Shown one piece after another: positions 1 to 64,000 of a DNA stretch of 64,000 nt. The stretch is taken from assembly GCA_002009975.1 (NCBI GenBank), contig MTLP01000042.1, positions 160,001 to 224,000 of the forward strand, given 5' to 3'. The translations under genes and the position numbers were made by a program. Origin of the DNA: Thermococcus sp. JdFR-02 (lineage in GTDB: Archaea; Methanobacteriota_B; Thermococci; Thermococcales; Thermococcaceae). Position 1 is the first letter of the stretch, and every line of letters begins with the position of its first letter. The notes below the pieces were generated by a model. The model was not told the origin of the DNA and ran no database searches. It saw only the letters and a list, made by a program, of their open reading frames with translations.

Positions 1-72
1 TAAGAGCTTCCTCTCAAATTCCCTTCTCTTCCCTCTTTTCACTGCAACTTCTCCATAGCGAACTATTATCAT
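1..72 (-). CDS. thiI: ThiI-like tRNA sulfurtransferase (THUMP) N-terminus, runs off window start
   Basis: Manual translation from ATG at 72: MIIVRYGEVAVKRGKRREFERKLL, matching the ThiI-type IVRYGE..K...R..FE..L start; begins 2 nt after the thiF stop. Confidence 0.7.
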   Translation of the reverse strand, partial: MIIVRYGEVAVKRGKRREFERKLL

Positions 73-74
73 GC

Positions 75-1034
75 TTAACCACCTAAATATCTTGCAAATA
101 AGTTCTTAGCCTCTTTTTCATCCTCCGCTCCTCTAACTATCATTCTACCATTCTTGAAGATTAAAATTTCAGCGTAATCATCTTCAAATTGAATAAACTG
201 AGAAGTTACCAATGACTCTATTCCAGAATTCTTAAGCCTCTCTGCAAGCTCCTTAAAGTCAACTTTAATTTTTTCTGGTGGTGTTATTTGGATTGAGCCA
301 TCACACATTCTCTCTATTTTCATCTGCTTTTCTAAAAACGTGAAGTTATGTTTGACGCAGGCTTCACAGTCCTCTCTTCTTGGAATTTCAACCTTTTCAA
401 ACTCCATTGTTTTTGTATCAAAGAAAATCATTTCACTCTTTATGTCTTCACCAAGCAAAATCTTTGCTGCCAGAGATACTGCTAAAGAAGCCGCTAGGGT
501 TGGGACATAGCTCATTATTCCAACAACGGCACAGGTTGGCATTGGTCTTGACGGCAATCTAGGCATTAAACATCTAAAACAAGCCGTTTTTCCCGGGATT
601 ATTGGCATAACATTTCCATATGTTCCCAAAACTCCAACATAAATCCAAGGCTTGTTGTTTTTAACACAGTAGTCGTTTATTACTTGCCTCGTGTAAATAT
701 TGTCTGTTCCATCCAAAACTAAATCAGCTTCATCCAGAAGTTCTACTGTTGAGGGGTTTAAATCTTCAAAGTAACCTTTAACGCCAAACTTCTCTTTTAA
801 AACTTCAACTTTTGGCTTTTCGACATCATTTTCATCATAGATAGTTCTCGCTAAGTCATTGTAATCAACAAAATCTCTATCTATAACGATTATCTCTCCA
901 ACGCCAAGCTTTTTAAGGAAGTAAACTTCCCAGCTTCCTAAGGCACCAGCTCCAACTACAGCTACTTTAGCGTTTATTAAGCGCTTTTGTCCTTCTAAAC
1001 CTATGATTGGGATATGTCTCGAAAATATTTCCAT
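75..1034 (-). CDS. ThiF/MoeB/UbaA family E1-like adenylyltransferase
   Basis: VVGAGALG nucleotide loop, IDRDFVD..DL.R, DGTDN, CFRC/CEAC Zn pair, PTC catalytic-type Cys. Confidence 0.9.
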   Translation of the reverse strand: MEIFSRHIPIIGLEGQKRLINAKVAVVGAGALGSWEVYFLKKLGVGEIIVIDRDFVDYNDLARTIYDENDVEKPKVEVLKEKFGVKGYFEDLNPSTVELLDEADLVLDGTDNIYTRQVINDYCVKNNKPWIYVGVLGTYGNVMPIIPGKTACFRCLMPRLPSRPMPTCAVVGIMSYVPTLAASLAVSLAAKILLGEDIKSEMIFFDTKTMEFEKVEIPRREDCEACVKHNFTFLEKQMKIERMCDGSIQITPPEKIKVDFKELAERLKNSGIESLVTSQFIQFEDDYAEILIFKNGRMIVRGAEDEKEAKNLFARYLGG

Positions 1035-1209
1035 CTTCTCACCACCAAAGTTACTTTAAGTTTTCTATTTATGAAGTTATCCTCATACCTATCTTGCATG
1101 CTGAGACTCAAAATTTTCTATTTTGTTAAAGTATAAAAGCATCTCTTTTCAACTTGATAAAAATTAGGCTAATAAAAATTACGGACAAATGTCCACCTGG
1201 TGAGCTAAA

Positions 1210-1422
1210 ATGAAAGCTCAGGTATGCGAATACTGTGCTGGAAATCACTTGGAGGAAATAAAGAATGCTCTAGAATTAAAGGGCTACGAAGTTGAGATAA
1301 TCCAATGTATAGGGCTCTGCGCCAAGTACGGATGCGGACGGATTAATGTTAAATTAGAGGAAAGGGAAATTTCAGTAAAGAGCTTTGAGGAATTTATTAA
1401 AGCTTTGGGGGAGACAGGATGA
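1210..1422 (+). CDS. Small Cys-rich protein (DUF1450-like, possible Fe-S/Zn binding)
   Basis: CEYC and CIGLCAKYGC; GGTGA RBS; ATGA overlap with next gene. Confidence 0.65.
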   Translation: MKAQVCEYCAGNHLEEIKNALELKGYEVEIIQCIGLCAKYGCGRINVKLEEREISVKSFEEFIKALGETG

Positions 1423-1751
1423 CTAAAGTTTTAATTATAATCTCAACAGCGGAGATAGAGAAGGCGTTAGTAGGCTTCATGTACGCTACCAATGCATTGA
1501 AATATAAGTGGGTGGAGAATGTTGAAGTAATCCTCTTTGGTCCAATAGAGAAGAAAATTGCACAGGGCGATGGAAGATTAATGATCTGGATAGAAAAGCT
1601 TAAGGAGCTTAATAAAGTGCCTTATGCCTGCAAAAAGATAGCTGAAGATGAAGGATTTGAGAAAGCCTTAATGCCTTATGCAAAGGTCGAATACGTTGGA
1701 AAAATTATCTCAGAGCTTTTAAACGAAGGATATATTCCAATGGTGTTTTGA
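1419..1751 (+). CDS. DsrE/DsrF-like family protein
   Basis: KVLIIIS start, VEVILFGP, YACKKIA conserved Cys, 110 aa. Confidence 0.75.
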   Translation: MTKVLIIISTAEIEKALVGFMYATNALKYKWVENVEVILFGPIEKKIAQGDGRLMIWIEKLKELNKVPYACKKIAEDEGFEKALMPYAKVEYVGKIISELLNEGYIPMVF

Positions 1752-1818
1752 GTTTTTATTTAAAATTTGGAGGAAAGCTTTTTTTATTCTTTTATTCCAT
1801 GCATATTAAGGGATAAAG

Positions 1819-2385
1819 ATGAAGCGCATATTAGCCATAGTTTTCTTAATTGTCTTTATTTCGTCTATTGTTGTTGCTGATGAGGAGTATGGAGAAGAGG
1901 ATGAAGCGGGGTATGCAGGCTTAGCTGAATTCGGATTTGTTTTAATAACGATAGGTATTGTGCTATACTCTTTGGTGAAAAGAACACCATTCATTGCCTT
2001 TAAAAAAGAGAAAGAGATAAGCATACATCTAAGTGCAACAATGCCTTTTGTCAAGATTGCATTCCCTCTTTCCCTCTTGGATATTCATCATGTATTTACG
2101 ATAATAGGTTCCCTATTAACAGTTCCACACTTTCTCTCATGCAACGATTACAGCACTCCTTTTGGTCTAACTGGACTTCTTTTGGGGATAGTCCTTCTAG
2201 GAGAGAACATAAGCGGCTTTTATGGTAGGTATCTGCACGGAAAAATAGAAAGATTGAGAAGACAAATAGAGCATCCTTTATTAAAAGAACTTCTAAAAAA
2301 GTTTAGAGCATGGAGAACTTTTCACATTGCATGGACTATTCTGCTGTACCTTCTTTTAGCACTCCACGTTGCCTTTGCAGACTAA
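1819..2385 (+). CDS. Membrane protein with two His pairs (ferric-reductase/cytochrome b-like TM domain)
   Basis: Signal-like N-terminus, acidic DEEYGEEDE, TM helices bearing HH-x12-H and H-x13-H. Confidence 0.55.
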   Translation: MKRILAIVFLIVFISSIVVADEEYGEEDEAGYAGLAEFGFVLITIGIVLYSLVKRTPFIAFKKEKEISIHLSATMPFVKIAFPLSLLDIHHVFTIIGSLLTVPHFLSCNDYSTPFGLTGLLLGIVLLGENISGFYGRYLHGKIERLRRQIEHPLLKELLKKFRAWRTFHIAWTILLYLLLALHVAFAD

Positions 2386-3202
2386 TTTTTGGTTCTTTTT
2401 TATAGGCTTTAAGCACTAAATAGAGCCCGAAGATTAAATATCCAAGTTGGAGTATAACTCTTCCCCATTCCATTTTTGTTGAATAACCAAACAGCACAGC
2501 AAATATCGAACCTATTGCTCCTTTATGGGACCAAATACTCTCCTTTGGAATTCCCAAATCATAGGCAGTTTGAGCAAACCAGCCCAAGCTAACTCCTTCT
2601 TCCTCTGCAAATTCGATTAGCTCATGTGTCCCATAACCCAAAAGTCCAGCGGCAACAAAGATTAGCAATATTGAGCTGTAGTAAAAGAATGTTCTGAGGT
2701 TAATTTTCATTCCAATGCCATAGATAGCGTAAGCTAACACTAGCGCTCCAGCTGAACCAAGAATTAATCCCAAGAAAGTTCCACTCAAATCTTGAGTTGC
2801 AAAAGGTGTCAAGAATAGAACAGTCTCTAAACCTTCTCTAAAGACCACTATGAATGTAAACACTATTAAAGCCCAGGGATTTATTGCTTGGGAGACTTTT
2901 CTCTCTATCTCAGCTTTTAGATTCTTTCCCTTTGTTGCCATCCAGTAGATCATGCTCGTTAGAACTATTACAGCTAAGTAAGAGGCGATTCCTTCAAAGA
3001 GTTCTTTCTCTCTTAAACCTCCATAAATCGTTAATATTGCTCCGCCCAAAGCTATGCTGGCAAACGCTGACAAACCAACCCCAATCCAAACATCCCTAAC
3101 TTGTTTCTCTCTTCCAGTTCTTTTTAAGTAAGCAATTATTATAGCAACGATTATGGCAGCTTCGAGAACTTCTCTAAATGTAATCAGAAATTGCCCCAAC
3201 AT
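2336..3202 (-). CDS. ftr1: FTR1 family iron permease
   Basis: Two RExxE motifs (FREVLEA, FREGLET), multiple TM helices, GGAGG RBS. Confidence 0.92.
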   Translation of the reverse strand: MLGQFLITFREVLEAAIIVAIIIAYLKRTGREKQVRDVWIGVGLSAFASIALGGAILTIYGGLREKELFEGIASYLAVIVLTSMIYWMATKGKNLKAEIERKVSQAINPWALIVFTFIVVFREGLETVLFLTPFATQDLSGTFLGLILGSAGALVLAYAIYGIGMKINLRTFFYYSSILLIFVAAGLLGYGTHELIEFAEEEGVSLGWFAQTAYDLGIPKESIWSHKGAIGSIFAVLFGYSTKMEWGRVILQLGYLIFGLYLVLKAYKKEPKISLQRQRGVLKEGTAE

Positions 3203-3220
3203 TTTAGCACCTCCAACATT

Positions 3221-3238
3221 TGTTAGGCAAATCTAATA
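3221..3238. promoter_or_regulatory. Candidate DtxR-type iron box upstream of ftr1
   Basis: TGTTAGGCAAATCTAATA imperfect palindrome (TTAG-N6-CTAA) between ftr1 TATA-like element (~3252-3257, minus) and RBS. Confidence 0.45.
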
Positions 3239-3346
3239 AAATTTTAGTGCCTTATAGATTTTATCTTTATCAAAAAACAAAAGTGTGAGCATCAAATATT
3301 ACAAAATGTACAGTACAAACATGTAGCAAATTAACAATTAGAAAAA

Positions 3347-4456
3347 TCAAAGGAAAGCTGAACTGTCAAAAGGAGTCACGTTCTCAAGCTTTTTACCTAC
3401 TATAAACGTGTCTTCTTTTTTCACAGCCCCTTCTGGAATCATAAGGGGTGCATGAACCATTGCCAATGCCATTCCCTCTTGAATTTTCATCGCTCTATGA
3501 GGAACCACTATCGTAGTTATCGGATCTTCTTCGATTAAAAGCCCAACTCCATGAGCATACCCCGTTATATAGTACTCTTGGAGGTTCTTTCCATTATAAA
3601 TCTTGGCTATTTCCCTTTCCACTTGAGCAAAAATAACTCCGGGCAAAGTTTTTTCTAAGACTGTTTGGTAAGCCTCTTCCATAGCCTCAATTGCATCTTT
3701 TGCCCTTTTATTTGGCTTTCCGATGAAAAAGCTCCTCGTTAGATTTGCGTAATAATAGTTGTGGTCAGCGCCTATCACAACCGTTACAAATTTTCCCTTT
3801 TCAACTTTAACATCCTTAAAAGGCTCAGCATGTGCTCTGGGGGTAGCTGAAACATAAACCTTAGGCTCTTCACTTCCATTAAGCATCAACTCCCTATAAA
3901 CTTCAGCTGCTATTTCAAGCTCGCTCTTTCCGGGTTTTATGTTCTCTATAGCGACTTCCATTCCCCTAATTGCTATTTTTCCCGCTTTCCTTATATTATC
4001 CAGCTCCCACTCATCCTTTATCATTCTAAGCTGCATTGATAGAGGTCTTATATCTACTACTTCTACACCTGGATTTAGTCTTTTAAAAATCTCCAGGAAA
4101 AGGATGTATGCATCTCGTTCAATGGAGTACTCCATGCCGATGGTGTTGTAGCCATTTCTTCTAATCCACATGGTTACACTTGCCATTAAATCTTCAGTTT
4201 TTTGAAATTCCTCGACATTTTTAATCCAGCTTTTCTTCATAAACAATTCTCTCTCGCCCTTTGCTACTATAACAGTTGGCTCACCTTCGGCTGGAATTAA
4301 TAAGGCAGGTCTAAGCCATTTAACACCAGTAAAATAAATATAGGTGGAGAGGGTTCTTATAACGGCTCCATCTATATTGTTTGCCTTTAAAAGTTCTTGA
4401 AATCTTTTAACTCTTTTCCTAAATATTTTTTCCATGAACTTCACCATAGTTATCAT
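3347..4456 (-). CDS. M24/creatinase-fold (Xaa-Pro peptidase-like) protein with degenerate metal ligands
   Basis: Creatinase_N-like N-domain, LRMIKDEWELDNIRKA, GYAHGVG, KEDT. Confidence 0.8.
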   Translation of the reverse strand: MITMVKFMEKIFRKRVKRFQELLKANNIDGAVIRTLSTYIYFTGVKWLRPALLIPAEGEPTVIVAKGERELFMKKSWIKNVEEFQKTEDLMASVTMWIRRNGYNTIGMEYSIERDAYILFLEIFKRLNPGVEVVDIRPLSMQLRMIKDEWELDNIRKAGKIAIRGMEVAIENIKPGKSELEIAAEVYRELMLNGSEEPKVYVSATPRAHAEPFKDVKVEKGKFVTVVIGADHNYYYANLTRSFFIGKPNKRAKDAIEAMEEAYQTVLEKTLPGVIFAQVEREIAKIYNGKNLQEYYITGYAHGVGLLIEEDPITTIVVPHRAMKIQEGMALAMVHAPLMIPEGAVKKEDTFIVGKKLENVTPFDSSAFL

Positions 4457-4794
4457 TCAAGTATCTTACCTTTAATTTTTTGTTTTGGTGTTTTGACAAC
4501 CAAAAATCGCATTGTTATGTTTCCGCTGTTTATAACTTTGTGAGGGATATCTTTTGGCAAATAAACAAGCTCATCTTTTTTAACTTCCTCTTTCTCCTCC
4601 CCAACTTCAACTATACCTTTTCCTTTGAGCACATAGACAAAAGCATCTACTGGAGTAACATGTCTTTTGAGTTCTTCTCCGGGCTTTAAAGTCACATGCA
4701 TGACTTGAACATGCTCACTTTCAAATAATTTCTTGACTTCAACTCCATGAGGGGTTTCAACTTTTTGAGCTTCTTCTATCTTTACAAGTATCAT
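4453..4794 (-). CDS. Cupin domain protein
   Basis: LKPGEELKRHVTP...VLKGKG and PKDIPHKVIN cupin motifs. Confidence 0.88.
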   Translation of the reverse strand: MILVKIEEAQKVETPHGVEVKKLFESEHVQVMHVTLKPGEELKRHVTPVDAFVYVLKGKGIVEVGEEKEEVKKDELVYLPKDIPHKVINSGNITMRFLVVKTPKQKIKGKILE

Positions 4795-4806
4795 AAAACC
4801 ACCTCC

Positions 4807-6135
4807 TCACTTCCAATCCAAGAGCCTCTTTTCTCCTTCAAGTTTCCTAATTTCAGTTACATCCTGGGTAACTTCAAGAGTTCCCAAATAATTTCCATCC
4901 TCATCTCTAACAGGGAAGTACCTTATATGGACAAATCTTCCATTCATCTGAATCCAGAATTCAGCGACATCTCTTCTTCCTTCCTTGAATTCCTTCAAGA
5001 TTTTGTTAACTATGTGAACGCTCTTTGGTGGATGACAAAGCTGGACAGGTCTTCCAATTACTGAATGGGTTCTGGTGAATATTCTATCCCCTCCAGAGAA
5101 GAATCTAACTCTATCATCTTTGTCAATAAAGGTGATGTCCACGGGCAGGGTCTTGAATATTGCGTTTATCTCTTTTGGGGATAAATAACCAACATCAAGT
5201 TCTAAGTCGCCCTCTTTTTTGGCCTTTTGTCTATCAGCTTCAAGTGTTTGTCCTTTCAAAGCCATTTGTACTTCCTTAGGTAGGCTTAAAAGCTGCTCAG
5301 CAGTTAAAGTTGGATCTATCTCATAGGGGTGTAAAGGCTTTGATTTTGGCTTCCATTCATTTCCAGGCTTAACTTTGTAGTAGCCTATCTCATCTTCTTG
5401 TTCCCTAATAGCAACCCATTCGCCTTCTGAAAGCAGGGCTTCCAATGTTGGGTAAAAGATGTTGTTCTCCCTAAAGACCATGTCTATCAGGGCTATTGAA
5501 AGCTCTTGGGCTAACTCCTTAACTTTTCTGGTAAACTCCTCCCATTCCATTTCTTTCTCTTTATAAAGGAGCTGATTTAGCTGTCTGATCTTAAACCTAA
5601 TCTCATCGTGCTTGGTCCATAAAACGGTTGGCACTGCTGTAATTCCTCTCCTCTCGATGTAGGGAAATAGCAGCATCTCCTCTCTATTGTAGTGTGTTCT
5701 TCCAATTAGAGCCAGTTCTTTAGCTAATTGCCTTAGATATTCGAGAATTTCCTTTTTCATTTTTTCATCCTTTGTGTTCGCCAGAGTATTTGCATAAAGG
5801 TTAAGCATTTCTGCATCCTTAGTTATCTGATCATTTTCCATATAGAGCGTATGAAGGGGATGACCTTTTGGAATACCCTTAATATCCAAAGCCCCGCTAA
5901 CGGATTCCCTGAAAAGCTCAACGTGAATATCACACATCTTTGCTATTTCCTTAGCAGAAATGCCTTCCTTTACGAGCTCCTGCTCAATTAAAGGGATTTC
6001 TAATGGAGAGATACTCCTAAGCAAGGCTTTAAACTGTTCTTTAAGCTCATTAACATCTTTTCCCTCATGGATTTGCTTTAAAAGATTCTTTAACTGTTCT
6101 TTTTTGTATTCTCTATTTTTTAAAAGTTCGGTCAT
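4807..6135 (-). CDS. DUF438 / hemerythrin-like / PAS_10 domain protein (start revised to MTELLK at 6135)
   Basis: MCDIHVELF, GHPLHTL..EN, HYNREE.LLFP, LWTKHDEI, RENNIFYP, C-terminal PAS (CHPPKS); GGTGA RBS at 6141-6145 precedes ATG 6135. Confidence 0.85.
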   Translation of the reverse strand: MTELLKNREYKKEQLKNLLKQIHEGKDVNELKEQFKALLRSISPLEIPLIEQELVKEGISAKEIAKMCDIHVELFRESVSGALDIKGIPKGHPLHTLYMENDQITKDAEMLNLYANTLANTKDEKMKKEILEYLRQLAKELALIGRTHYNREEMLLFPYIERRGITAVPTVLWTKHDEIRFKIRQLNQLLYKEKEMEWEEFTRKVKELAQELSIALIDMVFRENNIFYPTLEALLSEGEWVAIREQEDEIGYYKVKPGNEWKPKSKPLHPYEIDPTLTAEQLLSLPKEVQMALKGQTLEADRQKAKKEGDLELDVGYLSPKEINAIFKTLPVDITFIDKDDRVRFFSGGDRIFTRTHSVIGRPVQLCHPPKSVHIVNKILKEFKEGRRDVAEFWIQMNGRFVHIRYFPVRDEDGNYLGTLEVTQDVTEIRKLEGEKRLLDWK

Positions 6136-6156
6136 TTTTATCACCCTGTTTCTGTC

Positions 6157-6172
6157 TATGACATATGTCATA
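6157..6172. promoter_or_regulatory. Operator 1, perfect palindrome TATGACATATGTCATA
   Basis: Read directly; between minus-strand TTTAAA box (6182-6187) and DUF438 RBS. Confidence 0.8.
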
Positions 6173-6219
6173 TTTTGCATTTTTAAACTTTTCTACCCAA
6201 ATTTGTCCAGTAAAATTTA

Positions 6220-6235
6220 TATGACACGTGTCATA
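6220..6235. promoter_or_regulatory. Operator 2, perfect palindrome TATGACACGTGTCATA
   Basis: Read directly; overlaps TTTATAT box (6216-6222) of the 6255 gene. Confidence 0.8.
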
Positions 6236-6254
6236 AAAACTAATAGGTGAAAAA

Positions 6255-6752
6255 ATGAATATAAAAGTAGTGTTAGATTTGAGAGATTTAAGTCCTCAAG
6301 AAGCAACAGTCAGAATAGCTGAAGCAATTGAAGATTTGAAAAAAGGAGAGGTCATTGAAGCTATATGTTCAAAACCTTTTGAAAATCTGCTTTCAAAGTT
6401 AGAAGAGGCTGGATATAAGTATGAGGTTAGAAAGGTAAAAGAGTTCTATGTGCTTAGAATTTGCCATACTGCAAATGTGAAAGGAAGAATCAGAGTTGAG
6501 GAACATCAGGAAAAAGGAGAACTTGAGATAAATGAAAACACCAATGTCGGAAAACTTATAGAGAGATATCCAAAAGCGGTAGATATTCTTGCAAAATATG
6601 GTTTCACCCCCCTCAAAAACCCAATCCTCAGAAAAACTTTAGCAAAAACGATAACATTGGGACAAGCAAAGCGTATTGGACATCTTTCTGATGAAAGATT
6701 TCAAGAACTTTTAAAAGAATTAAAAGAGCTTAAAGATGAGAAAAACAGTTAA
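6255..6752 (+). CDS. TusA-like N-domain fused to DUF1858 domain
   Basis: VLDLRDLSP start; INENTNVGKLIERYP.AVDIL..YGF..L.NP.LR C-domain. Confidence 0.7.
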   Translation: MNIKVVLDLRDLSPQEATVRIAEAIEDLKKGEVIEAICSKPFENLLSKLEEAGYKYEVRKVKEFYVLRICHTANVKGRIRVEEHQEKGELEINENTNVGKLIERYPKAVDILAKYGFTPLKNPILRKTLAKTITLGQAKRIGHLSDERFQELLKELKELKDEKNS

Positions 6753-8077
6753 TCAAGCTCTTCAGCAAATTTTGGACTCTCTTCAACTTCAATTCCTTTA
6801 TTTAGCATTTCTCTTAAGTCTTTCTCTGGTTCTGTTGTTAGTTTTAAGTCAAACTCCTTTTTAAGAATGTCAAAGATTCCTGGTGTCAGAAACTCTGGGG
6901 GTCTTGGACCAATATAAATTCCCTTGACTCCCAAATAGAGCAAAGTGTAAAGTATTCCAATTGCTTTTTGCTCCATCCATGAAAGGACTATTGAAACTGG
7001 TAGTGAATTTACATCAGTTCCAAATTCCTGAGCTAAAGCTAAGGCTATCTGTACGATTGAATAGACATTATTACACTGACCGAAGTCAAGGAATCTTGGA
7101 ATGCCTTCTATTGTTCCATAATCCCTTGCATTATACCTGAACTTTCCACATGCAGCACTTAATATTATAGCGTCCTCTGGGATAAGTGATGTTAGCTTCT
7201 CATAGTAGCTCATCTTTGGATCAGGTGTATCACATCCACCGATAACAAATATGTGTCTAATCTTGCCCTCTTGGATTAATTCAATAAGCTTATCCTTCAT
7301 GGCTAATATGTTTGTGTGATGGAATCCTGTGAGAAGTTTTCCTCCCTCTTTTCTCTCCATTTTTGGTGTTTTCAAAGCCCTCTTTATTAATGGTTCAAAG
7401 TTGTAATCCTCTATATGTGGAACTCCTTCAAGACCCGCTATGCCAACGGTAAAGATTCTATCTGCATAGGCTCTTGTTGGTTGCTGTACACAGTTGCTTG
7501 TGCCCAAAATAACTCCTGGGAACTCCATAAATTCCTTCTTCTGGTGTAACCAACTTCCACCCCAATTTGCCACAAGATGATCGAACTTCTTAAATTCAGG
7601 ATATGCATGGGCAGGAAACATCTCTGCATGGGTGTAAATTTTTATGTTAGTTCCTTCTGTTTGCTTTAAAAGCTCATAGAGAGCTTTGTAACTGTGTCCC
7701 GTTACCAAAACACCATATCCTTTTTCTGTTCCTGTCGAAACCCAAGTGGGCTCCGGTCTTCCAAACGTTTCTACATATGCCCTATCCAGAAGTTTCATGG
7801 CTTCAAGATGAATTCTACCATTTTCAAGTATTAATTCCAAGAATCTATTCTTATTGAAGTTAACGTTAGTTAATGTCGAATACAGAGCTTCAGCCAAAAA
7901 ATGCCCGATTTCCTCATTATCATAACCAACTTCCAAAGCATGGTAATAATAAGCGGCTGTTCCTTTAATTCCATACAACAAAGCTTCTTGAAGAGCATTT
8001 AAATCAGGATCTTTTCCACATACTCCTTGAATCTTACATCCTCCAACCAAACTCATAGAGCATTGATTACATAGCAT
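6749..8077 (-). CDS. hcp: Hybrid cluster protein (hydroxylamine/NO reductase), short form
   Basis: CNQC..C..GVCGK cubane motif, VTGH, YTHAEMFPAHAYP, SNC, GGCD, ACGKFRYN, DFGQCN, SWMEQKA. Confidence 0.95.
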   Translation of the reverse strand: MLCNQCSMSLVGGCKIQGVCGKDPDLNALQEALLYGIKGTAAYYYHALEVGYDNEEIGHFLAEALYSTLTNVNFNKNRFLELILENGRIHLEAMKLLDRAYVETFGRPEPTWVSTGTEKGYGVLVTGHSYKALYELLKQTEGTNIKIYTHAEMFPAHAYPEFKKFDHLVANWGGSWLHQKKEFMEFPGVILGTSNCVQQPTRAYADRIFTVGIAGLEGVPHIEDYNFEPLIKRALKTPKMERKEGGKLLTGFHHTNILAMKDKLIELIQEGKIRHIFVIGGCDTPDPKMSYYEKLTSLIPEDAIILSAACGKFRYNARDYGTIEGIPRFLDFGQCNNVYSIVQIALALAQEFGTDVNSLPVSIVLSWMEQKAIGILYTLLYLGVKGIYIGPRPPEFLTPGIFDILKKEFDLKLTTEPEKDLREMLNKGIEVEESPKFAEELD

Positions 8078-8095
8078 CTTTTACACCTCCTTATT

Positions 8096-8111
8096 TATGA
8101 CGCGTGTCATA
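8096..8111. promoter_or_regulatory. Operator 3, TATGACGCGTGTCATA
   Basis: Read directly; between hcp TATA (minus TTTTATAC, 8139-8146) and GGAGG RBS. Confidence 0.8.
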
Positions 8112-8286
8112 TGTGCGATATTATTTATTGCTCATTTAGTATAAAAGCATTTCCATTGTTTAACCTAAAAACAAAATTTTGCATTATAAATTAGGAGAAA
8201 ACGTAATAGTTATATTAATATTTTATCACCATGTGTTACATATTTTCGCAAAAATCCAATTATGAAAAATTTTTCATTAATTTTTC

Positions 8287-8302
8287 TATGACAAGCGTCA
8301 TA
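8287..8302. promoter_or_regulatory. Operator 4, TATGACAAGCGTCATA
   Basis: Read directly; perfect 6-bp arms in the middle of the hcp-regulator intergenic region. Confidence 0.75.
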
Positions 8303-8431
8303 ACAAGAAAAAGAGGCGAGCATACCTTTAGTTATTACAAAAAACAATTTGCAAAAAAGTAACAAAGGGATACAATCGTCAAACTTATGTCCATACCAAT
8401 AAACTCATATGAGAGTGTCGAAACCCTTATA

Positions 8432-8447
8432 TATACCACATGTCATA
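8432..8447. promoter_or_regulatory. Operator 5 (degenerate), TATACCACATGTCATA
   Basis: Perfect right arm, 4/6 left arm; overlaps the TTATATA box of the HTH gene, ending 10 nt before its ATG. Confidence 0.6.
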
Positions 8448-8457
8448 AAAATACTCC

Positions 8458-8853
8458 ATGAAAGTTACAGCCTTTGAAGTTGCATCTCGTTATGTTTACC
8501 CCTCATTGAGGAGAAGGTTAGTGGAGATTTTGTACAAAGAACATAAATTAAGCCAAGTAAAGGTTGCGGAGCTTCTGCACATAACCCAACCAGCTGTTTC
8601 AAGGTATTTGAAAATGGACAGAGGAGCCTTGGTGGATGTAAAAAAATTCAAGGATATAGATGAGAAACTTAAAGAGTTGGCAAAAAAAGTGCTTGAAGAA
8701 AACCTAAATGAGTATGAAATTCATTCTGAATTAGTTAGGATTTCTCTTGAAATGCTTGGAAAAGGTTACATATGTTCATTTCATGAAAAAATAGACAAAG
8801 AAATTGATCCCAAAAAGTGCAACATCTGCATTTCCCTCTTTGAAAAATTTTGA
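8458..8853 (+). CDS. Xre-like HTH transcriptional regulator (COG2522-like) with C-terminal Cys/His motif
   Basis: LSQVKVAELLHITQPAVSRYL HTH; C-terminal CSFH...CNIC; appears leaderless. Confidence 0.85.
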   Translation: MKVTAFEVASRYVYPSLRRRLVEILYKEHKLSQVKVAELLHITQPAVSRYLKMDRGALVDVKKFKDIDEKLKELAKKVLEENLNEYEIHSELVRISLEMLGKGYICSFHEKIDKEIDPKKCNICISLFEKF

Positions 8854-8915
8854 TGAAAAACTCTTCATAAATTTCTTTTTAAACCCTTTTCTTTGACCTT
8901 ATCTTGGGTGAGAAA

Positions 8916-9260
8916 ATGGACGAGCTTGAGATGATTAGGAGAAAAAAGATGCTCGAATTGATGAAAAGAATGAGTGGAGTTAAAGTTGAGAGACCAAAGC
9001 CAAAGGCAGTAATTGAAGTTATAACTTCACCTACCTGTCCCTATTGCCCAATTGCACTTCAAATAGCAAGGGAAATAGCGAGAAAGTACAGAGGAGTAGA
9101 AGTTAGAGAGCTGAGCGTTGCAACTCCAGAAGGAAGAGAAAAAGCAATGAGGCATAACATCTTGGGGACTCCAACAATTTTGATTAATGATAGGGTTGAG
9201 TTCATAGGGGTTCCTTCACCAATAGAATTTGAAAGAAGGATAAAAGCCTATTTAAGCTAA
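8916..9260 (+). CDS. Thioredoxin/glutaredoxin family protein
   Basis: CPYC active site, GTPT cis-Pro motif, DELEMIRRKK helical N-tail; GGTGA RBS. Confidence 0.88.
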   Translation: MDELEMIRRKKMLELMKRMSGVKVERPKPKAVIEVITSPTCPYCPIALQIAREIARKYRGVEVRELSVATPEGREKAMRHNILGTPTILINDRVEFIGVPSPIEFERRIKAYLS

Positions 9261-9493
9261 CCGCCACTTAAAACGGGCATTACTTTTATTTCATCCTCAT
9301 CTTTTATCAGATAATCGCCTTTTACTGGTCTTCCATTTACAATGATTATTTTGTCATGCAACTTGTCATAGTCTCTGATGATCCCTCTAAGTAACTCATC
9401 CACCGTTTTCGGCTCTTCAAGCTTTAAATAAACTTCATGGGCTTTAGCTAAGTGTGCCATACTCCCAATAAGCCTGACCTTGACCATGATCAT
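9257..9493 (-). CDS. moaD: MoaD/ThiS (SAMP-like) sulfur carrier
   Basis: IIVNG, IKVMPVLSGG C-terminal diglycine; downstream of tungstoenzyme. Confidence 0.85.
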   Translation of the reverse strand: MIMVKVRLIGSMAHLAKAHEVYLKLEEPKTVDELLRGIIRDYDKLHDKIIIVNGRPVKGDYLIKDEDEIKVMPVLSGG

Positions 9494-9603
9494 CACCACT
9501 ACAGATTGGTTAGGAGGTATTAAATAGTTTTTTGCAAATTACAAGTAGTGAATTTCATAATCGAGATCAAAGAGCATTGAGAAAAGTAAAAAGATAAAAG
9601 AAC

Positions 9604-11463
9604 TCATTCAAGCTTTGTAACCTTCTCAAGCTCTGGGATAACGTAGTCCAAGTTAAGCTCTTTGAGTGTCTCCTTCTTTGGAATACCTCTCTCATCCCAT
9701 CCTCTAAGCTTGTAGTACTCTGAAAGCAAGGCATCGTACTTGTCTTCCTCTAAGTGTGATCCCTTTAGTTTTCCGCTCTTTAAGCTCTCGACAAACCATC
9801 TCTTTGGTGGATAGTCCATCTTCCTATCCCAGTTGCCGTTGAATTCTCTAACCCAGTAAGCCCTTATAAGAGCATAAACCCTATCTGCTGCTTTGTAGAG
9901 GTCGTCCCATGTGTACTTAACCCCAGTAATTGCTTCTAAGAACTTTGGATACCACTCTAATGTTAATCCTATTTCTACCCATGGTAACCTACAAGCGGTA
10001 AGCATCTCGAAGAGTCCGCCTCTAAGTCTTTGCAACTCAATAACCTTTGCTGCCTTCTCTGGATCGTAGGTTATCTTGTACTCAACTTCCTTCTTTTGCT
10101 CTCCTTCAATTGGTGCTGTTCCGATTTCCCATGCAATTACCCAAGCTTCCTTGTGGTGAGCACCAATTGATGATGTTGCAAATGCCAATGCCATTGCTGG
10201 GTAGGCAAAACAGTTGTAACCACTAACCTCTAAGCCCTTAACATGCATTGCAAACTCTTCGCCGCCGATCTTTTGTGATGCCCTCATTACTCCCTCAGCT
10301 AAGAGGCTTCCAAGTTCTCCTCTTCTATAAGCAATGTCCAAGGCAAGTTCCTTAGCCTTCTTATAGTCACCAAAGTGTATTCCATCATCTAATAATCCCT
10401 TTTCAGTTGCTTCCATTGCAAATGCCAAGACACCACCCAATGAAATCGTATCCATACCCATTTGGTCAGCTATTCTGTTTAGTACAGAAACTCTGTTTAG
10501 GTTAGCTATTCCTAAGTTTGAACCAAGTAAAGCAACGTTTTCATAGTCAAGTTCACTTTCTTGAGCCTCTGCATCCAAAACTACGTTACCACATTGCATG
10601 TTACAGTAGGGACAGCCTCTTCTATCAACCTTCATACCCTCTAGAGTGTAACCATCAATTGTTCTCGCAAACTCGAAGTATCCATCACTAAAGTTCCTTG
10701 TTGGTAAAGCACCATTTTCTTGTGTCCATTCAACAGCTGCCATTGTTCCTTGCCTAATCCAGAAGTCATAGGCTGGCTTTTCTTGTATCTCATTAAACGC
10801 TTCCTTTGAATACTCCATAAGCTTCTTCTTGTCAGCAACTGGGATTTCCTTTGTACCCTTAATCACAACAGCTTTTAGGTTCTTGCTTCCCATCACTGCA
10901 CCCATTCCAGGTCTTCCACCGGCTCTACCCTCTTGGGAGATAATAACAGCAAATTTAACTAAATTCTCACCAGCAGGACCTATGCTTAGAATTCCTACAT
11001 TTTTGCCATGAACTTCCTTCAATTTTCTCTCGGTTTCAAAAGTATCCAGTCCCCATAGCCCCTCTGCACTTAAAATGCTAACATTGTCATTTTCGACATA
11101 AACATAGACTGGTTTCTTTGCTTTACCCTCAATAACGATTGCATCATAACCAGCTTTTCTTAAGTGAACAGTTGCCATAGTTCCTAAGTTACCATCACCA
11201 TAACCATTTGTTAATGGACTTTTAGCTGCAACCACTAATTTTCCACCACTCGGTGTTGGGAGACCGTTGAACGGTCCAGCAGCAAAGATTAACTTATTTT
11301 CTGGGCTTAATGGATCAACACCCTTAACTTCATCCCAAAGAATCTTTATGGCTAAACCTCTACCACCTATAAATTGTTGGGCAATGTCTGGAGAATATTC
11401 TTGCACCCACGTTTTGTTGTTGGTTAAATCAACTCTTAAAATTCTTCCCCACCAGCCTTTCAT
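9604..11463 (-). CDS. for: Tungsten formaldehyde:ferredoxin oxidoreductase (AOR family), 619 aa
   Basis: [13 protein letters not shown] start, [44 protein letters not shown]. Confidence 0.9.
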
Positions 11464-11787
11464 AGAAACCACCATATTTCATAAAGATGAAATTCTATAA
11501 AAGCTTTGAGTTCACAAAAATCTTTACCCTCCTAAATTATTGAAAACAGCAATGTTTAACGATTTTTAACAAGTAACTTTTCTTGTTTATCAAAAATTTT
11601 CGAAGAATTTACACCATATAAAAGCCTTAACGAATAGATTACATTCATTAATGTCCAAAGTCGAACAAGAAAAATCAAAAACAAATAATAAAGATCTTGC
11701 TATTTTTGAGATGATTGTTTGACTCTACTCTTCTAACTGTTTGAAGGAAAAATTTAAATACATATAATGGAAAAGCAATGATGATGG

Positions 11788-11910
11788 ATGATAGTTGGAA
11801 TTGCCTGGAAAGTGGCCAAAATTGTTGGAAGTGTTTTGTTATGTGTAAGTAGTGTAGTAGACATCCCATACTGCTGTGAAAGGGAGGTAATGTATTGTTC
11901 AAGTCTTTGA
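11788..11910 (+). CDS. Unannotated 40-aa amphipathic Cys-rich peptide (or frameshifted pseudogene tail)
   Basis: MIVGIAWKVAKIVGSVLLCVSSVVDIPYCCEREVMYCSSL; BRE/TATA GGAAAAATTTAAATA ends 11760. Confidence 0.35.
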   Translation: MIVGIAWKVAKIVGSVLLCVSSVVDIPYCCEREVMYCSSL

Positions 11911-11986
11911 AGGGGGTTGAACTTAATGAAGATATCTAAAAATAATCTACTTTTTTCATATATTATTGCTCAAGTCTATAAGGGGG
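11893..11986 (+). repeat. Imperfect direct repeat, each copy encoding YCSSL-stop followed by AGGGGG/GGGGG
   Basis: 11893-11916 TATTGTTCAAGTCTTTGAAGGGGG vs 11964-11986 TATTGCTCAAGTCTATAAGGGGG. Confidence 0.7.
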
Positions 11987-11993
11987 AATAGAA

Positions 11994-12347
11994 ATGAAAG
12001 TAGAAGAGTCAAGATTTTTGAAGTTTGTTCTTCTTTATTATCTTTTCTTTTTTGTTATTGATGTCATCATGTATTTCAGTGGAGTAATGCATGACACCAG
12101 ATTACTTATCTCAGCCCCACTAATTTTGTTGATAGGTGTTGGGGCGCATTTTTTTGCTAGAGGAAGCAGCAAAGGGAGATATTTGGCTTATGCCTCCTTA
12201 GCTCTCTTAATCTTAATAACAGTATATAGCAACATAACAGCACCAAAAGAAAATCCATATAATGACTGGATAGGCGTGATAATTTTAGCTGGCTTATTGT
12301 ATGAAGTTGAGAAGCGAGTAAAGGAGCGTGAGAAAAATAAAAGATAG
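11994..12347 (+). CDS. Hypothetical 4-TM membrane protein
   Basis: Four hydrophobic segments, basic C-tail, AGGGGG RBS. Confidence 0.75.
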   Translation: MKVEESRFLKFVLLYYLFFFVIDVIMYFSGVMHDTRLLISAPLILLIGVGAHFFARGSSKGRYLAYASLALLILITVYSNITAPKENPYNDWIGVIILAGLLYEVEKRVKEREKNKR

Positions 12348-12424
12348 TGTTAAATGTGACTAATTAACAAACACCGTAGATAACCTCAATTATTTTATAT
12401 ATCTACAGCGAACATAATAATGTC

Positions 12425-13474
12425 ATGATATGGTTTAGGCGGATTAATATTGATGAGATAGAGAGTGCTAAAAGGGCATTGCCACATTATTTTGCAATCC
12501 TTAAGGGAGATGAAAAGCCGAACTTCTTTTATGCAAAGCAAGTTGAGGTTAGCTTTGATGAAAGCTTCTCATTTGAAGAGCTTTGGAATATCCATGAGGA
12601 GGGAATGAAAAAGCTAAAAGAAGGCGAGTTCATTGAAAATCCAGAGCAAAGTCTCTTAGATTTAAAAGCTGTCATAGCAGACAAAATCCTTGAGAAGTGT
12701 GAACTTTGTGAGATTAAATGCAATGTGAACAGAAAGAATGATATTGGATATTGTAGGGTTGGGGAAAGCTTAGTTGCAAGTGACTTTTTGCATTTAGGCG
12801 AAGAGCCTGAATTAGTGCCATCTTACACGATTTTCTTTAGCGGATGTAACTTTAGATGTGTATTTTGTCAGAACTGGGATATAAGTCAATACAGAGTTGG
12901 AATTAGTTATTTGCCCAAAGAGATGGCAACTAAGATAATGGTGGCATTTGCAAAAGGTGCAAAGAATGTTAACTTCGTCGGTGGAGAGCCGACACCAAAT
13001 TTGCCTTTTATTCTTAAAACGCTCCGTTTTGTTAAAACACCAATTCCAGTTGTCTGGAACTCCAACATGTACATGAGCGAAAAATCAATGAAACTTTTGG
13101 ATGGAGTGGTTGACGTTTATTTAGGTGATTTTAAGTGGGGAAATAATGACTGTGCATTAAAGTACTCAAAAGCTCCAGGATATTGGGAGATTATAACGAG
13201 GAACTATCTCTTAGCTAAAGATCACTATAAAGCAGAGTTTTTGATAAGGCATTTGGTGATACCAACCCACTTAGAGTGCTGCACAAAGCCAATTTTAAAA
13301 TGGATAAGCGAGAATTTGGGAAAGGACGTTAGAGTGAACGTAATGTTCCAGTATAGACCAGAGTATAAAGCTGGGGAATACAAAGAGATAGACAGGGGTT
13401 TGAATTATAATGAGATGAAAAGAGCGGCAGAACTTGTAAGGGAATTTGAACTAAGAAATGCCTTAGTGGGTTAA
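12425..13474 (+). CDS. PflX-like radical SAM protein
   Basis: CNFRCVFC, CELCEIKC...C, HLGEEPELVPS, VGGEPTP, WNSNMY, DFKW. Confidence 0.88.
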   Translation: MIWFRRINIDEIESAKRALPHYFAILKGDEKPNFFYAKQVEVSFDESFSFEELWNIHEEGMKKLKEGEFIENPEQSLLDLKAVIADKILEKCELCEIKCNVNRKNDIGYCRVGESLVASDFLHLGEEPELVPSYTIFFSGCNFRCVFCQNWDISQYRVGISYLPKEMATKIMVAFAKGAKNVNFVGGEPTPNLPFILKTLRFVKTPIPVVWNSNMYMSEKSMKLLDGVVDVYLGDFKWGNNDCALKYSKAPGYWEIITRNYLLAKDHYKAEFLIRHLVIPTHLECCTKPILKWISENLGKDVRVNVMFQYRPEYKAGEYKEIDRGLNYNEMKRAAELVREFELRNALVG

Positions 13475-13484
13475 GTCTTCTCAG

Positions 13485-13694
13485 CTAGCCTCCAGCTCTC
13501 GCTTTCATTAGCTTTTCCATAACATTTCTAATCAGCACCTCATCCCCTTCAAGCACTACTTCATACCTCGGAATATTATAAAAGGTTCCAACATATTTTA
13601 TCGTCACTTTAAGACCTTCACACCCACCACATGCTTTTCTCACAAGTTCCATAAACTCCTCTGGAGGAATTGCAGTTGTAATTTTCTTTATCAT
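13485..13694 (-). CDS. Small archaeal protein with CGGC and C-terminal RAGG (TIGR04140/AF_0576-like)
   Basis: 3' part of the 242-aa track ORF; start at MIKKIT after AAGGTG RBS; ends ARAGG. Confidence 0.65.
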   Translation of the reverse strand: MIKKITTAIPPEEFMELVRKACGGCEGLKVTIKYVGTFYNIPRYEVVLEGDEVLIRNVMEKLMKARAGG

Positions 13695-13864
13695 TTTCCA
13701 CACCTTCCTTTTGAACCGTTTCAGCCATTTTTCGCTAAATTGGGAGTAGTGACCCTTCACATAGAAGTATACGAACTTTTTATAGATTTGCATAAGCATT
13801 CCTCTTTTTGTTATTTCTTCTCTTTTTATCTTTTTTGAACCGAAAAATTTATAAAGTATAAGTA

Positions 13865-13890
13865 CATATGTAATATTGAACTTACATATG
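13865..13890. promoter_or_regulatory. Perfect 9-8-9 inverted repeat CATATGTAA-N8-TTACATATG (operator)
   Basis: Read directly; just downstream of CGAAAAA-TTTATAAA (13841-13855) and before GAGGTGA RBS. Confidence 0.75.
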
Positions 13891-13905
13891 AAGAGGTGAA
13901 TAAAC

Positions 13906-14373
13906 ATGTGGAAAAAGTTGTTTGGAATAGGATTGTTGGCTTTGGGTCTGTTTGGTTTAGTGTTTGGAGCAGTAGCAGCATACCAAGGAGAGCCTGGACC
14001 AAACCCAGAAATCGATAGAGAAATGATACCTGCCCAAGCTATGGGAATGAAAGGATATGGACACCATGGAGAAAGAGGAAAGCCCCAGTTCATGGGTTTA
14101 GGAGTTATGGGACAAAACCTTGAAGAAGTTAGCATAGAGGAAATTAGTGAAAAAGCTGAAGAAATTTTGAGCCAAGTAACAATTGAAGAGTTCACCAACC
14201 CAAGAGGTCTCACGATTCAAAAGCTCATCTATGATGGACAATATATCGGAAAAGTAGTTGGTGATTATGAGCTAAGTGAACTAAGCATCTATAAAGCCTT
14301 TGAAACACCAATGGGCATGAAAGTTTTCCTAAGCTATGAAGATCAGATAGTTGGATTCTTCCTAATAAAGTGA
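13906..14373 (+). CDS. Secreted protein with Met/Gly/His-rich segment
   Basis: Signal peptide ending AVAA; AMGMKGYGHHG...FMGLGVMG. Confidence 0.8.
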   Translation: MWKKLFGIGLLALGLFGLVFGAVAAYQGEPGPNPEIDREMIPAQAMGMKGYGHHGERGKPQFMGLGVMGQNLEEVSIEEISEKAEEILSQVTIEEFTNPRGLTIQKLIYDGQYIGKVVGDYELSELSIYKAFETPMGMKVFLSYEDQIVGFFLIK

Positions 14374-14411
14374 TTTTCCTCCCTCTCTTTTCAATTTTTA
14401 GGTGATAGAGA

Positions 14412-14522
14412 ATGAGAATAATGGAGAAAATAAAGCTGATCATTTCATCCTTGGAATTTAGGACTAAGAAAAGTGAGAAGAGTATTCCTCTCATAATTTT
14501 AGCAAAGGAGGAACAAGAATGA
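14412..14522 (+). CDS. Unannotated 36-aa ORF
   Basis: AGGTGAT RBS; MRIMEKIKLIISSLEFRTKKSEKSIPLIILAKEEQE; ATGA overlap with next ORF. Confidence 0.45.
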   Translation: MRIMEKIKLIISSLEFRTKKSEKSIPLIILAKEEQE

Positions 14523-14689
14523 GAACATTTGAAGTCTTCTTTGGAAAGCCAAGTTTCGCTTTAATTGTAGGGATATTATTTACTTTGGCTGTGTTAGCTG
14601 GAATCTTTCTATTTCTAAAAGGTTATTTTGGAAAGGATGATGAATTCCCTAATGAATGTGAAAGTTGTGAGATGGAGGGATTGGAATGA
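14519..14689 (+). CDS. Unannotated 56-aa single-TM protein with acidic CxxC tail
   Basis: AGGAGG RBS; MRTFEVFFGKPSFALIVGILFTLAVLAGIFLFLKGYFGKDDEFPNECESCEMEGLE; ATGA overlaps at both ends. Confidence 0.7.
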   Translation: MRTFEVFFGKPSFALIVGILFTLAVLAGIFLFLKGYFGKDDEFPNECESCEMEGLE

Positions 14690-15336
14690 AAATTCCCAGA
14701 TGGGTAAGACCAATTTTAGATTTACTACTAACCATTGATTTTATAATAGAAGCACTATCAGGAATAGCCCTTTACTTAGCACCAAGTGGCAAAATAGCAG
14801 AGATTACAGAGTGGACTTTCCTAGGGCTAAACAAGGATATTTGGGAAGCTTTGCATATCTACTTTGGTTTTGCTATGATAGCGTTAGTTGCAATACATTT
14901 GTTCGTGAACTGGAATGCAATGATTTGTCTGCTTAGAGGCATGATAAAAAACAGGAAAACAAACAAGATAAGCGTTAAAAATGTCCTTGGAATAGCCATA
15001 GTTAACCTCTTACTTATAGGAGGGGCGATAATATATTCAATAAAAAGCCTAGAAAGTGAAAGTGATTATTACACATCGAGTGAATATGAAACAATATCCA
15101 ACACGACAGAAGAGATAGAGGTTACGGGAAGCATGTTAGAAACATTCACTATAGAAGAACTTGCTCAAGCATACAATATTTCAGCTGATAGACTAATAGA
15201 AATCTTGGAGAAAGACTATGGTATTAAAGCGTCAAAGGACGAACTTCTTGAGGTTGTCATGGCAAACAATGGATATGCAAGAGGAGATTTCAAATACATC
15301 CTTGAAGAAGCTATATTAAAAGCTAAGGAGGGCTAA
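14686..15336 (+). CDS. DUF4405-like membrane protein
   Basis: LSGIALY.AP, WEALH-x13-HL..NW, acidic soluble C-domain. Confidence 0.75.
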   Translation: MKIPRWVRPILDLLLTIDFIIEALSGIALYLAPSGKIAEITEWTFLGLNKDIWEALHIYFGFAMIALVAIHLFVNWNAMICLLRGMIKNRKTNKISVKNVLGIAIVNLLLIGGAIIYSIKSLESESDYYTSSEYETISNTTEEIEVTGSMLETFTIEELAQAYNISADRLIEILEKDYGIKASKDELLEVVMANNGYARGDFKYILEEAILKAKEG

Positions 15337-15338
15337 TC

Positions 15339-15563
15339 ATGCCTGGACCTTACTTTTCTTCCTCTTTCTATGAAGGATTTACAAAAACAGAGTATTTACT
15401 AATGATTTTTTGGCTAATATTGTTAGTTGTGTTTTTGCTTTCCTTTTGGCATTTAAGACAGAATATCAATGAAATAAAAGAAGAAATCAACAAAATTAGA
15501 CCAAAAATTGTTGAGCTTAATAGGGAGAGTAAGGAGATAGTGAAGATGCTTGAAGAGGTGTGA
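15339..15563 (+). CDS. Small TM + coiled-coil protein (paralog A)
   Basis: TM helix, FW, heptads, ends LEEV; GGAGG RBS. Confidence 0.75.
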   Translation: MPGPYFSSSFYEGFTKTEYLLMIFWLILLVVFLLSFWHLRQNINEIKEEINKIRPKIVELNRESKEIVKMLEEV

Positions 15564-15689
15564 ATTAGCGAATTAAAAAGAAGTTCAAATTTTGAGTTGC
15601 TGTCCTCTTGCGTGCTTAGAAAACTTTTTATTTCCCTCTAACGACTCTTTATTTATGTAATTAACAGCTACCTTATGTAAGTGATAAAC

Positions 15690-15986
15690 ATGGTGAAAAC
15701 AATAAAAGAGCTCTCAACCATTGCAGAGGCATTAAGTTCTCCAATAAGGATTAGGATACTAAAGATGCTCGTTGAAAAGGAATGGTACGTTTATGAGTTA
15801 GCTAAAACTTTAAACATTTCCCGTCAGCTCTTATATCTTCATTTAAGAAAACTTGAAAAAGCAGGTTTAATAGAGAGTGAGCTTCGCCTAGAACCAAATG
15901 ATCCAAGAGCTAAAAAGTATTATAGGGCAAAGCCTTTTAGGATTATCATAGATAATGAGCTTATAAAAAACCTAAAGGAGGAGTGA
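15690..15986 (+). CDS. ArsR-family winged-HTH regulator
   Basis: ALSSPIRIRILKML, YVYELAKTLNISRQLLYLHLRKLEKAGLI. Confidence 0.9.
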   Translation: MVKTIKELSTIAEALSSPIRIRILKMLVEKEWYVYELAKTLNISRQLLYLHLRKLEKAGLIESELRLEPNDPRAKKYYRAKPFRIIIDNELIKNLKEE

Positions 15987-15989
15987 AAG

Positions 15990-16190
15990 ATGGCACCCTA
16001 TGGTGGAACGCCAAACGGATGGGTTTCAATTGTTTTAGGGCTTATACTTCTCGCGATAGTTGTTTTTGCCTTCTGGAGCATGAACAAGACTATGAACGAA
16101 CTTAAGGTAGAGCTTAACAATTTAAGAAATGTCCTTGAGGAGACGAGAAAAAACACTGAAGAAGTAAAAAAGAAGCTTGAAGAGGTTTAA
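15990..16190 (+). CDS. Small TM + coiled-coil protein (paralog B)
   Basis: TM helix, FW, heptads, ends LEEV; GGAGGAG RBS. Confidence 0.78.
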   Translation: MAPYGGTPNGWVSIVLGLILLAIVVFAFWSMNKTMNELKVELNNLRNVLEETRKNTEEVKKKLEEV

Positions 16191-16205
16191 TTTGGAGGTT
16201 TAAAT

Positions 16206-16673
16206 TTGAACGGATTATTTTACATTTTCTTGCTCTCACTTATCCCAACCTTTGAAGGAAGGTATGCCATAATAGTAGGCATTGGAAAGGGATACTCATT
16301 GATAGGGGTTCTTTTAGTAGCTTCTCTTGGTGTCTTACTGCTCTCAATAGCTCTACCCTTAGCTTTACCTTTTATTGACGTTGTGATGCTCAAGTTAGAG
16401 GAAACTCCTCTAAAAAGGTTTGCAGAGTTTTATTTAACTTATGTTGGAAGGGTAAGAAGGAAAGCCCATCCCTATGTAGATAAATGGGGCTTTTTTGGGC
16501 TAATCTTATTTGTTGCTATTCCTTTGCCGGGAACTGGTGTCTGGACAGGAAGTTTAGCTGCTTACATCTTTGGTATTGAAAAAAGAAAAACAATCCCAGC
16601 TTTGTTAATTGGAGGCTTGTTAAGCATTTTAATAACCTTAATTCCGAGTCTTGGGGTTATAAGACTTTTCTGA
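16206..16673 (+). CDS. COG2426 / small multidrug-export-like membrane protein
   Basis: SLIPTFEGRYAI and FVAIPLPGTGVWTG motifs. Confidence 0.85.
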   Translation: MNGLFYIFLLSLIPTFEGRYAIIVGIGKGYSLIGVLLVASLGVLLLSIALPLALPFIDVVMLKLEETPLKRFAEFYLTYVGRVRRKAHPYVDKWGFFGLILFVAIPLPGTGVWTGSLAAYIFGIEKRKTIPALLIGGLLSILITLIPSLGVIRLF

Positions 16674-16749
16674 ATTTTCTATGCTATTTTATCTCTTAAC
16701 ACGCTAAGCTTTTTATTGTTTCATGAAAATTGTTAGTAAGGTGTGAACC

Positions 16750-18171
16750 ATGTTACCTCCCCAGAAGACAAAAATAATTGCAACTGTAGGACCTTCTTCG
16801 AACAAAAAGGAAGTTTTAGAAAAAATGATTAAAAAAGGTATGGGAATTGCGAGGCTTAACTTCGCTCATGGCACTTTTAAGAGCCATGAAAAAATGATCA
16901 AGCTTATTCGCTCAGTATCTTCTCACTTGGATAAAAGAATGGCTATCCTTGGAGATTTGCCAGGACCAAAGCTTCGTATTGGTGAATTCGAAAAGGAACC
17001 AATAATCCTCAGAAAAGGGGATGTAGTAACTTTGACAACGAGAGATATTAAAGGAAATGAAAAGTTAATCCCCGTTGAGTTTAAAAAACTTCCAAAAATT
17101 GTTTCAAAAGGAGATGTGATTTACCTAAAGGATGGCTTCATAAAGTTAAAGGTTGAGGAAGTCCAAGGGACAGACATAAAGTGTAGGGTTATAATTGGAG
17201 GAACTCTCTCTTCTCACAAGGGAATAAACTTACCAAAGGCTAACATTCCTGTTGAGTCTCCAACAAAGAGAGATCTTGAGATTCTTGACTTCATTTTAGA
17301 GCATGATGTAGATGCTGTAGGCATTTCCTTCGTTAGAAAAGCAGAAGATGTAATTAGAGTTAAAAAGATTGCACAAAAGAAAGGAAAGCAAATATTCGTT
17401 ATTGCAAAGATCGAACGCCCAGAAGCTGTAAAGAACATTGACGAAATCCTAAAAGTTGCTGATGGAATAATGGTTGCTCGTGGCGACTTAGGAGTTGAAA
17501 TGCCAATTGAAGAGTTGGCAATAATCCAAAAGAAGCTCATTTTTAAAGCAAACTTAGCTGGGAAGCCTGTTATAACTGCAACTCAAATGCTTGAGTCCAT
17601 GACCGAAGATATAAGACCAACAAGAGCAGAGGCTACAGATGTTGCAAATGCAATTTTAGATGGGACTGATGCAGTTATGCTTTCAGGGGAAACCGCTATT
17701 GGACAATATCCCGTTGAAACTGTTGAGATGATGTCAAAAATTGCAAGAGTTGCAGAGACTTATAGAGAGAGTATTAACGACAACAAAGTTTTAGACACAA
17801 TTAAAGGAAAAACATCAGAAATTAGTGTTGAGGATGCGATTTCAATAGGTATCGCAGAGGCTTTAAAAGTTATAGATGTTAGGCTAATTTTGACCCCAAC
17901 AACAACCGGGAAAACACCACGCTTAATTTCTCGTTTCAAGCCAAAACAGTGGATATTAGCCTTTAGTCCAGATGAAAAGGTTTGCAACTCATTAATGTTC
18001 TCCTATGGAGTCTATCCTTTCTATATGAAAGAGAGGAGCGATGAAAACATACTAAGGTTCATAAAAGAAAATAATTTAGCTAAAAGTGGAGATAAAGTTC
18101 TCCTAACAGAAGGGATAAAAATCGAAAAACCAGCAGGAACAAATGCAATGAAGATATTTACTTTGCTTTAA
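16750..18171 (+). CDS. pyk: Pyruvate kinase
   Basis: TKIIATVGP, RLNFAHG, DLPGPKLR, IAKIE, MVARGDLGVE, ATQMLESM, DAVMLSGETA. Confidence 0.97.
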   Translation: MLPPQKTKIIATVGPSSNKKEVLEKMIKKGMGIARLNFAHGTFKSHEKMIKLIRSVSSHLDKRMAILGDLPGPKLRIGEFEKEPIILRKGDVVTLTTRDIKGNEKLIPVEFKKLPKIVSKGDVIYLKDGFIKLKVEEVQGTDIKCRVIIGGTLSSHKGINLPKANIPVESPTKRDLEILDFILEHDVDAVGISFVRKAEDVIRVKKIAQKKGKQIFVIAKIERPEAVKNIDEILKVADGIMVARGDLGVEMPIEELAIIQKKLIFKANLAGKPVITATQMLESMTEDIRPTRAEATDVANAILDGTDAVMLSGETAIGQYPVETVEMMSKIARVAETYRESINDNKVLDTIKGKTSEISVEDAISIGIAEALKVIDVRLILTPTTTGKTPRLISRFKPKQWILAFSPDEKVCNSLMFSYGVYPFYMKERSDENILRFIKENNLAKSGDKVLLTEGIKIEKPAGTNAMKIFTLL

Positions 18172-18890
18172 TCCATTAACCTTCCACCATTTACATCTAT
18201 TAATTCACCAGTTATGTGGTCATTTTCAAGTAAGAAGATTACTGTGTGAGCTATTTCCTCTGGTTTTGCTATCTCTCCTGTTAGTGAAAGCTTCCTAAGC
18301 CTTTCTTTTAATTCTGGAGTTATCAACTCGGTATCAACTGGTCCGGGGGCAACGGCATTAACTAGAATATTTGGTGCTAAGTGTCTTGCTAAGTTAAAGG
18401 TTAAAGCTATCAAACCGCCCTTTGATGCTGCATAATGAGCACCTACCGTTCCCCCATCTTTTCCAGCAATTGAAGCAATGTTTACAATTTTTCCCTTTTT
18501 CATGTGCTTCAAAACCTCTTGCGTAACTATAAATGCTCCCTTTAAGTTTACATTTAAAACGGCGTCCCAGTCTTCATCCGTAATTTCCTCTGGCTTTATT
18601 CCCTTTCCTAGAATTCCAGCATTATTTATGAGAATGTCAATTCTTCCAAATTTTTCAATTATTTTATTTACCATAGCTCTAACTTCTTCCCTTTTGCTAA
18701 CATCGGCTTTTACAGTGAGCGTTCCAACTCCATAAGCCCTACAAAGTTCTTCTGTTTTCTTTGCTTCTTCTTCATTCCTTGCATAGTTTATCACAACATT
18801 TGCGCCTTTTTGTGCTAAAGCTACTGCTATTGCCTTTCCAATTCCTCTTGAAGCACCAGTAACTAAAGCTACTTTGCCTTTCAATTCCAT
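18168..18890 (-). CDS. Short-chain dehydrogenase/reductase (FabG-like)
   Basis: TGASRGIG, NNAG, YAASK, VAPG. Confidence 0.92.
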   Translation of the reverse strand: MELKGKVALVTGASRGIGKAIAVALAQKGANVVINYARNEEEAKKTEELCRAYGVGTLTVKADVSKREEVRAMVNKIIEKFGRIDILINNAGILGKGIKPEEITDEDWDAVLNVNLKGAFIVTQEVLKHMKKGKIVNIASIAGKDGGTVGAHYAASKGGLIALTFNLARHLAPNILVNAVAPGPVDTELITPELKERLRKLSLTGEIAKPEEIAHTVIFLLENDHITGELIDVNGGRLMD

Positions 18891-18991
18891 TGCAACCACC
18901 ACTAAAATTACAAGATTTAAAGTTAAAAAGTCTTGCTTAATTAAAGCACTTGACCAAAATATTTTTACGTTCTAAAAGTGAAACTAAAAAT

Positions 18992-19543
18992 ATGAAAAAG
19001 TTTGTTATCGTGAGTCTGTTAATATTTGTTGTTTTACTTTCGGGATGTGCACAAAAGGAAAAGGAGGAGGAGAAAATGAGTTTAAAGATTAGCTCTGTTT
19101 TTGGTGAGAATGAGTTTATTCCGAGAAAATATACTTGTGAGGGCATAGATGTTAATCCACCCCTAAAGCTTGAAGGACTGAGTGAAAAAGCCGTTAGTAT
19201 AGCAATAATAGTCGATGATCCAGATGCACCAATAGGGACTTTTGTTCACTGGGTTGCTTGGAACATTCCACCAACAAATGAAATTCCAGAAGGAATTCCA
19301 AAGGAGAGAGAAGTAAAAAGCCCAATAGAAGTTGTGCAGGGAAAGAACGACTTTGGAAGAATTGGCTATAATGGACCTTGTCCACCACGGGGTCACGGAA
19401 TTCATCACTACCACTTCAAGGTTTACGTGCTTGATACAAAGCTTGACATAAAAGCAGGTGCAACTAAGAGAGATCTAAAAAGAGCTATGAAAGGACATAT
19501 CATTCAACAAGGTGAGCTAATTGGACTTTATGAGCGTAGATAG
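18992..19543 (+). CDS. YbhB/YbcL (PEBP) family protein with lipoprotein-type signal
   Basis: LSGC lipobox; DPDAP, FVHWV, GPCPP, HHYHF. Confidence 0.9.
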   Translation: MKKFVIVSLLIFVVLLSGCAQKEKEEEKMSLKISSVFGENEFIPRKYTCEGIDVNPPLKLEGLSEKAVSIAIIVDDPDAPIGTFVHWVAWNIPPTNEIPEGIPKEREVKSPIEVVQGKNDFGRIGYNGPCPPRGHGIHHYHFKVYVLDTKLDIKAGATKRDLKRAMKGHIIQQGELIGLYERR

Positions 19544-19676
19544 CAGTTTCCACTTTATTACTTTATTTTTAACGCTTCTATTATTTTAGTTCCAAAATGT
19601 TTTTAAAGTTTTGATACTAAATATAAAACACAGTAACATTAAAGTATCATAGTTGCTATTCATTGGGGTGATTCTA

Positions 19677-20372
19677 ATGAACAATATACCTTCTCTTGCA
19701 ACATATCTAAACTCTCTAAGACCCGGAGAAAATATCTTGCTGGAGTACAACAAACCCTTTCTGTCCCATATAGCCTTTTATATAATCTCAAAGCATTTTT
19801 TAAATAAGGAATACCCCATAATTATCGATGATCTTTTGGATACACTATATGTCTATAAATCACAGCTCGAATTTGCAGGTATTGATACTAAATTTTTGGA
19901 AAGCGAGCAAGTTTTTGTTATTAAAGTTGGTGGGCGCAAGGAAGTTGGGAGAGTTGTAGGGAAAATTAAAATCCATCCAGACTTTTATGTTCATAAAGAG
20001 AACTACAACAGAGTATTTATGCGTGTTTTAAAGAGCGGAAAGTATTTTATCAACATTGTTCTCGGTTTCGACAAAAGGATTGCGTTAACTCAAGATGCAT
20101 ATAACAAGTACTCTCTTTTACTTAACAAGTCACGGTACCTAGGCAATAAGAAGAGGACATCCATCTATTTTGTAAACACTGGAATTCTTAAAGGCTCACC
20201 ATTAGCCCTTCCATATCTAGAGGAAATCTCTACAAATGTCGTTATGATAGATAAAAAGGATAGTAGTGTTGTAATAAAAATTTTGAAGTCTCCTTTGCCA
20301 GAGTTAAATGACAGAGTTTTTGAGTTTGATATAAAAAATGTTGAAGAATTTGTAAGGAGGTACCTGAAATGA
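19677..20372 (+). CDS. DUF257 family (inactive RecA/KaiC-like) protein
   Basis: PGE.ILLEY, IIDDLLDTL, IKVGG, LGNKKR; no Walker A. Confidence 0.75.
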   Translation: MNNIPSLATYLNSLRPGENILLEYNKPFLSHIAFYIISKHFLNKEYPIIIDDLLDTLYVYKSQLEFAGIDTKFLESEQVFVIKVGGRKEVGRVVGKIKIHPDFYVHKENYNRVFMRVLKSGKYFINIVLGFDKRIALTQDAYNKYSLLLNKSRYLGNKKRTSIYFVNTGILKGSPLALPYLEEISTNVVMIDKKDSSVVIKILKSPLPELNDRVFEFDIKNVEEFVRRYLK

Positions 20373-21025
20373 CATCGCTATTTGAGCTTTTTGAGAAATT
20401 TAAGCCAGGAGAGATTGTTCTAATATTCTATTCTCCATTCTCACCCCACTATAGTCTTTTTAGGTCTTTATTGACGTATTCAAAAGAAAAAGGACTTGAC
20501 GTCATTATAGATGATGCCCTGGATATGCTCCATGTCTATAAGACAAATATGGAATACTTCGGAATAGATACAAAGGATATAGAAGATGTAAAAGTCATAA
20601 AAGCTGGAGGATTAAGAGAGGTTGGAAAGATACTTGAAAGGGTCAATGTAGAAGCGGATGCTGCATTTCATTTGGAGAAATATAACGAAGTGTTTAATAA
20701 AGTTTTAGAGAAGTTTGATCTTGTTCTCAATATTGCTTTAGGATTTGACAAGCTCTTAGCATTTTATTCTGGAAGTCAACAGGATTTAAACGTTATACTA
20801 CTTGCACTAAGGCATTTCCTTGGTAATAAGAAGAGGATTGCAGTATACTTTCTAAATGAAGATCTCGTTACCAAAATACCTGGTGCTGTTGAATTTTTAG
20901 AGGATTCTGCAAGCACAGTTCTTAGATTAGAAAAGAACGAGAAATGGGTACTAAAAGTCCTAAAGTCTCCAAATATTGAGCTGCTTGAAAAGGAGATTGA
21001 GATAGCTAGTGGTAGCGAATCTTAA
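20369..21025 (+). CDS. DUF257 family protein (tandem paralog)
   Basis: PGEIVLI, IIDDALDML, IKAGG, LGNKKR; ATGA overlap. Confidence 0.75.
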   Translation: MTSLFELFEKFKPGEIVLIFYSPFSPHYSLFRSLLTYSKEKGLDVIIDDALDMLHVYKTNMEYFGIDTKDIEDVKVIKAGGLREVGKILERVNVEADAAFHLEKYNEVFNKVLEKFDLVLNIALGFDKLLAFYSGSQQDLNVILLALRHFLGNKKRIAVYFLNEDLVTKIPGAVEFLEDSASTVLRLEKNEKWVLKVLKSPNIELLEKEIEIASGSES

Positions 21026-21254
21026 CGTATAAGTTAACGGAGCTTTGGAAAGTTGCAAGCCCATTTAACGTTAAAAATATCCAATCCCCAATCATATATG
21101 AGTACAGCGTTAAAAGGAACGACGCTGTGACATAAATTAAAACGAATCTAAAGTTCAATGGACATTTCTTCTGTTTTATGGTTTCTATCGTCTGAGGAGC
21201 CCATGAGCTTACGAGTAATATCATACCAAGCAGACCAATCCACGTTCCGTTCAT
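21006..21254 (-). CDS. SemiSWEET / PQ-loop transporter-like protein
   Basis: 3 TM, WAPQ PQ motif, 82 aa. Confidence 0.75.
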   Translation of the reverse strand: MNGTWIGLLGMILLVSSWAPQTIETIKQKKCPLNFRFVLIYVTASFLLTLYSYMIGDWIFLTLNGLATFQSSVNLYVKIRYH

Positions 21255-21368
21255 TTTACCACCCCCTTTTTTAAGCCCTTAGAAGTTTCAAAACTAAGCA
21301 AAAAAGCGTTGTGAATTAATTCATATCAAAAAAGAAGCACAAAATTAAAAAAATTGACAGAAATATGT

Positions 21369-21860
21369 TTATACTCCTTTACTTTGAGTTAGTTCTGCTG
21401 CAAGTCTTGAAGTTGCCCATGTCTTCACATCGGTGTCAATTATCTTGTTAATAATCTCAAGTGCCTCAGAGACCTTTCCTTGCTTTGCAAGGACAATCGC
21501 AATTTCTGCCTGAACTTTAGAACGATTAGAGATGTCATGAATAAAATTTGCAATTTCTAAAGCATCATCAAGACGATTAAGTGCTATCAACTCAAAGGCT
21601 AAGCTCATTAAGGCTTTGGTTATGGACTCTTCATTGTTCATCTCAAATATGGCATCCAACGTTTTCTGCAGAGTTTCCTTATATCCCTCATGAGATGTCT
21701 TTGCCATCTCAATTGTTATTTTGGAGAGAGCTTTAGCCTTTATTCCTTTATCGGGAATAGCATTTGCAATATCCAGAGCAGTTTTAAACTGTTTATCTTT
21801 TAATAATTTTATGACTCCATCATATAAAGCTCTAGATTGATACCATTTCTCCATCATCAT
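21369..21860 (-). CDS. Helical-repeat (TPR-like) protein
   Basis: Repeated AL.IAN.I.D units. Confidence 0.7.
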   Translation of the reverse strand: MMMEKWYQSRALYDGVIKLLKDKQFKTALDIANAIPDKGIKAKALSKITIEMAKTSHEGYKETLQKTLDAIFEMNNEESITKALMSLAFELIALNRLDDALEIANFIHDISNRSKVQAEIAIVLAKQGKVSEALEIINKIIDTDVKTWATSRLAAELTQSKGV

Positions 21861-21959
21861 GCACCAAAGAAATTTTGCTTTTGTTGAACTTAAGCTTTCC
21901 TATGGTAGGCATCAAATTTGAGGAAAAACTTTAAAAGTGTCTCGCGTTTCCACAATTCG

Positions 21960-23099
21960 ATGTCCATGAAAAAACTTAGCGAGATTTTCAGTGAAATATT
22001 AATCAAAAGGGGCATTGATAAGGTGGGAAGCCTTTCTAAGAGAATTCCCAATAGAGAGTCTAAAAATCCAATCCAAGATATTGCAATTGCAGTCCTCGAA
22101 AATAAAGGCGTTATAGCTGAAATTGGTAATCCAACAGCTTTAGCCTGGGATTTGAGAGGAAACAAAACCAAAGGTGCAAAATTCGCTTTTGTTCCCCTTA
22201 ACTCTAAATATCTCTCAAAATTTAGCATCGTTTTAAAAAGTGAGGACATTATGAGAGAATTGGAAAAACACAATTACCCTCTCTTTATAATTGATCTGAT
22301 GCACTGGGAGAAGCACACCTTAAAAGAAAAGAGGAAAGTTGCTTTACAAGTTGCCCAAAGCTACGGAGTAATTAGAGACTATCTTTGGGGCGATCTGCTA
22401 AACGTTACATGGGTAAATGAAGAATTTAAGAAATTGGCTGGAGGTTTGCCAATAGAGAGAGTTAGTGTCTATGAAATTTCAACAGCAGATTTTCTAAAGA
22501 AAGAAGGCATAGATGAGGTAATTCTCCTTGATCCAAGGGCTGAAGAGGACCTTAGTAGAGAAGATTTCAATGTTAAGGCTTTCATAATAGGTGGAATTGT
22601 TGATATGGGCGGAACTAAAAAGGGAACAACCACTCAGATTGGAAAAATCCTTGAAGAGTCTGGGATAAAGGTCAGACGCAGGAAAATTACATTAAGAGGA
22701 GACATTTTTGGTGTTCCAGATAGGATAAATCACATCCTTGAAATTGTTCTTAAAATGCTGGTGGAGGATAAAAGTATGGAAGAAGCTATTTTAGATGTTC
22801 AAGCCCCAATTCAAGCAAGATGGCGTTTAAGGAAAGAACTTCCTAAACATGCTGTTAGATTTTTAATTGATGGTAAGAAATTTTTAGTTGTTGAAAAAGA
22901 GCTCTATAAAGAGTTTAGCGAATGGTTAAACATTAGATGGGAGGATTTTGTTCAAGTGCTTAGAGAATTAAACTTTGTAGCTCTCGAGAGAAAGAGGTTA
23001 CACCACTTAAAGAAAATCTCAACATTTAGGCTAATAAATGGAAAAGGTCATTGGGTATTGTTAACAAAAAGAGCAGCATTGCTCTGCTATAATTGTTAG
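21960..23099 (+). CDS. trm10: tRNA (purine(9)-N1)-methyltransferase Trm10
   Basis: SPOUT motifs LLDPRA, FIIGGIVD, GVPDRIN. Confidence 0.8.
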   Translation: MSMKKLSEIFSEILIKRGIDKVGSLSKRIPNRESKNPIQDIAIAVLENKGVIAEIGNPTALAWDLRGNKTKGAKFAFVPLNSKYLSKFSIVLKSEDIMRELEKHNYPLFIIDLMHWEKHTLKEKRKVALQVAQSYGVIRDYLWGDLLNVTWVNEEFKKLAGGLPIERVSVYEISTADFLKKEGIDEVILLDPRAEEDLSREDFNVKAFIIGGIVDMGGTKKGTTTQIGKILEESGIKVRRRKITLRGDIFGVPDRINHILEIVLKMLVEDKSMEEAILDVQAPIQARWRLRKELPKHAVRFLIDGKKFLVVEKELYKEFSEWLNIRWEDFVQVLRELNFVALERKRLHHLKKISTFRLINGKGHWVLLTKRAALLCYNC

Positions 23100-23102
23100 A
23101 AA

Positions 23103-24110
23103 CTAAAGCAATCCCTCCAAATAAGCCAGTTCAGCGTTTAAAATCGAGCCTCCTGCAGCACCTCTAACTAAATTATGCCCCAAAGTGACGTATTTAAACT
23201 TTCTTTCTCCAACTTTCTCTAATCTTCCAACAACAACAGTCATTCCTCTCCCCAAATCTCTATAAAGCTTTGGCTGTGGAATTTCCCTATAAACTATTGG
23301 TCTTTCTGCTGTGGGAAGGTTTAGCTTTTCAAGACCTTCAAACTCAACCAGAGCTTTTTTCACCTCTTCCCTTTCAACATCTTCCTCAAACTCTATGAAA
23401 ACAGCTTCTGTATGACCATGTGCCACTGGAACTCTAGTAGTTAAAGCTGCAATTTCAAAGTTTGCTGGAGTTATCTTACTTTCTTCAAGCTTCCCAAGTA
23501 TTTTTCTTGACTCATTCTCGATTTTCCACTCTTCGTTTTCAATGTAAGGGATAACATTATCAAAAATCTGCATAGCTGAGATGCCTCTAAATCCCGCCCC
23601 AGATATCGCTTGCATTGTTGCAACGTTAACGTTCTTTATTCCAAACTTTGAGAGGGCTTTAAGAGAAAGAACGAGTATAGCTGTAGAGCAATTTGGGTTT
23701 GTAACAATAAATCCCTCCCAATTGCGCTTTTCTCTTTGAACTTCGATTAAGCTTAAATGCTCTCTATTTACTTCTGGAACTAAAATTGGCACATCCTCTT
23801 CATAGCGGTGTGAAGAGGCATTGGAAAATAGGGGGACTCTTTTAGCAAGCTTTTTCTCAACTTCCTTAGCAATTAAGGAAGGTAAAGCCGAAAAAATTAA
23901 ATCAACTTCTCCAGCAAACTCCTCCAAGCTTTCTATCTTTATTTCCCCAATTTCTTCCGAAACTTCCCAAGTTGCCACTTCACTGAACCTCTTTCCCTTT
24001 GATCTCTGCGAAGCTACCAAATGCTTTATCTCAAACCAAGGATGGTTCTCTAAAAGTCTTACAAAGGTTTGCCCAACTAGTCCCGTTGCTCCCAAAATAG
24101 CTACTTCCAT
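23103..24110 (-). CDS. asd: Aspartate-semialdehyde dehydrogenase
   Basis: GATGLVG, NPNCST, QAISGAG, HNLVRGAAG. Confidence 0.96.
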   Translation of the reverse strand: MEVAILGATGLVGQTFVRLLENHPWFEIKHLVASQRSKGKRFSEVATWEVSEEIGEIKIESLEEFAGEVDLIFSALPSLIAKEVEKKLAKRVPLFSNASSHRYEEDVPILVPEVNREHLSLIEVQREKRNWEGFIVTNPNCSTAILVLSLKALSKFGIKNVNVATMQAISGAGFRGISAMQIFDNVIPYIENEEWKIENESRKILGKLEESKITPANFEIAALTTRVPVAHGHTEAVFIEFEEDVEREEVKKALVEFEGLEKLNLPTAERPIVYREIPQPKLYRDLGRGMTVVVGRLEKVGERKFKYVTLGHNLVRGAAGGSILNAELAYLEGLL

Positions 24111-25279
24111 TAAAGAACCTCCTTGAATGCTTCTAAACTTGGCTCTATTGGTTCTGGGAGTCTAAAGTTCTCAAGAATTATGTTTGGGTCCTTCAATCCA
24201 TGCCCTGTTGTTATTAAAACCACGCTTTCATCATCTTCAATTTTATCTCTCAGCTTTATCAACCCAGCAAGGGAAGAAGCAGATGCAGGTTCCACAAAGA
24301 TTCCTTCTTTTGATGCTAAAAGCTTTTGAGCATTTAGAATTTCCTTGTCGCTAACACTTTCCAAAAGTCCTTTAGATTCCTCAACAGCCTTTAGTGCTTT
24401 TTTCCAGTTAGCTGGATTTCCAATTCTTATTGCTGTTGCCACTGTCTCGGGTTTTTCAAAGGGTTTGAAAGTTCCTTCTTTAAAGGCTTTAGCTAAAGGT
24501 GAAGCCCCTTCTGCTTGAATTCCAATCATCTGAGGAAGCTTATCAATGAATCCAACTTCATAAAGCTCCTTAAACCCTTTCCAAATTGCCGAAATATTTC
24601 CAGCATTTCCAACAGGTAAAATAACTTTATCTGGAACAAAGCCTAATTGATCAAAGATCTCAAAAGCTATGGTTTTTTGCCCCTCTAAGCGAAAGGGATT
24701 TATAGAGTTGAGCATGTAAACGCCCAGTTCTTTGCTTGCTTCGACCACAACCCTTAAGGCATCATCAAAGTTTCCCCTGATTGGAACTACCTTTGCACCG
24801 TAAACTATTGCCTGAGCAAGCTTTCCTAATGCAATCTTCCCACTCGGAACCAGAACATAACTTTTAATTCCAGCTTTTGCTGAATAAGCAGCTAAAGACG
24901 CCGAAGTATTACCTGTTGAGGCGCAAATTACTTTATCCATACCAAGCTCCAAAGCTTTGCTAACTCCAACAGTCATTCCCCTATCTTTAAAAGAGCCCGT
25001 AGGATTTGCACCTTCATTTTTGACGTAAAGCTCTTTCATCTTAAGCTCCTTTTGGAGGTTTTCTAAGCGATATAAAGGTGTTCCCCCTTCGTTGAGCGAA
25101 ACTCTCTTTTCAACTGGGATAAAGCTCTCATATTTCCACAATGTTATGTTTTTACCATCGAAGACGTTTTCAACTTTATCTAAATCAACAAGGACTTCAA
25201 GTAATCCACCACATTCACACTTATACCTAACCTCTTTTGGATCATATTCCTTTCCACATTCTATACATTTCAAAATCAT
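24110..25279 (-). CDS. thrC: Threonine synthase
   Basis: NPTGSFKDRG, ASTGNT, VPVGNAGN-like, TGHGLK. Confidence 0.95.
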   Translation of the reverse strand: MILKCIECGKEYDPKEVRYKCECGGLLEVLVDLDKVENVFDGKNITLWKYESFIPVEKRVSLNEGGTPLYRLENLQKELKMKELYVKNEGANPTGSFKDRGMTVGVSKALELGMDKVICASTGNTSASLAAYSAKAGIKSYVLVPSGKIALGKLAQAIVYGAKVVPIRGNFDDALRVVVEASKELGVYMLNSINPFRLEGQKTIAFEIFDQLGFVPDKVILPVGNAGNISAIWKGFKELYEVGFIDKLPQMIGIQAEGASPLAKAFKEGTFKPFEKPETVATAIRIGNPANWKKALKAVEESKGLLESVSDKEILNAQKLLASKEGIFVEPASASSLAGLIKLRDKIEDDESVVLITTGHGLKDPNIILENFRLPEPIEPSLEAFKEVL

Positions 25280-26151
25280 TCTGCTCCCCCTCCTACTTTG
25301 CTAATAAAGTATTCAGCATTAATTCCCTCCTCTTCAAAAGCCTCTACAATTGCTTTTCCAATCTCATCAAGGTTTTCACCTAAAGCAAATACAGCTGGTC
25401 CAGAGCCAGAAATAGATAATCCATAGGCTCCGCTCTCTAATGCTGCTTTCCTAACCTTGTCGAACCAAGGTATTATGGGCTTCCTATAGGGAATTGCTAA
25501 ATAATCATCCAACAACTTTCCAACTTCTTCTATATCACCATTTTCTAAAGCTAAAACCAAGGAACTTGCTAAGGCTAAATTTCTTACTGCATCGCTTAAT
25601 GGGACGTATTTTGGTAAAACTTCTCTCGCCCTTTTAGTGCTCACTTCCACTTCTGGCAGTACTACAACTAACTTAAGCTTTGCATCTATCTTGAATACTT
25701 CAAGAGGGAATAGGGATTTTAAGACCACGAATCCTCCAAACAGGGCTGGAACCACGTTATCGCCGTGAGGACTTCCAGATGCTACCCTTTCCCCCTCTAA
25801 AGCTGCTCTCAAAATAATCTCTTTATTCTCTATATTCAAAAGCCTTGCAATTGCTAAAGCTCCTCCCAGAGCAGAGGCTCCAGAGCTACCAAGCCCACTT
25901 TTTGGCCTTATTCCTTTTTTGAGCTTCATCTTAAAGCCACTCTCAACTCCTGCTTGCCTTAAGAGGGATAAAGCCGAAACAGAAGCAACATTCTTGTTTG
26001 GCTCCTCTGGAACCTTATAACCCTTGACTTTTACTTCAATCTCATCGCTTAGCTCAACCCTAATGAAATCCCTTGGCTTTTCTAAGCAAAGACCAAAGAC
26101 ATCAAATCCTGGTCCAAAGTTTGCTATCGTTGCTGGAACTGAGACTTTCAT
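25276..26151 (-). CDS. thrB: Homoserine kinase
   Basis: PATIANFGPGFD, GLGSSGA, HGDN, SGSGP. Confidence 0.96.
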   Translation of the reverse strand: MKVSVPATIANFGPGFDVFGLCLEKPRDFIRVELSDEIEVKVKGYKVPEEPNKNVASVSALSLLRQAGVESGFKMKLKKGIRPKSGLGSSGASALGGALAIARLLNIENKEIILRAALEGERVASGSPHGDNVVPALFGGFVVLKSLFPLEVFKIDAKLKLVVVLPEVEVSTKRAREVLPKYVPLSDAVRNLALASSLVLALENGDIEEVGKLLDDYLAIPYRKPIIPWFDKVRKAALESGAYGLSISGSGPAVFALGENLDEIGKAIVEAFEEEGINAEYFISKVGGGAE

Positions 26152-27203
26152 TGAAAAATCACCTCATGTACGGCATTTAAAGTATTTTCAAGCTCTTCCC
26201 TTCTTACAAGAAAACAAATCCAATTTCTGCCCCTCTTGTAAATCTGAGCATTGAAGTTCACTTCATTTACTCCAACAATCCCTATGCTTGCAAAGTTTTC
26301 ATTGATGATTTTATAGGTCAATATTGGCATTCCAGCGTTTATTTTTGAAATAAGCGTCCCTAAGCGCCGATTATTTGTTTTCCCCAGAATTATTGGTATC
26401 TTTCCCTTTACCGGTTCAATAGCCCTTTCATGCAAAGCCTTCATCCCAAGCATTGAAGCCGTCAAAACTTCTTCATAAGATGCAAAGGGGAGTAGCTTAG
26501 CATCTCTAACTATCTTAGGATCAGCTGTGTATATTCCCTTAACATCGCTCATAATCAAAACGGCTCTTGCTTCTAAAAGCGAACCCAATATCGTTGCTGT
26601 ATAATCACTTCCCCCTCTCCCAAGTGTTGTTCTAAAGCTTTTATAACCTCCCAGGAACCCTGTAACAACTGGAACCTTATTTTGTTTAAGCAAGTCTTCA
26701 AGAACTTTTACTCTCTTTGCTGTCTCACTAAAGTCAACTTTTGCGTTTCCAAAACTGTTGTCCGTCCTAATTATGTGAAAGGCATCAACTGCTTCGCTCT
26801 CTATTCCCAAGTTTTTCAAAGCATTTACGAATAGATTAACTGAAAGTCTTTCCCCAAAGGATAGGATATGGTCAATAAAGGCTTTTTTATTTGGAAAATT
26901 CTTTTCATTTCTCAAAACTTGCTCGAGCTCAGCTAAAAGTATTTCAGCTGAATTAAGATCAATTCCGCTTTTGTTTGCTAATCTTTCATGCTTTTCTGCA
27001 ATTTCTTCTATTGTTGATTCGTCTTTGCTCTCAGCCAAGTACAAAAGAGCATCTGTGACTCCTTTAAGTGCTGAAAGCACGACCACAACTTCATTCCCTT
27101 CGTAGAGTTTCAAAACCAGTTGCAATGCCTCTTTAAAAGAGTTCCCAATAGAGCTTCCTCCAAATTTAACGACTATTCTCTTATTGGAGAGTTTGTAAAT
27201 CAC
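26148..27203 (-). CDS. lysC: Aspartokinase (start ambiguous)
   Basis: VVKFGGSS, SFGE, TTLGRGGSD, DVKGIYTADP. Confidence 0.93.
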   Translation of the reverse strand: MIYKLSNKRIVVKFGGSSIGNSFKEALQLVLKLYEGNEVVVVLSALKGVTDALLYLAESKDESTIEEIAEKHERLANKSGIDLNSAEILLAELEQVLRNEKNFPNKKAFIDHILSFGERLSVNLFVNALKNLGIESEAVDAFHIIRTDNSFGNAKVDFSETAKRVKVLEDLLKQNKVPVVTGFLGGYKSFRTTLGRGGSDYTATILGSLLEARAVLIMSDVKGIYTADPKIVRDAKLLPFASYEEVLTASMLGMKALHERAIEPVKGKIPIILGKTNNRRLGTLISKINAGMPILTYKIINENFASIGIVGVNEVNFNAQIYKRGRNWICFLVRREELENTLNAVHEVIFQ

Positions 27204-27383
27204 CCATAATTAATCACCTATACAAAAGGTCTTTAACCCAAATATAGCTTTTTTTGAAAATTTTTTGTCAATAAGACAGAACTTGTAAAGTTACACTTTT
27301 TGATATGGACAATATGCTGGATTTCTCGGCTGTTTTGTTGATTTTTGATAAGATATTCTATAAGAAAATCCCATTTAGTAATT

Positions 27384-27403
27384 AGGGCAGGCTTTCCTAT
27401 CCA
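27384..27403. promoter_or_regulatory. Tar-type activator site AGGGCA-N8-TATCCA
   Basis: 9/12 match to the T. kodakarensis Tar consensus TGGACA-N8-TGTCCA as I recall it, directly upstream of TATA CTTAAATA (27408-27415). Confidence 0.6.
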
Positions 27404-27507
27404 AAAGCTTAAATACATAATGTTACACTTTAAAGCTTGGTGATGGTGATGTCCCGCCAATATCTATAACTAAATTTGAAAAAAGAAAAGAGCCAAACGA
27501 TTTAGTT

Positions 27508-27771
27508 GTGTTTAAAAAACTCTTTTTGAGGGCTTTAAACGAAAACCAGATATTAATTTTGGAGAACATAAATGGAAGCCATCGTTCTTTAAATGCCTTT
27601 TTAGAGGAGTTAAGCAAGGAATTCAACAAGCCAATGTCAACACTGAAGTTAAATGCCAGAATTCTAAAGGAGCTTGGCTTGATAGAGTACGGAGGGAAAG
27701 AGAATCCAAAACCAGTTGAACTAACGAAACCCGGAAAGCTCGTTCTAAAAATCCTTGGGGTGGGAGAATGA
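27508..27771 (+). CDS. tar: Winged-HTH regulator heading the aro operon (Tar/TK0271-like); start uncertain
   Basis: PMSTLKLNARILKELGLI...VELTKPG wHTH; position immediately upstream of split transketolase. Confidence 0.7.
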   Translation: MFKKLFLRALNENQILILENINGSHRSLNAFLEELSKEFNKPMSTLKLNARILKELGLIEYGGKENPKPVELTKPGKLVLKILGVGE

Positions 27772-28436
27772 GCGAGAGCTTAAGCAGCTTACAACTAAAC
27801 GAAAAACTCAAGAGGATGCTATCAAATGTAAACAACTTCCATCTAAATTCATCGATAACGTGCTTAGAAATCTTGAAAGCAGTTCTTGCAAGAAAAAGAG
27901 AAGAAGATGTAATAATTTTAAGCAAAGGTCATTCAGCGCCAGCATTTTATGTGCTTTTGTCAGAACTTGGATTTTTAAGTGAAGAAGATCTTGAAAGCTT
28001 TGCTGACTTAGAAGGGCTTCCAAGCCACACCATTAAAGGTTTGCCTTTTATAGAAGTCTCAAGCGGCTCATTGGGACAAGGACTTTCAGTTGCAAATGGA
28101 ATAGCATTAGCCTCAAGGCTTCAAGGGAAGAAAAGAAGCATATATGTGATTTTAGGAGATGGTGAATTAGATGAGGGTCAAATCTGGGAAGCTGCCATGA
28201 CCTCTTCACATTACAAGTTAGACAACATCATAGCTATCATTGATAGAAACTTCAAACAGTTAAGTGGAGAAACAGAGGAAACAATGAGAAAAGAGCCATT
28301 AGCGGACAAATGGAAAGCCTTTGGATGGGAAGTTTTTGAAATTGAAAACAAAGCTGAAAAGCTTTTAGAGACCCTTTTTAAACTCGATAAAGTCAAAGGA
28401 AAGCCAAAAGTTATCATCGCAGAGTGGAAAACATAG
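27768..28436 (+). CDS. Transketolase N-terminal subunit
   Basis: LSKGH, SSGSLGQG, GDGE..EG..WEA. Confidence 0.93.
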   Translation: MSESLSSLQLNEKLKRMLSNVNNFHLNSSITCLEILKAVLARKREEDVIILSKGHSAPAFYVLLSELGFLSEEDLESFADLEGLPSHTIKGLPFIEVSSGSLGQGLSVANGIALASRLQGKKRSIYVILGDGELDEGQIWEAAMTSSHYKLDNIIAIIDRNFKQLSGETEETMRKEPLADKWKAFGWEVFEIENKAEKLLETLFKLDKVKGKPKVIIAEWKT

Positions 28437-28461
28437 CTATTTGAATAAGGAGGCTTAAATT

Positions 28462-29382
28462 ATGGCCACAGTAAAGAGCTTTAGGGAAATATTTGGAAAG
28501 ACGTTAGTTGAAATAGGAAAGGAGAATGAAGATGTTGTCCTCCTAGATGCAGATGTAAAGAGTTCAACAAAAACAGTTTACTTTGAAAGGGTTTTTCCCA
28601 ACAGATTCTTTCAAATTGGCATAAGTGAGCAGGACTTAATCTCAACGGCTGCAGGATTTGCAATAGCTGGAAAAATCCCAATTGCTTCAGCCTTTGCAGT
28701 TTTTATGATGAGGGCTTGGGAGCAAATAAGAAACACCATAGCAAGGGATAACTTAAATGTTAAGCTTGTAGCAACTCATTCTGGTTTTTCTGACTTTATG
28801 GATGGTTCATCACATCAATCATTTGAAGATATTGCTTTGATGAGAGTTTTGCCAAACATAGGTGTTGTTGTCCCAGCGGATGGGTACTCAACAAAAGCTT
28901 TGCTTAAGCAGATAGTTGAAAAGGAGGGTCCATTTTACATGCGCTTGGGAAGAGATTATGCAAAGAAGGTTTACGAAGATGAAGAGTTAAAGCTTGGAAA
29001 AGCCGAGATTTTAAGGGAAGGAGAAGATGTGTTCTTAATTGCTTGCGGCTTTATGGTTTCAGCAGCTTTAGAAGTCGCAGAGAAATTAAAAGGAAAGCTA
29101 AGCATTGGTGTTGCAGATTTTCACACGATAAAACCCTTTGATGAGAAAAATTTACTCAAGATAGCCAAAAAAAGCAATCTAATTGTTACTTTGGAAGAGC
29201 ACAGTATTTATGGAGGTCTTGGAAGCGCTGTGGCAGAGATTTTAAGCGAAAAAATGCCAATGAGGGTTCTTAGGATTGGAACAACAGATTTTGGAAGAAG
29301 CTCGAGGGATTACTTGTCCCTTCTTGATGTTTATGGTTTAAGTGTAGATAAAATCACAAAACGGATCTTGGAGGTAGTTTGA
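28462..29382 (+). CDS. Transketolase C-terminal subunit
   Basis: GISEQ, RAWEQIR, DGSSHQ, EEHSIYGGLG. Confidence 0.93.
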   Translation: MATVKSFREIFGKTLVEIGKENEDVVLLDADVKSSTKTVYFERVFPNRFFQIGISEQDLISTAAGFAIAGKIPIASAFAVFMMRAWEQIRNTIARDNLNVKLVATHSGFSDFMDGSSHQSFEDIALMRVLPNIGVVVPADGYSTKALLKQIVEKEGPFYMRLGRDYAKKVYEDEELKLGKAEILREGEDVFLIACGFMVSAALEVAEKLKGKLSIGVADFHTIKPFDEKNLLKIAKKSNLIVTLEEHSIYGGLGSAVAEILSEKMPMRVLRIGTTDFGRSSRDYLSLLDVYGLSVDKITKRILEVV

Positions 29383-30167
29383 TGTTAAGATTTAGTAAAG
29401 AATACAAAAGAAAAACCATAGTTAAAGTTGGAGATGTGAAATTTGGAGAAGGATTCACTGTTATTGCGGGACCTTGTTCAGTTGAGAGTGAAGAGCAAAT
29501 AATGAAAACAGCAGAATTTTTGAGCGAAATTGGAGTTAAGGTTTTAAGAGGAGGAACTTTCAAGCCAAGAACATCTCCATACTCTTTTCAGGGACATGGA
29601 AAGAAAGCCTTAAGATGGCTCAAAAAAGCTGGAGAAGAGTTCGATTTAATAACCGTAAGCGAGGTTATGGACACAAGAAAAGTTGAGCTTGTGGCTAAAT
29701 ATGTTGACATCCTGCAAATTGGGACGAGAAATTCCCAAAACTTCGAGCTTCTAAAGGAAGTCGGTAAAATAAACAAACCTGTGATCTTGAAAAGAGGATT
29801 TGCAAATACAATCCAAGAGTGGCTTTATTCAGCAGAATATATCCTAAGCAAAGGCAATGAGAATGTTATACTTTGTGAAAGGGGAATTAGAACCTTTGAA
29901 ACATCAACACGCTTTACTTTAGATATTTCAGCGGTTCCGGTTGTTAAAGAGCTTTCCCATTTGCCGATAATAGTTGACCCCTCTCATGCGGCTGGAAAGA
30001 GGAGTTTGGTTAAGCCATTAGCAAAAGCAGCTTTAGCTGTTGGTGCTCATGGAATTATGCTTGAAGTTCACCCAAATCCAGAGGAAGCACTGTCCGATAA
30101 GGATCAAGCTTTAAGGTTTGAAGACTTTCTTGAGCTCTGGGAGGAGTTAAAAAGATGGAACGTATAA
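29379..30167 (+). CDS. aroF: DAHP synthase (type I-beta)
   Basis: IAGPCSVE, FKPRTSPYSFQG, CERGIRTF, DPSH. Confidence 0.95.
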   Translation: MMLRFSKEYKRKTIVKVGDVKFGEGFTVIAGPCSVESEEQIMKTAEFLSEIGVKVLRGGTFKPRTSPYSFQGHGKKALRWLKKAGEEFDLITVSEVMDTRKVELVAKYVDILQIGTRNSQNFELLKEVGKINKPVILKRGFANTIQEWLYSAEYILSKGNENVILCERGIRTFETSTRFTLDISAVPVVKELSHLPIIVDPSHAAGKRSLVKPLAKAALAVGAHGIMLEVHPNPEEALSDKDQALRFEDFLELWEELKRWNV

Positions 30168-31156
30168 TAATAAGAGAGGGAAGTCTTAAAAAATTAAAAA
30201 AGCTCGTAGAAGAGGTTTCTCCTTACAAAACAGTTGTAATAACGAACACAACCCTCGAAAAGCTTTGGTTGAATGAGATTTTAGACCAAATAGATGCAAT
30301 TCCACTGGTAATTCCAGATGGAGAAGAATTCAAAAGCCTAAACACCGCTGAAAAAATTTGGAAAAATCTAATAGAAATTGGATTCACTCGGAAGTCTCTA
30401 ATAATAGGTCTTGGGGGAGGGGTTGTAACAGATTTAGCTGCTTTCGTAGCTTCTACTTTCATGAGAGGAACTTATTTGGGCTTAATACCAACGACACTCT
30501 TAGCTCAAGTTGATGCTGCTATAGGAGGGAAAACTGGAATAAACTTTGAAGGAAAAAACATCATTGGAACTTTCTACTTACCAAATTTTGTTTTAATCGA
30601 CCCTAAAATCTTGAAAACTCTCCCCAAAATTGAAATCTTGAATGGCTTTGGAGAAATTGTCAAATATGGAATTTTGGATAGAAATGTTTTCAATAAGCTT
30701 AATTTCCTGAAAAATCCCAACGAAGAGCTAATTAAAGAGTGTGTAAACGTTAAACTTGGGATTGTGAAGGAAGATTTAAGGGAAAGGGGAAAGAGGAGGA
30801 TTTTGAACTTAGGACATACGGTTGGGCATGCAATTGAGAAGGTTTCAGGCTACAGAATAAAGCATGGCTTTGCAGTTTCCATTGGACTAATGGCAAGTGC
30901 ATTAATAGCTGAAAAGATAAACGGATTTGATTCTGCAATTGTGGAAAGGCTCTTAGAAAAGTTTGAATTACCAAACAAACATGATCTGGATAGTAAAGAG
31001 TTGCTAAAAGCTATGAAGAGCGATAAAAAATCCTGGTATGGAAAGCTAACCTTTGTTCTTCCAGAAGAAATCGGAAAAGTTAACATAGAGAATGTTAGCG
31101 AAAAAACTGTTCTAAAAGTTTTGGAGGAGCTTAAAGATGATAGCTCTATCAATTAA
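30155..31156 (+). CDS. aroB: 3-dehydroquinate synthase
   Basis: GGGVVTD, PTTLLAQVDAAIGGKT, LNLGHTVGH. Confidence 0.96.
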   Translation: MERIIIREGSLKKLKKLVEEVSPYKTVVITNTTLEKLWLNEILDQIDAIPLVIPDGEEFKSLNTAEKIWKNLIEIGFTRKSLIIGLGGGVVTDLAAFVASTFMRGTYLGLIPTTLLAQVDAAIGGKTGINFEGKNIIGTFYLPNFVLIDPKILKTLPKIEILNGFGEIVKYGILDRNVFNKLNFLKNPNEELIKECVNVKLGIVKEDLRERGKRRILNLGHTVGHAIEKVSGYRIKHGFAVSIGLMASALIAEKINGFDSAIVERLLEKFELPNKHDLDSKELLKAMKSDKKSWYGKLTFVLPEEIGKVNIENVSEKTVLKVLEELKDDSSIN

Positions 31157-31778
31157 GGCTAAGACAATTGATGGAGCGATAAAAATCATTGAAAAGGGCG
31201 AGGCGGATTTATACGAGCTTAGAGGTGATGCACTTGAAAGCTTAGAGGGAATGGAAATGCTAAAGCCCTTTGCAAAAAGATTAATAGTCACTGTGAGGTC
31301 TAAGGAGGAAGGGGGATTTAAAGAAATTCCCGATGAGGAAAGATTAATGCTTTTCAAAGAATTTATCCAGCTTAAACCAAAATTTATTGATGTAGAGTTC
31401 AACTCAAAAATAGCCGTGGAAATAATTAAACTGGCAAAAGATAACAAAGTTGGTCTTATTCTTTCTTACCATAACTTTAAAGAGACCCCTCACTCTGAAG
31501 AGCTGAAAAGAATTTTACATGATGCAAAAAGGTCAAATCCGGAGATTGTCAAGATAGTGACTTTTGCTAAAGAGCTTAAGGATAATCTAAGGATTATCAG
31601 TCTATACGAAGAGGAAGACAACTTAATAGCATTCTGCATGGGTGAAAAAGGGAAAATTTCAAGGGTTTTTAGCCTAATTTTTAGCCCGTTCACCTATGTT
31701 GGAAACGTTGCTCCGGGACAACTCACCCTTAACGAAGCAAAGATTATAGGTTCAATTTTAGGTGGTAGAGATGATTAA
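31137..31778 (+). CDS. aroD: Type I 3-dehydroquinate dehydratase
   Basis: ELRGD, TVRS.EEGG, SYHNF, MGEKGKISR, APGQ. Confidence 0.95.
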   Translation: MIALSIKAKTIDGAIKIIEKGEADLYELRGDALESLEGMEMLKPFAKRLIVTVRSKEEGGFKEIPDEERLMLFKEFIQLKPKFIDVEFNSKIAVEIIKLAKDNKVGLILSYHNFKETPHSEELKRILHDAKRSNPEIVKIVTFAKELKDNLRIISLYEEEDNLIAFCMGEKGKISRVFSLIFSPFTYVGNVAPGQLTLNEAKIIGSILGGRDD

Positions 31779-32592
31779 TGCAAAGACCAAGCTCTATGCC
31801 CTAATTGGAAAACCTGTCGAGCATTCACTAAGCCCAGCTATCCACAATCCCCTATTTAAAAAATACAATATCAACTCAGTCTATTTGGCTTTTGAAGTTG
31901 ATGACTTGGAAATAGCAATTGAGGGTGTAAGGGGCTTAAAAATTTCTGGATTAAATATTACACTACCCTACAAAGAGAAAATTTTGCCCTTTTTAGATGA
32001 GCTTTCAGAAGAAGCTGAAGCTATTGGAAGTGTAAACACAGTTATTAACAGAAAGGGAAAGCTAATAGGATACAACACCGATGGAATTGGAGCTTTAAGA
32101 GCTTTGGAAAGATTCACAAATGTTAAAGATAAAAGGGTTTTGATTTTAGGTGCTGGAGGCGCTGGAAAGGCAATAGCTTATACTCTTTCAAAATTAGCAG
32201 AAGTTGTGGTTTTAAACAGAACAGAGAGGAAAGCAAAAGCTTTGGAGAGATTTGGAGTTAAAGGAGAGAAGCTTAACAAAGAAAATCTATCTCGTTATCT
32301 GACTTGGGCAGAGATCGTTATAAACGCAACATCCGTTGGAATGAATGAAGATAAAAGTGTTGTCCCAGAGGAATTCCTGAGAAAAGGGCTTGTGGTTTTT
32401 GATATTGTGTATTCGCCATTAGAAACCAAGCTTTTGAGAGAGGCTAAACAAAGAGAGTGCTTAACAATTGACGGTTTGTGGATGCTTGTCTATCAAGGAG
32501 CTGAGAGCTTTAGGCTCTGGACTGGAATAAAAGCAAATATAGAGTTTATGAGAAAGAAAGCTTTGGAGGCTTTAGAAGGTGGAAGCATTTAG
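31771..32592 (+). CDS. aroE: Shikimate dehydrogenase
   Basis: HSLSP, NITLPYK, NTDG, GAGGAG, NATSVG. Confidence 0.96.
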
Positions 32593-33385
32593 TGCAGTGA
32601 CTGTAATTAATGCTTTTGCGACTGGAAAAGGAGGAGCTATAGGTATCGACCTAAAGGTCAAAGCTAAAGTCAAACTAAAAGAAGGTATTGGCGGTGAGAT
32701 CTTTGTTAGAGGGGAGAAGTTCATGGATTTTTCTTTAGTAAAGGCTGTTAGAGATGTTATAGCCGAGAAGTTTAACATTGATTTTGGGATTAAAGTCAAA
32801 ATAGACTCTGAAATTCCAATTGGAAAGGGGCTAAAAAGCAGTTCCGCTGTGACTAACGCTTTGATCAAAGCTGTTTTGAAGGAACTCAAAATTGAACTAC
32901 CAGATATTGAGGCTATTAAGCTCGGTGTTGAAGCGTCAAAAAGAGCAGGAGTGACTTTAACTGGAGCTTTTGATGATGCATGTGCTTCCTACTTTGGAGG
33001 TTTGTGCTTAACAGATAACTTAAATCTTGAGATTTTAAAGAGGGAGAAAGTCGAAAAGTTGCCTGTTGTAATATTAATTCCCAAAAGAACGGTATTAACA
33101 GCAAGTTTGAAAGATAAGAACTTCAAAATTTTAGCCCCTTATATCGAGGAAGCTTTTAATTTAGCTATGAAAGGGGAGTGGGAAAAAGCCACTTTTTTTA
33201 ACGGATTGGTGTACTCTTCCTTCTTGGGCTATGACCTTAAGCCTTTCTTTAAAGCCTTAGAGCTTAACGCAATCGTAGGTTTATCAGGAAAGGGTCCAGC
33301 AATGTTTGCAATATCCGAAGAACCTGAAAAAGTAGCGGAAGTCTGGAGAGAGCATGGGGAGATTGTAATAACAACGTTGAGGTGA
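32579..33385 (+). CDS. aroK: Archaeal (GHMP) shikimate kinase
   Basis: [23 protein letters not shown]. Confidence 0.94.
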
Positions 33386-33389
33386 GCAA

Positions 33390-34607
33390 ATGATAGAAAT
33401 TTTACCAATAAAAGAACTCTCAGGAAAAGTTGAAGCTCCTCCATCAAAGAGCTACACCCACAGAGCTTTGTTCTTAGCTTTGCTCTCTGAAGGGAAAACT
33501 AAGATAGAAAATCCCTTAGTTTGTACTGACACTATAGCAACGCTAAATGCTGTAAAGGATTTTGGGGCAAAGGGGAACTGGGAATTTGTGGAAAGTGATG
33601 GAAAAATTAGGCCCGCTTTAATTGATGCCATTGAATCGGGAACAACTGCAAGGATTTCCATCGCAATCAGTGCTTTAGCCAATGGAGAAAGCATAATCGA
33701 CGGGAGAGGGTCATTAAGGAGGAGACCTATGAAACCTTTGCTAAGAGCATTGGGAGATTTAGGAATAAGAACAGAATCGAGAGGAACTTTGCCTGTTAAA
33801 GTATTTGGTGGAAAAATAAAAAAGAATTATGTTAAAATTAAAGGCAGCATTTCGTCACAATTTATAACGGCTTTGCTTTTATTGGGAGCAAAAGTTGGAT
33901 TAACCATAGAAGTTTTAGACGAAATAGTCTCAAAACCTTACCTAAACATGACTTTGAAAGCTTTAAAATGGGCTAATGTTAAAGTTGAAAGGGAGAGTAG
34001 TGTTTTTCATGTTTATGAAGGCATAAAAAGCAAATCCTTCTCAATTCCCGGAGATTATTCATCAGCATCTTTCTTTTTAGCAGCAGGTGCCATATTTGGG
34101 AAAGTTAGGGTTGAGAATCTTGATAGAGATGATGTCCAGGCAGATAAAGCTATAGTCGAGCTTTTGAGGGAATTTGGAGCTAATGTTAAAGTTAGGAAGA
34201 ATTATGTTGAAGTTGAAAAAAATGAGTTAGTTGGGCAAGAAATTGATTGTAAAGATTTTCCGGACCTTTTCCCAATTTTAACTGTTTTAGGTACTTACTC
34301 TAAGGGGAAGACAGTTTTAAAGGCAAAGCATTTACGCTATAAGGAGAGTGATAGAATAAGGAACATGGCATTAAATTTGGCAAAGATGGGAGCTAAAGTT
34401 AAAGAACTTAATAATGGACTTTTAATTGAAGGAGGAAAGCTTAAAGATGCTATTTTAGATCCCCAAGGAGATCACAGAGTAGCCATGGCATTGACAATTG
34501 CCGCACTTGGTGCTAAAGGTAAGAGCACAATTCTAAATGAAAGATGCGTTGAAAAATCATATCCCTCCTTTTTTGATGACTTAAAGAGTTTGGGGGCTTT
34601 AAAATGA
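33390..34607 (+). CDS. aroA: EPSP synthase
   Basis: PPSKSYTHRA, ESGTTAR, RRPM, SSQF, KESDR, DHRVAM. Confidence 0.96.
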   Translation: MIEILPIKELSGKVEAPPSKSYTHRALFLALLSEGKTKIENPLVCTDTIATLNAVKDFGAKGNWEFVESDGKIRPALIDAIESGTTARISIAISALANGESIIDGRGSLRRRPMKPLLRALGDLGIRTESRGTLPVKVFGGKIKKNYVKIKGSISSQFITALLLLGAKVGLTIEVLDEIVSKPYLNMTLKALKWANVKVERESSVFHVYEGIKSKSFSIPGDYSSASFFLAAGAIFGKVRVENLDRDDVQADKAIVELLREFGANVKVRKNYVEVEKNELVGQEIDCKDFPDLFPILTVLGTYSKGKTVLKAKHLRYKESDRIRNMALNLAKMGAKVKELNNGLLIEGGKLKDAILDPQGDHRVAMALTIAALGAKGKSTILNERCVEKSYPSFFDDLKSLGALK

Positions 34608-35686
34608 TTGGAAGAATGCTCAGATTTTCAATCTTTGGAGAAAGTCATGGAAAATGTGTCGGTGTCATTATAGAGGGCTGTCCTCCAGGAATTAAAATCG
34701 ATGTGAAAAAGATAAAAGCCGAGCTTGAGAGGAGAAAAGGTATTGAGAGGCTCTCAACTCAAAGGAGAGAAAAAGATGAACCAATAATTCTCTCTGGAGT
34801 TTTCAATAGTTTTACAACAGGAGCGCCAATAGTTGTGACAGTGGAGAATAAAGATGTTGATTCAAGTTATTATGAGAAGATTAAAGACACTCCAAGACCA
34901 GGACATAGCGATTATACAGCCAAGATCAAGTATTTTGGGTTTAACGATTACCGAGGTGGTGGATTTTTCTCGGGAAGGCTAACTGCGGGAATAGTAATAG
35001 CCGGCTATTTTGCAAAGGAAATTTTAGCAAAAGCTGGAGTAGAAGTAAAAGCTTATATAAAATCAATTGGAAAAGTTAAAGCGAGAAATCTAAGTGTTGA
35101 GGAAATTTTCAACTCAAAAAACAGCTTTTGCCCGGATGAAGAGAATTTTCAAAAGATGATTAAAGAAATTGAAAAAGCAAAGAAAAATGGCGATAGTGTG
35201 GGGGGAATAATTGAAGTTATAGCTTCAAGCGTTCCCCCTGGTTTGGGTGGACCCTTTGATGAAGACTTAGAGGGAGATTTAGCTAAAGCCTTCTTTGCAA
35301 TTCCAGCTGTAAAAGGGGTAGAATTTGGTTTAGGATTTAAGATAGCTGAGCTTAGGGGAAGTGAAGCCAATGACAGCTTTATTATCGAAGATGGAGAGGT
35401 AAAAACAAAAACTAATAACGCTGGTGGGATCTTAGGTGGGATAAGCAATGGAATGCCCATCGTTGCAAGGATAGCTTTTAAGCCAACTCCCTCAATCTAC
35501 AAGCCACAAAAAACGGTTGATCTAGAGAAGATGGAAGAAAGGGAGATTAAGCTTGAAGGAAGATTTGATCCGTGTATAGTACCTAAAGCTTTACCTGTTG
35601 TCGAAGCCATGATGGCTTTGGTTTTGGCAGATCATCTATTGAGGTGGTTAAGTTGGAAAGGCTTTATGAACTTAGGGGAAGAATAG
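34604..35686 (+). CDS. aroC: Chorismate synthase
   Basis: FGESHG, RPGHSD, RGGG.FSGR, GGISNG, FKPTPSI, GRFDPC. Confidence 0.97.
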   Translation: MIGRMLRFSIFGESHGKCVGVIIEGCPPGIKIDVKKIKAELERRKGIERLSTQRREKDEPIILSGVFNSFTTGAPIVVTVENKDVDSSYYEKIKDTPRPGHSDYTAKIKYFGFNDYRGGGFFSGRLTAGIVIAGYFAKEILAKAGVEVKAYIKSIGKVKARNLSVEEIFNSKNSFCPDEENFQKMIKEIEKAKKNGDSVGGIIEVIASSVPPGLGGPFDEDLEGDLAKAFFAIPAVKGVEFGLGFKIAELRGSEANDSFIIEDGEVKTKTNNAGGILGGISNGMPIVARIAFKPTPSIYKPQKTVDLEKMEEREIKLEGRFDPCIVPKALPVVEAMMALVLADHLLRWLSWKGFMNLGEE

Positions 35687-35880
35687 ATGAAATTGACAAA
35701 CAAATCATTGAGCTTTTAGAGGAAAGGATTAGAGTTGCTAAGGAAATTGGAAAAATAAAGAAGGAATTAAACCTGCCAATAAAGGATGAAGAGAGGGAAA
35801 GGGAAGTGCTAAAGAGAGCTGAGAGATTTGGAGAAATCTTTGAGAAAATAGTGGAGGTTTGTAGAGATGAGCAACTTTAA
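35644..35880 (+). CDS. Chorismate mutase (AroQ type)
   Basis: LRGRIDEIDKQIIELLEER...IGKIK...D.ERE. Confidence 0.92.
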   Translation: MVKLERLYELRGRIDEIDKQIIELLEERIRVAKEIGKIKKELNLPIKDEEREREVLKRAERFGEIFEKIVEVCRDEQL

Positions 35881-36913
35881 TGTCTATGAGTTCTTCAACA
35901 AAATTTTCTCTATGAATGTTAAAATAAGGTTAGATGCGGGACAGCCAGATATTAAAGTAGATAGAAGGATAATAGAAGAAACCATAAGATCTTTGGAAAA
36001 TGGAGAGACAGGTTATACAAAAACCCTTGGAATAGATGAGCTTAGAGAAAAGATAGCCGAAAGTGAGGGCGTTGAAAAGGATAACATAATCATAGGAAAC
36101 GGCTCAAAGATTTTGATCGCTTCACAAGTCCTTAGAGCTAAAAGAATTGGAGTTATTTCCCCTCATTGGCAGGCTTACGAATCAATGGCAAGAGAGTTTG
36201 GAAGAAAGATTAGAATTTTCAAAACTTCTCTTGAAAAAGGCTGGGAGCCGAGGATAGATAGTTTGGAAGTTGATCTCTTGATATTAAATTATCCAAACAA
36301 TCCCACAGGGAAAATTCCTCCAAAAGATAAACTCAGAGAAATTCTCGAAAGAGCTGAAGAGAAGAAAGTTAAAGTTCTTTCCGATGAAAGTTACTCGGAC
36401 ATAACTTTTAAGCCTTTCACTCCACCTAGAGAACTTTATGAGAATGTTATAACCGTTAAAGGTTTCTCAAAACTATTTTCAATGACTGGATTTAGGCTAG
36501 GATATGCAATAGCTCCAAAAGAAGATGTTAAAAGTATGCAAAAATTTTTGGAGATAACGACTACTTCTGTGCCAATTTTCGTCCAAAGAGCTGGAATTAA
36601 AGCAATTGAGCTTAAAGAAGAGATTAAAACGAAGGTTGTGAAAATTTATAGAGAAAGAGCTGATTTAGCTGTTAGGACTTTGGATAAAAGGCTCTTTGAA
36701 TTTGAAAAACCAGATGGTGCATTTTATTTATTTGTAAGAACTAACGTAGATGGCTTGGAATTTGCAGAAAAGCTCTTAGAAAAAGGAGTTTCTGTTTTTC
36801 CAGGGGTAGCTTTTGGTGATTATAGGAAATTCATAAGGATTTCCTTAGTTAGTTCAAAGCTCGAAGAAGGTTTAAAGAGAATAAATGAGCTTGGAGATGA
36901 GCTTAATGGATAG
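35867..36913 (+). CDS. Class I/II aminotransferase (aromatic)
   Basis: YPNNPTG, SDESY, FSKLFSMTGFRLG. Confidence 0.92.
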   Translation: MSNFNVYEFFNKIFSMNVKIRLDAGQPDIKVDRRIIEETIRSLENGETGYTKTLGIDELREKIAESEGVEKDNIIIGNGSKILIASQVLRAKRIGVISPHWQAYESMAREFGRKIRIFKTSLEKGWEPRIDSLEVDLLILNYPNNPTGKIPPKDKLREILERAEEKKVKVLSDESYSDITFKPFTPPRELYENVITVKGFSKLFSMTGFRLGYAIAPKEDVKSMQKFLEITTTSVPIFVQRAGIKAIELKEEIKTKVVKIYRERADLAVRTLDKRLFEFEKPDGAFYLFVRTNVDGLEFAEKLLEKGVSVFPGVAFGDYRKFIRISLVSSKLEEGLKRINELGDELNG

Positions 36914-37691
36914 GATTGCAATAATTGGATACGGAAAAATGGGGGAGTTCTTTGCTAATGAGTTTAGCAAAAGGTTCGAGGTTGGAATATACTCGAGGCA
37001 TTTAAAAGAGAGCGAATTTGAACTTTTCAATTCAATTGAAGAGCTTTTTGAGGGGAGCAAATATATAATGGTGGCAACTTCCCTTCAAGAAACTCCGAAA
37101 GTTTTAGAAAAGCTTGCAGAGCTTTCAAAAAACAATGAAGGAAAAGTTATTTTCGACATTTCAACCTTTAAAGGAAAGATAATTGAGATTTATAAGAAAT
37201 TTCCGAAGGAAGTTAAGGTTTGCAGCATTCATCCAATGTTTGGAAGTGGTGCAAAGAGCTTAAAGGGTAGGAAAATTATTGTAATCTCAATTGAAGGTAG
37301 AGAAAACGATGCTAAAGACGTCGTGGAGCTTTTTAAGAGCTTTGAAGCTGAGATCTTTATTAGTGACGCAGAGACTCATGACGAAATGATGAAAATCGTA
37401 ATTGGAATTCCCTATTTTATGGGATTATCCTTCTTGAGCTATATCTCAAAATTTAAAAACATTGAAAAATTTGGAGGAACTTCCTTTGAGTATCTGAGTA
37501 TCTATAGTAAGGCAATCTTGAATGACTCATCAGAGTTCATTAAAGAGGTTTTAAAATTCTCAGAAAATAGAATTGAGGAGTTCTTAGGATTTGCTAAAGG
37601 TGATGTCAACATTGAAGAGCTTAAAGAGAGATATAAAGATGAGATTAAAGAAAGCTATAGGACATTCTATAAAGTGTTAAATGAAGATTGA
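36906..37691 (+). CDS. tyrA: Prephenate dehydrogenase
   Basis: IIGYGKMG, DISTFK, HPMFG, HDEMM. Confidence 0.92.
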   Translation: MDRIAIIGYGKMGEFFANEFSKRFEVGIYSRHLKESEFELFNSIEELFEGSKYIMVATSLQETPKVLEKLAELSKNNEGKVIFDISTFKGKIIEIYKKFPKEVKVCSIHPMFGSGAKSLKGRKIIVISIEGRENDAKDVVELFKSFEAEIFISDAETHDEMMKIVIGIPYFMGLSFLSYISKFKNIEKFGGTSFEYLSIYSKAILNDSSEFIKEVLKFSENRIEEFLGFAKGDVNIEELKERYKDEIKESYRTFYKVLNED

Positions 37692-37731
37692 TTGCAAAAC
37701 TCTTTTATTTGCATTTTTTAATGATAAGGTC

Positions 37732-38322
37732 ATGAGAAAAATTGCCTTTATAGACATCGAAGGAACATTAACACCTTTCGAGTGCTGGAAGGAGATAGCC
37801 ACGTTAGTTGGGAATGAGGAAATTGAAGAGCTTCTCAAAAAAGGAATAAAGGGTGAAGTTGACTGGCTTAAGAGCTTGTTAAGGAGGATTGAACTTATCA
37901 AAGGACTTGAAGAAAACGAGTTTCTTAAGCTTAGAGAAAAGCTCACAATAAGCGAAGAAGCTAAAAAAGTTATAAAAGCTCTCAAAGAGAAAGGCTTCTA
38001 CATTGTTCTGGTAAGTGGCTGTTTTGAGGAAGTTTTAAGGGAGTTTAAGCATTTTGGAGACCTGTTTATTACAAACAAAGCTATTTTTGAAAATGGAAAG
38101 TTCGTGGGCATCTCATTAAGATTTAGAGATAAAGGTGAGATTATAGAGAGAATAGCAAGGGATGGAGACTTTGTATTAGCTATAGGCGACGGAAATAACG
38201 ATGCTCCTATGTTTGAGAAAGCTAATCTAAGCATAGCAGTTGGTAGAAAAGTTCAAAGTGCTGATTACTATGCTAAAGACCTGAAAGAGCTTTTAGAAAT
38301 AATTAAAAAGCTGAGAGTTTAA
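37732..38322 (+). CDS. serB: Phosphoserine phosphatase-like HAD hydrolase
   Basis: FIDIEGTL, VSG, K, GDGNND motifs. Confidence 0.75.
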   Translation: MRKIAFIDIEGTLTPFECWKEIATLVGNEEIEELLKKGIKGEVDWLKSLLRRIELIKGLEENEFLKLREKLTISEEAKKVIKALKEKGFYIVLVSGCFEEVLREFKHFGDLFITNKAIFENGKFVGISLRFRDKGEIIERIARDGDFVLAIGDGNNDAPMFEKANLSIAVGRKVQSADYYAKDLKELLEIIKKLRV

Positions 38323-38377
38323 GTATCAAATGGCACAAAAAGTTATATATTATAAGATAGTATTCTTTTTAGGTGAG

Positions 38378-39052
38378 ATGATGGCGGAAGAAAAAATTAG
38401 TGTTGCAAAGGCCGTAAAAGACATCGTTCTCTCCCGTCCAGCAATTAAGGAGTGCTTAATTTTAGATGTTATAAACTACAGCGCTTTAGCAAGGGTTATC
38501 TTAAAAGAATTAGAGAAGAAAAACATCAAAACCTCAACTGGAGCAGTAAAGATGGCTTTGATAAGAATTGGAGAAGAGCTAAAGAAAGAGAGAGCGTTCT
38601 TTGAAAGGAGAATTAAGAGTGTAGTTGCAAAAACAGTTATTGAGCTTCAATCTGATTTAACTGTAATAACAGCTGAAAAAAGAGCTGTTTTAAACAAAAT
38701 TGGACAGCTCTCTAAGGTAATGGAAAATGCAAGATTTTTCCAGCTCACTCAAGGCGTTGAAACATTCACACTCGTTCTCTCAAGTGAGGAAAAGGAAGAG
38801 GTTGTTAAGATATTGGGAAACAACATAGTCGATTTGATTGAAGAACAAACAGCTATAATTTTGATAAGTCCAGAAGAAATAATCGAAACTCCCGGATTCG
38901 TCGCATTTATTGCCTCAGCCCTTTCATCAAGTGGAATAAACATAACACAGGTAATCTCGTGTCATAAAGACACAATATTTGTTCTTGACCGTAGAGATGC
39001 TCCAAAGGCTTATCAAATACTTGAAGAGCTTATCTTGAAGATGAGGAGATAA
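38378..39052 (+). CDS. ACT-domain putative regulator of amino-acid metabolism
   Basis: INYSALAR..TGAVKMALIR N-domain; TPGFVA...GINI.Q..SC..DTIF ACT-like C-domain. Confidence 0.8.
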   Translation: MMAEEKISVAKAVKDIVLSRPAIKECLILDVINYSALARVILKELEKKNIKTSTGAVKMALIRIGEELKKERAFFERRIKSVVAKTVIELQSDLTVITAEKRAVLNKIGQLSKVMENARFFQLTQGVETFTLVLSSEEKEEVVKILGNNIVDLIEEQTAIILISPEEIIETPGFVAFIASALSSSGINITQVISCHKDTIFVLDRRDAPKAYQILEELILKMRR

Positions 39053-39150
39053 TTTTTTTGTTACATTTGCAACATTTTTTATTAATTTTGACACATTAAT
39101 TACAAAAAATATAAAAGATGTTCTTTTTATTCCAGCTTAGGTGATTTTAC

Positions 39151-40383
39151 GTGAAGATAGTTTTAGCATATTCAGGTGGTTTGGACACATCCGTCATCTT
39201 AAAGATGATGCAGGAAAAGCTGAACGCTGAAGTAGTTACAGTTACTATAGATGTAGGGCAGAAGGACGATTTTGAAAAGATTGAAGAGAAAGCACTCAAA
39301 CTTGGTGCGGTGAAACACTACACAATAGATGCAAAGGAGGAATTTGTCGAGAAATACATATTCAAAGCAATAAAGGCAAATGCACTTTATGAAGGATCTT
39401 ATCCATTAGCTACAGCATTAGCTAGGCCTTTAATAGCTGAGAAACTTGTTGAGATAGCTAAAAAGGAGAATGCCGATGCAGTAGCTCATGGCTGCACTGG
39501 AAAAGGAAATGATCAAGTTAGGTTTGATTTAGCAGTTAAAGCTCTCTACCCAGAGATTAAGATAATTGCTCCAGTTAGGGAGCTTAACCTTACAAGGGAT
39601 TGGGAAATGGAATACGCAAAGAAAAAAGGAATACCAGTTAAGGATAAGATTTACAGCATTGATGAAAACCTTTGGGGACGCTCAATAGAAGGAGGAATCT
39701 TGGAAGATCCTTTTGAAGAACCTCCAGAGGAAATTTTTGAGTGGACTCTTTCTCCAGAAAAGACTCCAGAAAAGCCAGAATATGTTACGATAGACTTCGT
39801 AGATGGAATTCCCATAGCGTTAGATGGAAAGAAAATGAATCCCGTTGAGCTTATAGAAACTCTAAACTTCATAGCAGGGAAGCATGGGGTTGGTAGGATA
39901 GATCACATTGAAGATAGGACAGTTGGGATAAAGAGCAGAGAAGTTTATGAAGCTCCAGCGGCAATAACCTTAATAAAAGCACATAAAGACTTAGAAAAGC
40001 TAATTCTTACAAAATGGGTTCTCGAGTTTAAAGAAATCGTTGATTCAAAATGGGCATGGCTCACTTACAACGGTCTTTGGTTTGAGCCGCTTAGGGAAGC
40101 CTTAGATGCCTTCATAGATGAAGTTGAAGCAAATGTTAGTGGATCTGTTAAAGTAAAGCTCTACAAAGGAAATGTTACTGTAGTTGGAAGGTCGTCTGAG
40201 AATGCACTTTACGATACAAAGCTTGCAACCTATGAAAAGTTCAGCACTTTTGACCAAAAGCTAGCAGTTGGCTTTATTGAACTCTTTGGATTGCAGAGCG
40301 TTTTGGCTTATAGCACAAAAAACAAGCTAAAAGCTCTATATAATGCTCCAACACCCGTAAGGGCAAAGAAGGTCGTTAGTTAG
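39151..40383 (+). CDS. argG: Argininosuccinate synthase
   Basis: [42 protein letters not shown]. Confidence 0.98.
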
Positions 40384-40391
40384 GTGATGCT

Positions 40392-41753
40392 ATGTATAGG
40401 AAAAACCTGTTGGGTGATGCTGACCTTAATATCTTAACTTACACTTCCTCGATGGAAGAGGATAAAGAAATAGTTAGTGAGGTTATCGAAAGCTTAATTG
40501 CTCATGTGAAGGTTTTGACCACTCAAGGACTGATTCCAGCAGAAAAAGGACATAAAATACTAGAAGAGCTTAGAAAACTCCTTCAAAACCCATCACCATT
40601 ATTTTTCATTAATGCCGAAGATGTGCATGAAGCGATTGAGATTTATTTGAAGGAAAAGCTTGGAAAAGATGAAGGATATTTAGCCTTAGGAAAAAGCAGG
40701 AATGACCATGTTTCAGCGGCTTTGAGGCTAAAAGCAAAGAAGCTTCTAATTGAACAACTAAAAGAGTTGATAAACCTAAGGGAAATCCTTTTGGAAAAAG
40801 CAGAAGAGCATATATGCACAATAATGCCAGCTTTTACCCATTTACAGCCAGCACAACCTTCGACTTTTGCCCACTATCTTTGCTATATAGAAGAGGTCTT
40901 AGCTGATTATACAAAATCCTTGTTCTTTGCCCTCGAGATAGTTGATAACTCTCCTTTAGGAGGAGGCGCAGTTGGTGGAACGAGCGTTCCCTTAGATAGG
41001 GAAGCGCTGGCTAATGAGCTTTTTAGCAGAATAGTGCTCAATTCAATAAAGGCAACAAGTAGCAGGGATTTTCTGAGTATAGCATCATCAATGGACGTTA
41101 ATTTATCTGTATTTTTATCACGGATAGCTGAGGATATTGTCATTTTCTCAACACCTCAGTTTGACTATTTGGTTTTACCTAAAGAGCACTTGGCAACGAG
41201 TAGCATGATGCCCCAAAAGAAGAACCCAGTAACTATGGAGATAGCGAGAGCTTGGGGCTCTGAAAGCGTTGGGCATCTAACGGCTTTGTTAGGAATCCTG
41301 AAAGCTCTTCCAACTGGCTACAATTTAGATATGCAAGAAGCAAACAAGCATGCATTAGTAATCCTAAAGAAAACTCTAGAAACGCTAAAAATCTTTTCAG
41401 ACTTCTTCAAAAAGATTGAAGTCAATAAGAAAAAGTTATTGATGGATGCAAAGATTTTTCCAATTTTAGCAACTGATATAGCTGAAAAGGTCTCTCTAAA
41501 GAGCGGAAAGCCCTATAGAGAAGTTTATGGGGAGATTGCAAAGCTAATAAAAGATTCTAAGAGTGTCGAAGAACTCTATACCAAAGTTGAAGAATTTTAT
41601 GGAATCAAAGCAAACTTAGAAGAAGGAATTAAAAAGCCTGTTTTAGGTTCTCCAAATCCAGATAAGATTAAGGAATACATTAAGCTGGCAAAAAAGAGCC
41701 TCAAAGAAGATTCTTCTAAGCTAAATGGGGTGATCCCATGCAACCTTCTTTAA
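40392..41753 (+). CDS. argH: Argininosuccinate lyase
   Basis: EDVH, KSRND, FTHLQPAQP, SSMMPQKKNP. Confidence 0.96.
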   Translation: MYRKNLLGDADLNILTYTSSMEEDKEIVSEVIESLIAHVKVLTTQGLIPAEKGHKILEELRKLLQNPSPLFFINAEDVHEAIEIYLKEKLGKDEGYLALGKSRNDHVSAALRLKAKKLLIEQLKELINLREILLEKAEEHICTIMPAFTHLQPAQPSTFAHYLCYIEEVLADYTKSLFFALEIVDNSPLGGGAVGGTSVPLDREALANELFSRIVLNSIKATSSRDFLSIASSMDVNLSVFLSRIAEDIVIFSTPQFDYLVLPKEHLATSSMMPQKKNPVTMEIARAWGSESVGHLTALLGILKALPTGYNLDMQEANKHALVILKKTLETLKIFSDFFKKIEVNKKKLLMDAKIFPILATDIAEKVSLKSGKPYREVYGEIAKLIKDSKSVEELYTKVEEFYGIKANLEEGIKKPVLGSPNPDKIKEYIKLAKKSLKEDSSKLNGVIPCNLL

Positions 41754-42916
41754 TCGCAAAATTTAAAAATCCTGAGCGCTCCAATTGGCAAGGGCACTTG
41801 TCAAGTGAAGCATACTTAGTCTTGGAAGATGGGACTGTTTTTAAGGGCAAAGGCTTTGGAAGTGAAGGAATAAAATATGGAGAGGTTGTTTTCACAACTG
41901 GGATGGTAGGTTATCCAGAGTCGTTAACTGATCCTTCTTACAAGGGACAGATTTTAACCATGACGTATCCACTAATCGGAAACTACGGCGTTCCAAGCAA
42001 AGAAATAAAAGAAAACGGTGTTCCTATTCACTATGAATCAGATAAAATACAAGTCGAAGGATTCGTAATTTCAAAGCTCATGAAAAGCAATCATTGGGCA
42101 AGTAAAAAGAGTTTAGATGAATGGTTCAAAGAAGAGGGTATTTCTGGAATAGAAGGAATTGACACAAGGGCTTTAGTGAAAAAAATAAGGGAAAAAGGAG
42201 TCATGATGGGAGCTTTGGTTGTAGGAGATTATGAGCTCGATGAAATTATGGAGAAAGTGAAAAAGCTAAGCTACGATGAGATGAATTTCATAGATAAAGT
42301 TACTCCAAAGGAGATAATTGTTCATGAACCTGAAAACTCCAATAAGAGTATTGTTGTAGTTGATTGCGGTATCAAATATGGAATTCTAAGGGAACTCTTG
42401 AAAAGGGGATTTAAGGTAATAAGAATTCCATACCATTATGATCCAATTGATGTCTTAGAAGAGTTCAATGCAGATGGGATTTTATTTAGCAACGGTCCTG
42501 GAAATCCTGCATTGCTTAAAGAGCTGATAAAAAAAGCTCAAGAAGTTATTGAGTACAACATTCCAACGATGGGCATTTGCTTAGGAAGTCAAATACTCTC
42601 TTTAGCAGATGGGGGAGAAATTTACAAGCTTAAGTATGGACATAGGGGAATTAACAAACCAGTTAAAGACTTAAAAAGTGGAAAAGCCTTTGTGACAACT
42701 CAGAATCACGGATATGCTGTGAAAGCTCAAAGTTTAAACGAGTTTAAAGTTTGGATGATCAATATAGATGACAAAAGCGTTGAGGGAATTTACCATCCAA
42801 ACAAACCAATAATTGCTACTCAATTTCACCCTGAAGCGTCTCCTGGTCCCTTAGACTCAACATGGATTTTTGATGTTTTTTCAAAAATGGTTAAAGGTGA
42901 GGCTCATGGTTTCTAA
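41738..42916 (+). CDS. carA: Carbamoyl-phosphate synthase small subunit
   Basis: [35 protein letters not shown]. Confidence 0.97.
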
Positions 42917-45900
42917 GGTCCTTGTTCTGGGCTCTGGAGCAATAAAAATTGGTGAAGCTGCTGAATTTGATTACAGTGGAAGTCAAGCTTTAAAGGCTTT
43001 AAAAGAAGAAGGCATAGAAACGATTTTAATTAATCCAAATGTCGCAACGATTCAAACGAGCCATGAGATGGCAGACAAAGTTTACCTCCTCCCTCTTGAT
43101 ATCAAATTTGTGGAGGAAGTTATAAAGAAAGAGAAACCTGATGGAATTTTGTTAGGCTTTGGAGGTCAAAGTGCTCTATCTTTGGGTGTAGCTTTACATG
43201 ACTCTGGAATTTTAGAAAAGTACAATATTAAAGTTCTTGGAACGCCTATAGAGGGAATAAAAAAAGCTCTGGATAGGGAGAAGTTTAGGGAAACAATGAT
43301 CAAAAATAATCTCCCAATACCTCCAAGTAAAGCCGCTAAAAGCGTTGAAGAAGCTCTAAAAGTGGCTCAGGAGATAAGGTTCCCAGTCATGGTTAGGGTT
43401 AGCTTTAACTTAGGTGGAAGGGGATCCTTTGTTGCTTGGAATGAAGAGGAGTTTAAGGGATATATAGTCAGGGCTTTTGCACAAAGTGAGATTGGTGAGG
43501 TTTTGGTAGAGAAGTACCTAAAAGGATGGAAAGAGATAGAGTTTGAGGTTGTTAGGGATAAAGATGGAAATGCTGTTGCTGTAGCGTGCTTAGAGAACTT
43601 TGATCCAATGGGAGTTCATACAGGAGATTCCATAGTTGTTGCTCCTTCTCAAACTTTAACAAATAGGGAATATCAACTCTTGAGGAGTGCAGCCATAGAA
43701 GTAGCAGAAGCTATAGATCTTATTGGAGAATGTAATGTTCAATTAGCCTTAGATCCCAAATCAGAGGAGTTCTACATAATTGAGACAAATCCAAGGATGA
43801 GCCGCTCATCTGCTTTAGCAAGCAAAGTTACAGGCTATCCCCTAGCATACATAGCGGCAAAGTTAGCATTAGGCTATACCCTGGATGAGCTCTTAAATGG
43901 GGTAACTGGAGTTACAACCGCTTTATTTGAGCCGAGCTTGGATTACGTTGTTGTTAAAATGCCAAGGTGGGATTTAGAAAAGTTTGAGAACGCGAAGAGG
44001 AAAATAAACACCGAGATGAAGAGCATTGGAGAGGTCATGGCAATAGGAAGGAACCTTCATGAGGCTTTTCAAAAAGCTATTAGGATGGTAGGAATTGGAG
44101 ATGAGCTTATAGGAAAGTACTATGAGAGCGAAGAGTCGTTGGAAAAAGTTATGGAGAGAATCAAAAATTACGAACCTTACATGCCTATGCATATTGCAAA
44201 AGCCCTGAAATTGGGAGCAAGTGTTGATGAGATTCACGAAATTACTGGGATAGACAAGTTTTACCTCTACATAATTGAAGATCTCGTTAAAATTGCAGAA
44301 GCCCTGAGAAATCCAGATGAAGAAACAATAAGAGAAGCCAAAAAGCTTGGATTTAGTGAGGAGCAGATAAAGGGTCTATCTAAAGATAGCATTAAAGAAT
44401 CAATCCCATTTGTCAAGCAAATAGATACATTGGCTGGGGAAGTTCCAGCAAGGACGAATTATCTATACATGACCTATGATGCACAAGAAAACGATATCCC
44501 CTATATAGAAAAGCCAAAGGTTCTGATTTTAGGAGCAGGTGTCTTTAGGATTGGGGTTAGTGTAGAGTTTGACTGGGCTGTCGTGAACTTTGCAAATGCT
44601 GCAAAAAAGAGGGGTTATGAAGTTATAGTTTTGAACTACAACCCTGAAACAGTCTCAACGGATTGGGATATTAACGATAAGCTTTATTTTGAGGAGATAA
44701 CTCTTGAGAGGGTTTTAGATGTTTACAATTTTGAAAATCCAGATGGTGTTATAGCCTTTGCGGGAGGACAGCTTGCAAATTCCTTAGCTAAAAAACTTGA
44801 GCAAAAGGGAGTTAAGCTTTTGGGAACGAGGGGAACGAGTGTAGATATAGCTGAAAACAGGGCTAAGTTCTCAAAGCTCTTAGAAAAGCTCAACATAAAG
44901 CAACCACCCTGGATCGAAGCTAAGAGCATTGGAGAAGTCTTAGCTTTTGCTGACGAAGTGGGTTATCCTTTAATGATAAGACCGAGCTATGTTTTGAGCG
45001 GAACTGCTATGAAAGTTGCATACAATGAGAAGGAATTAAAAGAGTATCTCTCCTTAGCAACAAAAGTCTCCCAAGAACACCCTGTTGTGGTTTCAAAGTT
45101 CTTAGATGCAATGGAAGCAGAGATAGATGCTGTCTCAGATGGAAAGAGGGTAGTTGGAGTTACATTGGAGCACATAGAAAAAGCGGGAGTTCATAGTGGA
45201 GATGCTACAATGGTTACTCCCTACCGCTATCTAAAAGAAAAGCATGTAAAAAAGATGCACAAAATAGCTTTAGAGCTTGCGTTGGCTTTAGGAATTAGGG
45301 GACCCTTTAACATACAATTCTTGGTTAATGATGATGTCTACGTTCTTGAGCTAAACTTGAGGACTAGTCGTTCTATGCCCTTCTCAAGCAAATCAAGGGG
45401 AGTTAACTTAATGGAGCTTTCAGCTCAAGCAGTCTTTGATGGAAAACTTTCCTTAGGAAGTGATTATAAATATTATGAGATTCCAGCAAAGGCTTTCGCT
45501 GTTAAGAGTCCTCAATTCTCTTGGTCTCAGCTTCAAAATGCTTATCCTTTCTTAGGACCAGAAATGCGCTCTACTGGGGAAGTTGCAAGCTTAGGATTTG
45601 AATTTGAGGATGCCCTATTAAAGAGCTGGCTCTCTGTAAAACCAAACAAAATGCCAAGGTCAAACATCTTAGTCTATGGCTATGACAAAGACGTACCAAC
45701 ATTATTGGAAACTGTAAAATTCCTTGAAAGCTTGGGATACAATGTCTTCACCTTAGAAGACAGCTTAAGCTATGGAAATGCTTTGAGCAAAGAAAAAGCT
45801 GTAGAACTGATGAAACTGGGCAAGATTGATCTAGTTATAACCTCTGGCTATGCAAAGGAGAAGGATTACTTTATTAGGAGGACAGCAGTTGATTTAAACG

Positions 45901-46052
45901 TTCCGATAGTCCTAGATGCAAATCTAGGTTACGAGCTTTCAAAAGCCTTTGCTTGGGCAAAAAAGAACTGTTTTGAGGTTAAAGAACTTTCTGAGTATTA
46001 CGGTCCAAAATTGCAAAGAGTCGTTAGCGAACCTTTAGAAGAGCTTGTTTGA
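42906..46052 (+). CDS. carB: Carbamoyl-phosphate synthase large subunit
   Basis: [41 protein letters not shown]-like tail. Confidence 0.98.
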
Positions 46053-46248
46053 ATGACTCTTTGCATTTATCAAATTTTTCTTGCATCGTGAAAGCCCAGA
46101 TTAGAATGTACAAAAATTTTTTCGAAATAATTGCATGAAAACCGAAATATTATTTGCATTTAATAAAATTCAAGAAAAGCTTTTCGAAAAATAGCCAAAT
46201 TTTCCGAAAGATTTATATACTATTCCATAAATCTTAGATTGTCAAATC

Positions 46249-47361
46249 ATGGGGGTGGTATTATTAAGAGCCATACAACTTCTAGATTCAACATTGAGAG
46301 AAGGAGAACAATCACCAGGGGTTAACTTTAGTCCAGAGCAGAGATTAGGGATAGCGGTAGCTTTGGATGATTTTGGCGTTGATTTTATAGAAGTAGGACA
46401 CCCAGCAGTAAGTGAAGATGTCTTAGAAGGAATAAGACTGATTTCAGAGCAAGGTTTAAGGGCAAACCTCTTAGCACACTCAAGAGCATTAAGAAGGGAC
46501 ATCGATTTAATTTTGGATTTAAATGTGGATTGGGTTGGCATCTTCTTCTGCTTCTCAAATGCATGTCTCCAAAGGAGGTTTAGCATAACCCTTGAAAGAG
46601 CTTTGGAAAGAGTTGAAAATGCCATACTATACGCCAAGGATCATGGATTGAAAGTGCGCTTTACTCCTGAAGACACCACAAGAACAGAATGGGAAAACCT
46701 TGAAAGAGCTTTAAACCTTGCAAGAGAGCTTAAAGTCGATAGAGTAAGCATAGCAGACACAACTGGATCAGCCCATCCATTATATTTCTACGAGCTAACT
46801 AAAAGAGTTGTAAGCTTTGGCATTCCAACCAATGTGCACTGTCACAATGATTTGGGCTTGGCTTTAGCAAACGCAATAATGGGAATTGAAGCTGGAGCAA
46901 CATTAGTGGATGCAACTATAAATGGCATAGGAGAAAGAGTTGGAATAGTTGATCTAGCCCAAATTTCAACTCTCTTAACTTATCATTATGGGATTAGAAA
47001 ATATAAATTAGAGAACCTCTATGGACTGAGCAAACTGATAGAACAGATAACGGGAATAAAAACCCAAAGACACTACCCAATAGTTGGAGAAAATGCATTT
47101 GTTCACAAAGCTGGCTTACACGTTTCAGCCGTGATAAAAGATCCAAGCTTTTACGAATTTTTACCAGCAGAAGTTTTTGGACGAGAGAGGACAATCTATT
47201 TAGACAAATATGCAGGAAGGGATTCAATACGCTTTTACTTAGAAAGAATGGGAATTAGGGATGACAGAATCGCTGAGAGATTACTTAGCATTGTAAAAAG
47301 CTCTCAAGAAGTTTTTACACCAGAGAGGCTTCTTGAAGAGGCAAGGAGGTTCTTAAGATGA
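46249..47361 (+). CDS. Homocitrate synthase
   Basis: [27 protein letters not shown]; heads the AAA lysine cluster. Confidence 0.9.
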
Positions 47362-48512
47362 CGATTATTGAAGAAATTCTAAAGGCAAAAACAGGAGAGG
47401 CAGTAATCAGAAATGTTGATTTAATTTATGCCCACGATGGAACAATGCCCCTAATCATAGAAGCATTTAGAAGGGTTTTTACACGAGTGAAGGATCCAGA
47501 GAGGGTTTTTATATTCTTTGATCATGTTTATCCAGCACCAACAGTTAAAGTGGCAAATCTCCAAAGAGAGATTAGAGAATTTGCAAGAGAGCAGGGAATT
47601 AAAATCTTTGAGGGTTATGGAATATCACACCAAGTTGTTCCAGAAGAAGGACTTTTGGATGGAGCAAAAATAATAGTTGGAGCTGATTCTCATACACCAA
47701 CCTTAGGAGCATTTGGGGTCTTTGCTGTAGGAATGGGTGCAACCGATACCGCTATAGCGTTAGGCTTAGGTAAAACTTGGCTTAAAGTCCCAGAAAGCGT
47801 TAGAGTGAATCTTGAAGGAAAGCTAAGCAAAAATGTAATGGCAATGGATTTAATGCTCCACTTAATTAACTTACTGAAAGACTTTGACATGAATTATAAA
47901 GCCTTAGAGTTCTTTGGAAACCTTGATTTCCCAATTGATGAAAAAATGACGATAGCAAATTTCAGCGTTGAGACAAATGCAAAAACTGCTCTTTTAGACA
48001 ATGGAATCTTTGAAGGCGATGGAAATTATCTGAGAGAAATCACAATAGAGCTTGGTGAAGTTGAGCCCCTTGTTGCTTTACCTCATCATCCAAGCAACGT
48101 TGAAAGAGCTGAAGGAGTTACTCAAAAAATTGACCAAGTCTTCATAGGTTCATGCACAAATGGGAGAATTGAACACTTTAGACGAGTGGCGGAGATTCTT
48201 GAAGGCGAAAAAGTTAGCGTTAGAACGTTTATTGGACCTGCATCAAGGAGAATTTACTTCAAAATGATTGAGGAAGGCATAGTTCAAATACTAAGTGAAG
48301 CTGGTGCAGTTATTTTGCCTCCAGGATGTGGACCTTGCTTAGGCAGACATATGGGAGTAGCTGGGGATGGAGAAGTAATTCTAAGCACCACCAATAGAAA
48401 CTTCAAAGGAAGAATGGGTTCTCCAAACGCTGAAATTTACCTTGCCAGCCCTGTTACTGCAGCGGTGAGTGCAATTTATGGAGAGATAACAAATCCGGAG
48501 GATGTGCTATGA
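47358..48512 (+). CDS. Homoaconitase large subunit (LeuC family)
   Basis: [30 protein letters not shown]. Confidence 0.92.
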
Positions 48513-48988
48513 GGGTGTGGAAATTTGGGGATAGCATTTCAACTGATGCAATAACCCCTGGGAGATATAATTTAACAAAAGATCCGCAAGAGCTTGCAAA
48601 AATAGCATTCATAGAGGTTAGACCAGAGTTCTCAAGGGAAGTAAAGAGGAGAGACGTTATTGTAGGTGGAAAAAACTTTGGGATAGGCTCTTCAAGGGAA
48701 TCAGCTGCTTTAGCATTAAAAGCCGCTGGGATTAGTGGAATAATAGCGAAATCCTTTGGGAGAATATTCTACCGCAACTGTATCAACTTGGGTATTCCCC
48801 TCCTAACTGGCGACACGGATTGGCTGAATGATGGTGATGAGATAGAAGTAGACTGGCAAAGTGGAATAGTTAGAAGAGGAAAAGAGATAAGACAATTCGA
48901 GCCTTTGGAAGAATTTCTCTTTGAGATAGTCAAAAATGGCGGAATAATAGAGTATCTACAGAGGAGGGGCGATTTATGTATAGAGTAG
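48509..48988 (+). CDS. Homoaconitase small subunit (LeuD family)
   Basis: [26 protein letters not shown]. Confidence 0.92.
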
Positions 48989-50025
48989 CAGTGATTAAGG
49001 GAGATGGCATTGGAGTTGAAGTTACAAATGCTGCAATGGAAGTCATGAGAGCTGTAACGGACAAAATAGATTTCGTTGAGTTTGAGGGAGGAATTGAGAT
49101 ATTCAAGAAGTTTGGTGTTCCAATAAAAGAGGAGGATTTGGAAGAGATAAAGAAGATGGATGCAGTTTTATTTGGAGCAACGTCAACACCTTTTAATGTT
49201 CCAAACTACAAAAGCTTGATCCTAACTTTGAGAAAAGAGCTTAACCTTTACGCTAATTTAAGAATTATTCCAGACCTTTGGAGAGATAGGGAAATCTACA
49301 TAGTAAGGGAAAATAGTGAAGGGCTATACTCTGGGGAGTATGAGGTTGATAATAGCAGAGTTGTTGATTTCAGGGTAATAACGAGGGAAGGAGCAGAGAA
49401 AATAGCAAGATTTGCAATAGAATTAGCAAAAGACAGGAACTTTAAAGAAATTACTTTTGTTCACAAAGCAAACGTTTTGAGAGGTGATAGATTTTTCAGA
49501 AAAATCGTTTTGAGCTTGGCAGAAAGAGAGGGGATTAAAGTTAATGAGAAAATTGTTGATTCCTTTACTATAGAACTTGTCAGAAATCCTTGGCAGCACA
49601 AAATAATACTAAGCGAGAATCTTTTTGGTGATATCCTCTCAGATTTAGCTTCAATACATGCAAAGAGCATTGGGGTTATTCCATCAGGGAACTACGGAGA
49701 GGAAATAGCTTTATTTGAGCCTATACACGGGAGTGCGCCAGACATAGCTGGGAAAGGAATAGCAAATCCAATTGGAGCTATTTTGAGCGGTGCTATGCTC
49801 TTAGATTATTTGGGTTTAGATGGTTGGGTAATTTGGAATGCTGTCAAAAATTATGTGAAAAAAGGCAATTTAACACCTGATTTGGGGGGAAATGCAATGA
49901 CTGTGGATGTTGTAAATGGAATAATCTCAGAAATTGATGATCAAGAGATTGATCCCATAGAATGGGATGAGCTCTGGGTTGATGAGATAAGAATCAACAC
50001 CCTTCCAACTTTATTCATGAAATAA
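48976..50025 (+). CDS. Homoisocitrate/isopropylmalate family dehydrogenase
   Basis: [42 protein letters not shown]. Confidence 0.92.
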
Positions 50026-50133
50026 TGTTATATTTGGCACAAAATTTAGAAATTTAAAATTAAATGTTACAAAAAAGATTTAAATCTTCCAAATGTCATG
50101 CGGATTGGAAACATAAAGAATGGAGGTGGAAAG

Positions 50134-50295
50134 ATGGTTGAATGCCCAGTTTGTGGAGTTGAAATAGAAATCGATAGTGTAGAGATACATGAGATAATTG
50201 AGTGCCCTGTCTGCAGTTCAGAGCTCGAAGTGGTTAGCTTAAACCCAATAGTCCTTGAAGAGCTCCCTGAGGTGGAAGAAGACTGGGGAGAGTGA
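50134..50295 (+). CDS. lysW: Amino-group carrier protein LysW
   Basis: CPVC...CPVC, C-terminal EDWGE; GGAGGTG RBS. Confidence 0.97.
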   Translation: MVECPVCGVEIEIDSVEIHEIIECPVCSSELEVVSLNPIVLEELPEVEEDWGE

Positions 50296-50296
50296 C

Positions 50297-50325
50297 GTTC
50301 TCAATATATTGAGAACTTTATTTTT
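50297..50325 (+). terminator. Perfect 20-bp palindrome plus T-rich run after lysW
   Basis: GTTCTCAATATATTGAGAAC followed by TTTATTTTT. Confidence 0.6.
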
Positions 50326-50342
50326 ACCTTGGAGGTCAAACA

Positions 50343-51164
50343 ATGAAAATAGGCATAACATACACAATAATGCGCAAAGAGGAGATAATGCTCAGAGATA
50401 GGGCAAAGGAGTTTGGGGAAGTGGTTATGCTCCATGATAGTGAAACAATCTTTCCAGAAAACTTTGACTTAGACATCGTGATAATAAGAAACGTTAGCCA
50501 CTTCAAAGCCCTATATATGGCAAAGCTCTTTGAAAGCTATGGAATTCCAACGGTTAATCCATTCAATATAATCCTTGAAGCAGGCGATAAGCTTTTCGCA
50601 ACGCTAAAACTTAGCAAGAAAGTTCCAGTGCCAAGATGGAGCGCTGCATTTGATAAGAAAAGTGCAATAAAAGCAATGGAAAGAATTGGCTATCCCGTGG
50701 TTATGAAGCCTGTCTTTGGAAGCTGGGGAAGAATGGTTAGCAAAATAAACGATTTGGATGCAGCTGAAGGAATTGTGGAGCATAGACAATGGATGGGAAA
50801 TCCTCTTTACAAGGTTTACTACATCCAAGAATACGTTGAAAAACCTGGCAGAGATATTAGAAGCCACGTTATTGGAGGAGAATTTGTAACTGCTATTTAT
50901 AGGTATTCCGACCATTGGGTAACCAATACTGCAAGGGGAGGAAGGGCAAAACCTTGCTATGATGAAGAAGTCAAAGAAATTTCAGTTAAGGCATGGGAAG
51001 CTTTTGGCGAGGGGGCTTTGGCAATAGACATATTTGAGAGCGATAGAGGATTGCTCGTTAATGAAGTTAACCCTGCTATGGAGTTCAAAAACGTAGTAAG
51101 GGTTACCGGTGTTGATGTGGCTAAAAAAATCGTTGAATATGCTATTGAGGTGGCTAAGAAATGA
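50343..51164 (+). CDS. lysX: LysW ligase LysX (RimK ATP-grasp)
   Basis: KPVFGSWG, QEYVEKPGRDIR, WVTNTARGG, NEVN. Confidence 0.95.
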   Translation: MKIGITYTIMRKEEIMLRDRAKEFGEVVMLHDSETIFPENFDLDIVIIRNVSHFKALYMAKLFESYGIPTVNPFNIILEAGDKLFATLKLSKKVPVPRWSAAFDKKSAIKAMERIGYPVVMKPVFGSWGRMVSKINDLDAAEGIVEHRQWMGNPLYKVYYIQEYVEKPGRDIRSHVIGGEFVTAIYRYSDHWVTNTARGGRAKPCYDEEVKEISVKAWEAFGEGALAIDIFESDRGLLVNEVNPAMEFKNVVRVTGVDVAKKIVEYAIEVAKK

Positions 51165-52153
51165 TAAAAGCAGCTGTTGTTGGTGCAAGCGGCTACATTG
51201 GAGGAGAGTTAGTTAGACTCTTAGCAATGCATCCCGAAGTTGAGATAAGTGCGGTAACATCAAGGCGTTACAATGGGAAGAAAATCCACAAAGTTCATCC
51301 AAATTTAAGGGGACTAAACCTTAAGTTTACCAATAACTACAACTTTGATGCGGATGTAGTATTTTTAGCCGTTCCACACGGAACTTCGATGAAGATAATT
51401 GACGAATACATGGGAAGTGCTAAGATAATTGACCTAAGTGCAGACTTTAGAGTAAGCTTAAACCTCTATGAAGAGTACTATGGAGAACATTTAAAACCAG
51501 AGCTTATAGATGAGTTCGTTTACGGCTTGCCAGAGATTCATAGAGAAGAAATCAAAAAAGCCGAGCTTATAGCAAACCCTGGCTGCAATGCAACAGCCGT
51601 AATTTTAGCATTGTATCCATTTAAAGGGGAAATTAGTGAGGCGATAGTGGATTTAAAAGTTAGCTCAAGTGCTGGAGGAAGAAGGGAAAACGTAGCAAGC
51701 ATTCACCCCGAAAGGAGCAATGTTGTTAGAATTTACAAATCATTCCATCATAGGCACGAAGCAGAAGTAAAGCAAGAAACCAAAGTTAATGCCCAATTTA
51801 CTGTTCATTCCGTTGATTTAGTAAGGGGGCTTTTAGCAACGATCTACTTTAAGATGGAGACCAATGAAAAAGAGCTTTATAAAAAATATTTCCTCTATTT
51901 AAAAGAGCCATTTGTAAGGATAGTTAAGGAAAAAGGAGGAATGCAGAGGTTACCCGATCCAAAATATGTAATAGGAAGTAACTTCGTTGATATTGGTTTC
52001 ACTTATGATGAGAAAAATCAAAGAGTGATTCTCTTTTCAGCATTGGACAATTTGATTAAAGGCGGTGCTGGACAAGCGGTGCAAAACATGAACATAGCCT
52101 TTGGATTAGACGAAACTCTCGGCTTAAATTATTTACCAGTTTATCCAATTTAG
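51161..52153 (+). CDS. lysY: LysY/ArgC reductase
   Basis: GASGYIG, DLSADFR, NPGCNAT, DNLIKGGAGQA. Confidence 0.94.
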   Translation: MIKAAVVGASGYIGGELVRLLAMHPEVEISAVTSRRYNGKKIHKVHPNLRGLNLKFTNNYNFDADVVFLAVPHGTSMKIIDEYMGSAKIIDLSADFRVSLNLYEEYYGEHLKPELIDEFVYGLPEIHREEIKKAELIANPGCNATAVILALYPFKGEISEAIVDLKVSSSAGGRRENVASIHPERSNVVRIYKSFHHRHEAEVKQETKVNAQFTVHSVDLVRGLLATIYFKMETNEKELYKKYFLYLKEPFVRIVKEKGGMQRLPDPKYVIGSNFVDIGFTYDEKNQRVILFSALDNLIKGGAGQAVQNMNIAFGLDETLGLNYLPVYPI

Positions 52154-52162
52154 GTGGGAAAG

Positions 52163-52885
52163 ATGAGAATCCTTAAAATCGGAGGAAGCGTTTTAGATAA
52201 ACTCGAGGAATTTGAACTTAGAGCAGATTTAATTGTTCACGGTGGCTCGGATTATGTTGATGCTCTATGTGAAAGGCTTGGAATTGGGGTTAAGAAACTA
52301 ACAAGCCCTTCTGGAGTAGAGTTTAGATACACTCCAAAGGAAGTGCTTGAAGTTTATTTAATGGCTGTAATGAAAGCCAACAAAGATATTGTTGCTTATC
52401 TTCAAAGTAAAGGGATCAATGCTATAGGCTTGAGCGGTCTCGACTTTGGAGTTGTAAAGGCTAAGAGGAAGAGGATAATTAAAGCTGTGATAAAAGGCAA
52501 AAGAGTTGTGATTAGGGACGATTACTCTGGAAAAATAGAGAGCGTTGATACTGATATTCTAATTAAGCTAATGGATCTTGGAGTTCCCGTTATAGCTCCA
52601 ATAGCTATGAGTGAAGCCTTTGAGCCCTTAAACGTTGATGGGGATAAGCTTGCAAAGGAGATAGCTCTAAACCTGAAAGCTGATGAGTTGACATTCCTAT
52701 CAGATACTGCTTTTTTGGTAAATGGAGGAGTTGTGGATAAAATAAAGGCTGATGAGCTTGAAGAGTTCCTTCCTTTTGCAAGAGGCGGAATGAAGAGGAA
52801 ACTGCTAATGGCAAGGACTGCACTTGAAGGTGGCGTCAAAAAGATTATCATCCAAGGCTTAAACGGCAGGACGGTGATTGAATGA
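52163..52885 (+). CDS. lysZ: LysZ/ArgB kinase
   Basis: KIGGS, VHGGS, LNVDGD, GGMKRK. Confidence 0.93.
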
Positions 52886-53973
52886 GGGAGATGAATCTTT
52901 ACAAGAAAAGACTAAAGCTCGTTAGAGGAAAAGGCGTTTATGTTTGGGATGAAAATGGGAACAAATACCTTGATGCCATAGCTGGAATTGGCGTGGCTAT
53001 ATTGGGGCACTCAAATGAAGAGTTAGCAAGTGCAATAAATGAGCAAATGGAAAAGCTTGTAGTTGCTGGTCCTATGTTCCATCATGAGGAGAAAGATGAA
53101 GCCTTAGAGGAACTTTCCAAATTCCTCAGCTTTGAATATGCTTATTTTGGAAATTCCGGGACTGAGGCTGTTGAAGCAGCTTTAAAATTTGCCCGCCTTT
53201 ATACCGGCAAAAAAGAGATAATAGCGATGACAAAAGCCTTTCATGGGAGAACCTTTGGTTCTCTAAGCGCAACTTGGAAGAAAAAATATAGGGAAGGTTT
53301 TGAGCCTTTAGTTCCTGGATTTAAGCATATTCCATTCAATAACATTGAGGTTGCAAAAGAGGCTATAACCAAAGAAACTGCCGCTGTAATAGTTGAGCCA
53401 ATTCAAGGAGAAGGTGGAATAATCCCTGCAAAAGAGGAGTTTATCAAAACTTTAAGGGATTTAACCCAAGATAACGGGGCTTTGCTAATAGTTGATGAGG
53501 TTCAAAGCGCCTTTAGAAGTGGAAAGTTTCTGGCAATAGAGCACTACAAAGTTCAGCCCGATATAGTTACAATGGGCAAAGGGTTAGCAAATGGAATTCC
53601 AATTGGACTAACGCTAACCAACTTCGACATCCCGAGAGGAAAGCACGGTTCAACTTTTGGAGGAAATCCCCTTGCTTGCAAAGCTATGGCAACGACATTG
53701 AAGATCTTAAGGAGAGAAAAGCTCATAGAAAAAGCTAAAGAAAAGGGCATAAGTATAGAAGGGGACAAAGTAATAATGACGAGAGGTAAAGGACTAATGC
53801 TTGGAGTTCTTTTGAAAGAGAATGCTGGGAAATATGTAGAAAAGCTTCAAGAGAGAGGATTATTGGTAAATACAGCTGGGAATAGAGTGATTAGGCTTTT
53901 ACCTCCACTGATAATTACAAAGGAGCAGATGCTTTGGGTCAAGGAAACTATTGAAGGTGTCCTTAATGGTTAG
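52882..53973 (+). CDS. lysJ: LysJ/ArgD class III aminotransferase
   Basis: [35 protein letters not shown]. Confidence 0.94.
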
Positions 53974-54961
53974 CGAAGAGGAAAAAATTGAGTTTTTGAA
54001 AGAGTTGGTTAACATTTACAGTCCAAGCGGTAAAGAAGAAAAAGTAGCCAAGTTTTTAGTTGAAAGTTTTGAAAGCTTTGGAGCTAAGGCATACATTGAT
54101 AAAGTGGGAAATGTTATAGCAGAAAAGAAAGGAAAAGGGAATAAAATCCTTTTAGCCGGGCATATGGACACTGTTGAAGGAATAATTCCCGTTAGGATCG
54201 AAAATAACTATTTATGGGGAAGAGGTAGCGTTGATGCTAAAGGTCCTTTAGCGGCTCTCTTTTTTGCATTCATTGAAAGTAAGGCAAATTTAATTTTTGC
54301 ATCACTTGTCGATGAAGAAGGATTTTCAAAAGGTGCTAAAAATTTGAATGTTCCAAAGCCAGATTTTATAATAATTGGAGAGCCAAGCGGCTTTGATGGA
54401 GTTACAATCGCTTATAAGGGAAGTTTAACGATGAAGTTTGTGGAAAAAGTTGAGAAGTTTCATGGGAGTTTAAACTCAAAAGGCGCTGCAGAAAAGCTAA
54501 TTGAAAAATGGCTCAAGATAAGCAGAAATTTTGGTGAAGGCTTTGATAAGCCAAGTGGCAGGATTTTGAGATTTGAAGCTTATGAGAGAGATTTTGACTT
54601 TTACGGGGAGATGATAGTTAATATTAGAACACCTATTGGCTATGAACCACCGATTGAAGGAGAAATTTTAGATTTTGTTCCCGCTTATGAAGTATCTATA
54701 AAAAGCCCATTGGTTAGGGCTTTTATTAGGGCTATAAGAAAAGGTGGTGCAAAGCCAAGGCTTAAAAAGAAGAGTGGAACAGCGGATATGAACATCTTGG
54801 CTCCTAAATTTGGGGTCGATGCAGTAGCTTATGGTCCAGGCGATTCCAAGTTAGACCATACTCCCTATGAACGCTTAAACTTGGAAGAATATTTGAAAGC
54901 AATAGAAGTGTTAAAAGCGGCTTTGGAGGAAATTAAAATCTTACAACCCCCTAAAGATTGA
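53966..54961 (+). CDS. lysK: LysK/ArgE LysW-hydrolase
   Basis: [33 protein letters not shown]. Confidence 0.94.
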
Positions 54962-55110
54962 TATAAAGCACTTAATTAGCTTTACAGAGGTCGTTAAGGA
55001 TATTTATTTTTTATGAATGAGAAAGCGCTGAGAATTTACTGATAAACTTGAAGAAAGATATGTGATTATAAACCACAAGATTTTTATAAAAGTTTGTGGA
55101 TAATAATCAC

Positions 55111-56379
55111 ATGCTTAGTGTTGAAGAACTAAAAAGGATTATCATAACACAGCGGGAAGAGATGGATGAATTCTTAAACAGAGAAAGACTTATTGAAAGA
55201 GAAGTAGATAGGAGAAGATTGCTAAAGTTCCTTCAATATCCAAATATTTTAGCAATTCTTGGAGTTAGAAGATCCGGAAAATCCGTGTTAAGCTGGCTTT
55301 TAATGAGAGGCAAGAAATTTGGATACATAAACTTCTTTGATGAAAGGTTGCTTGGCTTTTCACCAGAAGATTTTGAAAAGCTTGTGCAGGCATTCCACGA
55401 GCTCTACGGTGACCTAGATTATTTTGTGTTTGATGAAATACAAAGTGTGCAAGGTTGGGAGAGATTCCTCTCAAGGGTGAGAACTTCAAAGAGAGTTATA
55501 ATCACTGGCAGCAGTTCAAATCTTCTCTCTGGCGAGCTTTCAACAGTCCTAACAGGTAGATATGTAAGCTTTGTGCTCTATCCCTTTAGCTTTAAAGAAT
55601 TTTTGGAATTTAAAGGAATAAAGTTGGAAAAAAACTGGATGTACTCCACAAAAGAGACTGCTAAGGTCAAGAAAGCGCTGGAAGAATACATCAAGCTCGG
55701 TGGTTTTCCGGAAGCATTGAAGTTTGGTAGGATATATCTTCAAACCATATACAGGGATATAGTGGAAAAGGATGTGCTGTTTAGATATAAAATAAGGGAT
55801 ATTCAAGCACTGAGGGAATTAGCCAAATATCTCATCTCAAACTTTTCTAAAGAGATAACTTACGGCAAACTGAAGAATTTAATCAACATCAAGGACGTGC
55901 ATACGGTGAAAAATTATGTTGAATACTTGGAGAGAGCATATTTAATTTTTCAAGTTAAAAGATTCTCGTTTAAACTAAAAAGTCAGATGCTATCTCCAAG
56001 AAAAGTCTATGCTGTTGATACTGGGTTGATAAATGCCGTTTCGTTTAAATTCAGCGAAAACATTGGTAGATTGATGGAAAACCTTGTTTTTTTGGAACTT
56101 TTGAGAAGGAGAAGCTACAAATTCTCAGACTATGAAATTTATTACTGGAAAGACGCTAAAGGAGAGGTAGATTTCGTCGTTAAGAGCGAAAACAAAGTTA
56201 CACAGTTAATACAAGTTACATATGAACTGAACAAGGAGAACTTTGAGAGAGAAGTTGCATCTCTGCTGAAGGCTTCAAAAGAGTTAAAGTGCAAGGAACT
56301 GCTACTCATAACATGGGGTCAGGAAGATACCATAAAAGAGGGAGTTAAAATAATCCCCCTATGGAAGTGGTTGCTTTAG
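55111..56379 (+). CDS. COG1373 ATPase (AAA_14 + DUF4143, C-terminal PD-(D/E)xK-like)
   Basis: GVRRSGKS, FDEIQ, TGSSS, GGFPE, K.Y..DTGL, EN.V, EVDFV...IQV. Confidence 0.88.
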   Translation: MLSVEELKRIIITQREEMDEFLNRERLIEREVDRRRLLKFLQYPNILAILGVRRSGKSVLSWLLMRGKKFGYINFFDERLLGFSPEDFEKLVQAFHELYGDLDYFVFDEIQSVQGWERFLSRVRTSKRVIITGSSSNLLSGELSTVLTGRYVSFVLYPFSFKEFLEFKGIKLEKNWMYSTKETAKVKKALEEYIKLGGFPEALKFGRIYLQTIYRDIVEKDVLFRYKIRDIQALRELAKYLISNFSKEITYGKLKNLINIKDVHTVKNYVEYLERAYLIFQVKRFSFKLKSQMLSPRKVYAVDTGLINAVSFKFSENIGRLMENLVFLELLRRRSYKFSDYEIYYWKDAKGEVDFVVKSENKVTQLIQVTYELNKENFEREVASLLKASKELKCKELLLITWGQEDTIKEGVKIIPLWKWLL

Positions 56380-56391
56380 CCTGAAGGATCA

Positions 56392-57135
56392 CTATTTTTG
56401 GATCAGGTTTAACAATTTCTCTACAGCTTCATTCACATCTTTTGCATCTCTTCCTATCATCACAAAGCCAAACTCTTTTCCATAAGCTTTTTTGTAATTT
56501 TCCACTAAAAGACCATCGTTCACCGTGTCACCGATATAAACTCCTCTTTCTCCTTTAACCAGATGCCAAAGAGCTTTTGGATCTGGTTTAACATAAAGCT
56601 CTCTTGTAACTGCACTTTCAAAGTGGAAGCCAATGAGTTCTTCAGCTAATTTAAGCTCAAGTTTGTTCCTTCCAGTTATAACACCAAGCTTAAACTTTTC
56701 ATTTGCTCTTTCCAAGAGCTCACTCTTAACTATCGGCTTCTCTTTTTTCCAAAGTCCATCAAATTGAAAAGCACTCTCTTCATAGTATCCACCTAAATAA
56801 AAGGTATTAAAAACTCTCTCAATTTCTTCTGACTTAACAATAATCCCAAATTTTTCTCTAACCCACTTAATCCCCTCTCCCTCTGGAAAGCTCTCAACAA
56901 AATCACTTAACTTTCCATTTAAAGCACCAGATATTAACGCTTCACTAACTTTAAAATCGTCTCCAAAAGCGCCTTTTCTTCTCAATACCCTTATTAACTC
57001 TAAGTCAACTTCAATGTTTTTACCAAGCTTTTTTAGAAAATACTCCACCGTGAGCTTTGTTGCTAAGTCATAGCTCTCAGTAACGTCAATCAAAACGCCG
57101 TCAACATCAAAGATTATCCATTTTAGCTTTTTCAT
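56392..57135 (-). CDS. HAD hydrolase closing the his operon (candidate histidinol-phosphate phosphatase)
   Basis: FDVDGVL, ITGR, KPDP, YIGD; overlaps hisC stop. Confidence 0.8.
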   Translation of the reverse strand: MKKLKWIIFDVDGVLIDVTESYDLATKLTVEYFLKKLGKNIEVDLELIRVLRRKGAFGDDFKVSEALISGALNGKLSDFVESFPEGEGIKWVREKFGIIVKSEEIERVFNTFYLGGYYEESAFQFDGLWKKEKPIVKSELLERANEKFKLGVITGRNKLELKLAEELIGFHFESAVTRELYVKPDPKALWHLVKGERGVYIGDTVNDGLLVENYKKAYGKEFGFVMIGRDAKDVNEAVEKLLNLIQK

Positions 57136-58139
57136 TATTTGACCCCCAAAAACTCGTTCAATGCTTTAATCAACTCATTATTTTCCTCCCTTTTACCAAT
57201 GGTAACCCTTATGTGATTAGACAATCTACCGCTCAGATTTCTCACAACTATACCCTTCTCAAGCAGAAACTCGTAAGCGTTGAGCTTCATGAGTAAAAAG
57301 TTGGCTTCACTTGGATAAACATAATCTTTGAACTCCTTGTAAATCCTATCTCTTTCTTTAATTATGTAATTAATGTTTTGTTTAATTACATCATAATGGT
57401 CAAGCATAAGCTCTGCTATCTTCATTGAAAGGGCATTTAGGCTGAAAGGCGACTTAATGCGCAAAAGATAGTCTATTATTTCCTCACTTGCAACAGCATA
57501 GCCAACTCTAATTCCAGCTAATCCAAAAGCCTTTGAAAAAGTTCTCAAAATGACTAAGTTCTCATATTCATTAACTAAATCCACATTACTTCCTTTCGCA
57601 AACTCTATGTATGCTTCATCTAAAATCACTGGAGCGCCGGTTTCAAGGACACTTATTATCTTTTCTCTCTCTTGAGTGTTACCTGTGGGATTGTTTGGTG
57701 AGCAGATAAAGATAGCTTTCGCCTTTTCCGCATAATCTTCAACGTTCTGCAGTTTAAAATTTTCATCTAATGGGACATCAACGAGTTTAATTCCTTCAAG
57801 CTTTGCGTAGAAGTTGTACATTCCAAAGGTTGGAGAGCTTATAACTATGTGTTCTCCTTCAAAGAGCTTTAGGAGATAGGAGATAAGCTCATCGCTCCCA
57901 TTTCCAACGATTATATTCTCTTTTTCAAATCCCAAAAACTCTGCTATTCTTTCCCTTAGAGGATCTGCGGTTATGTGTGGATAGCGGTTTAGAGGTATTT
58001 TCTTCACTTCCTCGAAAATTTCATCTTTAATCTCTTCGGGTAAATCAAAAGGGCTTTCATTCTTATCAAGCCAAATTTTGTAGTTTCCTTCAACCACTTT
58101 ATAGGGCTTGAAGGCTTTAATTATCTCCTCAATCCTCAC
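57135..58139 (-). CDS. hisC: Histidinol-phosphate aminotransferase
   Basis: [34 protein letters not shown]. Confidence 0.96.
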
Positions 58140-58768
58140 TTTCTACGCCCCCTAAGCTCTTTCATAACCTCGCTTAGGCTTATTTCATTATAAGCGAGCA
58201 AAACTAAGAGGTGATAGAGTAAATCAGCAGTTTCATAGATTATTCTTTCTCTTTCTTCAGCGACCAAAACTTCTACTGCTTCTTCCCCAAATTTCTTGTA
58301 TATCTTTTCTTTCCCCTCTTTGAAAAGCTTTGAAGTGTAGGAACCTTCTTTTGGATTTTCTTTGCGCTGCTTTATGACCTCCTCAAGCTCCCTCAAAACT
58401 GTCAATGAGTAGTCAATCCCCCCAACTTCCCTCTCTAGCTCTCCTAATTTCCTGTAAAAGCAGCTCCTATTGCCGGTGTGGCAAGCTACACCAACTTGCT
58501 CAACTATTAAAAGCAACGCATCACTGTCGCAGTCTATCTTTATCTCTTTAACTTTTTGAACGTTCCCGCTAACCTCGCCCTTCATCCTAATTCTCTTTTG
58601 ACTCCTTGAATAATAATGTGCATAACCTGTCTCTAAAGTTTTTCTCAGCGCTTCCTCATTCATATAAGCCAAAGTCAAAACTTCTCCATCAACGCTCTGC
58701 ACAATAACCGGAACTATTTCGCTTTTCTCCCAGTTGACCTGCTTTATAAGCTCATTCAAGTCTGACAT
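58136..58768 (-). CDS. hisIE: Bifunctional PR-AMP cyclohydrolase / PR-ATP pyrophosphatase
   Basis: [30 protein letters not shown]. Confidence 0.96.
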
Positions 58769-59507
58769 TCACACCCCTCCTCGCTAAATACTCCTTAAGC
58801 TCTCTAACGGTGTACTTTCCATAGTGAAAGATTGATGCAGCTAAAGCCGCGCTTGCACCAATTTCAAATGCATCATAGAAGTGTTCTGGACTTCCAGCAC
58901 CTCCAGAGGCAATAACGGGAATGTCAACAGCCTCGACTATTGCTTTAGTTAGGGGTATGTCAAAGCCCTCCTGCGTTCCATCCGTGTCCATAGAAGTGAG
59001 CAAAATCTCACCAGCTCCCAAACATTCGACCTCTTTAGCCCACTCTATTGCATCTATCCCTCTCGCTTTTCTTCCTCCGTGAGTATAAACCTCCCAAAAC
59101 TTCCCATTCCATTTAGCATCTATCGCTATTACTAAATTCGCACTCCCAACAACTTTTGCCGCTTCACTTACGAGTTTTGGATTGTCAACAGCCGCCGTGT
59201 TGAGGAAAACCTTATCGGCACCGCTCTTTATTATTTCTCTAATCTCCTCAACGCTCTTAATCCCCCCACCAACCGTGAAGGGAACGTAAATCTCCTCAGC
59301 TATCCTCTTTACCAAATCGAGGAGAATTTGCCTCTTTTCGTAAGATGCAGTAATGTCGAGGAAAACTATCTCGTCTATCCCTTCCTCCTCATAGCGCTTT
59401 GCCAGCTCTATTGGGTCTCCGGCATCTCTGATATTCTGAAACTTTATTCCCTTTACAACTCTCCCCTCTTTTATGTCCAAGGCAGCGATAATCCTCTTAG
59501 CGAGCAT
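58752..59507 (-). CDS. hisF: IGP synthase cyclase subunit
   Basis: [35 protein letters not shown]. Confidence 0.97.
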
Positions 59508-60190
59508 CACAATACCTCCAAAATCTCTTCTAAGCTTATTTTCTCCTCATAGAGAGCTTTTCCAACTATTGCTCCAGAGAACCCAATTTCTTTGAGCTTT
59601 AGGATATCTTCAACGCTTGAGACCCCACCAGCATAGATGAACTCCTCTCTGCCCCAAAAGCGCTCTATCTTTTCAATTCCCGTCAATGTGCCGTCCTTTT
59701 CTATTGCCGTGTAAATGAACCTATTAACGTACTTTTTGAGCATCTCGTAAGCCTCTTCAACGGTTATAGAGCTCTCCTCCTCCCAGCCTTTTACAGCTAT
59801 CCTCCCGCCTTTAGCATCTAAACTTACAGTTATCCCTTCAAAATCCTGCGTTATTTTTTCTAAAAACTCCAAATCAAAGGCTTTTGTGCCTATTATGACG
59901 TTCTCAACTCCAATTGAGTAGGCTTTCGCTATGCTCCCATAGTCCCTAAAGCCTCCACCTACCTGAACCTTCAGCCCCGTCTCCTCTATTATTCTCCTCA
60001 CGACGTCGAGGTTCTTTGGCTTTCCTTCAAAGGCCCCATCTAAGTCAACAACGTGTATTTTATCGAGAAGCTTGGCAAAATCCTTAGCTATCTCTACTGG
60101 ATCTCCATAAACTTTTATGCTCTCTTTTTTACCCTTATAGAGCCTCACAGCTTTCCCACTCATTAAATCTATTGCAGGGTAAATCCTCAT
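59507..60190 (-). CDS. hisA: ProFAR isomerase
   Basis: [25 protein letters not shown]. Confidence 0.96.
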
Positions 60191-60191
60191 C

Positions 60192-60779
60192 TCACAGCCT
60201 CCTGAAGTTTTCTAAAAGCCTCAACCCATTTTTGCTCGACTTTTCTGGGTGAAACTGAACTCCAAAGACGTTATCTTTGCAAACTGCTGAAGGAAATACT
60301 ACTTTCTTCCCCTTTGACTCATAATCCGTTACAGCTGCAATCACTTCTTTGTCTTGAGGATTTACGTAGTAGGAGTGCACGAAGTAGAAGTAGCTCCCGT
60401 TCTTGATTCCATCAAAGAGTGGGCACTCTTTAGCAGGAAAAACTTGATTCCAGCCTATGTGAGGGACTCTAACACCTTTAAACTTCACTACATTGCCTTT
60501 AAAGACTTCTAAGCCTTTCCCTTCGCTTTCTTCACTACACTCAAACAAAAGCTGCATCCCCAAGCATATCCCGAGGAATGGTTTTCCTTCATTGATCGCA
60601 TCTAAGATCGTTCCTTTTAGAGGCTCAAGCCTTTTCATCACTGCTCCAAAGTTCCCTACCCCTGGGAGCACAATTTTATCAGCTCTCTCAATCTCATAGG
60701 GGTCACTCGTGATTATTCCACCCAAGGCTTTTCTAACATTTGCCAAGTTCCCAATCCCTAAATCAACTATTGCTATCAT
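60192..60779 (-). CDS. hisH: IGP synthase glutaminase subunit
   Basis: LPGVGNF, GICLGMQ, YFVHSY, QFHPEKS. Confidence 0.97.
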   Translation of the reverse strand: MIAIVDLGIGNLANVRKALGGIITSDPYEIERADKIVLPGVGNFGAVMKRLEPLKGTILDAINEGKPFLGICLGMQLLFECSEESEGKGLEVFKGNVVKFKGVRVPHIGWNQVFPAKECPLFDGIKNGSYFYFVHSYYVNPQDKEVIAAVTDYESKGKKVVFPSAVCKDNVFGVQFHPEKSSKNGLRLLENFRRL

Positions 60780-61310
60780 TCACAGCACCCCTTTTGTGCT
60801 TTCCAAACGCTCGCTCTCTTCCAAAGCCTTTCTTAAAGCGACGCCGAGTCCTTTAAATGCCGCCTCAATGACGTGGTGGGCATTAACTCCGCTCAGCTGC
60901 TTCACGTGAATTGTAGCATTTAGTGTCCTCGCTAAAGCCCAGAGAAACTCCCTAACTAAAGTGAGCTCAAATCCCTCTTCGCTCTCTTTGAAATCAAGCT
61001 CGAGGTTTAAGTAAGGTCTCGAGATATCTACGGCAACCAAGACTAATGCATCGTCCATTGGCATTATCGCATTCCCAAAGCGTGCTATTTTCTTGCCCTT
61101 AATTTTCCCCCTAAGCTCTTCTCCAAGTGTAATAGCTAAGTCTTCCCATAAGTGATGCCTCAAATCCCATTTCGCTTTGACATTAGCCTTCTCTTGCATG
61201 TAAAAGAACAAAGCAGTAAGGAGGTGGTCTAATACCCTATCTCCAGTATTTATCTCCCCTTCAACGCCAATTTCGACAATTATATCAACTTCCTTAGTTT
61301 TTCTTCTCAT
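60780..61310 (-). CDS. hisB: Imidazoleglycerol-phosphate dehydratase
   Basis: [22 protein letters not shown]. Confidence 0.96.
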
Positions 61311-62434
61311 CTTCTTACCTCCAGAGCTTTTTTGTGGAGTTCTAACCCCTCAATCTCCGCTAAGCGAATTCCCAAATATCTTTCACTCAAGAACTCCTCT
61401 CTGCTGACGTAGGCTAAGCTAATTCTTTTCATAAAGTCCATAACCGTTAAAACCGAGCTGAATTTAGCCGCTCCACCAGTTGGAAGGACGTGATTGACTC
61501 CCAAGAAGTAATCCGCTGCTGGGACTGGTGTATACTCTCCCAAATAAATCGCCCCAGCATTTTCGATTAAGTCCACAAGCTTTAGAGGCTCTTTTGTGAG
61601 TATCTCCAAGTGCTCTGGAGCAATCTCATTGACCTTTTCCACACACTCCTCTAAGCTTTTGCACAAGACAACCTTAATGCCTTCCTTGTTACAATATTCT
61701 GCTAACTCTTTTGAAGTCGTGAGGAGCCAAGCCTTTGAGTCTTTCCCGTGCTCTAATTGGGAGAGCAGATCAGCCAAGACATAATCTTTATTTGCACTTT
61801 CATCAGCTATTACTGCTATCTCCGAAGGACCAGCTAAGCTGTCAATCCCAACAACGCCAAAAACCTGTCTCTTCGCTTCATTCACGAACTTGTTCCCAGG
61901 ACCAAAGATTTTGTCCACTTTCTTCATCCCAATGCCATAAGCCATTGCCCCAATTGCTTGGATTCCACCGAGCTTGTGGATCTCTTTAATATCGAGGAGC
62001 TTTGCAACGTAGAGGATATAGGGATTAATTTTTCCTTCTTTTGGTGGCGTAGTAACGACTATCTCCTTAACGCCAGCTATCTTTGCTGGAACCCCAACCA
62101 TTATGAGCGTTGAGGGGAGAGGCTTTCCTCCCGGAACGTAGATACCAATTCTTCTAATCGGCTTATAGATTATCCCGTAAAGCGATGCGTTCTTTATGTA
62201 GAGCTTATCATTTTCAAGCTGTCTTTCGTGGTACTCCTTAACGCGCTCGATAATTATTTGAATTATCTTTTTGTCCTCTTTTGGAATCAGTTTCTCAGCC
62301 TTTTCGAATTCTTCTTCTTTAACTAAAAACTCCCCCTCATAGTTATCAAACTTCTTTGAGTACTCCCTAAGAGCTTTAACTCCCCTAAACTTTATATCAT
62401 CTAAGATTTCTCTAACATAACTCTCTAACTTCAT
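61307..62434 (-). CDS. hisD: Histidinol dehydrogenase
   Basis: GIYVPGG, GPGN, AGPSE, QLEH, APEHL, NHVLPT. Confidence 0.96.
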
Positions 62435-63051
62435 TACAACCCCTCCCTAATGACCTTCTTAATCCTCAAAACCAAGTCATTGATCTCTTCAAACTTCATC
62501 TTTTGGGAAATTCTATTAACCAAAAGCAGAGCAGAGACATCCATTATTTTTTCAGCTTCAACTAAGCCATTAGCCCTTAGAGTGTTTCCAGTTTCAACTA
62601 CATCAACTATCGCATCAGCTATTCCAACTTTTGGAGCCAATTCTATAGCCCCACTAAGCTTTATTATCTCAACTTCAACTCCTTTGCTTTCAAAGAACTT
62701 TTTTGTTAGGTTTGTGTATTTTGTGGCAATTCTAAAGCCCTCCATCTCCTCGACATCAGTTATGCTTTCTTTGGGCATCGCTAAACTTAGCCTGCACTTT
62801 CCAAAGGGCAATTCAAGAGGAACAAAGACATCGCTCTCTCGCTCTTCTACAACATCACTTCCTGAAATCCCGACATCTATACCATGCTCTACATAAACTG
62901 GAACATCAAACGCCCTTGCGAGTAAGAGCTCATATCTTCCGTTTTTCACAATCAACTCTCTATTCTCTGGTGACTTAAGTCCAATTCCAGCTTTGGTAAG
63001 AATTTCAAGCGAACCTTGGAAAAGCCTGCCTTTTGGTAAAACAATCCTCAT
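62434..63051 (-). CDS. hisG: ATP phosphoribosyltransferase (short form)
   Basis: [24 protein letters not shown]. Confidence 0.96.
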
Positions 63052-63938
63052 TCTTTCACCTCCACTGGAATTCCAAGATTTACGAGTTCTTTTGCAAGTT
63101 TATATACCTCTTTAAGCTCTCCTCTGATTGTTTTACGATTCTTTTCGATTTTTCCACTGTAGAGCTTAGATAGGACGTTTAAATCAAAGGCAAAGCCAAA
63201 GGCATCTATTCCATTGAATTTGTATTCTCCGCCACCTCCAAGTGGATAGCCAAGCTTTGGAGAATAGATTTCAAAGATAATGTCGCTGTAATAGGGCAAC
63301 GGTCTAATAGTCCCAAAATCTATGAAAATTCTATCATCACCCAGCGCTTCTACAATCAGGTTAAGCTTTTCATAATCGCTCTTCTTCCCTCTAAAGTTGA
63401 AGAGACGCCAAAGCTCTTCTTTTTTCTCTTCGCTAATTGGGAGTCTTTCAATTATCTCAAAGTTTCTTTTAGCCAAAGCTCTAAAGATTTCCTCTCTAAA
63501 CTCTTCAATCCCCTTAATTGCATTCTCCCAAACCTTCAAGCTTCCAATGTCGATGTAAAACTCTTTAATCCCAAGAGCTTCAAGTGAAGTTATAACGGTC
63601 ATTAAGACCTCAACTTGCATCCAAAGGTCTTTTCCTCCGATAAATTCAACTCCTGCCTGCCATTTCCCTTTAACTCCACCGTTTAGCACTTCACTTATGT
63701 AAAAGAGCTTTAGTCTTCTTGGCTCTTTTAGATTCACCAATATTTGCGATGTTAAATCAGGTTTTATTACGTAGAAGCTGTTGTTGTAAGCAAATTTTGT
63801 GCCCTTCCTAAGACTCTCCCTGTATTCTTCAACCGTCGGTAGGAAAATCTCTTTATATCCCCAAAGCTCAAATGTTCGCCTTAAATATTTTGTAATATCT
63901 GCTAAGCGTTCTGATTCGGAAAATACATCCTTTTTCAC
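63048..63938 (-). CDS. hisZ: ATP phosphoribosyltransferase regulatory subunit
   Basis: FELWGY.E, PD.TSQI, QAGVE.IG, YYS...F, GGGEY; upstream of short hisG. Confidence 0.88.
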
Positions 63939-64000
63939 AATAGTCCCTCCAAAAAGTTTTTGATTAAAACTTCTCTAATTGAAATGCAATCTAACAAGTC

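Follow-up and report, generated by a model that had tools for sequence, protein, structure and literature searches.

A 16-bp palindrome with the consensus TATGACA-N2-TGTCATA marks the promoters of hcp and of a few associated genes in this genome, and it is probably the operator of the adjacent 131-aa HTH protein, which would be the autoregulated repressor of this local regulon. In our best reading the regulon is small and nearly closed and comprises hcp, a DUF2249-DUF1858 gene, a DUF438-hemerythrin-PAS/cupin/M24 operon, a flavodiiron protein (FDP) gene and the gene of the regulator itself. The sites, their genome-wide specificity, their conservation, their positions in the promoters and the joint gain and loss of regulator gene, operator and targets are what the sequence comparisons show.

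In a full-text search of the literature no regulator or motif was found to be described for hcp or flavodiiron genes of hyperthermophilic anaerobic archaea. These genes go unmentioned in the main text, as far as covered, of a review on the transcription factors of P. furiosus (PMC6316755) and of the CopR paper (PMC7830388). How strictly anaerobic hyperthermophilic archaea induce them is a question that now becomes directly testable: the regulon is complete, compact and highly specific, its operators are defined, a candidate regulator can be named, and Pyrococcus furiosus, in which genetics is feasible, has an ortholog of it. The regulon also ties DUF438-hemerythrin-PAS, DUF2249-DUF1858, cupin and M24 proteins to one stress response, and offers a first functional handle on an archaeal HTH family that has no Pfam model of its own.

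Operators and promoter geometry

Within the window, by which we mean the whole stretch of 64 kb analysed here, the following sites could be identified:

6157..6172: O1, TATGACATATGTCATA, in the promoter of the DUF438-cupin-M24 operon (minus strand)
6220..6235: O2, TATGACACGTGTCATA, palindromic over all 16 bp; it overlaps the DUF2249-DUF1858 TATA box at the 3' end of the latter
8096..8111: O3, TATGACGCGTGTCATA, between the hcp promoter and the Shine-Dalgarno sequence and ATG of hcp (8077, minus strand)
8287..8302: O4, TATGACAAGCGTCATA, the central site between hcp and the HTH gene
8432..8447: O5, TATACCACATGTCATA, a candidate autoregulatory site, ending 10 nt ahead of the ATG of the HTH gene at 8458

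The five motif positions named in the first-pass annotation are thus all found where it had placed them. Four of them (6157, 6220, 8096 and 8287) are exact copies of TATGAC-N4-GTCATA, which 100 dinucleotide-preserving shuffles of the window never produced (mean 0.00, maximum 0). When up to two mismatches are allowed, 8432 is the sole addition, and the resulting count of five compares with 1.19 expected and was reached in 0 of the 100 shuffles. The genome scan which the annotation had proposed as a check (2,362,347 bp in 44 contigs) returned exact copies only at the four positions of the window. Places with one mismatch number five more genome-wide, against three for a reversed control pattern.

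A matrix scan gives the same picture. The matrix was trained on sites of the loci L001, L005-L027, L035-L037, L040 and L041; its scores in these loci are circular, because it was built from their sites, and only L043-L086 are independent tests. The six highest scores of the genome belong to the five window sites and to C6:42205, a sixth operator in front of the FDP gene, and range from 28.8 (O2) to 20.0 (the degenerate O5), with 23.8 for C6:42205, followed by 14.9. In 3000 random 270-bp windows the highest score was 13.8, and 16 was never reached. Two weak matches, C2:191944 and C2:192016 of this genome, were dropped as they lie within a coding region. O1 and O2 are 63 bp apart, and the same 63-bp site pair is found in 13 genomes.

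The core promoter elements were assigned by reading the sequence and the alignments, and transcription starts were deduced from the TATA positions:

6180..6187, minus strand: TATA box of the DUF438 operon, TTTAAAAA, with a purine-rich BRE upstream (6188-6194)
6214..6221, plus strand: TATA box of the DUF2249-DUF1858 gene, AATTTATA
8140..8146, minus strand: TATA box of hcp, TTTTATA, kept as a block in all 7 intergenic regions that were aligned
8426..8433, plus strand: TATA box of the HTH gene, CTTATATA, with a BRE, CGAAAC, at 8419-8424

Five of the six sites in the genome (O1, O2, O3, O5 and the FDP site) are located on or downstream of a TATA box, which is the position of archaeal repressor-type operators; O4 does not fit. 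Of the four window sites which the earlier statement placed over or just after TATA boxes, 6220 and 8432 each overlap a TATA box by 2 nt and 6157 and 8096 lie downstream of one. O1 is situated 7 nt 3' of its TATA box and 21 nt ahead of the DUF438 ATG at 6135; the BRE and TATA box of this promoter are likewise present in relatives. O3 lies 28 nt 3' of the conserved hcp TATA box, or 8 nt from an AT-rich box which is not conserved. Should hcp use the conserved TATA box, O3 would lie downstream of the hcp start, in a geometry unlike that of O2 and O5. The invariant TATA box of the HTH gene runs into the left half of O5; the transcript of this gene is probably leaderless or nearly so, and BRE, TATA box and right half-site are invariant across the intergenic alignment. 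O4 sits upstream of the BRE/TATA elements of both hcp and the HTH gene, and no conserved promoter element was found beside it in the aligned intergenic regions. It is kept in relatives, its flanks are not; an auxiliary or cooperative site or a second promoter are candidate roles.

That all five sites are intergenic depends on the DUF438 start, as the longest ORF (start 6180) would cover the site at 6157. The start at 6135 assumed in the first-pass annotation is well backed: orthologues align from residue 1 of the 442-aa form, GGGTGA is found 5 nt ahead of the ATG, and 32 other genomes have an operator 9-16 bp ahead of the ATG of DUF438. Contigs assembled from RNA libraries of a strain about 97-98% identical span all of 4800-9300; breaks near 8126-8140 occur in one sample only.

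Target genes and conservation

The candidate regulator and the genes behind the window operators are the following:

8458..8853, plus strand: HTH protein P0001, candidate regulator, 131 aa
6749..8077, minus strand: hcp, hybrid cluster protein of the hydroxylamine reductase family, short form, 442 aa
6255..6752, plus strand: DUF2249-DUF1858 protein, 165 aa, with a DUF2249/TusA-like N-terminal and a DUF1858 C-terminal domain
4807..6135, minus strand: DUF438-hemerythrin-PAS_10 protein, 442 aa, first gene of its operon
4453..4794, minus strand: cupin_2 protein, 113 aa, second gene of the DUF438 operon
3347..4456, minus strand: M24 metallopeptidase of the creatinase/prolidase type, 369 aa, third gene of the DUF438 operon

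The hcp product matches Prismane with 388.7 bits and TIGR01703 with 644.7 bits (model positions 121-522). The hemerythrin domain of the DUF438 protein is weakly like the Fe-S repair proteins DnrN/RIC. The cupin_2 gene overlaps the M24 gene by 4 bp; both come after DUF438 in relatives too, M24 also in those where the operon is unlinked to the HTH gene. The FDP gene, on a separate contig in this genome, is the first gene of the DUF438 operon in relatives. DrpA/DrpB of Thermus share the DUF2249 and DUF1858 domains, and passages of PMC6282519 propose them as nitrate sensors that modulate regulators; according to parts of the same paper and of PMC6710368, bacterial DUF1858/DUF2249 proteins belong to N-oxide circuits.

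The observation reaches well beyond the 64-kb window. In 97 genomes of the family the exact operator occurs at 68 sites in 49 genomes, compared to 9 matches of the reversed control pattern. Sixty-six of the 68 precede an hcp, HTH or DUF438 start by at most 400 bp, so that the motif is nearly confined to these promoters, and a 67th is found in a DUF1858/DUF438 promoter. One exact site, G092:C101:1156, was set aside as a probable chance match; it extends over the start of an AbrB/MazE-like ORF of a 2.6-kb contig. The operator variant CATGACANNTGTCATA was found at 50 sites in 47 genomes, with no control matches. By coordinates 44 of these could be assigned (32 to DUF438, 7 to FDP, 3 to hcp and 2 to HTH genes), and two further ones are DUF438 promoters. 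All 32 DUF438-assigned sites lie 9-16 bp ahead of the ATG.

When a site scoring at least 17 within 260 bp upstream of the gene start is counted, hcp promoters carry one in 24 of 24 genomes (each scoring at least 18.7), HTH promoters in 30 of 31, DUF1858 promoters in 13 of 13, operon-type FDP promoters in all 12 having sequence available and DUF438 promoters in 9 of 9 HTH-containing genomes where DUF438 is the first gene; the genomes are mutually related, and counts across them overstate independence. Altogether operators at orthologous promoters are conserved in about 70 genomes, while their flanks diverge. Conservation upstream of orthologous hcp, DUF438, DUF1858 and HTH genes, on which the earlier interpretation had been made to depend, was thus found.

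An HTH ortholog is present in 72 of the 97 genomes, and all 72 carry hcp or DUF438; 19 of the 25 genomes lacking it have neither. The proposed co-occurrence of motif and HTH ortholog could be confirmed, with exact sites in 49 of the 72 genomes with the ortholog and in none of the 25 without it. As far as comparative genomics reaches, the initial proposal of an hcp regulon is supported for the set of hcp, DUF438, DUF1858 and HTH genes; its membership was incomplete, as the FDP gene also belongs to it. The most constant partner of the HTH gene is the DUF438 operon (70/72) and not hcp (49/72). Where the targets are unlinked to the HTH gene they retain the operator: hcp does so at distances of about 536 kb (G001) and 1.5 Mb (G058), and DUF438 operons do so in G001, G011, G041 and G020.

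The HTH protein, its relatives and the proposed mechanism

The HTH protein consists of an N-terminal HTH (residues ~18-53), a helical middle part and the C-terminal motif G-Y-x-C-x2-H-x3-D-x7-C-x2-C; C106, H109, D113, C121 and C124 are invariant in the orthologs, among them P0031 of Pyrococcus furiosus. Its only Pfam matches are HTH_24 (22.6 bits) and HTH_3 (22.3 bits). The ArsR-type wHTH model NF033788 scores 19.2 bits, below its cut-off of 55; some database records name the orthologs 'ArsR family'. Sequence and profile searches of solved structures gave generic HTH matches only, the best being PagR (E = 5.4e-4).

The wider family comprises 1403 representative clusters at 50% identity (E <= 1e-3). 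Judged by sequence comparison, it is widespread in archaea and so far uncharacterised, and the DNA-binding module of ThiN-fused regulators is its only relative. The single Thermoproteota relative locus retrieved in a search with P0122 lies in an operon of SAH hydrolase, radical SAM and HD genes. As relatives are found beside unrelated genes, the association with hcp and FDP is a feature of this orthologous group alone. The Cys3-His motif is present in 112 of 127 full-length representatives, including the ThiN-fused P0193 and P0245 and members beside unrelated genes. As it is not specific to this orthologous group, its role may be that of a structural metal site, not of the sensor.

Binding of these sites by the HTH protein, repression as its mode of action and NO or O2 as signal are inferred. 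It would bind the palindrome most likely as a dimer. Where a TATA box can be assigned, the operator overlaps it or comes just after it, in the region where transcription is predicted to start; a protein bound there would keep RNA polymerase from being recruited once TBP/TFB are in place and in this way repress transcription. De-repression would most likely be caused by nitrosative or oxidative (O2) stress, because the products are NO-, O2- or hydroxylamine-reducing or di-iron proteins; peroxide or the iron/Fe-S status are alternative candidate signals. The sensor might be the regulator's own invariant Cys3-His(-Asp) site or else a sensor-like protein of the same regulon. As a tentative extension, the Cys3-His(-Asp) centre might be a redox- or NO-labile metal or Fe-S sensor, and the 131-aa protein the first characterisable representative of a large archaea-wide family of small HTH regulators. 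The Thermococcales orthologs would then be an archaeal functional counterpart of NsrR/HcpR, working together with the co-regulated hemerythrin-PAS protein, while the rest of the family would switch the genes next to them in response to metal(loid)s or redox state.

Sensing by a co-regulated partner alone, with the HTH protein binding the operators and its Cys3-His site being structural, appears rather unlikely, though it is the strongest of the competing explanations. In that case O2, NO or an N-oxide would be the ligand of the DUF438-hemerythrin-PAS or the DUF2249-DUF1858 protein, which would then free the repressor by protein-protein contact. Retention of the Cys3-His motif in family members with other sensors or neighbours points in this direction, as does the sensor-like architecture of the DUF438 protein (hemerythrin and PAS_10, di-iron, no output domain), which is the most constant companion of the regulator. 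The proposal for Thermus DrpA/DrpB in the cited passages of PMC6282519 is of the same kind. A sensor under the control of its own repressor would be unusual, though not unknown, and G101 has HTH gene, hcp and operator while DUF438 was not found there.

The regulator favoured here, an autoregulated repressor, can be compared to several known systems. NsrR has a cysteine-ligated, NO-sensitive [4Fe-4S] cluster with three Cys and one non-Cys ligand, and the HTH protein has the invariant C106, H109, D113, C121 and C124, putative ligands of a metal or cluster. The bacterial NsrR (Rrf2) is a small dimeric repressor which, by means of a palindromic operator, keeps hcp and NO-detoxification genes off, as stated in parts of PMC1274295. 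The HTH protein differs from it in fold family, operator and (archaeal) transcription machinery, and a search with Pfam and NCBIfam revealed no Rrf2-type domain in it. HcpR activates its targets and combines an N-terminal cNMP-like domain, which binds haem or an effector, with a C-terminal Crp-type HTH. In contrast, the HTH protein has only 131 aa, in which Pfam detects neither cNMP_binding nor HTH_Crp, its HTH is N-terminal and its sites are in repressor positions. HcpR of the Crp/Fnr type is a dedicated regulator of hcp and adjacent genes in anaerobic bacteria and is often encoded next to them, according to portions of PMC1274295 and PMC12750200.

Within the archaea, the HTH protein lacks a V4R domain (Pfam) and differs in HTH family and motif from MsvR of methanogens. 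MsvR is an autoregulated, cysteine-containing redox regulator, whose V4R domain with conserved cysteines follows the HTH. Its operators overlap promoters, and its gene is divergent from an oxidative-stress operon which starts with a flavodiiron-type protein gene; to our knowledge hcp is outside the MsvR regulon. With the ThiN-fused (ThiR-type) regulators the HTH protein shares the same DNA-binding module of about 125 aa. The ThiN paralog of the same genome (L073:816-1733) matches residues 13-125 (E = 2.7e-9, 31% identity), and long representatives of 303-323 aa match positions 6-127 of the HTH profile. ThiN was found in L073, P0193 and P0245. The HTH protein, which stops at residue 131, has no C-terminal ThiN effector domain (Pfam), and the genes that it is predicted to regulate are others.

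Other regulators and other modes of action

A regulator encoded elsewhere, for instance a TrmB-like protein, might bind the palindrome, with the HTH gene being merely a target. We regard this as improbable. Other palindromic hexamer-pair operators are known in Thermococcales, and the phyletic pattern would also fit another regulator lost together with the locus. The glycolytic motif of TrmBL1 is a hexamer pair with a 5-nt spacer, whereas the operators described here have GAC/GTC cores and a 4-nt spacer. Against it speak the site that lies on the TATA box of the HTH gene itself (30 of 31 genomes) and the absence of exact sites from the 25 genomes without the ortholog; moreover, no other DNA-binding gene is a consistent part of the locus. 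In addition, G047, a genome of one contig in which no HTH ortholog was found, has kept DUF438-M24 with intact BRE/TATA and Shine-Dalgarno sequences, and its operator has decayed; no site scoring at least 13 is left in 7.5 kb.

It is similarly improbable that the HTH protein binds these sites as an activator or dual regulator, for example activating from O4. The location of O4 upstream of both BRE/TATA elements would suit such a function, and position-dependent dual action is known for other Thermococcales regulators; the other five sites of the genome, however, lie on or downstream of TATA, and the DUF438 sites of 32 genomes lie so close to the ATG (9-16 bp) that they fall where the polymerase must sit. 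Finally, chance repeats or the ends of mobile or repeat elements without regulatory role have only the repetition of the sequence in their favour. Rfam gave no match in 6000-9000, and this explanation is refuted by the shuffle null (four copies against none expected), by flanks that diverge around sites conserved in about 70 genomes and by the family-wide placement in promoters.

Operator sites and neighbouring genes in the source genome

The gene assignments around the operator, a 16-bp palindrome TATGAC-N4-GTCATA, agree between the first-pass annotation and our ORF and domain annotation, and comprise:

3347-4456, minus strand: M24 peptidase
4453-4794, minus strand: cupin
4807-6135, minus strand: DUF438-hemerythrin-PAS_10 protein
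6255-6752, plus strand: DUF2249/TusA-like + DUF1858 protein
6749-8077, minus strand: hybrid cluster protein (hcp), short form
8458-8853, plus strand: 131-aa HTH protein, the candidate regulator

The start of the DUF438 gene set earlier at 6135 is retained, since the ortholog alignments begin at residue 1 and this ATG has a Shine-Dalgarno sequence in front of it. Just downstream of the M24 gene is a gene for an FTR1-type iron permease (2336-3202). The HTH gene is followed by a thioredoxin/glutaredoxin-like gene (8904-9260), ahead of which no operator is seen and a homolog of which lies about 0.2-1.7 kb from the HTH gene in several relatives, and then by an aldehyde:ferredoxin oxidoreductase gene (9604-11475). 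The matrix scan described below placed no operator near the permease or the oxidoreductase gene.

All five sites claimed previously were recovered in the window by pattern search. Exact copies are present at 6157 (O1), 6220 (O2), 8096 (O3) and 8287 (O4), whereas 100 dinucleotide-preserving shuffles contained none, and the whole 2.36-Mb assembly holds no exact copies beyond these four. With up to two mismatches the degenerate site at 8432 (O5) is the sole addition in the 64-kb window (5 found versus 1.19 expected). The source genome was also scanned with a position matrix built from 72 sites of related loci, the scores of which are circular for the loci supplying the sites, so that the loci L043-L086 represent the independent tests. 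The top scores, 28.8 to 20.0, belong to the five window sites and to a sixth site on another contig (G000:C6:42205), and the next match reaches 14.9; 3000 random 270-bp windows all scored below 16. The operator set is real and strongly conserved. In public runs a strain of about 97-98% identity carries a G>A exchange at 6228; this position belongs to the operator spacer, and the half-sites are unchanged. One RNA-library contig of that strain is 27 nt shorter at 6406, within the DUF1858 gene.

The sixth site follows a TATA box at a distance of 3 nt and directly precedes the gene of a flavodiiron protein (FDP) with metallo-beta-lactamase-like ODP and flavodoxin domains, which is divergent from a rubrerythrin gene (G000:C6:41469-43406, L042:2470-4407). 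In relatives the DUF438 operon begins with an FDP gene. As the FDP of the source genome is only 36-40% identical to this operon-type FDP, it seems to be a substitute for that regulon member, not a relocated copy. The other FDP type is preceded by a site in only 2 of 19 loci, in both of which that FDP gene adjoins the HTH gene. With the FDP gene added, the regulon is wider than first described, and its centre shifts to the DUF438 operon.

Conservation in the family genomes

Of the 97 family genomes compared, 72 encode an HTH ortholog (56-72% identity). The source names are Thermococcus, Pyrococcus and Palaeococcus together with one Pyrodictium record, and all annotations are generic. The motif was found in each of the 22 ortholog loci first examined; the divergent neighbour of the HTH gene is hcp in 18 of them and DUF1858/DUF438 in 2.

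Exact sites number 68, spread over 49 of the 97 genomes, compared to 9 matches of the reversed control pattern. For sixty-six of these sites the start of hcp, HTH or DUF438 follows within 400 bp; the remaining two are one in a DUF1858/DUF438 promoter and one stray. The variant CATGACANNTGTCATA yielded 50 sites in 47 genomes and no control matches in the 97 genomes. By coordinates 44 of the 50 could be placed, before DUF438 (32, all 9-16 bp from the ATG), FDP (7), hcp (3) and HTH (2). Two further ones are DUF438 promoters, and three are found some 1.19 kb ahead of DUF438, a position held by the FDP gene in relatives. The last (L087:2028-2043, G107:C58:34727) follows a P-type ATPase gene and precedes an MFS transporter gene by 72 bp; it may be fortuitous or mark an additional regulon member of G107.

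The assumption that the motif is conserved at orthologous hcp and DUF438 promoters of other Thermococcales was borne out by the promoter counts.

Promoters with an operator site, by downstream gene
hcp: 24/24 genomes
HTH: 30/31 genomes
DUF1858: 13/13 genomes
Operon-type FDP: 12/12 genomes
DUF438: 9/9 genomes with the HTH ortholog and DUF438 as first gene of the operon

In the single HTH promoter without a site the HTH gene stands directly behind DUF1858. The divergent DUF1858/FDP-DUF438 promoters carry an operator pair 63 bp apart in 13 genomes, the source genome among them; on one 520-bp contig the distance is 87 bp. In some relatives hcp is seemingly broken: it is in fragments in G014 (L010), and is interrupted by two in-frame stops in G110 and by a single TAG in G048. 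All three genomes retain the HTH gene and its site.

Promoter anatomy and the link between candidate regulator and motif

TATA boxes and BREs were assigned by reading of the sequence and the alignments, and transcription starts are those expected from the TATA positions. At O2, O5 and the FDP site the operator touches or overlaps the TATA box, and O1 is found 7 nt downstream of it. O3 is separated by 28 nt from the conserved hcp TATA box on its downstream side and therefore falls near the expected transcription start or slightly past it. All five are repressor positions. The earlier statement that four of the sites overlap or just follow TATA boxes agrees with O1, O2, O3 and O5. O4 is conserved and has no conserved promoter around it. 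A second conserved block at 8156-8165 (minus-strand GGTTAAACAA) precedes the hcp BRE/TATA by about 10 nt. All 7 of the hcp-HTH intergenic regions aligned contain it, and it is partly palindromic in relatives (GGTT...AACC); it may be the site of another regulator.

Four lines connect the candidate regulator and the motif. In the HTH gene's own promoter the left half of the site is fused to the invariant BRE/TATA, which is why this half is degenerate at 8432. Secondly, the operator is retained where its targets are distant from the HTH gene, as for hcp in G001 and G058 and for the DUF438 operons in G001, G011, G041 and G020; these unlinked targets come from two genera. The third line is the phyletic pattern, for which the genomes are kin and the counts not independent events: hcp or DUF438 is present in 72/72 genomes with the HTH ortholog and both are absent from 19/25 without it. 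The six exceptions are three incomplete assemblies (78-82% complete), one genome with hcp at a contig start, one in which DUF438 is reduced to a fragment interrupted by a stop, and the complete genome G047. The suggested co-occurrence of motif and ortholog was observed, as exact sites are found in 49/72 versus 0/25 genomes. Finally, in G047 (L079, G047:C1:190000-197500), in which no HTH ortholog was found, DUF438-M24 retains BRE/TATA and Shine-Dalgarno sequence and the operator is decayed. These comparisons support the overall interpretation of the first-pass annotation, according to which the HTH protein would be an autoregulated repressor of this gene set.

Putative function and the HTH family

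HCP and FDP reduce NO, hydroxylamine and O2. The hemerythrin domain exhibits, by profile match, a weak likeness to the Fe-S repair proteins DnrN/RIC. Excerpts of two papers describe DUF2249 and DUF1858 proteins as involved in Thermus nitrate sensing (PMC6282519) and a Bradyrhizobium DUF1858 gene as strongly NnrR-dependent (PMC6710368). Judged from these activities, the likeness and the parallels, a nitrosative or oxidative stress regulon would be the most likely reading.

Functionally the system resembles NsrR and HcpR of bacteria and MsvR of methanogens. The HTH protein gave negative results in the defining domain tests of all three families, and its sole family link is a module common to ThiN-fused regulators. 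In the main texts of the full-text papers searched, no description of the motif, regulator or regulon was found.

Domain searches with the HTH protein returned weak generic HTH matches only, and sequence and profile searches of structures no solved relative. C106, H109, D113, C121 and C124 show no variation across 29 sequences. The family is broad and uncharacterised: a profile search revealed 1403 representative clusters, and C-x2-H...C-x2-C is kept in 112 of the 127 full-length representatives listed, several others having Cys for His. The metal site is a family-wide feature and can therefore not be assumed to be an NO/O2 sensor. The source genome also encodes a 305-aa HTH + ThiN paralog (G000:C2:209315-210232, L073:816-1733), presumably a thiamine-responsive regulator, in which two residues of the metal motif, the His and the final Cys, are missing; the motif is kept in two ThiN-fused representatives. 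Distant family members were found in the following neighbourhoods, whose variety points to local regulators acting on different targets:

L028:226-1819: beside an SBF/Acr3-type permease
L029:1408-2693: beside quinolinate synthase NadA
L090:2928-4929: within a radical-SAM/HD operon
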